Made by a program: the position numbers and the translations under genes
Part shown: positions 1-64,000 of the stretch, piece by piece
Position numbering within the stretch: the stretch's first letter is position 1
Layout: each line of letters begins with the position of its first letter
Source of the DNA: Blastocladiella emersonii ATCC 22665
Lineage: Eukaryota; Fungi; Blastocladiomycota
DNA length: 64,000 nucleotides
Assembly (NCBI GenBank): GCA_025594325.1
Contig: JANHCV010000011.1
Location: forward strand, 682,001-746,000
Direction: 5' to 3'
The notes under the pieces: model-generated
What the model was told of the DNA's origin: nothing
What the model saw: only the letters and a program-made list of their open reading frames with translations
Database searches by the model: none

Positions 1-702
1 CTCAGTAATCATCGCTCACCTTCATACACTCGTTTTTCGTCACCATCAGTACTCGCATCAGCGAATGAAGCGAGGTACGCTCAGACACGGTCCCTGCGCT
101 GAGTCTCGCTTCTATTCTCCATCTCCTCACCAGGAAGAACTCGTGCGCTCCTATTTGGGCCTTTAAACTACGTCGAGTACTCGGCAGACAAGGTGTTGAT
201 GGTGTACGTGGTCGGTTCGTGGTCAGTGCTCACATGAACAACGCGGTCAGCAGTTTCACTCAACATCTCAGCACTTGCAACGTCGCGCGGGGAGCACAAG
301 GTCTTTCACTTGTGACGCGGAATCGTCAACTATATATGTCCTTTGCGCATGTGGAGCGCACTGTCATCGCCAGAGACGCTGACTCTCTTGAGCTTGGGAG
401 ACGCATCAGGTGTGCCATCAATCAGGTGATGGGGGCCATGGCGCACGCTCCGATTTGAGAGTAAACGTAGCGGACGCCGTGACAGCGGCATTGGACATAG
501 CTTTTGTGCGCGAATGGGTGGTGCGCGGCCTAAAAGACGTTGGGGGGGGGGGGCAAGCGAAGCGCATCAGAGTGCAAGCTTCTGCACGGCAGTCCTGACA
601 GGGACTGCTCTGAGACACAGTAAAAGTTGCGGAACCCGCTGGTGCGGCGAGTATATTTTTCCGGCGCGAGGGGAAGCAAGTATTGCGGGGAGAAGCGAGC
701 GA

Positions 703-902
703 CAGAACGGTTCTGAGCGTTGTTTGGGACCTCCAGAGGTCCCAAACCGTTCAGGAGAAAATGAGCATAACCGGTCAGCCACGCGAGAATTGACCAAACA
801 CTCACTCAGCCTCAGAACGAGTTCTGACGTCAGCCCCGTTCCGCCAGAATGAGAAAATGCGTGGCTGAATTGTCAGAACGCCGTGGACCAAACGGGCCCT
901 AA
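703..902. mobile_element. Orphan PIF/Harbinger-type element end with subterminal palindromes
   Basis: GGACCAAACGGGCCC (885-899) is followed by TAA (900-902) and resembles the right TIR of the MITE at 5369-5517 (GAACCAAACGGACCC). Upstream palindromes: CAGAAC-G-GTTCTG (703-715), GTTTGGGACCTC-CA-GAGGTCCCAAAC (722-747), TCAGAAC-GA-GTTCTGA (812-827). No matching left TIR was found. Confidence 0.45.
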
Positions 903-1899
903 TGACCGACCCAATCTTTCATGTTTCCTTTTGCACCACTCATAGCCGAACTTCAATAGGCAAAGTTTTAGGGAGTTTGAGTGCGCTGGCAATGAGAACG
1001 TCTCATGGAGGGTCTCACAGCTCAATGCGCCTCCCTTCTGCATGCGTGCGGGCCAATGTGCAGGCGCTGCAGCACGTTGGGCTATTTCGCGCGCTTCCTC
1101 CCTCAGGCAACCTCAACGACTTGAACCAAAACTTTGTAACTGCTGCAATAATTTCGAGATGTATACGTGAGGCCTGATCTTCATCTCAGCGCTGTGCCCT
1201 GGCCCAAAAGCTGGAATGAACTTGCAAGTACCCGTCTATCACGTTTGCATGCCTTCTGTTGCTTCAGCAAGCACATTATACATGAGCCAGAGAAATTTGA
1301 ATGAGGTTCCTTCGCTTAGAGAGCCGGTTTGCAAGACGTGCGTGGACTCATACACCAACTGGGATGAGGCGCCTGGTTCACCTTCTGCAGGGCCTTTGCC
1401 TGTGCGCCAACCACCAAGACGCAGGCCCTTTTCATGAACCTTAGCCCACACGCCAAGTACGTGATTGAAATGGCACCGCGTGTCTCGCACCACAACGCGT
1501 CTGCCTCGCCAACCCAGCGGCGACTCCTGGTCGCGAAAATTTAATCAAGGGTGAACAACGATGAGATCTATGAACTAACTGGTGCAAACATCTGAAGACG
1601 CGCGCCGCCGCAGCCACCGGTTGCGCTTGCCTCTAAGAGTAGTGCAAGCAGACACCTGTGTGAGCTGAGCTGCCCGCCAGCGAGCGTGCAAGCAGGGTCA
1701 GATCCATACAAGCGGGACAGTTACCGCAGACGGATTGCACCACGGCGCAGTCCTTGAGCGCCGGACGCGGCTTCAGGCGTGGGAGTTTTTGTGAGTGGGT
1801 CACCAGAACTCGCTGTTGCGTTCCTGGCGGAAACTCCTTGAGCTTCCGTTCCAAGCTGTGGGGAGCACTCGCTGCCGCTGCTTCCACTTGCCACAGTGC

Positions 1900-2800
1900 C
1901 AAGCTCACCTTCACATAACTAGCAACTCCGTGGCCGGCCAAAGGCAAGAGCGGGACATCTGCCTTGCACACATGGAGTGACCAACGCGCAGGCCCAAGAT
2001 GAGCCACGTGGCTTGAACGCACGGGCGGGGGAAAAGGCGGAGTTTTTTTCCTGGCTGGCCGCTCACCGCAATGCACTGCGATACTCGTTGTATGATCAAT
2101 TAATCAGGCCCGAGCTCCGTCAAGTAAGAGATGATACTCTTGCTTTATCCAAGGGTGCGGGTCTGGGCAACATACTTGCTCAAGTGGGCCATGCTCTGCT
2201 TTATCATTGCGGCCCGTAAGCTCTAGGACAACTTGGAGTGGGTTTGCAGCCACACTGAGAGCTTAGACAACAAGGAGGCCAACGCGCTTGCCAACAAGGG
2301 CGCCATTGCGCATGTACCGCTGGGAGTTGCAGCCGCTGTCTGTGTGGAGCTGGACACGCGCTTCAAGGTGCGCTGGCGCGGCTGCGATCTCGAATTGGAC
2401 CCGCAACGCGCTCTCCGCCGCCTACACGGTGCGCAACACAACTCGCTGCTCGCCCTGACTGCAACTGCTCGTATTGTGCCTGCACCTGGCAACATTTCAG
2501 CCCTCGCCACCGCACCTTGAGGCGGCCCACGCCGCACCCGCCAAGAAGACTTTCGCGCTGAAAACTCGCTTCTGGGCTTCCAGGGCTGGGGGATCCTCAA
2601 CCCAAACCACACCAAGTGCACGGCGGCCGCCATTGCGGACGCACCACTTGTCGCGTGGTTTAAGCATGAGTAAGGCCACCTGCGCGAGCTCATTGACCCA
2701 CGTCTCACGCTCCCCGCTGCCACAGCCATCGCCTTGAGCGCCGTTTGGGAGCACGTGTGGGCTTTTGCGCTGAACAGCGTCAAAGGCCTGCGCTGATCCA
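1900..2800 (+). mobile_element. Heavily mutated non-LTR (LINE) relic, RNase H / 3' region
   Basis: ORF 2233 encodes EWVCSHTESLDNKEANALANKG, a decayed RNase H C-terminal motif (consensus WVxGH...NExADxLA). The nucleotide sequence aligns with 60827-61740 from about position 2150 onward. It contains many stops and frameshifts. Boundaries are approximate. Confidence 0.7.
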
Positions 2801-3404
2801 AGATGCTACTCCGCTGCCACCAGGCGCAAGAGACAATCTGCCCCGCCCTCCCTTTCTGTAGACGCAACGCAGAGCATCAGGCTACGCGACGGACTACCTC
2901 GCGTCGACTTTTCAACCAGATGACAAGCACTGTTGCAGGAACGACGCGCAGACCCGCTCAACGTGAGCCTGGCCGCCGTTTGAACGTGAGTGCTCTTCCA
3001 CGGCGCGAGCGCCTTACGTTGCGCGGACTTAGGCCCTCAATTGGAAAACAGATGTGAAGCGTTTAGGTGCCTCAAGTACACTAACTTTTTTTTGCTCCAA
3101 TCCCACGCGGAACACGCGGTGCGAGACACGCGGTGAAAGACGCGTCAAGGTCAAGTGGCGGGCGCGGAGGGTTCGGCACTGGGTTCAGCCGCGATTTTCA
3201 GGGCCACGTTGGACTCATCGCCTCCCCCTAAGCTGATGGGAGTGCCAGGTCCGTGAGCCACGCGACGGAATGTCAATTTTCAGACTGTCAAGCCCGCTTG
3301 GCGACTCGAAACTTGCCTGAACTCACTGTAATTGAGGAGTGACGCGGAGTCATTCAACAATATATTAGCCCGCAGCGCAGTCGTAGCATGAAGTTCTTCA
3401 GGCT

Positions 3405-3476
3405 GGGGGTGTAGCTCAGTGGTAGAGCGCTCGCTTCGCATGCGAGAGGCCCCGAGTTCGATCCTCGGCTCCTCCA
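3405..3476 (+). tRNA. tRNA-Ala (anticodon CGC)
   Basis: GGGGGTGTAGCTCAGTGGTAGAGCGCTCGCTTCGCATGCGAGAGGCCCCGAGTTCGATCCTCGGCTCCTCCA folds as a cloverleaf with the G3:U70 Ala identity pair, A and B boxes, no intron, and a T5 terminator immediately downstream. Confidence 0.96.
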
Positions 3477-5368
3477 CTTTTTCCATTTCCTCGTTCTCTC
3501 CTCCTTTTCGTTCTCGCGCTCGCCACTCCCAAAACCAAGGACCACACAAGACTGAGCACAGCTAATAGTTATCAATAGAGGTGGTAGGGAAGTCACATGC
3601 TTGGTTTTGTATCACCTCTGTGTTTGCGCAATGGTTGGGTGGGGCAATAAAAACGTTTGGGGAAGCCGCGTCTCACAGGGCGCACACGAGATTTTTGGGT
3701 TGCAGCCCCAGGCCCACACGCGCTCCTGATGTGGCAGCTGATGAAGCGCTCGTGCTAGCTAGACCTTGCACTGCACACCTCCCACCTTACTCCACTGCGC
3801 CTGCATGACCCTCCTCCCTGCGCTTCCCCCTCTCTGACCACCAACCCTAACCTCACGGAAATAAATGAGGCTCTGGACAGAGCAGCCTCACTGGACCTGC
3901 GCCTGCTTCCTTGCCAGTACCTTCACCACTCACTCTGTTTGGGTGTTGTAAGGTGCCGAGGGGGAGGGTCTTGTGCCACGAGGAATGACTAGCCGGATAA
4001 TGAAGGATTGTATCACGAATGACAAGAGAGAGGGAGAGCGAGGGCAACGCTCGGCTTATGAGGGACTGCGCCACCAGCCCGCGCCACCAGCCCGAGCCGT
4101 CGGATCACTGAACCGTGACAGGTGTGAACTGTGCGGGGCTTTGCCCAAGTGCCCTTTTGCTGCAATCACCTGGCGCTACTGACGCGTTGTGGGCGCGCAA
4201 TGCAAAGAACTGCATGATTTTTGAAGTGAGAGGCACGGAACTCGCTTCAGGGCTAATGCTGAGTAAGATCGTGCTTCGGACTCGTTTTACGCAGAGGGAC
4301 TCAAGTGATCGAGTTGCAAAGCGTCAGTACCACGCGTTGGAGGCGTCACCTCGCGCCTATTTCTCGCTATTGCGCGTCTTTTCCTGCTCTTGAGCTGGAT
4401 CAAGTCAACTATGGACGTGGCGGCGCAAACTGAAGGTTGCCAAACGGATCGCGATTCCATCTTCTTTAGTAACTCTTTGTGCAACAAGGTGCGCTCACGC
4501 ACGCACAAACGCGGCCAGCCACGCTTCAGCGGTGGTGCCGTTGATGGAGCGCTAGCGCGCCTTGATTGTGCGCGCCAAGTACCCTTGCACCACACAATCA
4601 ACTAAGAGCAACTGAGCAGGATCGCTGCCACGCTAGTTGTGGCTGAACAGCTTCATGAGAGCATCACGCTTGCCAACTGAGACGGCGCAAGATCTGGGCG
4701 CAACATACAGTACACAGCCATTGCCATGATTGCGTACAGACGTCAAACTTCGCCCTTGAGCGCTTCGCAGGCCAACGCGCGGGCCTTGCCAACCACGCTG
4801 TACAAGCAGCAGCCATGTAGCTGGCTAGAGACCACACGCTGAGACAATGGGGGACCCGCTATTGTGGGTACTGTACAGCAACCAGAGAAACAGGGAAGTG
4901 GAGGCAACTGACTGTGACCAAGCCGAGTGTTGTTATGCCTAACACAGCTTGTCAAACTCTCCTCTGGAAGGTGATCCAAAGCTGGCGCATAGCCAAAGTG
5001 ACGCACCATACTGGTGTTTGCAGCCAAACTACAACCCCAGCAGAAGCCTTACACTGTGCTGTGCAACCTTTCTACTCACCAGAAACCAGGTGAGAGGGAA
5101 CAATCTTCTTGTGCAACGTAGGCATGCTAGCCGTCAGAAAATGCTGCAACACAAGCTGCTCCCAAGCGATTAGATCACAAGGCGCAACAGATGGTTCTTA
5201 GCCACTGACGCAGCTATTTGTCCCAAACTGATTAAGTTCCAGCTGAGCCTTGCTGCTGAGGTTTGAAGCTACATTCCATAAACAAACAACAGTTACATGC
5301 CAGACGCATGACTGGTCCAAGACGCGTCTTGCACTCAGACCTGCCAGCGGACTGCTCTCTTAAACCAA

Positions 5369-5517
5369 GGGTCCGTTTGGTTCGCGGCTGGATCAGCTGG
5401 ATCAACCAATTTTACACTGTCTGGTGTTCAGCCAGCTGAAACGTGGCACCTTCATCCCGTGTATTTTACTGAGGAGTGATCCAGCTGATCCAGCTAACCC
5501 CGGAACCAAACGGACCC
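5369..5517. mobile_element. Tourist-like (PIF/Harbinger) MITE, 149 bp
   Basis: Perfect 15-bp TIRs GGGTCCGTTTGGTTC / GAACCAAACGGACCC, plus subterminal inverted CTGGATCAGCTGGATCA / TGATCCAGCTGATCCAG. The flanks are CAA and TTA, an imperfect TWA-type target site. Confidence 0.75.
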
Positions 5518-5612
5518 TTATAGGCGCAGGGCACCCTCGCTCAGGAACATGAGCTTTTATCAAATAATTATATTGGTCTGCGGCGCCCGATGAGCATGAA
5601 GTTCTTCAGGTT

Positions 5613-5684
5613 GGGGGTGTAGCTCAGTGGTAGAGCGCTCGCTTCGCATGCGAGAGGCCCCGAGTTCGATCCTCGGCTCCTCCA
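5613..5684 (+). tRNA. tRNA-Ala (anticodon CGC), second identical copy
   Basis: 72/72 identical to 3405-3476 and followed by CTTTTT. Confidence 0.96.
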
Positions 5685-8079
5685 CTTTTTCTCGCCCTTG
5701 ATGTAGGTTTCCAGGAAGCAGCAACTCGTTTTTTATACCAAGGTCTCATTGAATTGGTTCAATACAATCCCCCCTGTCTATTCCAGACGGGTTATTATCG
5801 CTTGCAAGCAAAGTGCAACGCTGCTTGCTTGCGCGTGGCAAATCTTGCATTGTAGTCAATCTCTTGTGCCATTGCGGCATACTCGTATAGCTCAAGTCCT
5901 ACTGCCAGAATCAGTCTGCATGGATCGTTGACGAGCAGGTCAAAGTGCAACGCGACGGCGACATGATCCTTGGTGGCAAAGACGTGGCAGTATTGTTTTG
6001 TTCAAAAGAAACCGTGAATGCTGGTAATTTTTTCAATAGCGAGATCCGACATGAGCGCGATAGTAGGCTATTCGATGTCGTACGAGCTCAGCGTGACAGA
6101 AAAAAAAAAAAAACTAGGGACCCTTGGTTGATGGAGGCAGCGAGATTATCCTGTCACCTTGACTGGGGCCAGTTTGAAGATCCAGGGACGTTTGCCGAAG
6201 CAATTTCGATGAGTTTGAGCAGCGACCAATCGTTATCCAATATATATACCGCGTTATCGTTTGTTTTTTATTCGCAAGTTGCTTCACACGCTCAAGCAGG
6301 CCAATTGCGTCATACAGTTAGCCGTTCTTGGACTTCAATGCTCCTTTGAAATCAAGTCATGGTGTTTAATTTGCGCTTCAAGGTTACTTACTATGTGCAC
6401 GCTGGAAACGTAAGCACCGAGCTTTTGGCGAAACCCTGATCGTTCTTGAGAGCAAGAGCATAGGAATGTGCCCGTGCCATGATCACAGCTTGGGCATGAG
6501 GTTGCTGAAACCGTAGAACGACAGCATTGGGGGGCATATGCGGCGGTTAAACCTGAACTTGCTGGGTTACGAATACGACGTTGACACCTGTGTAATTTGG
6601 GCCTCGCCAGCGAGTGGGACTTCGCCCTTCTTGATAAATGCAATTATCTTTCCACGGATGAATATCATAAACAACCATGCCCATTGGCTTTCGGCACATG
6701 CCGGCAGACTTGCCAAGAGCGAGTGATGCCCAACCAGTGATCAAATCAGTGATCTGTTTCAAGACGCGCCACAGTGGCTGAGTGGCCCAACGCGATCAAA
6801 TACATTCGTTAACCAGTGCCGGTGCGGTCAAGTGGATCCCAGGGCGCGTTGTTGGGCCGCAGCTGGTCGTCCTGGAACCCAATGAGCTCATTTTTATCTG
6901 GAATCTGTGTTTGCAGCCTGCATCGCACGCTTGACCGTAAGTGAGATCCTGCCGTCCTTGAGCAGCGAGTTGAGCTGCGTTGTAGGCATTGAGCCACCCA
7001 AGCGCCGCAATGATCTTGTGACGCCGGGATGTGAGCAACGTTTAAAACTCTCAGTCTTGGCCACATGAGTGCCGGCGAGCTGTGCGTCAATAAGCTTGGA
7101 TAACACGGTTGGATTGACACGATCGCATCGCGCTAGCGGCCATGCTCTCTTGCTGTAAGATTGTGTATCGGCCTCAAATAGTGGGCGCTTGGGTTTTCAA
7201 AATTTACAAGCGTGCCTCAAGTCCCTTTAAGGCTGATGTAACACAATTGACCGTGCCCACTTTCACAACTCGTTTCCTGCACCCCACCTCTTCTTCGTGA
7301 TGCTGAAGAAGCGACGCACTTAAGATCGTTGATTATGTCCAGCGTCAAGTCAGTACTTTGGGAGGAACATGGCGCTGGCGGTTTCGAACCCACAGGATTC
7401 CCAAGATAGCTGTATGATACGGAAAAGTGAGTTTTATTCAGGAGAATGATGGAGGCCAAGATGAGGATGAAACGAGGGGGAGAGGCAGAGCAAGGAGGCC
7501 GCACACCCCTGTATGGTCCGGAAACGTGAGCTAATGGGAAGCCCACGTCCGTGGCGGAGGTGCGACCATGTTTTGAGGGCAACGGGGAACGGGCTGCGAG
7601 ACACCGGCTGCTGTTAGGCGCAAACAGCCGTGTTCGTGGTGGTGGGAAATATGGCGCAATTGGTGCTACGCGCGCGCGCGTGACCTGAGCATCACATGCG
7701 TCGCGTGAAATTGCTCAAAAACCTCACCTGCATGAACATCCCCCCCCCGGGCGGTTTCTAGCCATATTCACCTCAGCCCATGTACGCGTTGGTCATATCA
7801 CGTGCCCACTTGCCCCAAACTCCTCAGCAATAGGCTGCTGAGTTTCTCCCACCCGGTATTTGGCCTAAAGCTGGGGAGTTTGGGCATCAGTAACGTGCTG
7901 CTTTTCACGTGATGCTTCATTTCTAGCTCTGTCCTCTGTTACCAACGTCCCACTTTCCAGCTCCGACCCTCCAACTCTCTAGCTCCGGCCACTCCCCGCG
8001 TCATCATTTCCAGTATCTAATAAAAATCTCTCATCAAAAACACTTGTGTTTTATTTGTGCTCGTCTTCCGTGTGTGTGA

Positions 8080-8287
8080 TGTTAGTCTGCGCGTGCCAAC
8101 TCGAGGAGGCCAGGAGACAGCTAGTCAGGGATGTGTATTCCCTGCCTTCGGGCCCGAACCCAAGACGGGGCGGGGGGAGAATGGATAACGAAAGCGGAAG
8201 CGCCGCCGCGGGATGCAGTTGCGGGCGAATCACGCGAGATCAGGTGGGTGATCACCCCGATCACCACCGCATGAGCGACGCGTAACA
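8080..8287 (-). mobile_element. Solo LTR (208 bp) related to the chromovirus LTRs
   Basis: TG...CA termini; exact 5-bp TSD TGTGA at 8075-8079 and 8288-8292; clear similarity to LTRs 33413-33628 and 38775-38990 (e.g. TAGTCAGGGATGT, CCCAAGACGGGG, GGAGAATGGATAAC, TCACGCGAGATCAG). Confidence 0.92.
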
Positions 8288-10965
8288 TGTGATGCGAGCT
8301 GTCGCGCAAGTCGTCTCCCACACTGAGTGAGTGCGCCACCTGCTGCGCCGCAACTGTGCCACCACGAACCGACTTGGACTTAAACTCTCTGGCTACGGCA
8401 CTATGGCTTCTACGTCGACTCTGATATTTGCCTTTCAACCCCCCCCCTTTCCCAGCTTGAGCTCTGGCTTGAGCTACCCCTTAAATTTCCACACGACACG
8501 TTTGTTTCGTCAGACCGCCTGTCCAGCGCTCACGCTAAACCGCATTGAGTAGCTAGCTGTACATTGCCTGGATCCGTCCCGTCATCGGTACGCGGCGCTT
8601 CGCCGACCGCGTACAAATGGTTTCAGTCGCGTGATCAGTATCAGCTCTGCTTCTGACCCAGGCGGTCCGGCCCGCTTCAACTGACGATCCCGCTTCCATG
8701 GCTGGTCGCTGGCCAATCAGCTCTTGCTCCCACACCAGGAGATATACCTTACTCTTTCTTACCAGGATATCTAAAGTGTGCGGATCATCTCCGCTTCTTC
8801 CGGCCCTGTTCTGTTGCCATTCCTCTCCATCCTCAGTTATCGTTATAAACTCTCGCTTACTAGGGCATTCAGTGTAATTTTCCAGTCAGTGAGCGGTCCG
8901 CCAACCTTTGCGGTCCCCCACGTCTAGCCCGACATCATTCACGTCCCCAACTTCGGCTACAACCGTTACAAGCGCATGAATTAGCCGTTCCTCGAATGCA
9001 ACTGCATCGCGTTCTCGCAAGACGCCAATGCATCGCCGCTAGCGCTACCTTGACCGTCAATGTGAACGACGGTTGCAGTATGACCTTGACCGCCGATATG
9101 AATTAGAAACTCACATTTTGGCGATGCAAAATCATCGCGGCGATCGAATAGCTCAAGACTGGCAACTCCTATCTACGCCGGCCTCCTCATCAACTACAAA
9201 CGGCTCAACGCGCTGTCCAAGAACGGCATGAATCTGCTCATGGTCGTACGTCCAACGCAGGTTCCAAAGGCCGATGTCGTCGAGTTGAGTCGAGTTGAGT
9301 TGAGTGAGCGCTGTGACCTTCACGACACCAACGTGCGGACTGAGAACGCGCCTGGACAATCTGCCGACCGCACAGACGAACGCGTAGCGCCACTCAGCCA
9401 CTGTGGCGCACCATGAAACAGGGCGAGTTCCGATCAATGATTCGATCACTGGAGCTCTGTTTCTAGCTCTTGGCGAGTCGAACGGCGTGTTTCGCAAACT
9501 CAGTGACATGAGCAAGTTGATCGGTCGGTCGTCAGAGAAAATTGTGGCTATCCAGCGGGGCGAGGTCTCACTGGACAATGAGTCCAACATCCTCCACATT
9601 CCGACCTCGCCTTCGCCAGTCAGCGAGTAGTACATGGAGGGGTTCACCGCCATGTTCCTTCCCACGCTGTTCCCTCTTCCTCATACGCAGGCCGGGATTA
9701 TAGCGCAGGCACATATGCATGCTCCTGTTCAACTTGGATCGTCGCTTCGCCGAACACCCGATCCTTGTGTTTCTCATGCACAACATGTTGTCGGAGCATA
9801 AAATGGGGGGAGGGGGGAGGGGGGTGGGGAATCTAGACACGGTGCCAAGTGTTACAATCGCAGTAAGACCAACTGTTGGACAAGGTCAAAAGCCCGTTGA
9901 TTGACCAACTTCGATTTCAACCGCGTGAATCAACTCGCACAGAACAGTGACGCGCCACAACTACGAGTAATGATTTGGGCTCTTTTCAACCTTGCCAAGC
10001 GGTTCCTCGGCCACCATGCCCGGCTCACTGGGCTGTATCCTATCAAGACGTCAAACGACTACAATAGAGCAGCTGAACACTCGGGATTTGCTTTATCTTT
10101 GAGGTCCAAGGTGCTCGGTCAAGGGATTTATGCAAGCGTTGAAGGGGTGAGTGTCTCCTCATACCGAGATCAGGCTTGCATTGAGCACACCTTGCGTGTT
10201 GTCACATACCTGGTCGCCTTAAACAAAAGCGCACCGCGAAATGTTGTTCTTGGGAGCAGTTACTTGCGGCAGAGTTCCTGCCAAAAGATACTTCGCGTCG
10301 TCGCAGCAGTTTGCTGACTTTGCTCGAACTCTATACCAAGTCTCTGTTTGAGGCACAAACACATTGGCAGCATTCTCATCCTAGAACCCATATTCCTTTG
10401 CCATCCATGGTAAGATTCAATCAGTCTTAGTCGGCAGAATAGCACGGTTTCATGCCGTGAGGCTAGTCTACCTGTTTTGTCCTCTCTCCCGAGTTCCAAC
10501 TGTCCCATTGGCAACGCTTGCGCCGTGTTCCGATCTGTCAATGATTGTAGCATCCGCCCCGCCACTAGTTATGCGGACCAACGAGAGCTCGCTCACTTCA
10601 CGTCGCTCGCGAGTAACAGTCCCGGCGCTCAGTTGAGACCCAGCTGGATCGATCAGCAATAAGCACGGTGAGTTTCGCACCCGTCAAGGTTCCGTCTGAG
10701 CCCGCGTCACGTAATTTGTAGTCGCCGATTGTCGCAACATCACGCAGCAACGCGACCCGCTGTCTGCGTCGCAGTTCCTACTTGCTCACGGCGCCTCTTA
10801 CCCCATCGCGCGGTTCCCGCATTCAAGTGATCAGGCGCGACTCGGAACCCAGGATCCGACATCGACAGTTGGATCAACTCTGAGGAACTGAGAACGAGAC
10901 GAGGAGGAACCGTAAAACCAGTATTCATAGCTCAATCAAACCCGCAACCTTTCGCTCGCACAATC

Positions 10966-13240
10966 TCACGCCGCCGCGCCCGCCGACCGCGCGCGGACAC
11001 CCGAGAGCCGCCACCACGGACCCGCGTGGCGCGGCCGCTTGCGCGCGGGGTCCACGAGGTCCGCGGGGATCACGTCGGCCGCCAGCACGGGCTCGCGGCG
11101 CTCGAGCGCCTGGTCGCCGCCGCCGTTGCGGAGCGCTGCGCCTGCGGCCAGCGCGGCGGCGGGAGCATCGCCTGGCGCAGGTGTCGGCTGCAGGATCACG
11201 GGCTCCTGGCCCGCGGGCGTGGGCTGGATGACGACGGGGACCTGGCCTGCGGGCGTCTGCGCCGGTGCGCCCGCGGCGGGCGGTGGCGGTGCGGGCGCGG
11301 CAGCGGCGGGCTGCTGGCGCGACTTGTTGATGTAGGCGTTGGTGACGGCGGCCGAGGCGGAGATGAGCGAGGCCATGACGACGACGACCGAGACGGCCAT
11401 CATGCGCTGCGGCGGGCCGCGGGCGTGGGCCTGGGCGACGGCCATCTGGAGCGACGGCGGCACGTACAGGGCGAGCGCCTGCTGCTGGCCGAGCACCTCG
11501 ACGCCGGTCCCGTTGCCCGCGGCGCTACGGACCGCGTGGCACTTGACGTCGCCGCTGCCGAGCGTCAGGTACCGGCCGGTCGCGCGGTGCTGCAGGGCGA
11601 ACGCGAGCGGCGACGCGGGCAGGCGGCGGAACACCCAGATGGCGGCCGCATCGATGGTGCGGGTCTCGCGCAACTTGCCCGAGGCCGCGTCCATGGCGAG
11701 GAACTGGCGCGTGTCGGCGGCGGCGAGGATCACGTCGCGGCCGTCGGCGCGCGTCGTGTCGAGGAAGACGCCGACGCGCCACCGGACCGGGTCGGCGGGC
11801 TTGCCCGCAGCACCGGCGGCGGTCGCGGGTTTCGGGTTCGCAGCCGTCGGCGGCGCGTCGGGTTGCGCAGCGGGAGCGACGGCGGGAGTGTCGCCGTCCT
11901 GGCCGGGTGGGGCGGGGCGCGGGCGCAGCTCGTCGACAAAGTGGATGTAGAAGAAGGCGACGAGGTCGTCCTGCTTCTTGGCGATCTGCTTGCGCGTGGT
12001 CTTGCCGACGTAGTAGTGCATGGCCTCGGGCTCGGTGACGGGCTGGCGCAGCGGGACCGCGGCGGTCGCGGCCTGCGACTCCTTGGCGCCGACGGCAGAC
12101 ACGGGCGTCGGCGCGGGAGCGGGCGCGTGCGCGAGGCCGACGGCGCGGCGCAGCGTCGACTTGGACCGGCCGACGGGCCGCTTGGAGAGCGCGTGGCCGT
12201 CGCTCGCGATGATGGCGACCGCGACGTTGATGGTCGAGGCGCCGGAGCCGGGATCCGACGGACCGCCACCGCCGCCGCGGCCGCCCCGCGGCTCATCGCG
12301 CGACGCGTTGGCGCGGTGGCGTAGACCGGCCTCGAGATCGGCCGCGTTGCCGTCGCCCGGCCCGCCACGCGACGGCGGCGGCGGGCCGCGTTGTTGCTGC
12401 TGCATGTTCATCGACGAGTTGCGGTTCGGCGGCGGACCGCGCTGCGCCATGGGTCCGGGACCGGGACCTGGGCCGGGGCGCGCGTTGGCGGGCATCTGGT
12501 TGGTGTTGCGCATCGGCGGCGAGTTGGGCCCGTTGCCGCCCGCGCCGTTGCGGACGAAGAAGGCGTGGAAGAGGAAGCCGATGGGCGGGACGAGCGGACC
12601 GTTGCCCGAGGGCGGCGGGCGGAGCTCGGGCGCGGGGACCATGAGCAGCGTCGGGCGGCCGGGCGGCGAGGCCGATGACGCCGACGCGGCGCCCGAGGGC
12701 GGGAGGCCGACGGTGAGCCACTGGCCCGACTCGGAGATGAGGGCAAAGTCGCGCGGGCCGAACGTCTACGAGGGAGGGAGGGAGGCGAGAGCAGGGTGAG
12801 CGGTGGCGGTTCGAGGGCGCGAGGGAGCGAGCGAACGCACCTTGGCGGTCCAGAGCGTGAAGGTGGTCGGGGTGTTGAGGACAAAGATCTCGCCCGAGGG
12901 CTTGGCGCCGATGTACCAGCGCGGGTGGAACAGGCTGACGAGCAGCTTGGTGCCGTCGCGCGGCGGGAGGGCGGCGAGCGGGACGGGCGGGGCGTTGGGG
13001 CGGAACTCGAGGAGGACAAACTGCCAGTTCGGGTCGGCGTCGAGCGGCGGGGCGCCGGGCGGGGCGAGCGTGAGGTAGGGCGGCACGTCGTGGCGCACGT
13101 GGAGGAAGGCGCGGCGCGCCGTGGCGAGCAGGATCGGGCGCTCGGCCGGGTGCGGGCCGGCGGCGGGCGCGGCGGCGGTCGGGGACGCGGTCGGCGAGCC
13201 GTGGCTGCTGCGACCGCCAGCGCCCGCTGTGACGGGCCGC

Positions 13241-13274
<34 letters not shown>

Positions 13275-13407
13275 TCCCGCCGCCGCCCTTGTCGCTGGTG
13301 CGGTCGCCGCTCGGCGGGCGCGGCCTGGCCGTGGCGGCGGTGCCCGAAGCGATCGGGTCGAGCGGGATGAGCGGCTCGGTGGCGGGGTTGGCGTAGAAGG
13401 TGGCCAT
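10966..13407 (-). CDS. Uncharacterised protein with two probable fascin-like beta-trefoil segments and a hydrophobic (TM-like) helix near the C-terminus
   Basis: Exons 13407-12841 and 12765-10966; the 75-nt GTGCGT...TAG intron joins the two ORFs in frame (LWTAK|TFGPRDF). Fascin-like strands include FALISESGQWLTVG, LAAADTRQFLAMD and FALQHRATGRYLTL. Hydrophobic segment MMAVSVVVVMASLISASAAV. TATAAA lies about 115 nt upstream. The fold call is tentative. Confidence 0.72.
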
Positions 13408-14484
13408 GGCGTCGCGTCGAGAGTGAGTGATGCGCGGCGAGAGTCGATGTCGTAGCAGAAAAGGACACGTCGGCAGCGGTCCGAGCGAGAGGGCGAGGCA
13501 GAGAGGGGTCTCGGGCGCGCTTTATACGGCGGGGCGGAGCCAAGCGTCGCCTCGGTCGGGCGCGGCGGCGAGCGGCGATGGCGGGCAGCGTGTTCCGGCG
13601 GGGGCCAGCGGCAGGGATGACGCAGCGGGCGGCCGCGGTGGTGCGAGGGGCGATGCGAGGCAGGTGCCGTTGGCTCTCTTCGCGCGCAGGCGGAGGAGGC
13701 AAGGGCGGGTGCAGGTGCGAGCGCGAGCGAAGAGGTAGGTCCACGGCAAAGTGGATCTAGGCCGGGCGACCGGAGCCGCCGCGCGCAGTGCGCCGCCTTC
13801 GTCTTCCGCCGCGAGCACCGGCCGCTGCGCCGTGCGGCCGCCCAGAACAGCGGCGGCGTGCCGCTCGTTCGCCGTGCGCGCGCATCGGCGTGAACGAGCG
13901 CGGTCGGTGGCGATCACGACGCACACTCGATTGCATCGAGTCGGCCGGCGCGCGACGCGTCGCGGCAAGTGGTGTCAAGGGCGGCGGGCGCGGCGCGCGG
14001 GTCGGTTGCAATGGGAGGGACGGCGCGGCGGTAGATGCATGGCGTGGAAGGTGGTGGGCGGTGAGGTGGGCGAGAGGCGAGCCGAGTGGAGCTTGCGCTG
14101 TGATCCAGCGGCAGCGGTCGCCGCGCGCGTGCGTGGGTGTGCGCCAAGAGTGGAGCCCAAGCCGCGCGCCCGCGTGAAAGGGAGCTGGCCGTTTGCGCAC
14201 ATGTGCGCGAGCGAGCGTGGGAGCGGCGGCGGACGCGTCGCCGCCCACGGTGCGAGACGCGCGCGACGCGTGCGGGTGCGAGACGCGTTGCGGGTAACGT
14301 GGGCGCACGTTCTGCGCGCCGGCGACAGGAGTGGCAGCTCTCGAGGCGGCGCGGACACGACCACGCGCGGCGGCCGCGGCCACGCTCTCTCTCCCGCCGC
14401 GGCCCAGGCCGCGGCCCCCGGCCAAGACGACGTACTCGCGTCCTGACCGCGGCCACCCCGTCCGTGATCTCGCCCGCGCGGCGC

Positions 14485-17361
14485 ATGTACTCTGCTGAAC
14501 CACCGCCGACCATGGCCCCCGGCCCCGCCCAAGTCGCCCCCGCCGTCGCCGCAACGCCGCCGAGCTCGGCCGGCCACCCGAGCCTGCCGCCGCGCCCAAG
14601 GTTCGCGCGCGGCCGCACCGCCCGCCACCTGCCACCTGCGCCCTCGGCCGCCGCGGCCACCGCGAGGCCCACCACGGCGCCCCCACCGACCTCGGCTGCC
14701 GCCGCAACCACTGGCCCGCCACCGCCGTCGTCCACGCGCAATGACGCATCGGCCTCGGTAGCCCTCTCGCGCATCCTCAGCACCTCGTCCTTTGCCTCGC
14801 TCGTGGCCTCGGCCTCGCCTTCGCCCTCGCGGACCGCTACTACGCTGCCGCCACCCAGCAACTCGACCCGATCCGCTTCCTCCTCGGCCCCCGCCGCCAT
14901 CCCGCTTCCCGATGCGCTGCCCGCCTCGACTCCGACGCCCTCGAGCGTCGCGCTCGCCGACATGTGCCGCGCGCTGCGCCAGGTCACCCCGATCGTCCTC
15001 AACCCCGCCACCAAGCGCAAGTCCTCGGCCGCACTCGACCCCGCCACCACCGCCACCGCGAGCAACGGCGTCATACGCCTCCCGCCGCGCTCTCCCGGCG
15101 CCAGCACCTCGCCCGTCCCCACCACCACCACCATCTCGGGCTCGGCCAGCTCGCCGCGCCTCGTCATCCAACACCTCTACCACCGCCTGTCGCCCGCGCC
15201 GCCGCCCGCCGCGCCCCTCTCCAACCCGCCCGCCAACTCGCGCGGCGCCGTGCGCCTCGCCGCCGCCACCCAGTGGCCCTCGGCCCCCGCATCGCCGCAC
15301 CGCGTGCAGGAAGCCGTCCGTCTTCCGCCACCCCCGCCGCTTCCCTCTTCGCTGCTCGCGCGCGACGACACCAATGCCCCCTCCACGGCCTCGAGCTCGT
15401 TTGCCTCGCTAGCCCTCGCCGCGTCCGTCAACTCGTCAGTCGCGGCCGCGTGCGCCGCCGCCGCGTCCCCGCTCTCGTCGCTTGGGAGCTCGCTCTCCAG
15501 CCTCACCTCGGACCGCGGCGGCGACGGACCAGCGCCGCCGCCCGCGGGCACTTTTACCCTCCGCTCGCGGAACCTCAACTCGGCCGCCGCCTCCAACGCG
15601 AGTCTCGATGAACCCATGGAGCTCGACGCCGACATGCACGCCTCACTCGCCGCCGCTCTCAACATCAAAAAGTGCGCACCGATCTCGATCCTCGCCTCCC
15701 TCACCGTACTCACACTTTGACGTCTCAGACAAGTCATGGCCGCCGTCTCGCGCTCGAGCGGACCCTACACCCGCGCCTCGCGCTCCAGTCCTGACACTCG
15801 CGTACGCTTGCTGCCGTTTACACCCTCCGCCACCACCACTCACTCGCATGTGCTCGCAGGTCAACAACGACTACTGCGAGTCATGCCGCGGCCACGGCAG
15901 CCTGCTGTGCTGCGAGCGATGCCCCAAGGCCTTCCACCTGCTGTGCCTCGACCCGCCGCTCGACTACGGCGAGATGCCCGAGGGGTCGTGGTACTGCAAG
16001 CCCTGCACCGTCGTACGTCTCGCTCGCCCTCCCCGCGCTCGCAACCCGGCACTTACGCTCGACGATAGAAGCTCGGCCCGCTCCCTGCGGCAGCCGCCGC
16101 GGAACCCGGCCCGAAGGCATCTTCCGCCGCCACCGCCGATCCACAACGCGCCAAGCCGCACGTCCCGCTCCTGCACTTCTGCCCGCTCCCGCCGCCACCC
16201 CTCCGCCCGTCCTCGTCGTCGTCACAACCCGACCCCTTCTCCACGTCCTCGTCGCTGTCGGACCTGCCCGCCGACCCGAGCCCCGAGACCGCCGACCCCG
16301 TCACCTCGCGCCTGCGCACGCTGCGCACGCGCACGCGAACCGCCGACTCTGCGCCTCCACCACGCGGGTCGCGCGGCCGGGGTGGTGCCGCGGGTCCCAA
16401 ATCCGCCGCGGCCGGGAAGCGCGCGAAACCGGCGCCGCCCATCACGACGCTGTTCGCGTCACTCGCCGCCAAACTCGACGTCGAGGACCCGCGCGTCTTC
16501 TCGCTCCCCGCGCGCGGGGTGCTCAACGCCTTCGCCGGGATCGTGCCCGACTACGACGGCGAGTTCAGTCTCACGGGCTCGCGGCGGCAAGCTCCTGGCG
16601 AGCCGGGATCCGCGCCCGCGGCGCCGCTGCCGCAGCTGCAGGTGATGCCCGTGGCGAACGGTGGGACTGTCGGCGGCGCCAAGGACGCCAAGTCGCGGCT
16701 CCTGCTTCTGCAGCAGCAGCAACAGCAGCTGCTCCCGTCGGCAACCGACCTGTGCTACGCGTGCACGCGGCGCGTCGGCCCGCACCGCCGGCTCGCGGTC
16801 CGGTGCGCGCAGTGCCCGCTCGTGTTCCACCTCGACTGCCTCGACCCGCCGTGGACCGTGTCCCCGGGGCTCAGCGCCGGCGACGGATGGCAGTGTCCGT
16901 GCCACGCTGCGCCAGCGGGGAACCGGATCGGGCCCGGCAGCAACTCGGAGCGGATCCGCGCGATCGTGCAGGCCGGCGTGCGCGGAGCCGGGTGGGCGCC
17001 GCCGCACGCGCAGTCCGACGACGAGAAGTCGCCCGTCGACGGGTCGCAGCGGCTGTTGTGGGCGGACCACGAAGCGGACGACGACGAGGAGGAGGACGAT
17101 GACGATGCGACGGATGACGAGGAGGAGATGGCCGAGGACGACGAGTACGAGCTGGTCCAGGCGATCGGGGACGCGCCCGAGGTCGGCCCGACGCGCATCG
17201 ACGAGGTGGCGAGGCCTGCCGAGGAGCCGGCGCGAGCAGAGGAGCGCAAGGTCGATCGAGCCGAGGACATGCTGAGCTTGCTCTTCCAGGCGGCCCAGGA
17301 GTACCCCGTCGATGAGCACGATCGAATCGATCAGGACGCCGTCGCGGCGCAACCGGTGTGA
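14485..17361 (+). CDS. Double PHD-finger protein, Rco1/Cph1/PHF12-like (Rpd3S-type HDAC subunit)
   Basis: Introns 15672-15728, 15802-15859 and 16013-16068 keep the frame. PHD1 is NNDYCESCRGHGSLLCCERCPKAFHLLCLDPPL...WYCKPC; PHD2 is CYAC...CAQCPLVFHLDCLDPP...WQCPCH. The inter-PHD motif DPRVFSLPARGVLNAFAGIVPDYDGEF resembles Rco1-family NPxxFxLP...F.GV...GEY. The start codon is uncertain (long S/P/A-rich N-terminus). Confidence 0.82.
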
Positions 17362-17670
17362 CTGATAAATACATGTGTATGAACTCCTCGAAGTGTCTTG
17401 ATCCCGTCCGATCGAGTGCGAAGCAAGTCGGCCGGTCAGTCAGGTTCCGCCGGGCGTCTCTCGCGCTGCGCCACACCGCGCGCCAAGGAACGAGGGGGAC
17501 GCGTAGCGAAAATGTCTCGCACCTCCCCTCCTTGTCCCTGCACTGGGCTCGATATATAACCCTCGGCCTCCTCCACACTCCTCCTCTCTCTCGATCTCAC
17601 CAACGTAGAGTAGACTTGACGCATCGACCCGATCCACCAAATCCAACCCTTCACCACTGACTCGACGACC

Positions 17671-19554
17671 ATGGCGGATCCGTCGTACCCGCTCCCCGGC
17701 CAGGCGCCGTACCCGCCGCCGCCCGCGTACGGTCACGCGGCGCCGTACCCTCCCGCCGCCGGCTCCTCGGCCTACCCGCCATCGGCCGCGTACCCGCCTC
17801 AGCCCGCATCGGATCCATACGGCGGCAAGGGCGCCGGCGGCGCGTCGTACCCCGTCAACAACGAGCCCGGCGGTGGCGCCAAGTACCCGCCGACGGCCGG
17901 CGCCGGCGCGGGGGCCATGGGCAGCACGTCGCCGATGGTCGTGTCGCCGCAGCCGCCCGAGTCGCGGTTCGCGCCGCCGAGCGGGCCGCAGGACCTGTGG
18001 GCTGCGATCGTGTTCCTGGTGCACCTCGTCGGGTTCGGCGTGATTGCCGCGATCGGGTTCTCCAACGTCGACCTCGCGACCATGTCGGTCAAGGGGTACC
18101 CGCGCAACTCGCCTTCGTCGGGCAGCACTGGTTCGAGTAGCGGCAGCGGCAGTTCGAGCGGCGGGACCCCGATCGAGTTCGGCCCGTCGGCCATCTCGTC
18201 CATCGTCATCGGCTGCCTCGTCGCCGGCGGCGCGTCCATGGCGTACCTGTGGCTCATGGCCAAGTATCCGAAGCAGCTCATCAAGGGCACCTTCATCGCG
18301 TCGATTCTCTTCTACCTCGCCATGGGCGTCCTCTCGTTCGTCCTGACCAAGTACGTCGCCTCGCTGTTCCACGAACGCTGGTCCTCGATGCCTGACCCTC
18401 GTCTATGTGTAGGAACTTCATTGTCGGCATCATCTGCGTGCTGTTCGCCATCTTCGGCGCGCTCGCGTACCGCGCGTTCAAGAGCCGGATGCCGTTCGCG
18501 GCCGTGATGCTGTCGACGGTGACGGGCGTGACGACCAAGTACACGGGGACGCTCTGGCTGGCGCTGGCGAGTCTGCTCGTCAACCTCGCGTACACGGTGC
18601 TGTTCGTGGTCGTGTTCATCGTGGCGACCGTGTACTGGGTGACGACGGCGGCGACGGTCAACGAGCGCACGGGGCAGACGCAGGTCGGCGCCATCACGTA
18701 CGTCGTGTGGGTGTACCTGGCCTTCAGCTTCTACTTCACGTCGCAGGTGCTGCGCAACTCGTTCCACTGCACGGTCGCCGGCGTGTTTGCGAGCTTCTAC
18801 TTCATGTCGGGCTCGCCGCAGGGGATGCCGGCCAACCCGACGCTGTCGGCGCTCAAGCGCACGCTGACGACGTCGTTCGGGTCCGTGTGCTACGGGTCGC
18901 TGATCATCGCGATCGTGCAGACGCTGCGCGCCGTCATCAACCAGGCGCGCCAGAATAACGACAACGCGGCCATGGCGTTTGTGCTGTGCTGCATCGACTG
19001 CATCCTCAGCTGCATCGAGGGCCTGCTCGAGGCCATGAACCACTACGCCTTCTGCCAGGTGGCCATCTACGGCAAGGACTACTGCCGCGCGGCCAAGGAC
19101 ACGTGGACCATGGTCAAGGACCGCGGCGTCGACCTGCTCATCAACGACTGCCTCATCGGCAACGTGCTGTCGTACGGCAGCCTGCTCGTCGCGGGATTCA
19201 CCACGGCCATCACCTGGGTCGTGTACGTGGCGGCGCGCGCCGCGGCCAAGGAGGCGGCCGTCGCTGGGTTCGACGTGATGATGCTCATTGTCCTGATCCT
19301 GGTACGCTTCGCTCACTCTCCTTCTCGCTCTGCGAGTCCAGCCGCTCACGCACCGTTCCCCCGACACGTAGGCGTTCTGCATCGGCGCGATCATGTTCTC
19401 GCTCGTGTCGGTGGTCATCGACTCGGGCGTCGCGTCGACGTTCGTGTGCCTGGCCGAGGACCCGGCCGCGCTGCAGCAGACCAAGCCCGAGCTGTGGGAC
19501 AAGATCCGCGAGACGTACCCGCAGGCCGCGTTCCTCAGCATGTACAGCGCGTGA
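17671..19554 (+). CDS. PNS1: PNS1 / choline transporter-like (SLC44) membrane protein
   Basis: Introns 18351-18412 and 19302-19371. Pro/Tyr-rich N-terminus, multiple TMs, and family motifs SFGSVCYGSLIIA, NHYAFCQVAIYGKDYCRAAKDTW, LLINDCLI and SGVASTFVCLAEDPAAL. Confidence 0.92.
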
Positions 19555-19627
19555 GGCGGCGTGCGTGCGCGCGCTACTATACCCCACCCTCCCGTGTCGT
19601 GTCGAGACTGAATAGAGAGAGAGTCAG

Positions 19628-20393
19628 TCAAGTGGACGTGTCCATTGGTTCATCCCCTTCCTCCTCCTCGCCCGGTGGCGTGGCCTGAGCAGCGGCGGGC
19701 TCGGCCGGCTCCACGTCGCCCATGCGCGCCATCTCGAGCTCGAGGATGCGTGCGCGGACGGCGCGCACCGTGGCCAGCATCCGCTCGCCGTCCTGGATCG
19801 CGCTGCGGAGCTCCTCGGCGGCGGCCGCGTTGTCGGTGAGGACCTCGGCGTACACGGGTTGCTAAAGGTCCGCGAACGAGTCAGCCGGGCGGGGCACGTT
19901 GCGAGAGGGATATGAGGGAATGACGTACAAACGCGGCCATGTCCATGGGCGCGGCGGGGAGCTGGTCGACCGAGTCCACGATCTCGCGCGTGCGGAGGGC
20001 CAGGTCGCGCGCAAACTCGTCGAGGTTGCGCTTGAACGACTCTTCCTCTTCGGATCGCTCTACGTTCCGGTATGCCTGTCAGTGGCCGAGCGAACGGGAG
20101 AGGTGTGTACAAGACGCACCGTTGACCTGGGTGACGGGGAACGCCGGGTTGACGGCGAGCATCGAGGCGCGGACGTGCATGTGCTCGGTGGCGATGGCGA
20201 GCTTGAAGGCGTACTGCGGCAGCGTGCCGAGACGGAGTCAGCGCGAGCATCAAGGAGTGGGAGGGAGGGCGACGGGTACGTCTTCGATGCGGTTCTGCAG
20301 CTGGGTGATGGGGTCCGCGTTGGAGACGTGCTCGATGAGCTGCTGCAGCGCGGGGAACTCGCCCGGCGGCGGTGGTGGTGGTGGCGGATTCAT
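19628..20393 (-). CDS. MED21: Mediator subunit 21 (Srb7)
   Basis: Four exons (start 20393, intron 20279-20214, two further short GT-AG introns) giving DPITQLQNRIED...FARDLALRTREIVDSVDQLP...NAAAAEELRSAIQDGERMLATVRA, matching the Med21 pattern TQLQ...FA..IA....I...ID.LP...N..A...L...V..G..LL. Confidence 0.8.
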
Positions 20394-20626
20394 TGCAGAG
20401 AGTAGTCGGCCAGGCTACATAGGATACATGGGCTTGTTGGAGAGAGAGGGAACCGAGGGGCGAAGCAGCCGCGCTTCATGTCGGTCGGCGCGCTGGTCGG
20501 CGCGACGCGACTCGACTCGAACACGCTGGGCGGATCATATACGAAAAGGCGCTTTTATATGTACAAAAGAAACTGGGATAGTAGATAGATACACGATACA
20601 CGATACACGTCGCCACACCTCGTCCT

Positions 20627-21701
20627 CTAGCAGGCGGTGGTGGTGGTCTGGCCGTTGGCGGTGGTCGAGGTGGTACGGCGGCCGTCGGGGTACTCGGTGA
20701 CCGTCTCCTCGGTGACGTTGCCGGCCGCGTCGGTGGTGCGGGTGGTGGTGGTGCGCACGCCGTTGACGGTCGACGACGACGACTGCTTGGACGCGTAGCC
20801 GGGCCCGCCGCCGCCCGACGACGACTGGAACGACGAGAAGCCGTTGCCGCCGGCGCCCGGCATGTTGGGCATGGCGCCGAAGCCGGGCATGTTGGGCATG
20901 GACATGTTGGGCATCATGTTGGGCATCATGTTGGGCATGTTGGGCATGTTGGGCATGTTGGGCATGTTGGGCATGTTGGGCATGTTGGGCATGTTGGGCG
21001 CGGCGCCGAAGCCGGGGTGCGCGTGGAAGCCGGGGTGCATGTTGAAGCTTGGATGCGCGGCGAACCCGGGATGCATGCCGGGCATGGCGCCGAAGCCGGG
21101 GTGCATGCCGGGCATGGAGTGCGGCGGCGGCGGGAAGGCGCCGTTGGTGCCCTGGGTCGACGAGTACGAGGAGCCGTCGGGGCCCGAGCGCGACTGGTAG
21201 CTGGCGCCGTCGGACCGCTGGCCCTGGCTCTGCGTGTAGACGTTGGGCCCGGGGCCGGCACCCGCACCACCGGCGGGCGCGAACGGGTTGAAGCCGGGGC
21301 CAAAGAACTGGGCAAAGATGTCCTCGGGGCGGCGGAACTGGAAGTGGAAGTTGGCGTGCGGGTCCATGGGCGGGCGCGGCGGGGCGCCGGGCGCCGTGTA
21401 CCGGCGGAAGCCCTCGGCGCCCGAGGCGTCGTACACGGACCGCGCCTGCGCGTCGCTCAGCACCTGGTACGCCTCGTTGATGGCCTTGAAGCGGCGGTCC
21501 GCCTCGACCTTGGCGTCGCCCTGGTGCTTGTCGGCTAGAGGAACGGGCGGTGGTCAGGGCCCAGCGGTCGCCCGAGCGCGAGAGAGGAGGGGAGCACGCA
21601 CGGTGCCACTTGATGGCCTCGCGGCGGTACGCCTTCTTGATGTCGTCGGGCGAGGCGGTGCGCGGGACGCCGAGGACCGAGTAGAAGTCGGTCGTGGTCA
21701 T
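20627..21701 (-). CDS. DnaJ/Hsp40 (class B/C-like) J-domain protein with G/F- and M/P/N-rich C-terminus
   Basis: MTTTDFYSVLGV...KKAYRREAIKWH|PDKH. The HPD motif is restored by the 67-nt intron 21601-21535, followed by FKAINEAYQVLSD. No zinc finger or canonical CTD is seen. Confidence 0.92.
20888..20999 (-). repeat. Coding 9-nt tandem repeat (CATGTTGGG on +) encoding Met-Pro-Asn repeats
   Basis: About 11 MPN-type units, including MPNMPNMPNMPNMPNMPNMPNM, inside the DnaJ gene. Confidence 0.9.
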
Positions 21702-22197
21702 GGTGGTCGATGCGTTGCGGGATGTGATGGGGCCGCGATGGACGGTGGGCCGATGGGTATAGCAAGAGAGCGAGAGCGCCGGCTGACGGCGTGCTTTTGT
21801 ACAGGTGCCGGCGAGAAGGCGAAGGCGAAGACGAAGAACGGCGAGCGGAAGCGGCGACTTGGCCGGTGCAGCGGCGCGCGGTCGGGCCCGAAGCACGCGT
21901 TGGGCCGCGCGTCTATTTCCGCGTGCATTGCGGTATCGGAATGGGCGCGATTGTTCCCGAATGGTCCATGCGGATCAGCGCACGCGGCGTCAGGTGATGC
22001 GGCTCCGCGCGTCTCCGTGTTCTCGATCGAGTCGGCATCGAGCTGGCCAGCGAGCTGGCGCGGGGGCGGCGGCGCGGCGCGGCGCGCTCGGGCAGACGGA
22101 CCGCCGATCCCACGCTCCTATTCTCGCTCTGCCCTGCCTCACGCCGGCGACGCCCCCTCACCGCACACCGCAACGCATCCACGCACGCATCGACGCC

Positions 22198-23643
22198 ATG
22201 CCATCCACGCGCTCGCCGTCGCCGAGCTCGCGCCGCTCCCACGCCCTGCCCGCCGCGCGCTCGTCGCGCTCCCGCTCGCCTGCCGCCGCCCGCCCGCGCG
22301 ACCGTGATCGCTCGACTGGCGACCGCCCTCGCCCGCGGGCCCGCGACCGGTCGCGCAGCCGCACCGACGCGGATCGCCGGAGCAGGCGGCGGACGCGTTC
22401 GCGCAGCCCCAAGCCGGCCGCCTCCTCGGGCGGGCCTGTTCCCGCTTCCGCTGCTGCTGTTGTCGCCTCCTCCTCGTCATCGTCGCGCCGCCACGCGAAC
22501 CGATCTCGCAGCCGGGACCGCAAACCCCGCCCGTCGTCGTCGCGGAAACGCAGCCGGTCCCGCAGCCGGTCCCGCAGCCGCGGGCATGGGGGCGGCACCT
22601 CCCGCCGCTCTCGCTCTCGCTCGCGCGGCCGCCGTGACCGCGACCGGAGAGAAGGTGATCGCGATCGCGCGCGTGCGCGCAGCCGTAGTCGCAGCCGCGA
22701 TCGCAAGTCGGACCGGAAACGCGACGGCAGCCGGTGCCGCCGCGATGACCGCCACCGCCGCCGCTCGCGTTCACCGCGCCCCTCGCGCCGCTCCTCGCTG
22801 CCACCATCACGGAGCACGGACAAGCGCGGCGCGCCTGTTTCTCGCTCGCCGCCACGCCCGTCTGCGCTTGCTCCTGCCCCTGCCGCGTCCAGTCGAGTGG
22901 GCAGCCGCGACCGCGCGTCGGCCCGGAACCGCTCGCGCAGTCGCTCGCGCAACGGCCGCCGCCGGTCTCCGAGTGCGACCCGCGCGCCTCCGCGCGGTCA
23001 CTCGGCCACTTCGGCTGCGCCCGGCGAGCGTGCTGGCAGCTGGCGCGGGGCCGACCGTGGGAACGGCAGCCGCACGCCCTCGGGGTCGCCGCCCGCTCAA
23101 CCGCCGCCTGTCGTGAAGCCCAACTTCGGCCTCTCGGGCAAGCTCGCCGAAGACGCGAACAAGGTCGAGGGCACCGCCGTCGTTCTCAAGTACACGGAGC
23201 CGCTCGAGGCCCGCGTCCCGACCCTCCCGTGGGTGTTTGTCGTGTTCAAGGCCAAGGAGTGTCTTGGTACGCGCTTCTTTTCGGTTTCCTTCGTTCGAGC
23301 ACGCCACTCACCTCGATACTCGCCCGTAGCCACGCTCCAGCTGCACGCCCAGTCGTGCTACATGTTCGGCCGCGACCGCATCGTCGCCGACGTGGTCGTC
23401 GAGCACCCGTCGTGCAGCAAGCAGCACGCCGTGCTGCAGTTCCGCCAGGTCACGGTCAAGACCGACGACGGCGACCGCGTCCAGGAGGTCAAGCCGTACC
23501 TGCTCGACATCAACTCGACCAACGGCACCTTCCTCAACGGCGAGCGCATCGACTCGGCACGCTACTACGAGGTCCGCGAAAAGGATATCATCACCTTTGG
23601 CCAGAGCACCCGCGAGTACGTCGCCATGGTGTGCCGCGACTAG
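22198..23643 (+). CDS. SNIP1: SNIP1/Pml1-like FHA-domain protein (RES complex) with RS-rich N-terminus
   Basis: KPNFGLSGKLAEDAN...LKYTEPLEAR...; FHA core YMFGRDR...EHPSCSKQHAVLQFR...KPYLLDINSTNGTFLNGERI...RYYE...DIITFGQSTREYV; 63-nt in-frame intron 23267-23329. Confidence 0.93.
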   Translation: MPSTRSPSPSSRRSHALPAARSSRSRSPAAARPRDRDRSTGDRPRPRARDRSRSRTDADRRSRRRTRSRSPKPAASSGGPVPASAAAVVASSSSSSRRHANRSRSRDRKPRPSSSRKRSRSRSRSRSRGHGGGTSRRSRSRSRGRRDRDRREGDRDRARARSRSRSRDRKSDRKRDGSRCRRDDRHRRRSRSPRPSRRSSLPPSRSTDKRGAPVSRSPPRPSALAPAPAASSRVGSRDRASARNRSRSRSRNGRRRSPSATRAPPRGHSATSAAPGERAGSWRGADRGNGSRTPSGSPPAQPPPVVKPNFGLSGKLAEDANKVEGTAVVLKYTEPLEARVPTLPWVFVVFKAKECLGTRFFSVSFVRARHSPRYSPVATLQLHAQSCYMFGRDRIVADVVVEHPSCSKQHAVLQFRQVTVKTDDGDRVQEVKPYLLDINSTNGTFLNGERIDSARYYEVREKDIITFGQSTREYVAMVCRD

Positions 23644-23736
23644 CGATTGATCAGCTTCCCTATTCCCCTCGAACTGCACCCACCATCCACCCGCTCTTGG
23701 CAATAGAAATCCTATTTATTTGGCTTTCACGCGGTT

Positions 23737-24891
23737 TCATGAGCGGCGCGAGCGCGAGGCGCGGTCCCTCGAGCGCGAGCGCGACCGACGACGACTGGGC
23801 TCGCGCTCCGAGTCGCGATCGCGGTGGTGCCGCTTCTCCTCATCGCGTCGTGGGCTCCGCAACCGGTGTCGCTTCTCCTCGTCGTCGCGGTGCGGGCTCC
23901 GCGACCGATGGCGCTTCCCTTCGTCACGTCGTGGACTGCGGGAGCGATGCCGCCGGTGACTGTCATCGTCCCGCCGGGACCGCGAGCGGGAGCGGGACCG
24001 ATGCCGACGCCGGCTGCTCTGAGTCTCGCCCTCCTCCCTCTCCGAACCCTCATCGTCGTCGGAGCGGTGGCGGCGCGACCGGTGGTGCTCCTGCTTCACC
24101 GACTTGGACTTGTGGTGCTTGCTCTTACTCTTGCTCTTCTTCTCCTTCTTCTCATTTTTCCGGTCGCTGGCGCTAGCGCCGCGCTCGACCCACTCGGCGT
24201 CAATGTGCCCGGGCGCAGACTCGAGCGGGAGGACGGCACGCGGGATCGCCGCCGCCGAAGCCGTGCCCGGCAGCTGGCGCGGCGCGTTGGCGAGGTCCTG
24301 CGGGATGAGACGCGCGGACCGACTGGACCCGAGGCCCGAGATGCCCGTGTCGACGTCGGGCAGGGCAAAGGCGCCCGCGTCGCTCGCGGCGGTCTCCTCG
24401 TCGTCGCGCTTCAGCTTGGCCATGACGTTGGCGAGCTCGGCCTTGGTCTTCTCGACGTTGCCGCTCGCGTCGCCCGCGTGGTCGGGTTTCTTGAGGCCGC
24501 TACGTGTCGCACGAGTGGGTCAGCGATGGCTCGTCAGCGGGGACACGAGGTGCGACGTACAGTGCGATCATCATGACCTCCTCCTCAGCGGCCTTGACGC
24601 GCGCGAGCTCCTCGGCCTTGGCGCGCGCGGCCGATGCAGCAGCGTCGGGCCCGTCCTTGGCGCCCGACTTGTTCCACCACGACAGATCCTTGCCGTTCTG
24701 CCACCGGCCCACGGGCGCCATGACCGAGTGCCCAAGGTAGTTTTCGCGGTGCTGGTCCTTCTTGACGTCTAGGCATGGAGCGAGGTCAGCATCGGTGGTC
24801 GGTGCGAGGGGATCGGTGAGCGAGGGCACGCACCATCCCAGGAAAACTGGTCGCGGCCGCCGCGGTTGCCTCCGCGCGTCGGGTTGAACAT
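23737..24891 (-). CDS. MMTAG2: MMTAG2 / C1orf35-like protein
   Basis: Introns 24833-24769 and 24560-24500 give [51 protein letters not shown], the hallmark MMTAG2 N-terminus, followed by an R/S/D/H-rich tail. Confidence 0.92.
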
Positions 24892-25142
24892 GGTGACTTG
24901 GATAGGTTGCAGCCAGTTACATGCGCCTCGTCGAGGACTTGGTGATGGAGGAGAGGAGGGGGATCGGCCGGGCGACGTGATACGCGACGCGACGTTGGCC
25001 GTGTCTCCCCGCTCTCCCAGCGCGTCTCGCACCATCATGCCACAATACTATGAAGCAACCCCCAGATGCGCAACCGATTGCCACGCTCTGCCTTCGGGCT
25101 TCCCCTTATAGACCGCCGCACCCCATGTAACCTGCCTCGCCC

Positions 25143-27909
25143 ATGGATCCGCCCGAACAACCGGCCGCGGGCCCGCCGCCGCCCCCATCGCCGCCGGCCA
25201 AGGCCGAGCGCACCAAGCTCGTGCCCGTCCCGTTCCCGCTGCGGTCGGGCAAGATCTCGTCGGCGCTCGTGCGGTCGCCCTCGCCGTCTGCTAGCACGCC
25301 GAATCTGCCGCGCCACGGCCACGACGACGGCTCGCGACGAGACCCCGACGCGACGCACTCGGACGACCACGGCCCCAGTGCCGCCGCTGCTGCATCGGCC
25401 GCCTCGCTTGCCGCGCCGTCGTCGTACGAGATTCACCCGTTCTCGCTGCGCTTCGTCGACCCGGCGTGCGAGCGCGAGTACCTCGACGTGGTCCGGATCC
25501 GCGCGCTGGGCCGGCTGTACTGGCTGAGCTTCATCGTCGGGCTGTCGACCATCGTGCACACGGCCGCGTGGGAGGCGCGCGTGTACCCGTGGTCGTCGAC
25601 CATCAACGTGTGGATCCCGACGCGCACTGCGGCGTTCGCGAGCTGCCTGCTCGTCAACCAGCTCGCGCACCGGTGCCCCGACTGGACGCGCCGCCACTTC
25701 GAGGCCGTGAGCACCGTGTGGGCCGTGTTCTGGTACAGCCTGATCCTGGCCGTCGGCGACGTGCACGCCGCGTGGACCACGCCCATCTACGACGACCCGG
25801 CGCGCCCGCTGCCCGGGCCCGACACCCCGCCCGTCTACGCGGACATGGTCTCGATCCTGCCCGTCCCGGCGTTTGCCATAATCTTCTTCGCGATCCACGT
25901 GTGCTTCCAGGGCCTCACGCACATGCACCGCGCCGCCATAGCCGAGCTGATCCTCGCCATCTACGGCACCTCGCTGCTCATCTTCGTGCCGTACGTCTGG
26001 TACCGCGGGTTCTGGAGCGTAATCGGCGGGTACCAGCTGTGCCTCATTGCCAGCCACTGGTCGAGCTACAAGCTCGAGTACGTGTGGCGGCACCTGTTCG
26101 CCGAGACGCGCCGCGACCGTGCCATGGTCGCATCCGCCATGCTCGGCACGCAGTTCCTCCTCAACAAGCCTAACGCCGCCGCCGCCGCGGCGACGGCGGC
26201 AGCGGACCCGGCCCGCGAGCTCAAGACGCGCATCGTCGCCGCCGCCAGTCTCCCGCAGCTCTTCACCGCGCCCAACCTCGCCGAGCTCGAGCGCGCCGTC
26301 AGCGGCGGGTCCGCCATCGCCGAGGGCGAGCGCGAGAACGGCATGATCCACGGGTCCACCTTCGCCGCCGCGCTGTCGCCGTCCCCGCTCCCGCTGCCGC
26401 TACCGTCGCCGCAGAGCGCCGCGTCCTCGATTCCGCCCGCCAGCGGCATCTCGCCCACGCTCCCGCTCCTCCCGCCGACGCCGCCGAACCCGTCCCCGGC
26501 CCGCACGATGCACGAGCGCGACGTGTCGGCAACTGTGTCCTCGGCCGTCGCTTCGTCGCGGTACGCCAGCTCGCTCGCGAACCTGCGCGACGAGAAGCCG
26601 GGCGCCGCCGCCGCCGCCGCCGCCACGGAGCGGCGTCCGTCGAGCGCGCGGCGCACGCGGTTCGTCAACGGGCTACGCACCATCCACAGCAAGCTGCTCG
26701 CCGACGCGCGCGCCAACGTCGAGGTGATGGCGGCGACGGCGTTCGTGCACGATCTGCGGTACTCGAACAGCTCGCTCGTCGCGCTCTCTGCGCCGGGCAC
26801 GCAGAGCCGCGCCGCTGCCGCCATCGGGAGCAACGAGGGAACCTCCGCGCCGCCATCCCCAACACACTCGATCCCGGTCCCCGTCGCGCCGCCCGTCGAG
26901 CCCATGGCGCCGCGGTACCGCGTCATGTGGTGGCTGCGGCGCGCGGGCAAGCGGCGGCGGAAGCTGCCGGGCGACCCGAAGCTCGCTGAGATCCTCGGGT
27001 CGTGGCGGTACCAGCTGTGGAACTTGTTCCCCGCCACACTCGAGCGGCGGTTCGAGCAGATCCGACGCGACCCGATCCGCCTCGAGGGACGGTACAACGT
27101 TGGGTTCCTCACTCTCGCGGCCGTCTTCGAGATCGCGTTCAGCTACGAGCACTACATTGCGACCATGGGACGGCCCGAGTACCTCGTTCTCGGCGTGCCA
27201 CTGTTCTGGATCATGGTGGTGTGGGTCGTCGTGCTGCAGCTGCTCGACCTGGTACGTCCTCATTTGCGCTCGGCGAAACGGTGCGGACTGACGGTTCGCG
27301 CGATGGTGTAGGTCCCACTACTCCCGCAGTGCAGGTGGTCGGGCCGCAAGCTCCTGCTGTTCAATCTGACCATGTACTTGCTCGTCATCCTGCGCTCGAT
27401 CCTCGGCATGGTCATCGAGGCCGTGAACGGCGACCGGTCGCTGACGGCCACGCACATGATGAGCGTGATCCGCACCCTGCTGTTCCTGTCGGTCGAGTCG
27501 GGCCTCACCTACGTCTACTTCCTCATCGGCTCGCTGATCATCATCGGGATCAACACTGCGCTCGTGGTCCTCGTCCAGGGCCCCGCGAGTACGTGACGCA
27601 GTTTCCGCAATCCCGGACATCCCGCTGACCACGAGCGTGTGTGTAGACACGACCATGTCGGCAGCCCTGCTCCGCGTCGCGCTCGGGCAGCTCGTCGGCG
27701 CGCTCGTATCCAAGGGCGAGGAGCACTTCAACCGGCAGTTCTACCTCGGGATCAACGTGTTCCGGACGACCGAGGAGAGCGTGGTGGCGTCGGACGTGCT
27801 GAGCAGGCAACCCAACACGGTGACGGCGTCGAGGTTGCCGGCCAACAGCGCCTCGGGGATCCCGCTCGTGCATCGCGGCGTGGTGGAACACAATACGACG
27901 ATGTACTAG
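25143..27909 (+). CDS. About 882-aa polytopic membrane protein with two 6-TM cassettes (adenylyl-cyclase membrane-domain-like), no cyclase domain
   Basis: Exons 25143-27251, 27312-27588 and 27647-27909 are in frame. Each cassette is preceded by F...ER..[YF] (FVDPACEREY; FPATLERRF) and ends with E-x3-R-x2-[FY] (EYVWRHLF; EHFNRQFYL). Confidence 0.75.
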
Positions 27910-27959
27910 AACATTTGGGGCGGAGGGGAAAGAACACAACTGGACAGGACCCGCGCAGC

Positions 27960-28282
27960 TTACGCGAACGGGTGGATGAGGCGGAGGAGCGACGGGCGCG
28001 GGTTGGAGCGCGTGAGGCCTGTCGAATTGCGGCGTGTGTGTCAGCCGGCGGATTCGCGCCCAGACGACGGCAGTGCGGAGGGGGCGGCGTACCAATGTAC
28101 AGGATGAAGGGGATGTAGCCGACGTGGACGACCTTCTTGACCAGCTCGGTCAGGCGGACGATGCCTAGACGCGGGGAGGGGCGGATTCGGCCGCGTGAGC
28201 CCGCCGATGTCCGGAATCCATGGAGATACATGTGTTTGACGCATTGCGGGTACTTACGCTCCTTGTTCTCCTCGGAAAACAT
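27960..28282 (-). CDS. TOM7: Mitochondrial import receptor subunit Tom7
   Basis: Introns 28257-28165 and 28092-28019 give MFSEENKERIVRLTELVKKVVHVGYIPFILYIGLTRSNPRPSLLRLIHPFA*. Confidence 0.95.
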
Positions 28283-28543
28283 GATGATGCGTGTGATGGG
28301 GACAGTGAGCGAAAATCGGCCGCGGCCGCCTTGTTGAGGCAGCTGAAACGCCGCACCCATGTGACCGCGCTGAGCACCGCGTCGCGCGCGTTTGCGGCCG
28401 GCCAGGCACGCAAAGCCGCGGCCAGCCGTGAGTCCCACTTTTCCGTGGTGGCGGGCTCTGCCGCGCTGCCGCCGCCTGCCCTCGCCCCCTCTCTCGCAAC
28501 GGTGCAGGCCTCATTGTCGGCCGATAACTCCACCTTTCTAGCC

Positions 28544-29104
28544 ATGAATCGCTCGAGCATCTCCAACATGTCGGCCAAGCTCGCGCGCCTCAACAAGATT
28601 GCCGTGACCGGGTCGCAGCCCGTCAGCGTGGTCCCGGCCCGCGGGGCTCTCGTCGCCGCTGGCGTGACGCGCGAGGCGCTCATTGACGCCTTCCGCGAGC
28701 AGCCGCTGTTCCGCATCGCCGAGGAGGAGCTGTCGCACGCCACGGGCGGCGAGCGCGTGCCCGCGTTCATCGCCATCAACCGGATCCTGACCCGCGACCC
28801 TTCGCGCACTCGCTCGCTCGAGGAGCTGTGCGCCTACCTCTTTGCCGAGTGCTTCTGGCGCGCGACCAGCGACCTCGACCTGCGCCAACGCTTCATCTCC
28901 ATCCTCGTGAACATGCACGACAAGGTGCCCAACCGCGCCTACGGCCAGGGCGACGACATGATGAGCATGCTCATCGATCTGTGCGCCGACTGCGGCGTCG
29001 AGACGGTCGTCGGCGACGAGCTCGTCCTGCCGCGCCTCATCATCATTGGCATCTTTGAGGCCGCGCTCCGCTCCATCACCTACCCTCTCCCCGCGGGCGT
29101 TTGA
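28544..29104 (+). CDS. Orphan family member 1 (GC-rich, lacks acidic tail)
   Basis: Shares LARLNKIA, DPSRTRSLE, FW and LCADC motifs with the three downstream ORFs. It is divergently transcribed from TOM7. Confidence 0.7.
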   Translation: MNRSSISNMSAKLARLNKIAVTGSQPVSVVPARGALVAAGVTREALIDAFREQPLFRIAEEELSHATGGERVPAFIAINRILTRDPSRTRSLEELCAYLFAECFWRATSDLDLRQRFISILVNMHDKVPNRAYGQGDDMMSMLIDLCADCGVETVVGDELVLPRLIIIGIFEAALRSITYPLPAGV

Positions 29105-29336
29105 GCGCCCGCTGTCCTGTTCGGTCTTTATGGCCAGAGTGTAACTATAAGCTTGTTTGACCCCCAATCGTCACCGGTTGATTGTCAGCATCCTTTGTCC
29201 TCGACGCAGTGAGCGCCGCGGCGCGAGGACAGCATCTGAAGCGTGTCCACGAGTGAGTCCTCGGTCCAGCGCTTGCTCTTTGGCGCTCTCCCTCCAGACT
29301 CGAAGCGCCCCCAAGTTGTACCTCTCACAAATCACC

Positions 29337-30188
29337 ATGGAACTTGATGCAAAACATTCCCCGAGCCTCGCGGTTGACCTCAACGCTCTCACGCTTGCCG
29401 AAACTCCGCCTGCTCCTCAGCGTGACAGCGCCACTCGCTACCACCAGCCGACCATGGGCGAGGGCGACGCTGAGCCGCCGACTTCGCCAAAGCGACCCCG
29501 CGGAGTCCGACCATTGTCGCGACTCGCTCGCCTTAACAAGCTTGCCACTCGCAATCAAACCCATTCGCTCATCGATGCTCGCAGCGCGCTCCATGCTGCC
29601 GGCGAGTCCGACGCGAGTCTGAAACTCGCACTTGCCGAGTACCCCGTCTTCCGGCTCGCCCGTCGGCTCACACGCAATCTGTGGGACGACCGTCCGTTCG
29701 AGTTCGACTCGCGCGGTGTCGGCGCTTTGAGCAAGAAGGAGCCTGCGCGGACTCGGGAGTTGGAGACAATCCTCGCGAGCATTTTCGTTGACGCGTTTTG
29801 GGCAAACTCGGACGAGAAACAACTCGAAGCGTCCTTCTACCGACTTGTGGAAGCGGAGCGCCCTCCTGACGGAAGCGTAACGTCGCTGCTCATGCAACTA
29901 TGCGCCGATTGCAAGATCAAGGGCACCTTCCAAACCCCAGCGCACAAGCGGATCTTGGACGCGTTCTTCAAGGCTGCGGCGAACCTTATGACGGACCCGT
30001 CGGCTATCGTTGAACGCTCGCACTGCCTCCAGCGCGATGGCAACTACTCGGACCACGAGTTCAGCGACGAGGGCGACAACCCGTACTCGGTCGATGACGA
30101 TTTCTATGACTACGACGAGCTGGACGACAACTATGACAGCGACTGCGGCGGGGTCGACTACGGCGATGATCTGCGGTACTGCGACTGA
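29337..30188 (+). CDS. Orphan family member 2 (acidic D/Y-rich tail)
   Basis: Intronless ORF MELDAKHS...; motifs LARLNKLA, EPARTRELE, FW, LCADC and DPSA...DGNYSDHEFSD. Confidence 0.75.
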   Translation: MELDAKHSPSLAVDLNALTLAETPPAPQRDSATRYHQPTMGEGDAEPPTSPKRPRGVRPLSRLARLNKLATRNQTHSLIDARSALHAAGESDASLKLALAEYPVFRLARRLTRNLWDDRPFEFDSRGVGALSKKEPARTRELETILASIFVDAFWANSDEKQLEASFYRLVEAERPPDGSVTSLLMQLCADCKIKGTFQTPAHKRILDAFFKAAANLMTDPSAIVERSHCLQRDGNYSDHEFSDEGDNPYSVDDDFYDYDELDDNYDSDCGGVDYGDDLRYCD

Positions 30189-30677
30189 GGCGTTGATCTG
30201 TTTGTGATTTGAATATGAAACGCTCTATTCTTTCTACAGTTTGAACGTTAGTGGGGCGTGGGTTATTGGACCGAGGGAGCCGCTCGAGCGGCACGCTGAT
30301 TGGGTGAGACGCGATGATGATATCCCGTGACCGAACTGAGTCGCGTTTTCTCTCCCCCCGTGGTCCCAGTTCGCTTTTTCCATGACAGTATACCTTCGAA
30401 TCTCTTTGAATTAATTTTGGTGAGGGTAAGAAATGCCAGCGCTTAGCCGTGAACAAACATGCATATGGTAGGCAAAGTGGAAAACCATCGCGCGGCAAGG
30501 CGTGACCAGTGTCCAAGCTCCGTCTCCCAGTGTCCAAGCTGTGTCCCTCAGCCCAGCTGAGGCAGAAATTCTTCGTTTTATCCTCCTCCTGGGGCGCCTA
30601 GCACAACCTGCCCATCAAGAACAAAGGAGTCTGATGCAAAACTTGACTTGGCGGCACTGACGTGCAAGCATGACGAC

Positions 30678-31556
30678 ATGGCCCTCGCCACAGCCTCATC
30701 TACTCCTCAGCGAGACACGACTTATCGTCGCCACTCCCCGACCTTGTGCGAGGGCAATGTTGAGCCCCCAACCTCACCGCTTGCCCCGCTCGAGGTCCGA
30801 CCCGTGGCGCGACTCGCACGGCTTCACAAGATTGTCGCTAACAAGGGACGCTTTCTCGACCTTGCCCAAGCTCAAGCCGAACTGCGCTCTGCAGGCGAAA
30901 GTCTCGAAATCTTGCGTCTCGCATTTGTCGAGTATCCCGTACTCAAAGCTTCACTTCGGCTCATTCACACGGATCGAGATGAAGTGGCCAGCTTGATTCG
31001 CCTCGCCTTCTCAACGGAGCCCAACCGGATCAAGGAGATCGAGAAGCTTCTCGCGCTCGGCCTTGCCAACACATTTTGGTCAGCGTCGAGCGATATTGAG
31101 CTTGAACTCGAATTTTTCGATTTCGTCGAATGCGAGACTGCCGCCAGTCCCAGCGTCAAGAGTATGATCAAGCAGCTTTGCGCGGACTGTGGCTTCAATG
31201 GACACGAAAATCTTTCAGACCAAACGTGCCTCATGCACGAGACAATCGCTTACGCCTTCCACAATACTGTGCTTCTTCTTTTTACGGACCCCTCAGCCCT
31301 GATCGAGCCGGTGCGCTGCTTGAAGAACGACGGCGGTTATACGACCGACGAGCCAAGCGATCAAGGCAGTTCAAACGGCGACTCAGAGTCAGACAACGAC
31401 GACTTCAGCGACCAGTCTCACGACAACCACGATACTTACTACTTTGATGACGTTGACGGGTACCCCTACTTCCGTGGTCACGAATACGGCTGGAGCTCAG
31501 GCGACGATGGGCTCGGCGAGGAATGGGATCAACGCTGGGGCGATATCACTGATTGA
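30678..31556 (+). CDS. Orphan family member 3 (ancestral ATG apparently lost; next Met used here)
   Basis: Motifs LARLHKIV, EPNRIKEIE, FW, LCADC and DPSA...DGGYTTDEPSD. The sequence KESDAKLDLAALT upstream aligns with MTSDAKLDSAALT of member 4. Confidence 0.68.
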   Translation: MALATASSTPQRDTTYRRHSPTLCEGNVEPPTSPLAPLEVRPVARLARLHKIVANKGRFLDLAQAQAELRSAGESLEILRLAFVEYPVLKASLRLIHTDRDEVASLIRLAFSTEPNRIKEIEKLLALGLANTFWSASSDIELELEFFDFVECETAASPSVKSMIKQLCADCGFNGHENLSDQTCLMHETIAYAFHNTVLLLFTDPSALIEPVRCLKNDGGYTTDEPSDQGSSNGDSESDNDDFSDQSHDNHDTYYFDDVDGYPYFRGHEYGWSSGDDGLGEEWDQRWGDITD

Positions 31557-31967
31557 GTCGCTCCTTCCCAGCCGACAGTTCTGTTGCGAACATGCATTTC
31601 ATGATTTTATTCATGATCAGCGCCCAATTTTGTCCAGGAGCACTCAAACGTAGGCCTTCCGAGCAGTGCGTTGATTGGTTGAAGCGCGTTTGAATATATC
31701 CCGTGACCGCGTTGAGTCGCGTTTTCTCCACCTCATCACCCCAAGCATTGCCTTGAATAAGAAGCCCGATGCTCAATAGCATAAAAAACAACTATGTTTG
31801 GCTGCGTGTCAACGGATGCAAGGAGTTCCTCACTTAATATGCACAGGCAAGTGGGGCCACAACGTGACCAGTGTCCAGTTCGTGTCCTTGTCAAAGGGTC
31901 TAGCATGCAACACTTCCACGGCCACTCTCACTCCCACTGGAACAGCACACCCCAACTTCTCAAAACC

Positions 31968-32909
31968 ATGACATCTGATGCAAAGCTTGACTCGGCGGCG
32001 CTGACAAGCAAGCTTGACGCTCTCGCCCTCACCGCGGCTCCACCTACGCCTCAGCGGGACTCGGTCCGCGAGAACGATCTGATGCCAATTATTGACGAGG
32101 GCGAGACTGAGCCGCCGAATTTTCCTGGTCGACCTGCTTTCGTCCCACCTATGACGCGACTTGCCCGAATCAACAAAATTGCTGCTCCCAACAAGAAAGT
32201 TGTTTCTCTCGTCGATGCGCGCGATGCGCTTCTCGCTGCTGGCGAGACCGTAGCTAGTGTTGGAGGCGCTCTCGCCGAACACCCCATGCTTCGCTTTGTG
32301 CGGCGGTCCACGCTCAGTCCTTGGGATTTCATGTCGAGATGCATTCGAATGATTTTGCACAAGGAGCCCGCACAGGCTCGCAACGTTGAACATGATCTCT
32401 CGATTGCATTCGCCAACGCGTTTCTGTCAGTCGCAGACCCAGTCGACCTCAAACCAACCTTCTTCAAGCTTGCAGCAACGGCTAGCAGCAAAGCCATAAC
32501 TGCGACCGCCCTCCTCGAGCAGCTTTGCATGGATTTCAGCGCTGCTAAGAGCGAGAATGGCAGCGAAAGCGACTTCGAATTCGACAGCGATTCCGAGCTT
32601 GATCTTGATGTCGCCAAGCATATTCTCGAGGATTTTTGCGATCTTGCTGCGCGACTTGTGACCGATCCGTTGGCCCTTGACAAGCGCGTGCATCGACTTG
32701 CTCGCAACGGTGACTACACGGACAGCGATTTCAGCGACAATGATGAAGACTTCTACGGCGGAGCTGGCCAAGCGTACCCTCTTGACGATGACAACTACTA
32801 CGACCATTACTATGACGACCGCTACGATGACCGCTACGACGACCGCTACGACTATGACGACGACGACTACGGCAGCGATGATTCTTGGATGTATGACGGC
32901 CGCGACTAG
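31968..32909 (+). CDS. Orphan family member 4 (acidic tail with DDRY repeats)
   Basis: Motifs LARINKIA, EPAQARNVE, LCMDF and DPLA...NGDYTDSDFSD; tail YDDRYDDRYDDRYDYDDDDY. Confidence 0.75.
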   Translation: MTSDAKLDSAALTSKLDALALTAAPPTPQRDSVRENDLMPIIDEGETEPPNFPGRPAFVPPMTRLARINKIAAPNKKVVSLVDARDALLAAGETVASVGGALAEHPMLRFVRRSTLSPWDFMSRCIRMILHKEPAQARNVEHDLSIAFANAFLSVADPVDLKPTFFKLAATASSKAITATALLEQLCMDFSAAKSENGSESDFEFDSDSELDLDVAKHILEDFCDLAARLVTDPLALDKRVHRLARNGDYTDSDFSDNDEDFYGGAGQAYPLDDDNYYDHYYDDRYDDRYDDRYDYDDDDYGSDDSWMYDGRD

Positions 32910-33412
32910 GCTTACAGCATCGTATGTTATTGGTTGGTCAACAGCGGTCCCGGCCTATTTTTTATGCCGCGCTCATCAAAGCGCCAATAATTTCCTGATT
33001 AAATATATACATCTCGTGTTCAATGTGCTCAACCAGGGAGAGCCTCAACGATCTCACAAGAGATAGGTCATTTCAACGATCAAGCCATCACCGCTTGACA
33101 ACAGCTCATAGCTCTCGAGTATGGCTGATGGTTCTGTGGTCACAAGCACAACTTGATGAGTGCAGAGCGAAGTGGTGATATGCAGTGCGAATCGGGTCGT
33201 GCTACCACAGCTCTCAAATAGCCTCACTCTCGCTCCCTTGAGTGGACTAAGACTCGCTCCTTGAACTCCCAACCGCTGCTGTCTCATAATGTTTCTGAAA
33301 ACCTCTAAAAATGTGACCGACGTACGTTGCTCTCCACTCCCCTGCGGACAAATCTGCTCACGTTTCTTTTGCTTCTCAACAGAACGTCACAATGGACGAC
33401 CAGAATGAGGCC

Positions 33413-33628
33413 TGTTGATGCCAACAGAAGGAGGCGGGAGACAAGTAGTCAGGGATGTCTATTCCTGCCTTCGGCCCCAAACCCAAGACGGGGAGAGGGG
33501 AGAATGGATAACAAAGCAGGGCGCGCCGCAGCGGGGTGCGGCGGCGCGGGAGCGAGGGATTGCGGGCGGCTCACGCGAGATCAGATGATTGATCACCGCG
33601 GTCGTGGCCACATGAACGACACGCAACA
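33413..33628 (-). repeat. 3' LTR
   Basis: 216 bp, TG...CA, adjacent to the PPT. Confidence 0.95.
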
Positions 33629-33640
33629 TCACCTCCCCCC
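33629..33640 (-). other. Polypurine tract (GGGGGGAGGTGA)
   Basis: Purine-rich run directly abutting the TGTTG start of the 3' LTR on the element strand. Confidence 0.85.
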
Positions 33641-35266
33641 AGACCGTGACCTGAGCGACTTGACGAACCCTTGGTACACCGCGTTCTTGAGCTGGCGACC
33701 GGACCGGCTGCGCGTGATGGACGACGGCGGGTCGGGCGAGGGTGAGCGCGCGCGCTTCGGGTTGGCGCGGGCAGGCGATGAGGCGGCCGAGGACTGCGTG
33801 ACCGAGAACTGCGACTTGTTGGCCGAGACTTGGCGAGGAGCAGGATCTTGGCATGGAGCGGGCGCAGGGGAAGACGCGGCGACCTTGGAGGCGAGACGCT
33901 GCAGCGAACGCTGGCGCTCGAGCCGGGTGTTGGCCGAGATCTTCTTGTGGTAGTTGTTGATGGCGCCGGCGGTGTCGAAGCTGCTGGCGGGGATCCACGA
34001 GTTCTCGGCGGAGCGATCGGACCAGCGGACCAGGTACTTGCGCTTGCCGTTCGCGCCGTCGCGATGACGGAGGATGTCGCGCACGGTGTCCAATTCGCCC
34101 AAAGGCGCCGACTCGGGCTGGATGAGGCGCAGGTGGTGCGCGGGGATTTTCTCGACGAGTGCGCCAGTGGCGTCGCGGAGCACGTACGCGCCACCACGGT
34201 TGCAGCGGACCGCCGTGTATGGGCCCTCGTAGCGTGGGTTGAGGCAGGAGGCGCGGTCAGTGGTCATGCACATGACAATGGCGCCCGCGGGGAAGTCGGT
34301 GGCAATGATCTTGCAGTGCTGATCGGCGCGCGCCTGCACGATGGCGTTGCGGTTGGCGGTGCGCTGCGCAATGGCGGGGTAGATGGACTCGGTCATGAGC
34401 TTGAGGCGAGCGAGCTGCTCCTGCTCGGTCATGTCGCGGAGGGGCGGCTGCGCGCAGTAGTTGCGGAGCGCGTTGGCGGGACGCGCGAACATGAGTGAGA
34501 AGGGCGTCGAGCCGTGGCGCGCGTGCGCGCGCGTGTTGTAGGCGTACAGGATGGCCGGGACCATGGCGGGCCAGCGGTTGAGCTGCCCGTTGAGCGAGGG
34601 GAGCAGCATCTCCTTGACCGAGCGAACAAGACGCTCCGAGGCGCCGTTGGCCTGCGGGTGGTACGGCGACACGAGGCAGCAGTCAATGCCGGCCATGTTG
34701 GCAAGCGAGGCGATGATCTGGTTGGCGAACTCGGGGCCGTTGTCAGACTGGATGATGCGCGGGAAACCAAACTGGAAGCACGTGGCCAGGAAGCAGGTGG
34801 CGACCTCGCCGGCAGACGTGGAGCGGATTGGGTGGAGCCACACGAACTGGGTGCAGATGTCGATGATCACGAGCACGTGCGTGTATCCGTTGGGCGAGAT
34901 GGGCAGCTGCATGCAGTACATGGACAGGTGGTCGAGCGGCAGCAGCGCCTCAATCGAGCGCATTGGGTGGAAACCCTGCCACGTGGCCAAGAACTGCGCG
35001 CACGGGATGCAACTGGCAATGACGCGCTGGCAGTCGGCGAGCATGCCAGGCCATTCGTGGCCGAGGACAACGAGCTGCTGCTGTGTGGCCGCGGGACCCA
35101 ATTGGCCCCAGTCGTGCACGTCGCGGATGATCTGGTCGCGCTGGTCACGCGGAACGGGCGCCGTGTTGAGGCGCTGCGCGGGCGGGACGGTGCCAATGGG
35201 CGAGAACTTGGGCCGCGGCGCGCTACCCTCGGGGGCGGGTGCGGCGGCAACGACGCAGGCGTGCAC
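33629..35266 (-). pseudogene. Integrase-chromodomain of the chromovirus
   Basis: VHDWGQLG...CIPC (second His lost); LDHLSMYC, where the first catalytic Asp appears replaced by Tyr; IIQSDNGPEF; YHPQANGASER; GPY module; chromodomain lacking aromatic-cage residues. Confidence 0.9.
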
Positions 35267-35271
35267 AGCAG

Positions 35272-35634
35272 GCGCGGGTGTTGAAGAAGAGCTGCCCCCA
35301 TGGGTGGGTGCGGCAGCAAAAGCGCGGGCCCGCTCCGCGGGCGGGAGCGAGGCCGGCGCAAGGAAGAAGTGTTGAGCACGATTCTCCGCAAGGGAGAGAC
35401 GTCATGAGCTGCTCGAGCTCGCCATCGCCGAGGGCACACTCGGGGAGAGACAGCGCGGGTGTTGAAGAAGCTGCCCCCATGGGTGGGTGCGGCAGCAAAA
35501 GCGCGGGCCCACTCTGCGGGCGGGAGCGAGGCCGGCGCGAGGAAGAAGTGTTGAGCACAATTCTCCGCAAGGGAGAGATTGTGCGTCATGAGCTGCTTGA
35601 GCTCGCCGTCGCCGAGGGCACACTTGGGGAGAGA
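35272..35634. repeat. About 181-bp tandem duplication between RNase H and integrase
   Basis: GCGCGGGTGTTGAAGAAG...GGGGAGAGA occurs at 35272-35450 and 35453-35634. Confidence 0.85.
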
Positions 35635-35848
35635 TGGCGCAGGAGAGGATCCAGAGGGACCCCCCCCCCACCAGTGGGCGCCCACGGGGGGAACGTGATA
35701 CAGGACGACGGCTGGCGCAGTTGATGGCAACGAGACGGGCACAGGCGTTGGTATTATACAGGCGCGACAGGATGTCGGGCAGCACGTTCAGGACGCCGGG
35801 GAGATGCGTGACCGAGAACGAGAGGGAGAGCAGCGTGTTAAGCCAGTT

Positions 35849-36660
35849 TTAGAGGATGGGCAATAGGCGCTTCTGCGTGAACATGTGGGTGAGCGCCACG
35901 TGGTCCGTGAACAACGCAAAACGGCGGCCGTGGAGGTAGTAGAAGAAGCGAGTGAGCGCAAAGACGATGCCGAGGAGCTCGCGCTTGGTGGCCAAGTAGT
36001 TCTGCTCGGCGGGCTGCAGAGAGCGAGAGGCAAACGAGATGTAGCGCGGGGACTCGTGGCTACCCTGGAACAGGATGGCGCCAAGACTGACTTTTGAGGC
36101 GTCGGTAGCGACGAAGAACGGCTTGGAGAAATTGGGTGGCGCAAGACACGGGGCGGTGGCGACAGCGGCCTTTACGGCGAGGAACGCCTGCTCGCACTCG
36201 TTGGTCCACACGTTGCGGATGTTGAGGTCAATGCGCTTGAGGTTTGCGCAGCGCGTTGAGCGGGTGCATGAGGACCGCAGCGAGCGGGATGTAGGCGCGC
36301 AGGTAGTTGACAAGGCTGAGGAACTTCTGGACCTGGTTGCCGGACGTCAGACGCAGCCAGTTGTGGATTGAGACGACCTTGGCCTTGGCGGGCTGCACGC
36401 CCTCGGCCGAGACAACGTGGCCAAGCAGGTGCATGCGTGTAGAAGAAGCACTTGGCAGGGTTGAGGCGGAGGTTCCACCGTGTGAGACAGTAGACGACGG
36501 TAGACGACGAGGACGAGGTGCTGCGTGTGCTCCTCGATCAAGGCCAAGAAGATGACGAGATCGTCAATGAAGACGCGCACAAACAGCATGTTGTGGAAGA
36601 TGTTGTACATGACGGCCTGGAACTGCGCCGAGAGGGTCTTGATGCCAAACGGGCCGCGCA
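35849..36660 (-). pseudogene. Frameshifted RT C-terminal half and RNase H
   Basis: ORF pieces 36347-37045 (RGPFGIKTLSAQFQAVM...FIDDLVIF...EEH..HL), 36228-36434 (LLGHVVSAEGV...QVQKFLSLVNYLR) and 35849-36313 (RNase H). Confidence 0.9.
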
Positions 36661-36971
36661 AAGACGACATTGGGCTGGATAGAGCTGGAATGATGTTGTC
36701 GAGGAACAAGTCTGCACGCACGGTCAGGAACGCCGGGTAGCACTGAGAAGGCTCGCCGCGAACGGGCGTGCGGTTCGCTGCAGCCGAACGAGCGCGCGAA
36801 GACGACATCGGGCTGGATAGAGCCAGAATGATGTTGTCGAGGAACAGGTCTGCACGCACGGTCAGGAACGCCGGGTAGCACCGAGAAGGCTCGCTGCGAA
36901 CGGGCGTGCGGTTCGCTGCAGCTGAACGAGCGCGCGAAGACGACATCGGGCTGGATAGAGCCGGAATGATG
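36661..36971. repeat. 138-bp tandem repeat (about 2.3 copies) at the pol deletion junction
   Basis: AAGACGACAT[CT]GGGCTGGATAGAG starts at 36661, 36799 and 36937 (period 138 bp = 46 aa). Confidence 0.9.
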
Positions 36972-37387
36972 AGGTCAGAGATATTATTATTGTGAGCGAC
37001 AAGCGCCACGTACAGGTCGCGGATGGACGCGCGTGCCCAGGTCACGAAAATGCGGGCGTGCCCAGCCAGTTGGGGTCGACCGCACCGGCGCCGTCGTGCT
37101 CACGGCGCGCACCAGAGCGGGCGGGGGCGGCGAAATGCGCGACGGGACTGAGGCGGCCGCGAAGGGGATCGTTGTGGGTGACGGTGGCGGCGCGGGCCGA
37201 GGTGGGGCCGAGGCGGGAGCCAACGATGTGGTAGAACTTGTCGAGCAGGTGCGCGAACAGGCTGGTGGCGGACGCCGGCAGGAGGGCGAGGACACGGAGG
37301 TGGTGAGCGAGCAGGGGCTGGGAGCGGGGAATGCCGTCGACCGCGTGGGCAGGCAAGGAGACGAACTCGGAGCGGGAGCGCTTGAGG

Positions 37388-38752
37388 TCATCCGCCAAAC
37401 TTGGTCTCGAGACCCGCGGGCCAGATGGGCGCCACAGCCGCGTGGTAGTTGCGCGGGGCGCGCTCGCGCACAGCGGAGCGGGAGCGCGAGCGGGACCGGG
37501 GACGCGAGCAGGACCGGGAACGCGAGCGCTGACGCTCGTCGCTGCCGCCACAATCACGATCGTGGCGGTCGTCGGGCACGGCGAGAAGCGCGCGCGGGGC
37601 GTCGCGGGACGCGCGGTCGTCACGGCCGGCCTTGCCCTTGTCGTAGTGGCCGTTCTTGTTGTGGGCGCCGCCGCCGCGGTGGTTGTTGTAGTTGTTGTTG
37701 TTCTTGTTCTTGTTCTTGTCCTTGTCCTCGTCGCCCGACTTGGTGCGCGCGGCCGGCATGGCAGACGAGGCGTCGCCAGCGTCGCTGGCGGGCGCCTTGC
37801 TGCGCGAGGCGATCTGGACGTAGCCGTGGGGGCCAATGAGGTCGACGAGCGTGAGCGGGGTGCGCTTGGAGGTGGCGGTGCCGAGCGTGTGGCAGAGGGC
37901 GTTGTAGACGTCGTCCTTGATGCCCTTGACCGAGTTGAGGAACGAGGAGAGGAGCGCAGGAGGCAGGTGGCCGGTGGGATCCAGGCAACCCCCCTTGCGG
38001 AGACGCCGGACAAACACAACGCGGTGGCGCTCAAGGGTGAGGCCCGGAGTGGTGGGGAATGAGAGGTCGAGGTAGCGGACGATGGGGGCGCGCTCCATGT
38101 GGTTGAAGAAGTGGGCGATCAGCTGGTGCTCCTCGAGACTGGCGCCCTCGCAGACCATCGACTTGTACACGACCTGGGCGTCGTGGCCGACGGTGGTGGT
38201 GGCGGCGTTGAGCAGCTTGTACAGGTTGTGCAGCGGGTAGAGGTCGCGGAGGTTGCGGAGGAAGGTGGCTGGGTCTCAGCAGTTGCTGCGGGTTGGGTGG
38301 CGGTAGTTGATGCGGGTGCTCTCGATGTCGGCGCGCAGCTGCTTGTCGACGCTGGTGGTCGACGCGGCGGGAGCGGCTGGCAAGGCGGCGGCCGGCGCGG
38401 CCAGGGGCGCCTTGGCGGGCAGCATGTCGACGGCGAGGTTGATGATGTTGTTGTAGCGCGAGTGCGCGGCGATGAGCGCGTCCAGCGCCTTGGCGGCCTG
38501 GGCCTGCAGCTTGGGCGGGTGGGTGGCCGACGTGCCGTTGCCCTGGGACGGCGCGGGTTGCGCGGCGGCGTCGATGGCGGCCGAGCAGGCAGCGAACTGC
38601 TCAGCGAGTAGCTGGCGCAGCTCAGCGGCGCGCGCGCGTGCGGCGGGCACGGCCTGGGGGTCCTTGGCCGCGGTGCTGCATGTGCCGGGGAGCGCGGAGA
38701 TGTCGCTGCAGAGCGCCGGCGAGATGGTGAAGGTGGTGGGGTTCGAGGCCAT
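37388..38752 (-). pseudogene. Gag-like ORF interrupted by one in-frame TGA
   Basis: ATG at 38752, 22 nt after the 5' LTR. ORFs 38276-38848 and 37388-38170 are in the same frame, separated by TGC-TGA-GAC at 38276-38278. Confidence 0.75.
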
Positions 38753-38774
38753 GCAGAAAACTACTTGAAGAAAA

Positions 38775-38990
38775 TGTTGATGCCGACAGAAGGAGGCGGG
38801 AGACAAGTAGTCAGGGATGTCTATTCCTGCCTTTGGCCCCGAACCCAAGACGGGGAGAGGGGAGAATGGATAACAAAGCAGGGCGCGCCGCAGCGGGGTG
38901 TGGCGGCGCGGGAGCGAGGGATTGCGGGCGGCTCACGCGAGATCAGATGATTGATCACCGCGGTTGTGGCCACATGAACGACACGCAACA
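38775..38990 (-). repeat. 5' LTR
   Basis: 216 bp, TG...CA. Confidence 0.95.
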
Positions 38991-39271
38991 GCAACCTTGG
39001 CAAAGATGGGCTCGGCCTGCTTCGACTTGTTCGTGTCGCGCTTGCCGGGGCGCGGCACGATGCGAGGCAGGCGGGCCGAGAACTTGCCGAGTGCGTGCTT
39101 GACTGAGGCGACGGTTGAGGGCACGAACGGCAGGTTGAAGGCCTTCTCGGACTTGAAGCAGTAGTCCTCGCACGCCAAGGAAAGCGTGGAGTACGAGGAC
39201 TGGCACTGCTCGTGGGCCGAGAGGAGGATGGCGGTCGAGGGGACCTTGGCGGGGGCAGAAAACATCATCAT
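38991..39271 (-). pseudogene. Small host-like ORF truncated by the 5' LTR
   Basis: MMMFSAPAKVPSTAILLSAHEQCQSSY...EPIFAKVA runs directly into the LTR; TATAAAG at 39422-39416 upstream; host-like codon usage. Confidence 0.5.
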
Positions 39272-39671
39272 TTTTGGGATAGGCTCTGGAGGGCGCGCGA
39301 GCGAGAGGTTTAGCAACTCAACTTGGTAAGCGGTGAGCAGCAAGGGATGCATACATGGATGAAATAAAGACCTAGGATGGAGAGCAAGAGAAGGAGGGCC
39401 GAGGAACGGGCGATCTTTATAGGGGACGGCAGTTCGCCCTGGTTCAAGACGAGCATGCATACATCGTTCATTTCGACCCCCGTGGCAGTGGCGATCACCC
39501 ACGAGGCAGTGCGAGACATCACGGGGTTGCGAGACACTTTTCGAGTGATGTCGCTTTGACTGCTCTTGCTCCCTAATCCTCGTCTCGCACCTTTACGCGA
39601 TGGTCCCTTGCACAGCTTCTCAAAAGACCAAACTATCCATGTTACACACACAACAAAATCGACCACCACCA

Positions 39672-42600
39672 TCACTCGCTCGTGCTACTCGCGGCCGCCG
39701 TCGCCGCTACCGCCGCGACAGCAGCAGGCACGACGGGCTCGCCGCTCTCGTCGAGCTCGACGACCTGCTCGCCGGCAGCCATGACGCGGTTCTGCGTGAG
39801 CTCCTCCTCGAGGGTGCCGCGGGACACGAACCGGACGACCGTGACCTCGCGCGTCTGTCCGGCGCGGACGGCGCGGGCGATGCCCTGGGTCTCGTAAGCG
39901 CGCGACGTGGCCTCGTCCTCGGCGAGGAACGGGTGGACGATCACGACGTGGTTGGCCTCGGTCAGGTGCAGGCCGGACACGCAGTCCTGGTTCGAGAGGA
40001 ACAGGACCTTGACGTCCGGGTTCTGCTTGAACGCCGACAGCGCGCGGCGCTTGCTCATGACGTTGCCGCCCAGCAGACTGGCGTTCTCGACGCCGAGCGT
40101 GTGGAACGCCTGCGAGATGAGCTTAGCGAGCCGGCGGAACTGGCAGAACAGGATCAGCTTGGCCGTCGGGTCCTGCGCGACCACGCGCTGCACGTACTTG
40201 ATGAGCGCGAGCACCTTCTGCCCGTACTTGCGCGCATCGGCCGCCGCCTGCTCGGCGCTGGCACTCGCGGCATCACCGTCGGCCTTGGCGTCGCCGCCCA
40301 TACGCGTGCGCGAGAAGGCGTCGACGTGCGCGCGGCACACGGCGCACCGGCTGCCGTCGAGGCTGCGCAGCTGCATCGAGCACGGGACGCAGTACAGGTG
40401 CCCACACGGCATCGTCATGGCCACCTCCTCGTTCTTTTCGGGCGAGTCGAAGCAGATCGGGCACGAAAACTCCTCGGCACGCGCCACCGACCCGAGCACC
40501 GTGTCGAGGAACGCGTGCGCCGCCGCCACCTCGCGCAGGTCCTGCGCCGCCTGGTCGTGCAGCGCACGCGCGTCGAGGAAGTGCCGCACGCGGTCGCGGA
40601 TCAGGCGCACCGTCTCCGCGGGCATCGTCGCGGGGAGCACCGTCGCGGAACCCGTCTCGGCGTGCGACGCCGCGGGCTGCTGAGGCTGCTGTGACTGCGG
40701 CGACATGGGCGCCTGCTGCTGCGACTGCGACTGCGACTGCGACTGGGACGCGCCAGCAGCGACGGGCGGCGCCGCGGGGAGGTCATCAGCGCGAAGCCCG
40801 CGACCGAGCGCCCAGCGCCGCGCCGCAGGCCACGCCGTGAGGATCTCGCCGATCTGGGCGCGGAGCGAGTCGATCTCCTGGGAGCGCGTCGCGATGGCGG
40901 CGCGGAACCGGGCCATGCGCACGAGGCGGTCGGCCTGGACGCGCTTGGACATTTCCTCGGCCGAGACCATGCCCATGTCCTCCTGGCCGTTGCCGTTGCC
41001 GCCGCCGGCAATCTCGCCGGCGAGCCCGTGGTGCTGGAGCGCCTGGAGCTGCGTGGCGCGGTCGCGGTGCGCGGCGGCGGCCGCGAGGGCGAGCTCCGTC
41101 GGCGTCAGGTGGACCCAGATCGTCGCGTACCGGACGGGCGGGAGGTGCAGGTCCGGGTTGGCGCGGCGGAAGAACTGGTTGAGGAACGCCTGGTGCGCGG
41201 CGCGGTGCTGGTGCGGCACGTTGCGGGCGTGGATGAGCTCGGCGAGCCGCGGGATCGCCGCGGTGCCGTCGAGGACGGGCGAGCCCGTGAGCCCGAGGAT
41301 GAACCGCGTGCGGACGCCCTTGATGAAGGCGCGCGTCTCGACGCCGAGCCGGCGCACCGCCGCCGAGATCTTGACGGCGGGCCGGCGCCGCGACCCCGCG
41401 CGCGCGTCCTCGTCGTCCTCGTCGTCGTCCTCGTTCTCCTCGCCGTACCCGCCGCGCCGGCGCGGGTTGACCATGTTCATGTCAACAAACTCGTGCATCT
41501 CGTCGACGATGACGCGGTGGAAGTAGATGCGCTCGAGCACCACGGACCCGCGCTGCTCGCCGAACGCTGCGCGCCCGCTGCGCGTCAGGTCGGCAATGTG
41601 CTCGGCGAGCGACCGCGCGAACCGCTCGGCCTCGGAAAGGCTGCGGCGCAGGCCGACCGTGTGGGCGATCGGGTCGATGGGCGACTGGTACTTGGGCTCG
41701 CCGATGAGCGCCGCGATCGCCGCGCGGTAGTTGGCGTTGGCGAGGAACGCCGAGCTGACGATGACGAGCGTGGCCGTGATGACTGCGTTCCACGACAGCG
41801 CGCGCCACTCAGCAATGGTGGTGATGGTCACGACGGTCGCGGACCGCGGCAGCGCCTTGGCCGCCTCGTCGCGCCACTGGTTGACGAGGTCGCTGCGCAC
41901 CACGACCAGCGTCGCGCTCGACGGCACGTACTTGCCGCGCTCGGCCGCGGGGATCCGGAGGTCGGCCGCGTGGCGCAGCGGGTTGGCGACGACGAGCGCG
42001 AGCGCCGTGACCGTCTTGCCGGCGCCGACGCGCGACGCGTCGATGGCGCCGGGGCACTCGATGGGCGGCGGCGGCGGGTCGAGCATGGGCGTCCACCGGT
42101 CGCGCCGGTAGAAGGCGTGCTCGCCAAAGTGGTACAGGTGGCCGTTGGGCCCGAGGCGGACGAACCGCGGCGCGCCCTCGGCCTGCTCGGGGACCGCGAC
42201 GCGCTGCTGCGCCACGTCGTTCTCGAGCCGCATCAGCCAGTCGATGGTGCGCTTCTGGTACGGGTACAGCTGCAGGCGGAACTCCTCGAGCGCGCGGTCG
42301 AGCGGCGACGGGCCCGCCGCCGGGTCGCGCACAAACTCGGCGTTCTGCACCTCGGGGATCGTGAGCTCGGGCGCCTTGTTGCTGTCGTCGCCCTGCGGCT
42401 CGCCGCCGTCTGCGCCCTCGCCGCTAGGACCGCCCTCGCCGCCGTCGGGGCCCGACGGACCTGAGGCACCGGCACCGCCAGCGGCGCGGTCGGCCTCGGC
42501 CGCCGCCTGCGCAGCCGCCCGCTCGGCGGCCTCCTGGGCGCGGCGCTGCATACGAGCGAGACGGCGCTGCTCCTTGCGCTCGACGCGCTCGCGGGCGCGG

Positions 42601-44926
42601 CGCATGCGCTCGACGAGGTTGCCCTCGGAGTGGAAGAGGGTGTAGATATCGAGCTCCTCGTCCGAGTTGTCCGAGTCGGGCTCCGACTCCGAGTCGGGCT
42701 CGGACGCGCTGCGGAAGTCGTCGGCGTTGATGCGGGCGGCGGCGCGCGCGTCCGTGTCGCTGCCGGAGATGGAGTCGTAGTACTGCGAGTAGCCGCGCGG
42801 CATGTACTCGGCGGCGGCCTCGTCGTTGCCGCCGGCCGCGGCGACGTGGGCGCGCGACCAGCCGGGGCGGAACAGGTCGAGCAGCTTGCGCAGCGTGGTG
42901 GTGACGCCGGCGGGGCGGTCGCGGAGCGCCGCGCGCACCGCGTCGATGCGCAGGTACGCCATCCAGCGGTACCGGAACCGCGCCTGGCCGCGCTTGTACC
43001 GCGCGTTGCGGACGGGGCGCACCACGACGTGCAGGAACGGCAGCATCGACTCGCGGATCCCGAGGAAGAAGCGCGGCGCGCCCTTGGGCTCGCACGTCAT
43101 GAAGTGGTCGCCGGCCGAGTCGGCGCGCACGAACCGGTGCAGCAGCTTGCGCGCGTCCGGGTCGGGCTTGGTCTCGCGCTCGTCGGCCGGGTCCGCGTCC
43201 TTGTACGGCGCGTCCGCCGCGAGCCGCCAGAACGCGAACGGGTACACGCAGCGGCGGAAGAAGTAGGCGCCGGTGAGCTCATTGCGGTACTCGGGGTCGC
43301 GGCCGACTATCGCGCTAAAGTCGTCGGGCCGAGACACGGCCGCGGCCACGGCGGCGGGCGTCCAGCCGTCGGCCGGCGCCGACTTGCGGAACATGACTGG
43401 GACGCGCTTCGCCGAGCGCCGGTGGTAGGCGCCGTATATGTGGTAGGCGAAGATGTGTCCGTGCGGGTCGGGATGGCGCCGCTGCCGATGCGAGACGCGC
43501 AGCACGGGCTCCTGGTGCATGGTGAACTCGCCGAGCACGGGCAGCTCGTCGCCGACGAAGTACCCCTCGTCGTCGAGGCCCTCGAGCGGCATGGGCAGGC
43601 GCGTGGAGTGCAGGCAGGTCTCGGAGCCGAGGTACAGCACTAGTTTTCGCGCCGTCAGCATCACGGCGTGCATGGGATCGCAAAAAGAGAGTCAAACGTA
43701 CGCGGCATCTCGTCGTTCTCGGCGTCCCCGGGGCGGCCGTTGGCGAGCGAGTCCTCGTCCTCGTCATCGACAAACTCGATCTCGTCGTCGTCCTCGTCGT
43801 CGTCGCTCCCGCCACCGTCACTCCCACCACCACCGCCGTCGCCGCCGTTGGGTGACGCCGACTTGCGGGCCTTAGCCTTGCCCTTGCCTTTACCGACAAA
43901 GTCGGACGTGGACATGCCGCTCGCGGCAGCCGCAGCAGCGACGGCGGCGGCCGAGGGCTTGCCGCGGCGCTTCTTGAGCTTCTTCTTGGGCCGGCCGTTG
44001 GCGTCGTCGAGCGCCGAGAAGGGCGGGTGGCGCGGGAACGGGTACCACCAGGCGCGGGCCTGGCGCTCGGCGGCCTGCATGCGCGACGCGACCACGGGGT
44101 CGGCGAGCAGCTCGGCGAGCTTGCGCTCCTCGTCGGGGTCGAGCAGGTCGTCGTCCTCGTCGTAGTCGAGATCGTCGTCCTCGTCATCGGCCTCGGCGCC
44201 GTTGGTGCCGCGGGTGGCGGCGTCGGCGGCGGCGAGCGCGCGGCGGTGCGCGCGGTTCATCGGGCCCATGGCGATCGGGTCGTCGAGCAGGCACGGGACG
44301 AACTTGGGCGCGGGCTTGGCCTTGCCCTTGCCCTTGCCCTTGCCCTTGGCGGCAGCGGTCTTGGTGGGCGACGCGGCGGGCGTCGACTTGGCGCTGGCGC
44401 CGGCCTTGCCCTTGGCGCGGCGGCGTGCGGCGGCTGTGGCCGGCTTGGCCGACGACTTGCCCGCGTACAGGTCGTCGTCCGAGTCGGCGGCGAGGAAGCT
44501 GTCCTCGCTGTCGTACTTGTTGGTGTTGCTGTCGGACGACCGGCGCGACCGGCGCGTGCGCTTCGCCGGCGGCGCAGCCACCTCCTCGTCGCTCTCGGGG
44601 GAGCTGGGCTCGCCGGCGCTCGCGGAGGACGGCGGATCAGGCACGTCCGAGAGGTCCGACGACGCAGCAGCGTCATCCTGGGCAGGAGTGGGCGACGACG
44701 AGGAGGCAGCCGGGCGGCCGTTGCGGCGGCGCTTGGTCGTGGCGGGAGCAGACGCGGCGGCGGCAGCAGCGGTGGCGCGCTTTCCGCTGGCCCTGGTGTT
44801 ACGCGCGGTGGTGGTGGCGGGCGGCGGCGGAGGCGAGTCCTCGGGCGCGCTCGACAGGTCCGAGAGCACGTCGACGTCCATGTCGTCGGAGGGCGGCGCG
44901 CGGGCGGCCGCACGTCTCGGCGGCAT
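39672..44926 (-). CDS. SNF2-family helicase/ATPase with RING finger (Rad5/Rad16/SHPRH/Irc20-like), about 1730 aa
   Basis: Exons 44926-43702 and 43639-39672 (62-nt intron). Walker A SRVGAGKT, Walker B IVDEMHE, motif III LTGSP, C3HC4 RING CPIC...CGHLYC..C...CAVCR, and HelicaseC motifs KLILFCQF, SGLHLTEANHV and QGIARAVRAGQ. Confidence 0.92.
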
Positions 44927-45177
44927 GGTGTGCAGGTGCAGGTCGATCCGTCGGGTTGATGCGTAGTCTGCTTTGAGTCAACCGTTGGGGGAGGGGAGAG
45001 AGAGCTTGCACGGCGCGGGGCCGGGCGGACCGGCCGGACAGTGAGGAGGCGCGCGGCGAAGTGACTCCCGCGACGCGCTCCCTGTCTCACATGTGTGCGC
45101 CGCATCTCAAGTGTCTCGCGCGACGCCGCCGCCGCCAAGTGTCCACACCGCAAAATCTATATTTTCTTCATGTCGCG

Positions 45178-46343
45178 TCACGGCTCGTACACGAGGAACG
45201 CGCGCTCCGACACGAGCTTCTGGACGCCGTCAGCGATAGCGACGAGCAGCGGGTGGCGCGGGTCGAGGGCGAGCGCGGGGTCGGCGCCCTCGACAAACTC
45301 GATGCGCGCGAGCGGGCACACGAGGCGCGACGTGCTGGTCACGAACGCGGCGGCCCACCGGTCGCGCTCGTCGAGCCGCGGGTGGTCGTACACGAGCGGG
45401 ACCTGCAGCGACTCGAGCACCGCAACCACGAGCTTGAGCACCGTCCCCGTCAGCACGTCCGACAGCGGCGCCGTGCGCACCTGCCACGCGGCGAACGGAC
45501 CCGACGATCCGGCGGCGGGCGAGACGCGCGGCTCGATTGTGAAAAAGTTACTCGACAGACCCTCGAACACGCGCCCACCGTCGACCAGCAGCACCTCGTT
45601 GACGTGTCCGCCGGCCATGTGCGTGTTAAGCACCTGCCGGTCGGCGACCCACTGCGAATCCTTGGCCTCGGCGTTCCCACGCGGCGAACCCGCAACCTTA
45701 GCGAGCGTGTGCTCGGGCTCGCGCGGTCCCGGTGGCGCGAGCGCCGCGCAGTGCACCGCGAGCGTGCCGTTGTCGGTCACGAGCCAGGTGATCTTGGTCT
45801 CGTCGGCAGCGTGCGCGTCGGGCAGCGGCGCCTCGAGGTGGTTGGCCGTGTAGTAGGCGCGCAGGGCAGCAGAAACGACGGGCTGCATCCACTGGCCGAG
45901 CGTGGTCGGGTCGGTCACGGCGGCGCGCAGCGCGGGCGTCGCCTCCTCGAACGACGTGGCCGCCTCCATCTTGGCCAGCGAGCTCGCGGTGCGCGCCACG
46001 TGGCCCGGGTAGTCCATGATGTGCGTGCGGAACACGGTGCTACGTTCGCACGGCGCTCGTTAGCGTGGCCGGCCGAGTGCAGCGGCCGGGAGGGTGCGTA
46101 CCGCGCGCCCGTGTAGGCGCCGCGCGGGAGCGACAGGATCCACGCGTTCGAGTCGGCCATCTCGCCGACCTTGACGGCAATCTCGCTGGCGACGGGGCCG
46201 CGCGTCTCGGCCGACCGCGGCGCCGTCCACTGCGCGGACACGGGGATCACGGTGGCGGGCATGGTTGCAAGGTTGCGGATGGCTCGAACGGGTGCTGACG
46301 ACGGCGACAAGTGTGGTTTGATACTCCCGAGTAGGCGATACAT
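45178..46343 (-). CDS. Class IV (D-amino-acid/BCAT-fold) PLP-dependent aminotransferase-like protein, probable mitochondrial presequence
   Basis: Intron 46101-46040; motifs PRGAYTGART, NAEAKDSQWV, EVLLVDGGRVFEGLSSNFF, VLTGTV and AAFVTSTSRLV; Arg/Ser-rich, nearly acid-free N-terminus. Confidence 0.88.
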
Positions 46344-46650
46344 GAGCGATGTAGCGGTTGACGATGGGGAGAGAGGCAGAGTGAAGCGGACGCTTGCTCG
46401 ACCGAAGACTGGCCCGATCGCGCCGCGAGAGCGCGCCAACGCGTTCCGGCAACACCTGCCACGGCCATCGCGTGCGGGTGACAGGCGCTTCGGTGCCGAT
46501 CCTCGCGACTTGCAGCCACCCGCTCCGGTCCCCTGCTGCGCGCCGCGCCCAGCGCCGCGCCCTGCCCGCTCGACTCTCCTCTGGCCCGCCATCGCCATCG
46601 TAGCCAGCTCGAGGAGTCTCGACGGAACGAACCAACTACTACTAGCAAAC

Positions 46651-47156
46651 ATGGCGGCGGATCCCAAGGCGGTCGCGAAGCAGTTCGTGGACTACTACTA
46701 CCAGATCTTCGACACGAACCGTGCCGGTCTGCGCCAGCTCTACGTACGCGCCGCGCCGCCCCTGCCTGTGGCGCATCGCTTACTCCACGCTGGCGTGTAG
46801 CGGGAGCACTCGATGATGTCGTTCGAGGGCACCGACCTGCAGGGCGTCAACGCCATCATGAACAAGCTCGAGAACCTGCCCTTTTCGCAGATCCAGCACC
46901 GCGTCCTGTCCGTCGACGCGCAGCCGTCCAACCCGACCGCCGGCTCGCTCCTCATCATCGTCACGGGCCAGCTGCTGGTACGCCGTGCTCTGCGGTGATC
47001 GCACGTCGCGATCGCTCTTGGGCTGACGCGCGCCCTCCTCGTGTGTAGACCAACGGCGAGTCCCAGCCCCTGTTCTACTGCCAGACGTTCCAGCTGATCC
47101 CCGAGAACAACTCCTTCTGGATCTACAACGACGTCTTCCGCCTCAACTACGGTTAA
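46651..47156 (+). CDS. NTF2: Nuclear transport factor 2
   Basis: Introns 46744-46800 and 46978-47048: VAKQFVDYYYQIFDTNRAGLRQLY|REHSMMSFEG...DAQPS...IVTGQLL|...FCQ-type TFQL...IYNDVFRLNYG*. Confidence 0.96.
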
Positions 47157-47253
47157 GCGCGTCGCCGTCGTGCACGGTCGCGTCGATTCACGCCGTGGGT
47201 GGGATGAATACACTGGTTTTCTGTTGCACACACACGCGTCACGGCCTCGCTCG

Positions 47254-48427
47254 TCATCCGCTCCGCTCCACAATGTCGTTGATCTGCACGGCCGGCGCCC
47301 TTGGTGGCGCACTACTTTCCTCGCCGTCGTCGCCACCCGCTGCAGCGGCCGCCATGACCTCGCGCTGGACGCGGTCCCACCGGTCAAACGCGTCCTCGTC
47401 GAGGTCCTCGTCGGGCTGCGCGCCGTAGCCCTCGCCGCCGTACACCTCTTCGGCGCCGCGGCGCGCGGCAAACTCGGCGTCGTACTTGTCGATGGCGTCC
47501 TGGACCGCGGCCGCGACGTCGATATCGCCGGCGACGGGCCCGTACGCGTACCCGACGGCCTTGTCGACGATGGCGAGCACGGCGTGGACGCACGTCGGGT
47601 CGTTGACGGCGAGCGGGACAAAGTTGACCATGGAGTAGTCGTCGAGCACGTCGCCCAGGGCGTGGTTGAGGCGCGCGAACCGGCGAAGGCGCGGGTCGCG
47701 GTCCAGGTCCTCGGCGAGCGAGGCCAGGTCCTGCGCGTCCGCGTAGTAGCCCAGGCGCCGGTTCAGGTGGCCGTACGCCGTGGTCAGGTCGACCTTGGAC
47801 AGCACGTTCACCTGCGGCAGCTCGAGCTGGAACATGGACTGCAGCGCGAACAAGACCACGGAAATGTACTTGGCCACGTCCGTGCAGTGGTGCGCGTCGA
47901 CGAGCTGGACGACGCAGAGCTATGTGGGCGAGCAGGGTTAGGTTGAGCGATTCCCATACATGGAGAGGGAGCGTACCCGGTGCCCGTCCTTGTTGAGGTG
48001 GTGCAGCAGGTCCTTGACGGCAGTGTGGTGCGAGTACAGCTCGACCTGGCCGGGAAAGTCGAAGATCAGGTAGTCGTCGCGGTAAGGTGCGAGCTGCTCG
48101 AGCAGCCAGTCGACGTTGGCGAGCAGGTACTCCATGCAGTACACGATGCCGCCGTTGGGGCCCAGGCCGAACGAGTCCATGGCGTCCTCGAGGCGGATCA
48201 GGTCGGCCAGGTTCACGGCGCACTCGTACGACAGGTGCTCGTTGGCGGGATCGAGGTTGACGACGACCGTCTTCCTATCGCTCGCGGTTAGAGTCTCTCT
48301 GGGCTCTGTTGAGGGAGGAGCAGCGGGATACTCACCGACCGAGCTCGTTGAGCACGCGGTGCATCGTGTGGCTGTATTCGGTCTTGCCCGACCCGGGCGG
48401 GCCGATCACCACCTGTCCGAACGCCAT
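47254..48427 (-). CDS. GPN2: GPN-loop GTPase 2
   Basis: Introns 48335-48275 and 47976-47920; MAFGQVVIGPPGSGKT, VVNLDPAN, GLGPNGG, FDFPGQVELY, and LELPQVNVLSKVDL. Confidence 0.93.
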
Positions 48428-49632
48428 TGCAGCTGCTGATACGTTGCAGAGAGTCGTAGGGTTGCTGACGAGGAGAGAGGGGGGAAGGGCAGCGACGAGC
48501 GTCGAGAGACCGCGCTTCTCAATCACGCCGCGTCACGTTGAGCTAAAAATGGGCGCCGGCGCCACCGCCGCGGCGACGCAGCCACCACCACCGCCGCCGA
48601 CGCCGCGACGCTGCCGGGCCTTGCGGCCGTGAAGCGCGGCGCGAGGGAGACGGCACCCGCGAGCGCCGTGGCGGCAGTCCCGAGACCCTACGCAACACCA
48701 CGCATCGACACGAACGCATCGAGCCGCGCCCTCGCCCGACGTCGCCATCGCTGCCCCTCACCGCGATTGCTGCCGCGCGACAACTGCTGGGCCTGCCTCG
48801 ACTGCCGCGACTCTCTCCCACCGCGCCCCCGCCTCGCTTGCGGCTACTCCGAGAACCCGCACGCGCGCAACCGACCTCACCTGCCGCGGCAGCGCATCCG
48901 ATCGGTTTGCGCAGGGCCTCATCGCAGTGCAGCGCACCGCTGAGCGCTTGCCTCGCCGCAAAACGCTCCCGGCGCTGATCGGTGACGGCACGCCGCTGGC
49001 CCGGTGCTGACGGACAGACCCCCGACGCGGTTCCCGCGCGCCGTCCTCCTCCTGCGCCACCCTCGCGCGTCCGCGGCGTATGTATCCCTCTCCTCGTCGC
49101 CGTCTCGCAGCAGCATCGGTAGTCACGGTGGCAGTCACGGTGGTACCGCGTGTGCACGGCCGCCTGACCCTACCTTCCACGCTTCGACGCTGGCGGGTGC
49201 ATCCGAGTCTCATTGTCGGCACTTCCACTCGTGAGCGATGCGACGCGCGACGGAAGAACCATGGACCGGTCCTGAGGCGCGGCCGAGGGGCTGGAGGAAC
49301 GAGGGTCCCCGACTGAGACCCCGCGCTGAGACATTTTCGTGTGCTGCTGCTGCTGCGCCTCGGACCCGCCGACCGCGCGCACTCGCTCTCTCCCCCCCCT
49401 CTCTTCGATACTCCCGCAGCTGCTGCGAGACACGCGCATGATACCCCCTGCACTCGCATGAAAGACTGACCACCTACACGCGCACCACTCGAATCGACTC
49501 GCCCGACTTCCGCTTCACTTGTTGCAGCTGCCGCCCCTCGCCGCCTCTTGCCGCCGCACCTGCGCACCGCCGCCGCCACGCTACCGCCTACTACGCCTAC
49601 GACGACGGCAACGCCACCGCGACGCGACCACC

Positions 49633-52600
49633 ATGTCCCGCGACGCCGGCCCCGCCATGGGCTCGATGCCCATCGTGCAGCGCCGCGCCGTGACCGGCTA
49701 CTTTGCCGGCGCCGAGTGGGGCGCCCTGCTGCTCACCACCAACGGCGCCGCCAACATCCAGCTGTACCAGATCGACCCGCAGTCGTTCACGCTGCTCAAG
49801 ATCGCCGAGTGCTTCCTCGGCGCCAACGTGCTCGGCCTCGAGCGCCTGCGCATCGGCGCCAACTCGAAAGACTACATCCTCGCCTCGCTCGACGGCGGCG
49901 CCATCCTGATCCTCGAGTACAACCCGCAGAACGTCACCTTCGAGCTCGTCGACCAGGAGCGCTACCAGTCCACGTACCACCCGTGGCTCATCTGGGGACG
50001 CAACATGATGGCCGATTGGAAGTCGCGCTGCGTGCTCATCGGTACGTGCGCCCTCCGCCGACTCGCGCCCGCACTCGTCCGCCGAGCTAACCCTCGCCCA
50101 CCCTCACTCCCTCGCGCCTGCAGGTAACGTCGAGGACTGCAAAATCGTCTACATCCTCGTCGACCCCGTCGAGACCAAGCTCAGCGTCGCCCTCCCGACC
50201 GTCGATGCCATCCAGGGCTCGGTCCTCTACTCGGTCGTCTCGGTCGAGAGCTCGTGGCGCAACCCCATCTTCGCCTGCCTCGAGGCCTTCCGCCCCGCCT
50301 CCAAGGCCGCTGCCGCCGCCGCATCCTCGTCGGCCAACCCGGCCGCGTCCTCGGCCGCCCTGCGCGAGGAGACCATCCTGCACGGCGACAAGATGCTCGT
50401 CTACTTTGAGCTCGACCTCGACCAGAACCAGGTGTTCCGCCGCTGGGACGAGCGCGTCGACGCCTCGGCTAACATGGTCATCCCCGTGCCCGGCGACTCG
50501 GGCCCCGGCGGCGTCCTCGTGTGCTCGCGCAACCGCGTCGCCTGGCTGCACGAGCGCCGCACCCCGCAGTCGGTCCCGATCCCGCGCCCGCCGCAGCTCT
50601 CGCTCGACGTCGAAATGTACCTCGTCTCGTACACGCCCGTGCGCGGGCTCGCCAACACCCCGCCCACGGTCCTCGCCCAGAGCATCTTCGGCGACGTGTA
50701 CCTCATCGAGTTCCGCGACGACGTGCTGTCCATCAAGTTCTTTGACGCCATCCCGCAGGCCGAGAACCTGTTCCTACTCTCGAACCGGTTCCTCCTCGCC
50801 TGCTCGCTCTTCGAGTACCCGCGCGTCTACTACCTGCTCAGCATCGGCGACGACGACGACCCCGACCAGCCCACGTACTCGGCCCTCGAGCACACCGAGC
50901 CCGAGGACGCCTTCTTCCGCCCGCGCCAGCTGCGCCATCTCACGTCCACGGCCGCGCTCCAGCAGCAGCAGCTCCAGATCCAGCGCGAGAAGCAGCGCCA
51001 GCAGCTCCTCCTCGCCCAGCAGCAGCAACAGCAGCAGGCCCAGGCCCAGGCCCACCTCGCGCAGCAGCAGCAGCAGCAGCACCAGCAGCAGCAGATCGCC
51101 GCCTCGCCATACTACCAGCAGCCGGGCACCAGCGACCTCGCCCTGCGACGCGGCCACACCACGCGCGCGCCCGCCGGGTACGGCCCACCGCCGCCGCCCA
51201 ACGGGCACCACGGCGGCTTGCCGCAGCAGCAGCACCCGCAGGCGCGGTTCGGCCAGCCGCCCATGCAGGGCACCCCCGCCTACTACCCGAGCGGCGCCCA
51301 GTCCATGCCGCGCCAGTCGTCGGCCGCGTACTCCCAAATGTACGGCGGACCGAACGGTGGCCCGCCGCCGCCCCGCCCACCACCAATCCCCGCGCACTAC
51401 GCCGCTGCCGGTGGTGCGGGTGGGTTCGCGCCGCAGCAGCAGCAGCAGTACGCGCCGCACCCCGGATACGGCCCACCACCACCGCAGCAGCAGCAGCAGC
51501 AGCAAATGTCGCCGTACCAGCAGGCGCAGCACCAGCAGTTTGCGCACCACCCGCAGCAGCAGCAGCAGCGCATGCAGCCGCCGCACCCGCAGCAGCAGCA
51601 GCTCTCGCCGCAGCAGATGGCCGCGTACGGCGCCCCGCCACCGCCGCTCGCGCACCACCACGCGACGTACCCGCCGCCCGGCGTCGGCGGTGCCGGTCCC
51701 GCGCCACCGGGCGCGCCCATGGACCCCGCTGCCGCGGCGTTCGCGTCGCGCCAGTCGAGTCTCGCGCACCGCCAGCAGGTCATGGTCGGCGGCCGCACCG
51801 CATCCCTGCGCCGCCCGCGGTCGCAGATCATGCACCTCCCCGCCACCCCGCAGCAGCAGCTCCAGCACCGCATGGTCCAGCCCGCCATGCTCAACAAGCG
51901 GTACAGCTCGCTGCGCCGGCCCGCGAGTGCTGGGTCCGTCCAGCCGCAGCACCCCGGCGCCGCGCACATGCAGCAGCTCCCCGGGCTGTCCGAGGAGGAG
52001 GTCCCGCAGCGCCCGCCATCGGCCGGTGCCGGGCGCCGGTCGCCCGGTCCCGCGGCTGCGCCCGGGCCCGCGCGCATGGGCAGCGTCGACTCGGGGTACC
52101 CGAACAGCGGGTTCGTCCCCGCGCACGGGTACCATCCCGAGGACATGGTGGGGCGGCCCGGATCGCCCGCCAACCTCGCCGGTGGTCCGCTCGACTCGGG
52201 CGACTCGGGCATGTGGAGCGGCGAGCTCAGCGCCGACACGACGCGGCCGTCGTCGCCCGCGCTTTCGGGCTCCGCGGGCGGGGCCGAGGCCAGCCCCGTG
52301 TCGCCGTCCGGCGGCATCGCGCCCGCGCTCCCCGAGTCGGACGAGAAGCGGCGCAAGCACCTCGAGCTGCGGTCGTATGTCGCCAACGAGGTCAGCGAGA
52401 CGGAGCAGTCGTACCGCGAGTCGCTCGGGATCCTGCTGGGCCAGTTCAAGGAGCCGCTGTCGCAGCAGAAGCTGGTGCCCAACGTGTTCATCAACCTCGT
52501 GTTCCGCGGCGTCAAGGAGCTGCTCGACTTCTCGGAGGTATTTGCGCAGGAGCTCGCCGACACGCTCGCGGCGTGGGACGACGAGACGTCGCAGCTCGCG

Positions 52601-55057
52601 CCGCTGTTCCTCGCGCACCGCGACGACTTTGGCGTGTTCCGCAAGTTTGTCGACAACTACGCCAACGCGCTCGCCATGGTGCGCCGCGCCGAGGAGTCGA
52701 ACCCGCAGTTCAAGCAGTTCAACGACCGGTGCAAGTCGTCGCGCGACACCAACCGCCAGCAGCTGCAGGATTTCCTGATCCTGCCCATCCAGCGCGCCAC
52801 GCGGTACCCGCTCCTCCTCAAGGACGTGCGCAAGCACACGCCCGCCGACCATCCGGACGCGGACGGGCTCACGCAGGCGCTGTCGATGATGAACGAGATC
52901 GCGGCGCAGGTCAACCAGGTCAAGCAGCAGGAGGAGGAGATGACGCGCATGTTCACGATGCTCAAGCAGGTCGAGGGCACCCCGCCCATCGTCATCAAGT
53001 ACTCGCGCCGCCTGATCCTCGAGGTCGACGCCTCGGACATGTCGGGCATGACGCTCGCCGGGCTCGGCGGCGCCCTCGGGTCGCTCGTGACCGGCTCGCT
53101 CGCCGCCGCCACCAAGCACCACCCGATGCGCCTCTACCTCATGTCGGACCTGCTGCTCGTCGCCAAGGTCCACAAGAAGAAGACCAAGTTTGTCCGGCTC
53201 CTTGACCTCGCCGACCTCACGGCGACCGAGCGCGGCACCACCATGCTCGTCATCGACATCGCGGCCGGCTCGCTGTCCACGTCGTCAGCCACGCTCAACG
53301 CCAAGCACGCCGGCGCCGGCGGCCCGCTCGGCGGCGGCAAGGGGTTTGGGATGGCCCCCGGCGGCGGCCCGCTCATCCCCAAGTCGGCGGGCGGCGCAGG
53401 CGACGCGGGCAAGGAGCAGCTCCCGACCAACTACGTCTTCTCGCTGCCCGACGAAAAGTCGCGCCAGAACTTCATGCTCGCGCTCGCCGCCAAGATCAAG
53501 TCGACGCGCGAGCAGCGCGCCCGCGAGGGCGGCGTCTTCTCGCTCCCGCGCAACGTGGCCGCCATCCCGATCCCGGCCGGCGGCGCAGTCCCGCCGCCGA
53601 TGCTCCCGAGCAGCCCGCTGCCGTCCACGGCGGCCTCGATCACCAGCACGCCGTCGGCGGCGGGTGTGGCCGGCCCGATTGCGATCGCCGGCAGCGGCGC
53701 CGCGAGCACCGCCGGGTCCGACGCGAGCAAGATCACCACGCCCGTGTCGCGGTCCCCGCGCACCCCGAGCCACGCGTCTGCGTCGCTGCTTGAGCACTCG
53801 GACGCGTCGGCGGGGTCCGCGGGCAAGCCCGGCGGCGTGCTCATGCTGCCGTCGTCCAACAACCCCGCGATGGTCGCGTCGGGTGAGAACCGGCGCGCCA
53901 GCCTCAACATCCCGCTCAACGGGGCAGGCGACCTCCGGCGCCCGTCGCACTCGTCGACGCTGTCCGACATCGAGTCGGCGCTCACGTACATGAACATGCA
54001 GGAGCCCGGCCCGCCGCGGATCGACGAGGACGTGGCGCTCGCGCCGCTCCCGCCCGCGCTGCCGTCGTTTGCGGCCGGGAGTGGCGGCGGCGACGCGCGC
54101 TTGCGCACGGGCACACCGCTCGACGAGCTCGACGACGTGGCCAGCGAGTTTGCGGTGGTCGGCGCGTACTCGGACGGCGACCTCGCGGCGCTCCAGGCGC
54201 GTGACGAGGACGAGGACGGCGGCGGCGACCGCTTCGACCACGACGACGACAACGTGTACGTGCCTGCGCCACCACCACCACCGCCCTCTGCGCCACCGGG
54301 GCCGCCCCCACCACCCGCACCGCGCCGTCCAGCGACCGCAACTGACGACCCCGCCTCGGACACGTACTCGCTGGGTATCTACCTCCCGTCGGCCGACGAC
54401 GCCTCCTCGACGCGATCTCGACCTCGACCCGCCACGCTCAACCGGCCGGCGTCGCTCCAGTCGTCTTCCAAGTCGCAGCCTCAGTCTCCAGTAACCGTCG
54501 ACGGGCTCGAGGGCCTGAGTCTCGTCGGCATGCCGTTGTCAAGCAGCACGCCCGCGTCCGCGACGCACTCCCCCACCACCACGCACGCCTACCCCCACCC
54601 GCCGCACCACCACCACCACCCTAGAAGCACCAGTACCCCATCGTCCCCTACGCCGTCGCCCGCGTCGCCCACGGTCTCTGCCTCGCGCCGCGAGCTCCGC
54701 AAAACCAGCTCGTTCCGCGCCCTCATGTCCCTGTCCGAGTCGTCGCTGCAGCCGCTGCGCAACCTGCTCGGCGGGACCAGCAGCACCAGCAACCTCGCGG
54801 CGGCCGACGCGCTCTCGTCGTCGCCCGCGACCGCATCGGCGCCCGTCGTGTACGCGAGCGACGCGAGCTTCGTGTCCGCGTCCGAGGACCTGGCGGTCGC
54901 GCCCAGTCCCCCGCTCACGCGGTCGCCGACGGCGGGCTCCGAGTCGAGCGCGCGGAGCGGTGGCGGGCCACCGGTAGCGGCCGCGGGGCGCAAGCTGTCG
55001 TGGACCATGGGGTTCGGGTCGCTCAAGCGGTCGGGCAGCGGGTCGTCGGCGTCATAG
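49633..55057 (+). CDS. About 1780-aa fusion: SF3B3/Rse1-like N-terminal beta-propeller + polyQ/Pro linker + RhoGEF DH-PH + low-complexity tail
   Basis: Exons 49633-50041 and 50124-55057 (82-nt intron, in frame). N-terminal motifs KDYILASLDGGAILILEY, NPIFACLE, YFELDLDQNQV, VPGDSGPGGVLVCS, IKFFDAIP, IGDDDD and FFRPRQLRHL parallel SF3B3. The DH domain shows EVSETEQSY, FLILPIQRATRYPLLLKD...KHT and NEIAAQVNQ; a PH-like region follows. Confidence 0.88.
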
Positions 55058-55397
55058 ATTTTTCCTCTCTCTCTCTTTTCTCTCCCCTCCTCCCCTCTCT
55101 CTCTTTTGTGTTTGATTAGTGCGTGTGTTTTGTTTTTGACTCTCTCTCTTTTCGCATTACATTGCATCTCGATTCCTCTCCCCTGCAAACGGCAAACTGA
55201 AATGAGCGACGCGGCGCCGTGCCACGCGTGTTGCCGTGCACGCGCCGCGCCGCGCTCGTCACGTGGCGCTATTCGTCACGACGATCGCGGTTGGTCGGGC
55301 GGGCCGCCCCGCTCGTCGCCGACGCGTTCGGCCCCTTCTGCCCACAGCAACCGCGGGCGACCACGCGCTCACACTCCCTGCAACGCATCAACGCACC

Positions 55398-56943
55398 ATG
55401 TCAAACGCCGACGGCCGCCTGCAGAAGCTCGAAAAGGACTATGCGCCCATCTGCGACGCCGAGCTGCCCAAAGCCGAGGAGCTCGCCCTGGTAGGCTTCC
55501 AACTCGCCGAACCGCTTGTTTTAGGGGATGGAGGGTTGATCCCGCTGTGTGCGTGCGCCCACCGTGTAGAGCGGCCGCCTCGCCGAGGCGCTCGAGCAGC
55601 TCAACGTCCTGGAGCGCCAGACGCGAAACGTACGCCATGTCTGCATCGGACTGCCGTGACTCGGGGCTCACCGCCGAGATGTATAGGGCGGCGACATGCT
55701 GTCGAACGCGCGCGTGCTCGTGCACATTGTCCGCCTCTGCTTCCGCACCAACAACCTCGCCCTGCTCAACGAGAACATTGTGGCGCTCAGCAAGAAGCAC
55801 GGCGCCCTCAAGCAGGCCGTGCAGAAGATGGTCCAGGAGGCCGTCACCTTTGTCGACGCGACCCCCGACAAGAAGGCCAAGCTCGAGCTGATTGACACGC
55901 TGCGCACCGTGACCGAGGGCAAGGTACACATCGCCGACGCACCTCGTGGCCAGCGCGCAAGGGCTGACATCGCACCCTGTGCGTAGATCTACGTCGAGGT
56001 CGAGCGCGCGCGCCTCACGCGCATCCTCGCCGGCATCCGCGAGGCCGACGGCGACATCCCCGGCGCGGCCGACATCCTGCAGGAGCTGCAGGTCGAGACG
56101 TTCGGCAGCATGGAGAAGCGCGAGAAGACCGATTTCCTGCTCGAGCAGATGCGCCTGTGCCTGGCGCGCGGCGACTACACGCGCACGCAGATCATCTCGC
56201 GCAAGATCTCGACCAAGTACTTCAACGACGCGGCGGTGGCCGACCTCAAGCTGCGGTTCTACGAGCTCATGATCCAGCACGCGCTCAACGCCAACGACTA
56301 CCTGGCCATCTGCAAGTACTACCGCGAGGTGTACAACACGCAGGTGGTCAAGGACGACGAGCACAAGTGGAAGGAGATCCTCACCTTTGTCGTCATCTTC
56401 ATCACGCTGGCGCCCTTCGACAACGAGCAGTTGGACCTGACGCACCGCATCGCGCAGGACGAGCGGCTCGCGCAGATCCCCGTGCTCAAGGGCTTCCTCA
56501 AGCTGTTCATGACCCCCGAGCTGATGCGGTGGCCCAAGGTCGAGGAGGTGTACGGCGCCCTGCTGCGCGCGACCTACGTGTTCGCGGCGACCACGGACGA
56601 CGGCAAGCGCCGGTGGGAGGCGTTCCACCACCGCGTCGTCGAGCACAACCTGCGCGTGGTGGCCAAGTACTACACGCGCATCACGTTTGGCCGGCTCACG
56701 GAGCTGCTCGACCTGCCCGGCGAGAAGGTCGAGGACTTCATGTCGCGCCTCGTCTCGTCCAAGACCATCTACGCCAAGATCGACCGCCCCGCGCAGACGG
56801 TCACCTTCGCCAAGCCCCGCTCCGCCGACGACACGCTCGCCGAGTGGTCCAGCGGCATCCACCGCCTCCTCAAGCTCGTCGAGACCACCACCCACCTGAT
56901 CACCAAGGAGGAGATGGTCCACAAGATCCTCGCCAAGTCGTAA
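55398..56943 (+). CDS. RPN5: 26S proteasome lid subunit Rpn5/PSMD12
   Basis: Introns 55491-55569, 55630-55686 and 55924-55986; motifs LSKKHGALKQAV, RTVTEGK|IYVEVERARLT, LQVETFGSM, RVVEHNLRVVAKYYTRI and YAKIDRP (PCI domain). Confidence 0.97.
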
Positions 56944-57226
56944 CTGGGGGGAGGGCAGGCAGGCCGTTGAGAGAGGATACACGCATGAGATTTTTTTCTT
57001 CAAACTCGGCTGTCACGCTCGCGCGCGGGATTCACACTGCGTGTTGTCTCGCACCTGCCGTCCCGCGTCGGATCGGCTGGGATGGCGCCATCCGCTCGCC
57101 CGAGCCACGCCAAGGGGCCGACCGATCGACGACTGCCTTCTCTCCCTCGCCCTCGTGCTTTACGAGCACCCCACACCTCTATTTGCAACGTAACCGAGGC
57201 CCGGAGCCCAACCACTTCTTGCAACC

Positions 57227-58264
57227 ATGGTCGCCTCGTCTGCCGCTGCCGCCGCCGCAACCACCACCGCCGCCGCCGCGCGCCGGTTCGTCCTCGGCGG
57301 CGTGCCCGAGCACTTCAACGTGTGCCTCATCAAGGGCATCGAGGCCGGCCTCTTTGCGCAGCGCGGGCTCGAAGTTTCGTTTCGTGTGTGCCACGGCGGC
57401 ACCGGCGAGGTACGCTCGCAGCCTTGATGTCCCGCGTGATGATGATGTGCCCCCGCGCTCACACCCATGGCGTGCGTCTAGCAACTCAAACTCCTGGCCG
57501 ACGGCGAGCTCGACGGGTGCGTCGCGCTGACCGAGGGCCTGGTAAGCGGGCTCGTGGCGCGCGGCGGGCCCGCGGCCGCCGCGTACCGCCTGCTCGGGAC
57601 CTACGTGCAGACGCCGCTGACGTGGGCGGTCGCGACGCACCCGGACTCGGCCGTGACCCCCGCGACGCTGCGCGGCGCGCGTATCGGCGTCTCCCGGTTC
57701 CACTCGGGCAGCCACCTCATCCCGTACCTCCACGCGCAGCGGCACGGGTGGCTCGACGCGGGGGCGGAGGAGCCGTTCGAGTTTGCCGTCAACCGCGACT
57801 TTGCCGGTCTCCGCGCGGCGATCGCGGCGCGCGACACGGACGCGTTCCTGTGGGAGGTGGCCACGACGCAGCGCTACTTTGACGACGGCTCGCTGCGGTG
57901 TGCGGGGACCGTGGTCCCGACGTGGCCCGCCTTCTCGCTCGCCATCGCCAACGCGAGCGCAGCCGACGGTGCAGCCGCGGCGCTCCTCGACGGGGTCCGC
58001 GCCTCGCTCGCGGCATGGCACGCGCTCGACGACGGCGACAAGGTGGCCGCCGTCGTCGAGACGATCCCGAGCTACGCGCCCAAGGACGTGCGCAGCTGGC
58101 TCGCGGGCGTCCGGTTCGCCGCCGACGGCGATGTGGCGGCGGTCGACGCCGCGGCGGTCCGCGAGATCGTCGACATGCTCGTCGCAGCGCGCGTGATCGA
58201 GGCCGCGCCTGAGTGTCCGCTCGAAGACTTTGTCGCGGCCGGCGGCGTGACGCGCGTCGTGTGA
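57227..58264 (+). CDS. Type 2 periplasmic-binding-fold protein (Ca3427/NMT1-SsuA-like)
   Basis: Intron 57410-57481; motifs GGVPEHFN, GGTGE, ALTEGLV, GTYVQTPLTW, IGVSRFHSGSH and FLWE.ATT, typical of this solute-binding family. Confidence 0.82.
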
Positions 58265-58357
58265 TCCCGAAATGATGCAGCACACCACTAGCATAAATCA
58301 ACTCATACTATTGCATCTAATCACAGTCTCCCGAGTTCTTGCGCTGGGATCAAGCTC

Positions 58358-59262
58358 TCAGGCATAACAGACGACGATTAAACTCAGGGTCCGATTTGTT
58401 CGATGCGCTAGGGCAGACAACAGGTGGTACATGACGCTGAGCAATAAGCTGCGAGGTGCTTCGTCTCGGTCAACAAGCCCGTCCACAAAGCAGTGGTATC
58501 CAGCAACGACACAAAAGAGTAGATGGCCAACACAAGGTAACGTGAGGTCAACGAGCAAAGTCTTCATCACACCATCAACATCAACTCTGGCGCGATGTCT
58601 TCGATCGGCCCACAGACTGAGCAGCGAGCCAGTGCAGGGACAACACGGGCATTGGCTAGGGACAGTTACCACAATGATGATGGTGTTGACCCAGAAATTG
58701 CGAGTGTCAACCACATCTTCTAGCGTCCAAAAGATCAAGACTCGACCACGAGAACAGCGAAGAAGCCGAGCGCCAAGGCTGCGGCCGTACGCTTGTCTCG
58801 AATGGGCCCAGTCAACTTGATTACGTAGTTCGTGGGACGAATAAGAGGAGAGGTCGCAATCATAACCAGCATGTACCAAGCTACGGCCAAGATGAGCTCC
58901 ATGATGGCCGAGATGAAGTCCATGATGCAGTGGGCGAAAGATTCCTCATGTCCACCATTCTTACAGGAACGCGAAGCAAGCTGGTTGCGAAGTGAATAGC
59001 CCCAACGCCGCTCTTTCCGAGCGATAGAAATCTTGTGCTTGCCAAGCTTACCCGAGCTTTGGATTCGGTAGCCCTCCGTAACGCATTTTTGCTTGAGGGC
59101 AGCAGAGAAAGAGAGCAACTGTGCTTTCTTGCGAGCCAGCGAGTTGAGCCATACGCTGCGCTGTTTGTCCGAAGTCTTGAGAAACATTACGAGGTGCTGG
59201 GGGCAGGAGCAGAAAGAGAGTAAGCGAGAGTGCAGTTGTAGGTGCGCTCCACGATTCCGCAC
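58358..59262 (-). CDS. Possible small spliced hydrophobic-protein gene or pseudogene
   Basis: Two overlapping ORFs can be joined by a host-like GTACGG...CTAG intron (58790-58720). Hydrophobic stretch FISAIMELILAVAWYMLVMIA. No family recognised. Confidence 0.25.
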
Positions 59263-59295
59263 TCATTGAGTTGTTCTCGTGATCACCAATCCCTC

Positions 59296-59352
59296 TGTTA
59301 CGCGTCGTTCATGCGGTGGTGATCGGGGTGATCATCCACCTGATCTCGCGTG
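59296..59352 (+). mobile_element. 57-bp LTR 5' fragment
   Basis: Identical to 63825-63881 and nearly identical to the reverse complement of the end of 8080-8287. Confidence 0.85.
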
Positions 59353-60719
59353 CCAGTCGTTCTTCAACCAGCACAGCAAGCGACACCACTATCCAGACTT
59401 CAAAGGGAATTTCGTCGCTAGCCCGGACAGCGGGAGCGGTGGACGAGTCGCTCACAAAGCACCTCAATTTCCTGACCTTGACGCGGCCACTGCTGTCCAT
59501 CATGATCGGTGTCCATTTTCCACAGCTGAACGGACATCAGTCACAAAGGGTCTGCCCGTTGCCATCAGTGGCCAGCTTCCGCCAAGAAATTGGTACGTTC
59601 GTCACGAAGTTGTTGCGGTCAAGATCGACGCAATCGAAGATGAAGTCCGAGTCAGCGAGCGTACTTCGCGGCGGCTCTCACGTTTTACGCGTCACGCACC
59701 GAGTTCCGCGCCATGAGCAAAGCCTGATCGCGGTAGTCGTGGAGTTGCTCTGGATGCCAGCCCAGTACGACGATCCCTCTCAACGGAAGGTGATGTCGAA
59801 ACGGTGCAGCTCCGCAAGTTCTAAGAACAGCCCTGGTCGCCTGACTGCCTCCTTGGCTGAACGAGGAAGTCGACCAAGTCGGAAACGGGCCGCTGCTGGT
59901 GTCGGCTCCAGAGTTGTTTACCCATCGCCAAATGCTCTTGGTGCTTCGACGGTGCGCGTGACGCGCTCCTCGTTGGTAACTTGTTTTGGGTTTGCAAACA
60001 AGAAGATGCGGGGCGTTGGTACGCAAGGGTTGGGATGAGGCCACAGTCTGGGACACGGTGCGCTGGGTACCGGTTGTTCGATGTCGATCAATCCGTGAAT
60101 CATATACAATGCATCCCTCTATCTCAGGCTGACGCGTGCCAGTCCCTCCTGAACGCACCAGCTGTTTGCACCCTTTTATTCCACAACCTCGTGACCTGAT
60201 CGTTAGTCGAGGGCTAAAGCCCTCTTTTTAGACCGCGTCGCGGCCGGATAGGGTGCCGACGCTCACGTGAGCACGATCCACGTGAGCGACCCGAAAACGC
60301 GTGACAGACGCTTCGTTTGTCATGTGATCGCTGTGGCGCAACGCGTCCTGGCCGTGCACGTGATCGGCCTCGGCCCAACCCACGGAAGCGCGTCGCTTGA
60401 CGCTGTTCCGCTCGGCCATCGCGGAACGTTTAACGCTTTGCACCGACCCTCGACCAGGCCCGCGAGACTCCGAGCACATGAATGCGTGAGAGATGCAGAA
60501 GCGCGGTAAGCCGCTAACGGAGCCCGTGCTTGGCGTGCGTGTTGGAAAACGGAGCCCGTGTTCGGTGCACATCCTTAAACGACGCGATTCACCTGGGAGC
60601 CGTTAGCGCAGGCTCGTTGACGTGAGCGCGAGTTCAACGGTTGCACCGAGAACGACTTGCGAGGTCCCATGAACGTGAGTTCGAGTGAGGACTGCGAGGT
60701 CGAGAGATCCGCTCTTTGA

Positions 60720-61745
60720 GTTGCGGTCCGTTACACGGACGGGTCGCTCCGTGGCTTGGGTTTGCCAGACGTTGCAGCGGGCGCAGACGTCTTCGTTAGC
60801 GGATCGCTGGAACTCGCTGTTCGCGTGGGTGCGGGTTCGCGCAACGTGCTCGCTCGAGTGGGCCGTGCTCCGCTGGATCATCGCGGCCCGCGAGCTCCAG
60901 GTCGAGTGGGTCCGTGGCCATGCTGTGAACTTGGAGAATGAAGAGGCCGACGCGCTCGCCAACAAGGGTTGCCGCGCATCTCCCGCTGTGAATCGCCGCC
61001 GCCGTCCGCGCGGACCTCGATGCGCCCTTCACGGCGCGCAGGCGCGGCTGCGACTTCGACTCAGTCCCGCGACGCGCTCTCCGCCGCCTGCACGACGCGC
61101 GACACGACCCGCTGCTCGCTCTGACCGCGTCCGCTGGCATCACGTCCTCCCCCATCGATGTCCCAGCCCTTGTCACTGCGCTTCGGGGCAGCACGCGCCG
61201 CATCCACCCGAGCGAGTCCCTCACCGCAAACTCGCTCCCGTGCTTCCAGCTCCGCGCGCTCGCAGGCCAGCTGCCGACCCGCGGCTGTTTGCACCAGCTC
61301 TGGCCGCACCGCTACGAGTCCCCCAACTGCGCCGAATGCCCAAAAACTGGCGGCAAGGTCGCCGACACTCAAGCGTACGCGTTTGAGTGCACACTCTTCG
61401 CGCGCAATCGTCTCCGCGGCACTGGACGACGTCCGCATCGTTAACGCCCTCGCGGCGGTCGACAAGGGCTAGATCGGGGGCGGGCTCCGCACCAGCGTCA
61501 CCGGATCGCTCGCCGAGCGCCTTCTCAACCCAAAACACATGAAGCACCGTGGCCGCCATCGTGGACGCACCACACATCGCGTGGTTCAAACAGGTTTACT
61601 GAGACGAACTCATCGATCCACGCCTCGCGCTCCTGCCGCGACGGCCATCGCCTCGAGCGCCATGCAGGAGCTTGCTTGGCGCCCTCGCTGCAGCGCGATT
61701 GTTGATGCCGCGCTGGTGACACATGACGGTGCCCTGCCGCCACTC
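60720..61745 (+). mobile_element. Non-LTR (LINE) 3' relic: internally deleted RNase H plus C-terminal zinc finger
   Basis: VRYTDGS (60732), EWVRGHAVNLENEEADALANKG, and CAECPKTGGKVADTQAYAFEC (CxxC...H/Y...C finger at 61328). Homologous to about 2150-2800. Confidence 0.8.
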
Positions 61746-61810
61746 AACGCGAGCGACCAACCGCACCATCCTTTGTTGAAGCGCGCGCATCGCGCAGCAG
61801 GGAACGCGCT

Positions 61811-61990
61811 AAGCTGCGACGCGTTGTGCTGCGACGCACCGTGCTGCGACGCACCGTGCTGCGACGCACCGTGCTGCGACGCACCGTGCTGCGACGCACC
61901 GTGCTGCGACGCACCGTGCTGCGACGCACCGTGCTGCGACGCACCGTGCTGCGACGCACCGTGCTGCGACGCGCCGTGCTGCGACGCGCC
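61811..61990 (+). repeat. 15-bp minisatellite GTGCTGCGACGCACC, 11 copies plus one degenerate copy
   Basis: Nine exact units at 61826-61960, two variants (GCGCC) at 61961-61990 and one degenerate unit at 61811-61825. One frame reads (CCDAP)n. Confidence 0.97.
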
Positions 61991-62514
61991 GATCTCCGAC
62001 CCCTCCGTCGAGTACTGCAGCATGAGTGATGTGAAAGGCTCGTTCAACGGGCGCCTACCACGGCTCGAGCGGAAGCGCGCCTGCACGGCACAAGCGCCCA
62101 ACGTGGCGCGGGCTTTAGCCCTCGATTGAAAACCAGACGCGAAGCGTCTAGGTGGATCAAGTATAATATAATTTTCACCTTTTGGGCTATTTAGTCGCCC
62201 AGCAGCACGCATGGTGGCAGGGGTCGCGGGAGACGCGTCGCGATATCACGTGTGTCCCGGATCGGACGCGTCGCGCCACACTTACCCGCGAAAGCAGCCG
62301 CACATTCCCTCACCCGCTTGCGCTCGATCTCCAGCAAAACCGCTGATTTCCTGAACCGTAAACGAGAAAAATGTGGTTGTTTCTCAATGCATCATTCCCG
62401 CGAAGAAGAAATTTTGACCGTGTATATTCGATATGAGTACTACCCTGTCAAGTAGGGAAATGCAAGTCAGAACCATGCGGCGCTGCACTTTGCTGCGCCG
62501 CTTCAACGCGTCGT

Positions 62515-63495
62515 CTACTGGATCATGGCCTTGTACTCGTTGAGCTTGGCCAAGTAGTGAGCCTGGGACTCACGTCCGTTCTGAGCCTTCTTGCTGAGGT
62601 CCGCAATCTTCTTGTTGAGCGATTTGACGCTGTCGATACTTGACGCAACGGCAATAGACATGCCCGCTGCCGAGATGGTGCCAACAAACGGAATCCAACC
62701 AGTCGACGCAATGGCGATGTTGAGGTCCTTGATGCGCTGCTCGTGCCAGCCGCGGTCAGACTCGGCGTCCGCGAGCTCTTTCCGAAGCTTGCTCACGGCG
62801 TCACCCGCGTTGCTGTGGTTGTTGCTGGCAAGCGCAACCAGTTCCGAGTACGTCATGCTGGCCTTGACGGGCATGCGGGCCAGGAGCTGGGTACGGAGCT
62901 CCGGGATCTTGACAGCACGCGAGTCCATATCAATGCACATGACATTGTGCTCCGCGTCAAAGAAATCGATGCCGTGGTTGGCCTTGAGCTCGTTCAGGAA
63001 CCGGCTCGGGTCGGCCTCAAACGAAGACACCTCGTTGTCGTGGTCCTGGGCAAAAGTAAGCAGCAGGAAGCAGTTGCTGGAGCTGATGTTGGTGCAAACC
63101 TTGAGCATCTGGAGCACCCGGACGAACGGCATGTCGGTGCGGTGGAAGCGATGGACAATGAGCAGCGTCGCCGGATCGTTCTTGAGCAGTTCCAGAATCG
63201 AGTCGGCGACCTGGACGCTGTCGTTGGCCGAGCTGCCAATGCCCTCCGAGTCAGAAACGATGAGGTCGGTGCCGTCGGGGAGAAGGGTCGGGTTGATGTT
63301 GAACTGGCGGGCCATGTTGGTCTTGATCCCCTTGGCCGCTGATCCCGCGGCAAAGACCTGCTTGATCACCTGCTTGCCGCCGCGGACTTCCTTATACCCG
63401 AGAAGCTGGTTGAGCGTGGTCGACTTGCCATAGCCGACCATGCCCATGGTGCGGACTTTGGAAGCGTGGGCGGAGGGGGAAGCCTCGTTCGTCAT
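62515..63495 (-). CDS. Intronless 326-aa P-loop GTPase, AIG1/Toc34/septin-like, with C-terminal coiled coil and hydrophobic hairpin
   Basis: G1 GMVGYGKST, G2 Thr (GIKT), G3 DSEG, G4-like LLTFAQD; C-terminal IAIASTGWIPFVGTISAAGMSIAVASSI between helical segments; TATATAAA about 90 nt upstream. Confidence 0.85.
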   Translation of the reverse strand: MTNEASPSAHASKVRTMGMVGYGKSTTLNQLLGYKEVRGGKQVIKQVFAAGSAAKGIKTNMARQFNINPTLLPDGTDLIVSDSEGIGSSANDSVQVADSILELLKNDPATLLIVHRFHRTDMPFVRVLQMLKVCTNISSSNCFLLLTFAQDHDNEVSSFEADPSRFLNELKANHGIDFFDAEHNVMCIDMDSRAVKIPELRTQLLARMPVKASMTYSELVALASNNHSNAGDAVSKLRKELADAESDRGWHEQRIKDLNIAIASTGWIPFVGTISAAGMSIAVASSIDSVKSLNKKIADLSKKAQNGRESQAHYLAKLNEYKAMIQ

Positions 63496-63824
63496 GGCTG
63501 GCAGGAAGGAAATGTGGAGGTGAGGTGATAACTGCTGTTGTGCTGATGCTGGAGCAACGAGTTGGGGCCTGGCGAGGCAGACCTTTATATATTCGAGCCA
63601 GGTGATTTTACTGTTTTCGAGTGTCGACGCGCAGTGAAAGCCGCTTGCCACCGCCCAGTAATCTTGGGTACAGTAAACTCGGCACAGTGAACTGAGCGGG
63701 GCGGCAGATTCTTTACTGTTCGTACTACCTGCCCTCGAATGCGCAACTTCACTGTTTTGAGACGCATTCTTTTCCATTTGCGAGAGTGTACAGCGACTCT
63801 TGCATAGTTGGCGCCACTCCTCTG

Positions 63825-64000
63825 TGTTACGCGTCGTTCATGCGGTGGTGATCGGGGTGATCATCCACCTGATCTCGCGTGGTTCGCCCGCAACCGCCTC
63901 TTTCGCCCCGCCGCGACCCCGCGGCGGCGCTCCCGCTTTTGTCATCCTCTCTCCCTCACCCAGCCCTGGTTCGGGGCCGAGTAGTGTGCACGGAAAGTTC
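63825..64000 (+). mobile_element. LTR of the same family, runs off the window
   Basis: Starts TGTTACGCGTCGTTCATGCGGTGGTGATCGGGG..., with conserved TGATCTCGCGTG; the 3' part diverges from the other copies. Confidence 0.85.

What the first reader, a model, noticed from the sequence alone, without database searches (positions are those of the whole stretch)
49633..55057. Spliceosomal SF3B3/Rse1 propeller fragment fused to a RhoGEF: apparently novel architecture
Seen: one reading frame (single 82-nt intron) runs from a roughly 400-aa region colinear with the SF3B3 N-terminus through a polyQ/Pro linker into a clear Dbl-homology domain and a PH-like domain. The SF3B3-like region is KDYI...ILILEY, NPIFACLE, YFELDL, GPGGVLVCS, KFFDAIP, GDDDD, FFRPRQL. 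Established: SF3B3/Rse1 (DDB1/CPSF160 family) is a highly conserved three-propeller U2 snRNP scaffold, and DH-PH modules activate Rho/Cdc42/Rac. From my recollection of SF3B3, the homology stops near where propeller A hands over to propeller B, and the copy is far more diverged than a true Rse1 orthologue. Inference: a duplicated propeller was repurposed as an interaction module on a polarity GEF, or links RNA processing to Rho signalling.
Basis: partly seen in the sequence, partly recalled or inferred. Interest (0 to 1): 0.82.

Follow-up and report, generated by a model that had tools for sequence, protein, structure and literature searches.

The report
Splicing-factor propeller fused to RhoGEF
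In the water fungus Blastocladiella emersonii and its relatives, a copy of one beta-propeller from the spliceosome protein SF3B3/Rse1 is permanently joined to a Rho-GTPase activator; this conserved, phylum-restricted gene fusion sits unnamed in databases and no paper was found on it.

Summary
Window 49633-55057 (+) is one two-exon gene with an 82-nt intron at 50042-50123. It is Blastocladiella emersonii H9P43_008253. It encodes a complete SF3B3-type first propeller (BPA), a ~470-aa Q/P-rich linker, a DH domain (Pfam E 8e-43), a PH-like domain and a disordered tail.

- **Fusion is real.** The same architecture occurs in Blastocladiella (2 species), Allomyces (3), Catenaria and Sorochytrium. In four genera the propeller end, linker and DH start lie in a single exon or ORF, with shared synteny.
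- **Separate RSE1 exists.** A canonical three-propeller RSE1 (1204 aa) sits on another contig.
- **Origin.** Fusion and canonical genes share intron positions. The ML tree places the fusion propellers with Blastocladiomycota SF3B3, but an AU test does not reject other placements.
- **Constraint.** The propeller is as conserved as the essential BPA. It has nevertheless replaced half of the residues near-invariant in SF3B3, which points to a new function.

Not shown: transcripts (no RNA run was listed), GEF activity and propeller partners.

Verdict: a real, lineage-specific RhoGEF variant. It is present in databases as "hypothetical" or mis-named "rse1", and no paper on it was found. The "duplicated propeller repurposed" reading is supported. 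A splicing-Rho link is not. This scan also noted the linker of this gene separately (s1-290308).

The parts
49633..50041 (+). Exon 1: first in-frame ATG at 49633 (the annotated start is the ATG at 49657); encodes blades 1-2 and part of blade 3 of the propeller
   Evidence: Pfam PF10433 profile 3-119
50042..50123 (+). 82-nt intron (GTACGT...CTAAC...CAG), phase 1 within the Gly codon of ..VLIG|NVED..; same position and phase as the single intron of the canonical B. emersonii RSE1 gene
   Evidence: retained in genomic DNA contigs
50124..55057 (+). Exon 2 including the stop codon (55055-55057): rest of propeller, linker, DH, PH-like domain, tail
   Evidence: GC3 0.85-0.98 in this frame along its whole length
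49657..50953 (+). Complete seven-bladed SF3B3/Rse1-type first beta-propeller (BPA), interrupted by the intron; ends at the conserved FRPRxLRHLTST strand
   Evidence: 150 of 405 columns invariant in six orthologues
50954..52342 (+). Gln/Pro/His-rich low-complexity linker (~465 aa), including the CAG repeat 51005-51098 where short-read contigs break
   Evidence: no Pfam family
51746..51928 (+). Conserved island in the linker: SRQSSLAHRQQ, RTASLRRPRS and KRYSSLRRPAS (basic-Ser motifs, candidate AGC/PKA-type phosphosites; an inference)
   Evidence: Alignment A1, Catenaria ORF, coordinates
52379..52915 (+). Dbl-homology (DH) RhoGEF domain with intact CR1 (..ETEQSY..), CR3 (LPIQRATRYPLLL) and the following QVN Asn
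   Evidence: Pfam PF00621 E 8.3e-43, profile 1-180/180; invariant columns in A3; model pLDDT >93
53012..53524 (+). PH-like beta-sandwich plus C-terminal helix, with two disordered loop insertions
   Evidence: AF2 model; Foldseek matches DH/PH tandems over the full length; no Pfam PH hit
53525..55054 (+). Ser/Pro/Ala-rich, probably disordered C-terminal tail ending in the conserved basic motif RKLSWTMGFGSLKR (54989-55039)

Best explanation
This is a single protein-coding gene for a Dbl-family Rho-GTPase exchange factor. Its N-terminus is a complete, autonomous seven-bladed propeller descended from propeller A of the spliceosomal scaffold SF3B3/Rse1.

Origin. A genomic (intron-containing) partial duplication of RSE1, most likely within Blastocladiomycota, became joined to a DH-PH module. 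After a burst of change the propeller came under strong purifying selection with a new residue pattern.

How it most likely works (inferred). The DH-PH tandem catalyses GDP/GTP exchange on a Rho/Rac/Cdc42-type GTPase. The propeller no longer acts in SF3b. It serves as a protein-docking or regulatory platform that sets where or when the GEF is active. The long disordered linker, with conserved basic-Ser motifs, offers phospho-regulation between the two.

Shown: gene structure, domain identities, conservation, separate canonical RSE1, shared introns.

Inferred: GEF activity, the role of the propeller, phosphorylation.
For: Gene and domains.

Same architecture in nine annotated proteins from Blastocladiella, Allomyces and Sorochytrium, plus an unannotated continuous ORF in Catenaria.

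The junction lies inside one exon in A. macrogynus (aa 164-1045) and Sorochytrium (aa 387-786). Only the fusion frame is open across the linker in Sorochytrium, Allomyces and Catenaria.

Synteny: a GPN-loop GTPase lies upstream.

The assembly is PacBio HiFi with 10.5-kb reads (PMC9730499).

Canonical RSE1 is present in the same species.

Shared intron positions: IG|N/A in all six genes examined, with phase 1 checked by eye in both B. emersonii genes; K|DYI; K|ML.Y.EL in phase 0.

The ML tree joins the fusion clade (100/100) to Blastocladiomycota SF3B3 at 98/95.

The fusion BPA is 75% identical between Blastocladiella and Allomyces, against 70.5% for the canonical BPA.

Only 52 of 103 near-invariant SF3B3 columns are kept, and 52 fusion-invariant residues are rare in SF3B3.

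The DH catalytic motifs are invariant.
Against: No transcript evidence: no RNA run was listed, and the runs found are genomic DNA from the source sample. An internal promoter giving a DH-PH-only isoform cannot be excluded.

An AU test does not reject placing the fusion propellers outside fungal SF3B3 (p 0.31), so the timing of the duplication rests on taxonomic restriction plus the ML tree.

No PH Pfam hit.

The GTPase substrate cannot be assigned: the nearest outside relatives are only about 26% identical and span Cdc42-, Rac- and RhoA-specific GEFs.

The propeller's partner is unknown.
Confidence: 0.8

Rival explanations
1. The propeller is mainly an intramolecular autoinhibitor. It docks on the DH-PH tandem and blocks GTPase access until the linker is phosphorylated or a ligand binds, as N-terminal or flanking elements do in Vav, Asef, Ephexin4 and P-Rex1.
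For: Foldseek's best structural matches include autoinhibited GEFs: Ephexin4 DH-PH-SH3, Vav1, Asef and P-Rex1. Conserved basic-Ser motifs lie in the linker between the two domains. That autoinhibition by accessory domains is common in Dbl GEFs is established knowledge.
Against: Nothing was tested here. No inter-domain prediction was possible, because the full length exceeds the folding limit and no contact output is given. A 470-aa linker is long for a simple latch.
Confidence: 0.25
2. The propeller still binds SF3b or SAGA partners (SF3B5, the SF3B1 C-terminal HEAT repeats), so the protein physically couples RNA processing or transcription to Rho signalling.
For: The fold is closest to SF3B3 BPA (Z 43 against 32-33 for DDB1 and CPSF160). 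52 of 103 near-invariant SF3B3 positions are retained.
Against: In SF3b the partners are held between BPA and BPC (PMC7452928), and BPC and CTD are absent here. Half of the near-invariant SF3B3 residues are replaced, many radically, and then fixed. The stem branch is 3.25 substitutions per site. A canonical RSE1 is retained in every species checked.
Confidence: 0.05
3. Artefact: two adjacent genes or an assembly chimera merged by an open frame that is trivial in 70-76% GC DNA.
For: The linker has no stop in any of the three frames in B. emersonii. Long spurious ORFs of 857 aa and 799 aa overlap the locus. Short-read contigs break at the CAG repeat 51005-51098. There are no RNA data. Annotation was ab initio.
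Against: GC3 is 0.92 in the fusion frame across the linker. The fusion is conserved in five genera from independent assemblies, with the junction inside one exon or ORF and only that frame open. Linker motifs are conserved. HiFi reads of 10.5 kb span the 94-bp repeat.
Confidence: 0.03
4. The propeller is a decaying remnant: a translated but functionless leader left by a partial duplication.
For: Long stem branch, and loss of half the SF3B3-invariant residues.
Against: 150 of 405 columns are invariant across six orthologues from three genera. It is at least as conserved as the essential canonical BPA between Blastocladiella and Allomyces. The fold is confidently predicted (pLDDT 84.5, pTM 0.87). 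No frameshift or stop occurs in any of about ten copies.
Confidence: 0.02

Closest known systems
SF3B3 / Rse1 (SF3b130), of the DDB1 / CPSF160 triple-propeller family
   Same: The N-terminal 405 aa are homologous to and colinear with BPA (human aa 14-399; Z 43, rmsd about 2.5 A; sequence E 4e-43). The hallmark motifs are kept (KDYI..ILEY, NP.FACLE, ELDL). Intron positions are shared with Blastocladiomycota RSE1 genes.
   Different: Only one of the three propellers is present: no BPB, BPC or C-terminal helical domain. Identity to the organism's own RSE1 BPA is about 31%. 51 of 103 near-invariant SF3B3 positions are replaced. It is a paralogue, since the true RSE1 (P0288) is elsewhere in the genome.
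Dbl-family RhoGEFs with a DH-PH tandem (structural neighbours: Ephexin4, PDZ-RhoGEF, LARG, p115, intersectin, P-Rex1)
   Same: A full-length DH domain above the Pfam threshold, invariant CR1/CR3 residues, and DH followed directly by a PH-like fold.
   Different: Only about 26% identity to any GEF outside the fusion family, so it belongs to no named subfamily. The PH domain is too diverged for Pfam and carries two long disordered inserts. The N-terminal accessory domain is not mentioned in the main text of the 175-genome Dbl survey (PMC5499878; supplements not checked).
RhoGEFs that carry other beta-propellers (ARHGEF10/ARHGEF17 WD40-like propeller; alsin/ALS2 RCC1 propeller). Recalled from memory; an RCC1+FYVE+DH protein also appeared as hit P0121.
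   Same: The general design: a propeller interaction platform on the same polypeptide as a DH-PH catalytic unit (P0121 domains).
   Different: Those propellers are WD40 or RCC1 type and unrelated to the DDB1/SF3B3 class. This is analogy, not homology.
BeGC1 rhodopsin-guanylyl cyclase and other signalling gene fusions of B. emersonii
   Same: Another lineage-restricted domain fusion in Blastocladiomycota signalling proteins. The genome paper highlights fusion as a theme (PMC9730499).
   Different: Unrelated domains. That fusion has been studied experimentally; this one has not.

Membership tests
Dbl-family RhoGEF | DH (Dbl-homology) domain | tested here: met
   PF00621, 147 bits against a cut-off of 27.6, profile 1-180/180; helical model with pLDDT >93
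Dbl-family RhoGEF | Conserved catalytic/GTPase-contact residues in CR1 (Glu of the T-E motif), CR3 (Q-R..Y) and the following Asn | tested here: met
   E17, E22, P149, Q151, R152, Y156 and N192 are invariant across 16 DH-PH sequences, including intersectin, P-Rex1 and kalirin. Which of these residues matter for catalysis is taken from established DH-domain literature.
Dbl-family RhoGEF | PH domain immediately C-terminal to DH | tested here: met
   The AF2 model shows seven strands plus a C-terminal helix. Foldseek aligns about 400 columns to solved DH/PH tandems. No Pfam PH hit, so it is met by fold only.
Dbl-family RhoGEF | Nucleotide-exchange activity on a Rho-family GTPase | not testable with these tools
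   Needs a biochemical assay
SF3B3/Rse1 orthologue (U2 snRNP SF3b scaffold) | Three propellers BPA-BPB-BPC plus a C-terminal helical domain | tested here: not met
   Only PF10433 is found. There is no PF23726 or PF03178, which every canonical SF3B3 carries. Homology ends at human residue about 399.
SF3B3/Rse1 orthologue (U2 snRNP SF3b scaffold) | BPA fold and sequence homology | tested here: met
   E 4e-43 to human SF3B3; Z 43; TMq 0.81-0.83
SF3B3/Rse1 orthologue (U2 snRNP SF3b scaffold) | Being the genome's orthologous copy and keeping SF3B3's near-invariant residues | tested here: not met
   A separate canonical RSE1 (P0288, 1204 aa) lies on another contig. 52 of 103 near-invariant columns are retained.
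SF3B3/Rse1 orthologue (U2 snRNP SF3b scaffold) | Binding of SF3B5 and SF3B1 between BPA and BPC | not testable with these tools
   BPC is absent, so the clamp cannot form as in SF3b (an inference from PMC7452928). Binding itself was not tested.

The most novel reading that the evidence does not exclude
The excised propeller is a natural example of a DDB1/SF3B3-class propeller that folds and works on its own. It may still recognise a helical or small-protein ligand of the SF3B5/H-box kind, so that Rho activation in Blastocladiomycota is physically coupled to a component of the splicing/SAGA machinery or to a ligand class so far known only for triple-propeller scaffolds.
Probability: 0.07. Interest if true: 0.8.

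Novelty: new variant of a known kind. Interest (0 to 1): 0.5.

Why it matters
It shows that one propeller of the normally inseparable SF3B3/DDB1/CPSF160 triple-propeller scaffold can be cut out at its exact domain boundary. It is predicted to close by itself and has been kept under strong selection in a new context. That bears on how large scaffolds evolve and on engineering minimal DDB1-type modules.

It also adds a phylum-specific regulator to the Rho signalling of zoosporic fungi, a group being developed as a model for sensory and motility circuits.

Practically, it corrects database errors. Allomyces copies are named 'pre-mRNA-splicing factor rse1', and the Catenaria gene is split into fragments.

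Tried and rejected
- **RNA evidence.** No RNA run was listed for 50700-52500. The four runs found with kind 'any' are genomic contigs of the source sample: they keep the intron and break at the CAG repeat. They test neither transcription nor, independently, the assembly.
- **Earlier notes of this scan.** They held nothing on SF3B3, RSE1 or DDB1.
- **Metagenome scan with fusion-specific peptide patterns.** It returned only canonical SF3B3 genes. The two 57%-identity segments (L078, L079) continue into BPB and match the canonical protein better.
- **DH-PH origin.** No close non-fusion relative was found among proteins of 904-2875 aa. Shorter GEFs were not searched, so the donor of the GEF half remains unknown.
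- **Dating the duplication.** The ML tree supports a Blastocladiomycota origin, but the AU test does not exclude a placement outside fungi (p 0.31). I therefore do not claim the date as shown.
- **Pfam on the linker, tail and PH region.** Nothing.
- **My own recollection of DDB1 boundaries.** I first suspected the seventh blade was missing. The published boundaries and the structural alignment rejected that.
- **Leonard and Richards 2012 fusion survey.** It could not be read.
Full report
**What is in the sequence**

The region 49633-55057 (+) reads as one gene.
- Exon 1 (49633-50041) is joined to exon 2 (50124-55057) by an 82-nt intron with fungal-type signals (GTACGT, CTAAC branch site, CAG). 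The intron splits a Gly codon in phase 1.
- The spliced ORF is 1780 aa with no internal stop.
- The DNA is 68-76% GC. Long meaningless ORFs abound (857 aa in another frame, 799 aa antisense), and the Q/P-rich linker has no stop in any frame. An open frame by itself is therefore no evidence here.
- Third-position GC is evidence. It is 0.85-0.98 in the proposed frame along the entire CDS, linker included (0.92), against 0.32-0.71 at second positions.

**Domains**

- Pfam finds the RSE1/DDB1/CPSF1 first propeller (PF10433) split across the two exons (profile 3-119 and 123-328 of 351). It finds a full RhoGEF/DH domain (E 8.3e-43).
- Against PDB sequences, aa 11-402 align colinearly with human SF3B3 17-396 (E 4e-43).
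- An AlphaFold2 model of aa 1-405 (pLDDT 84.5, pTM 0.87, about 29 strands) superposes on human SF3B3 residues 14-399 with Z 43 and rmsd 2.4-2.6 A. It is clearly better than on CPSF160 (Z about 33) or DDB1 (Z about 32).
- The published boundaries of human BPA are aa 11-404. Residues 1-10 and 405-441 belong to BPC (PMC13023183). The fusion therefore carries exactly one complete propeller A and nothing of BPB, BPC or the C-terminal domain.
- A model of aa 868-1275 gives a high-confidence DH helical bundle followed by seven strands and a C-terminal helix with two disordered inserts. It matches solved DH/PH tandems over about 400 columns: Ephexin4, PDZ-RhoGEF, LARG, p115, intersectin, P-Rex1.
- The residues that define DH catalysis (CR1 T-E, CR3 Q-R..Y, the downstream Asn) are invariant in an alignment with distant GEFs.
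- Pfam sees nothing in the linker, PH region or tail.

**Whose genome, and is the fusion real**

- The protein is H9P43_008253 of Blastocladiella emersonii ATCC 22665. It is annotated from the second Met, at 49657.
- Proteins with the same two Pfam domains and the same order exist in B. britannica, Allomyces macrogynus (four copies), A. javanicus, A. arbusculus and Sorochytrium milnesiophthora.
- In Catenaria anguillulae the gene is annotated only as fragments. The DNA holds one continuous 1645-codon ORF running from blade 2 through linker, DH-PH and the conserved C-terminal motif.
- In A. macrogynus one exon covers aa 164-1045. In Sorochytrium one exon covers aa 387-786. Both span propeller end, linker and DH start.
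- In these less GC-rich genomes only the fusion frame is open across the linker. Stops in the other two frames number 3 and 3, 1 and 1, and 7 and 1.
- A GPN-loop GTPase gene lies immediately upstream in the window, in Allomyces and in Catenaria. A CHORD-CS gene lies downstream in the latter two.
- The B. emersonii assembly is PacBio HiFi with 10.5-kb reads (PMC9730499), so the 94-bp CAG repeat at which short-read contigs break is no assembly risk.
- Two genes, a chimera or an annotation merge are therefore very unlikely.
- What is missing is RNA. No RNA run was listed, the runs found are genomic, and the annotation was ab initio.

**A separate true RSE1**

A search seeded with the Catenaria SF3B3 (found through) returned canonical three-propeller proteins of about 1200 aa from B. 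emersonii (P0288, 1204 aa, a different contig), A. javanicus, B. britannica, Sorochytrium and Paraphysoderma. The fusion propeller is a paralogue, 31% identical to the organism's own RSE1 BPA.

**Origin**

- An exhaustive HMMER pass over 1.84 billion cluster representatives found five fusion-clade representatives plus the Catenaria fragment. The score then drops from 349 to 157 bits, to ordinary SF3B3s. No other lineage has this subfamily.
- A metagenome scan added none.
- Intron positions tie the two gene families together. The intron inside the Gly codon of ..IG|(N/A).E.. is present in the fusion genes of Blastocladiella, Allomyces and Sorochytrium and in the canonical RSE1 genes of Blastocladiella, Allomyces and Sorochytrium. 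Phase 1 was checked by eye in both B. emersonii genes.
- K|DYI is shared by the Sorochytrium and Catenaria fusions and the A. javanicus RSE1. K|ML.Y.EL (phase 0) is shared by both Sorochytrium genes.
- This argues for a DNA-level partial duplication rather than a retrocopy.
- An ML tree (LG+C20, 43 BPAs) makes the fusions one clade (100/100) on a very long stem (3.25 substitutions per site). The clade attaches to Blastocladiomycota SF3B3 (98/95), unresolved relative to Paraphysoderma.
- An AU test does not reject a position outside all fungal SF3B3 (p 0.31). The timing is therefore the most parsimonious reading, not a demonstrated fact.

**Selection**

- Between B. emersonii and A. javanicus the fusion BPA is 75% identical and the essential canonical BPA 70.5%. 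Within Blastocladiella the figures are 69% and 62%. To Sorochytrium they are 44% and 58%.
- 150 of 405 columns are invariant in six orthologues.
- Of 103 columns at least 90% conserved in 37 canonical BPAs from all supergroups, only 52 are kept. The rest are often radical replacements that are then fixed (for example R to W, R to D, E to V, E to R). 52 fusion-invariant residues are rare in SF3B3.
- This is the pattern of a burst of change followed by a new constraint, that is, neofunctionalisation.

**Linker and tail**

These regions are mostly low-complexity. They hold conserved islands of basic-Ser motifs (SRQSSLAHRQQ, RTASLRRPRS, KRYSSLRRPAS; 51746-51928) and a C-terminal RKLSW..FG..KR motif (54989-55039), present from Blastocladiella to Catenaria and partly in Sorochytrium. 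Their resemblance to R-R/K-x-S kinase sites is my inference.

**How it probably works**

- The DH-PH unit is intact, so nucleotide exchange on a Rho-family GTPase is the expected activity. Specificity cannot be read, because outside relatives are about 26% identical and of mixed specificity.
- In SF3b, SF3B5 and the SF3B1 C-terminus are clamped between BPA and BPC (PMC7452928). With BPC gone and half the invariant residues changed, a spliceosomal role is unlikely.
- The best reading is a docking or regulatory platform for the GEF, possibly autoinhibitory, with phospho-control through the linker.

**Comparison and novelty**

- It works like other multidomain Dbl GEFs.
- It is a member of the Dbl family: DH, catalytic motifs and PH fold are all met.
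- It is not an SF3B3 orthologue: the architecture, orthology and residue tests are not met.
- Propeller-bearing GEFs exist (WD40-like in ARHGEF10/17, RCC1 in alsin; recalled from memory), but none has a DDB1/SF3B3-class propeller.
- Four literature searches and the main text of the 175-genome Dbl survey gave no description of this architecture.
- The sequences are public, as 'hypothetical protein', 'DH domain-containing protein' or, wrongly, 'pre-mRNA-splicing factor rse1'.
- I rate it a new variant of a known kind, of moderate interest.

Noticed in passing
L004:10341-15514 (Catenaria anguillulae MCFL01000009.1): The Catenaria orthologue is annotated only as a 191-aa and a 316-aa fragment. The DNA holds a continuous 1645-codon ORF (10577-15514) with propeller, linker, DH-PH and C-terminal motif, preceded by a first exon ending ..RIGTNPK. 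The gene model needs repair.
   Followed up: partly
P0004, P0005 (Allomyces javanicus, A. arbusculus): The fusion proteins are named 'pre-mRNA-splicing factor rse1' in GenBank, although the true SF3B3 of A. javanicus is a separate 1205-aa protein (P0289). This is annotation transfer from the N-terminal domain only.
   Followed up: yes
window:47254-48430 (-): A GPN-loop GTPase gene (PF03029, GPPGSGKT and GPNGG motifs) lies divergently upstream of the fusion gene. The same neighbour occurs in Allomyces and Catenaria, so local synteny is conserved.
   Followed up: partly
window:56110-56943 (+): The C-terminal part of a proteasome lid subunit RPN5/PSMD12 gene (PSMD12-CSN4_N, PCI, RPN5_C) lies downstream.
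   Followed up: no
window:50205-52778 (+, other frame) and 50774-53173 (-): ORFs of 857 aa and 799 aa overlap the gene in other frames. They are Arg/Ser/Pro-rich products of the high GC content, not genes. The linker 50954-52363 has no stop in any forward frame.
   Followed up: yes
window:51005-51098: A CAG (polyGln) repeat at which all short-read contigs of the source sample end. Many apparent 'joints' in 51240-51600 come from other CAG/CCG-rich loci mapping here. Whether the repeat length varies between cells was not examined.
   Followed up: no
window:49969 (run X4 contig end): One contig of run X4 continues into a loxP-like sequence (GCATACATTATACGAAGTTAT). This is most likely a Cre-lox mate-pair library linker, not biology.
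   Followed up: no
P0002, P0003, P0007, P0008 (Allomyces macrogynus): There are four copies in two divergent pairs (about 71% and about 60% identity to the B. emersonii propeller). One of them (P0008) lacks the first part of the DH domain in its gene model. Whether this reflects a duplicated or polyploid genome, with one truncated or mis-predicted copy, was not checked.
   Followed up: no
window:51746-51928 and 54989-55039: Short basic-Ser motifs are conserved inside otherwise fast-evolving low-complexity sequence (RTASLRRPRS, KRYSSLRRPAS, RKLSW). They are candidate kinase or 14-3-3 sites in an organism whose germination is known for cAMP signalling.
   Followed up: partly
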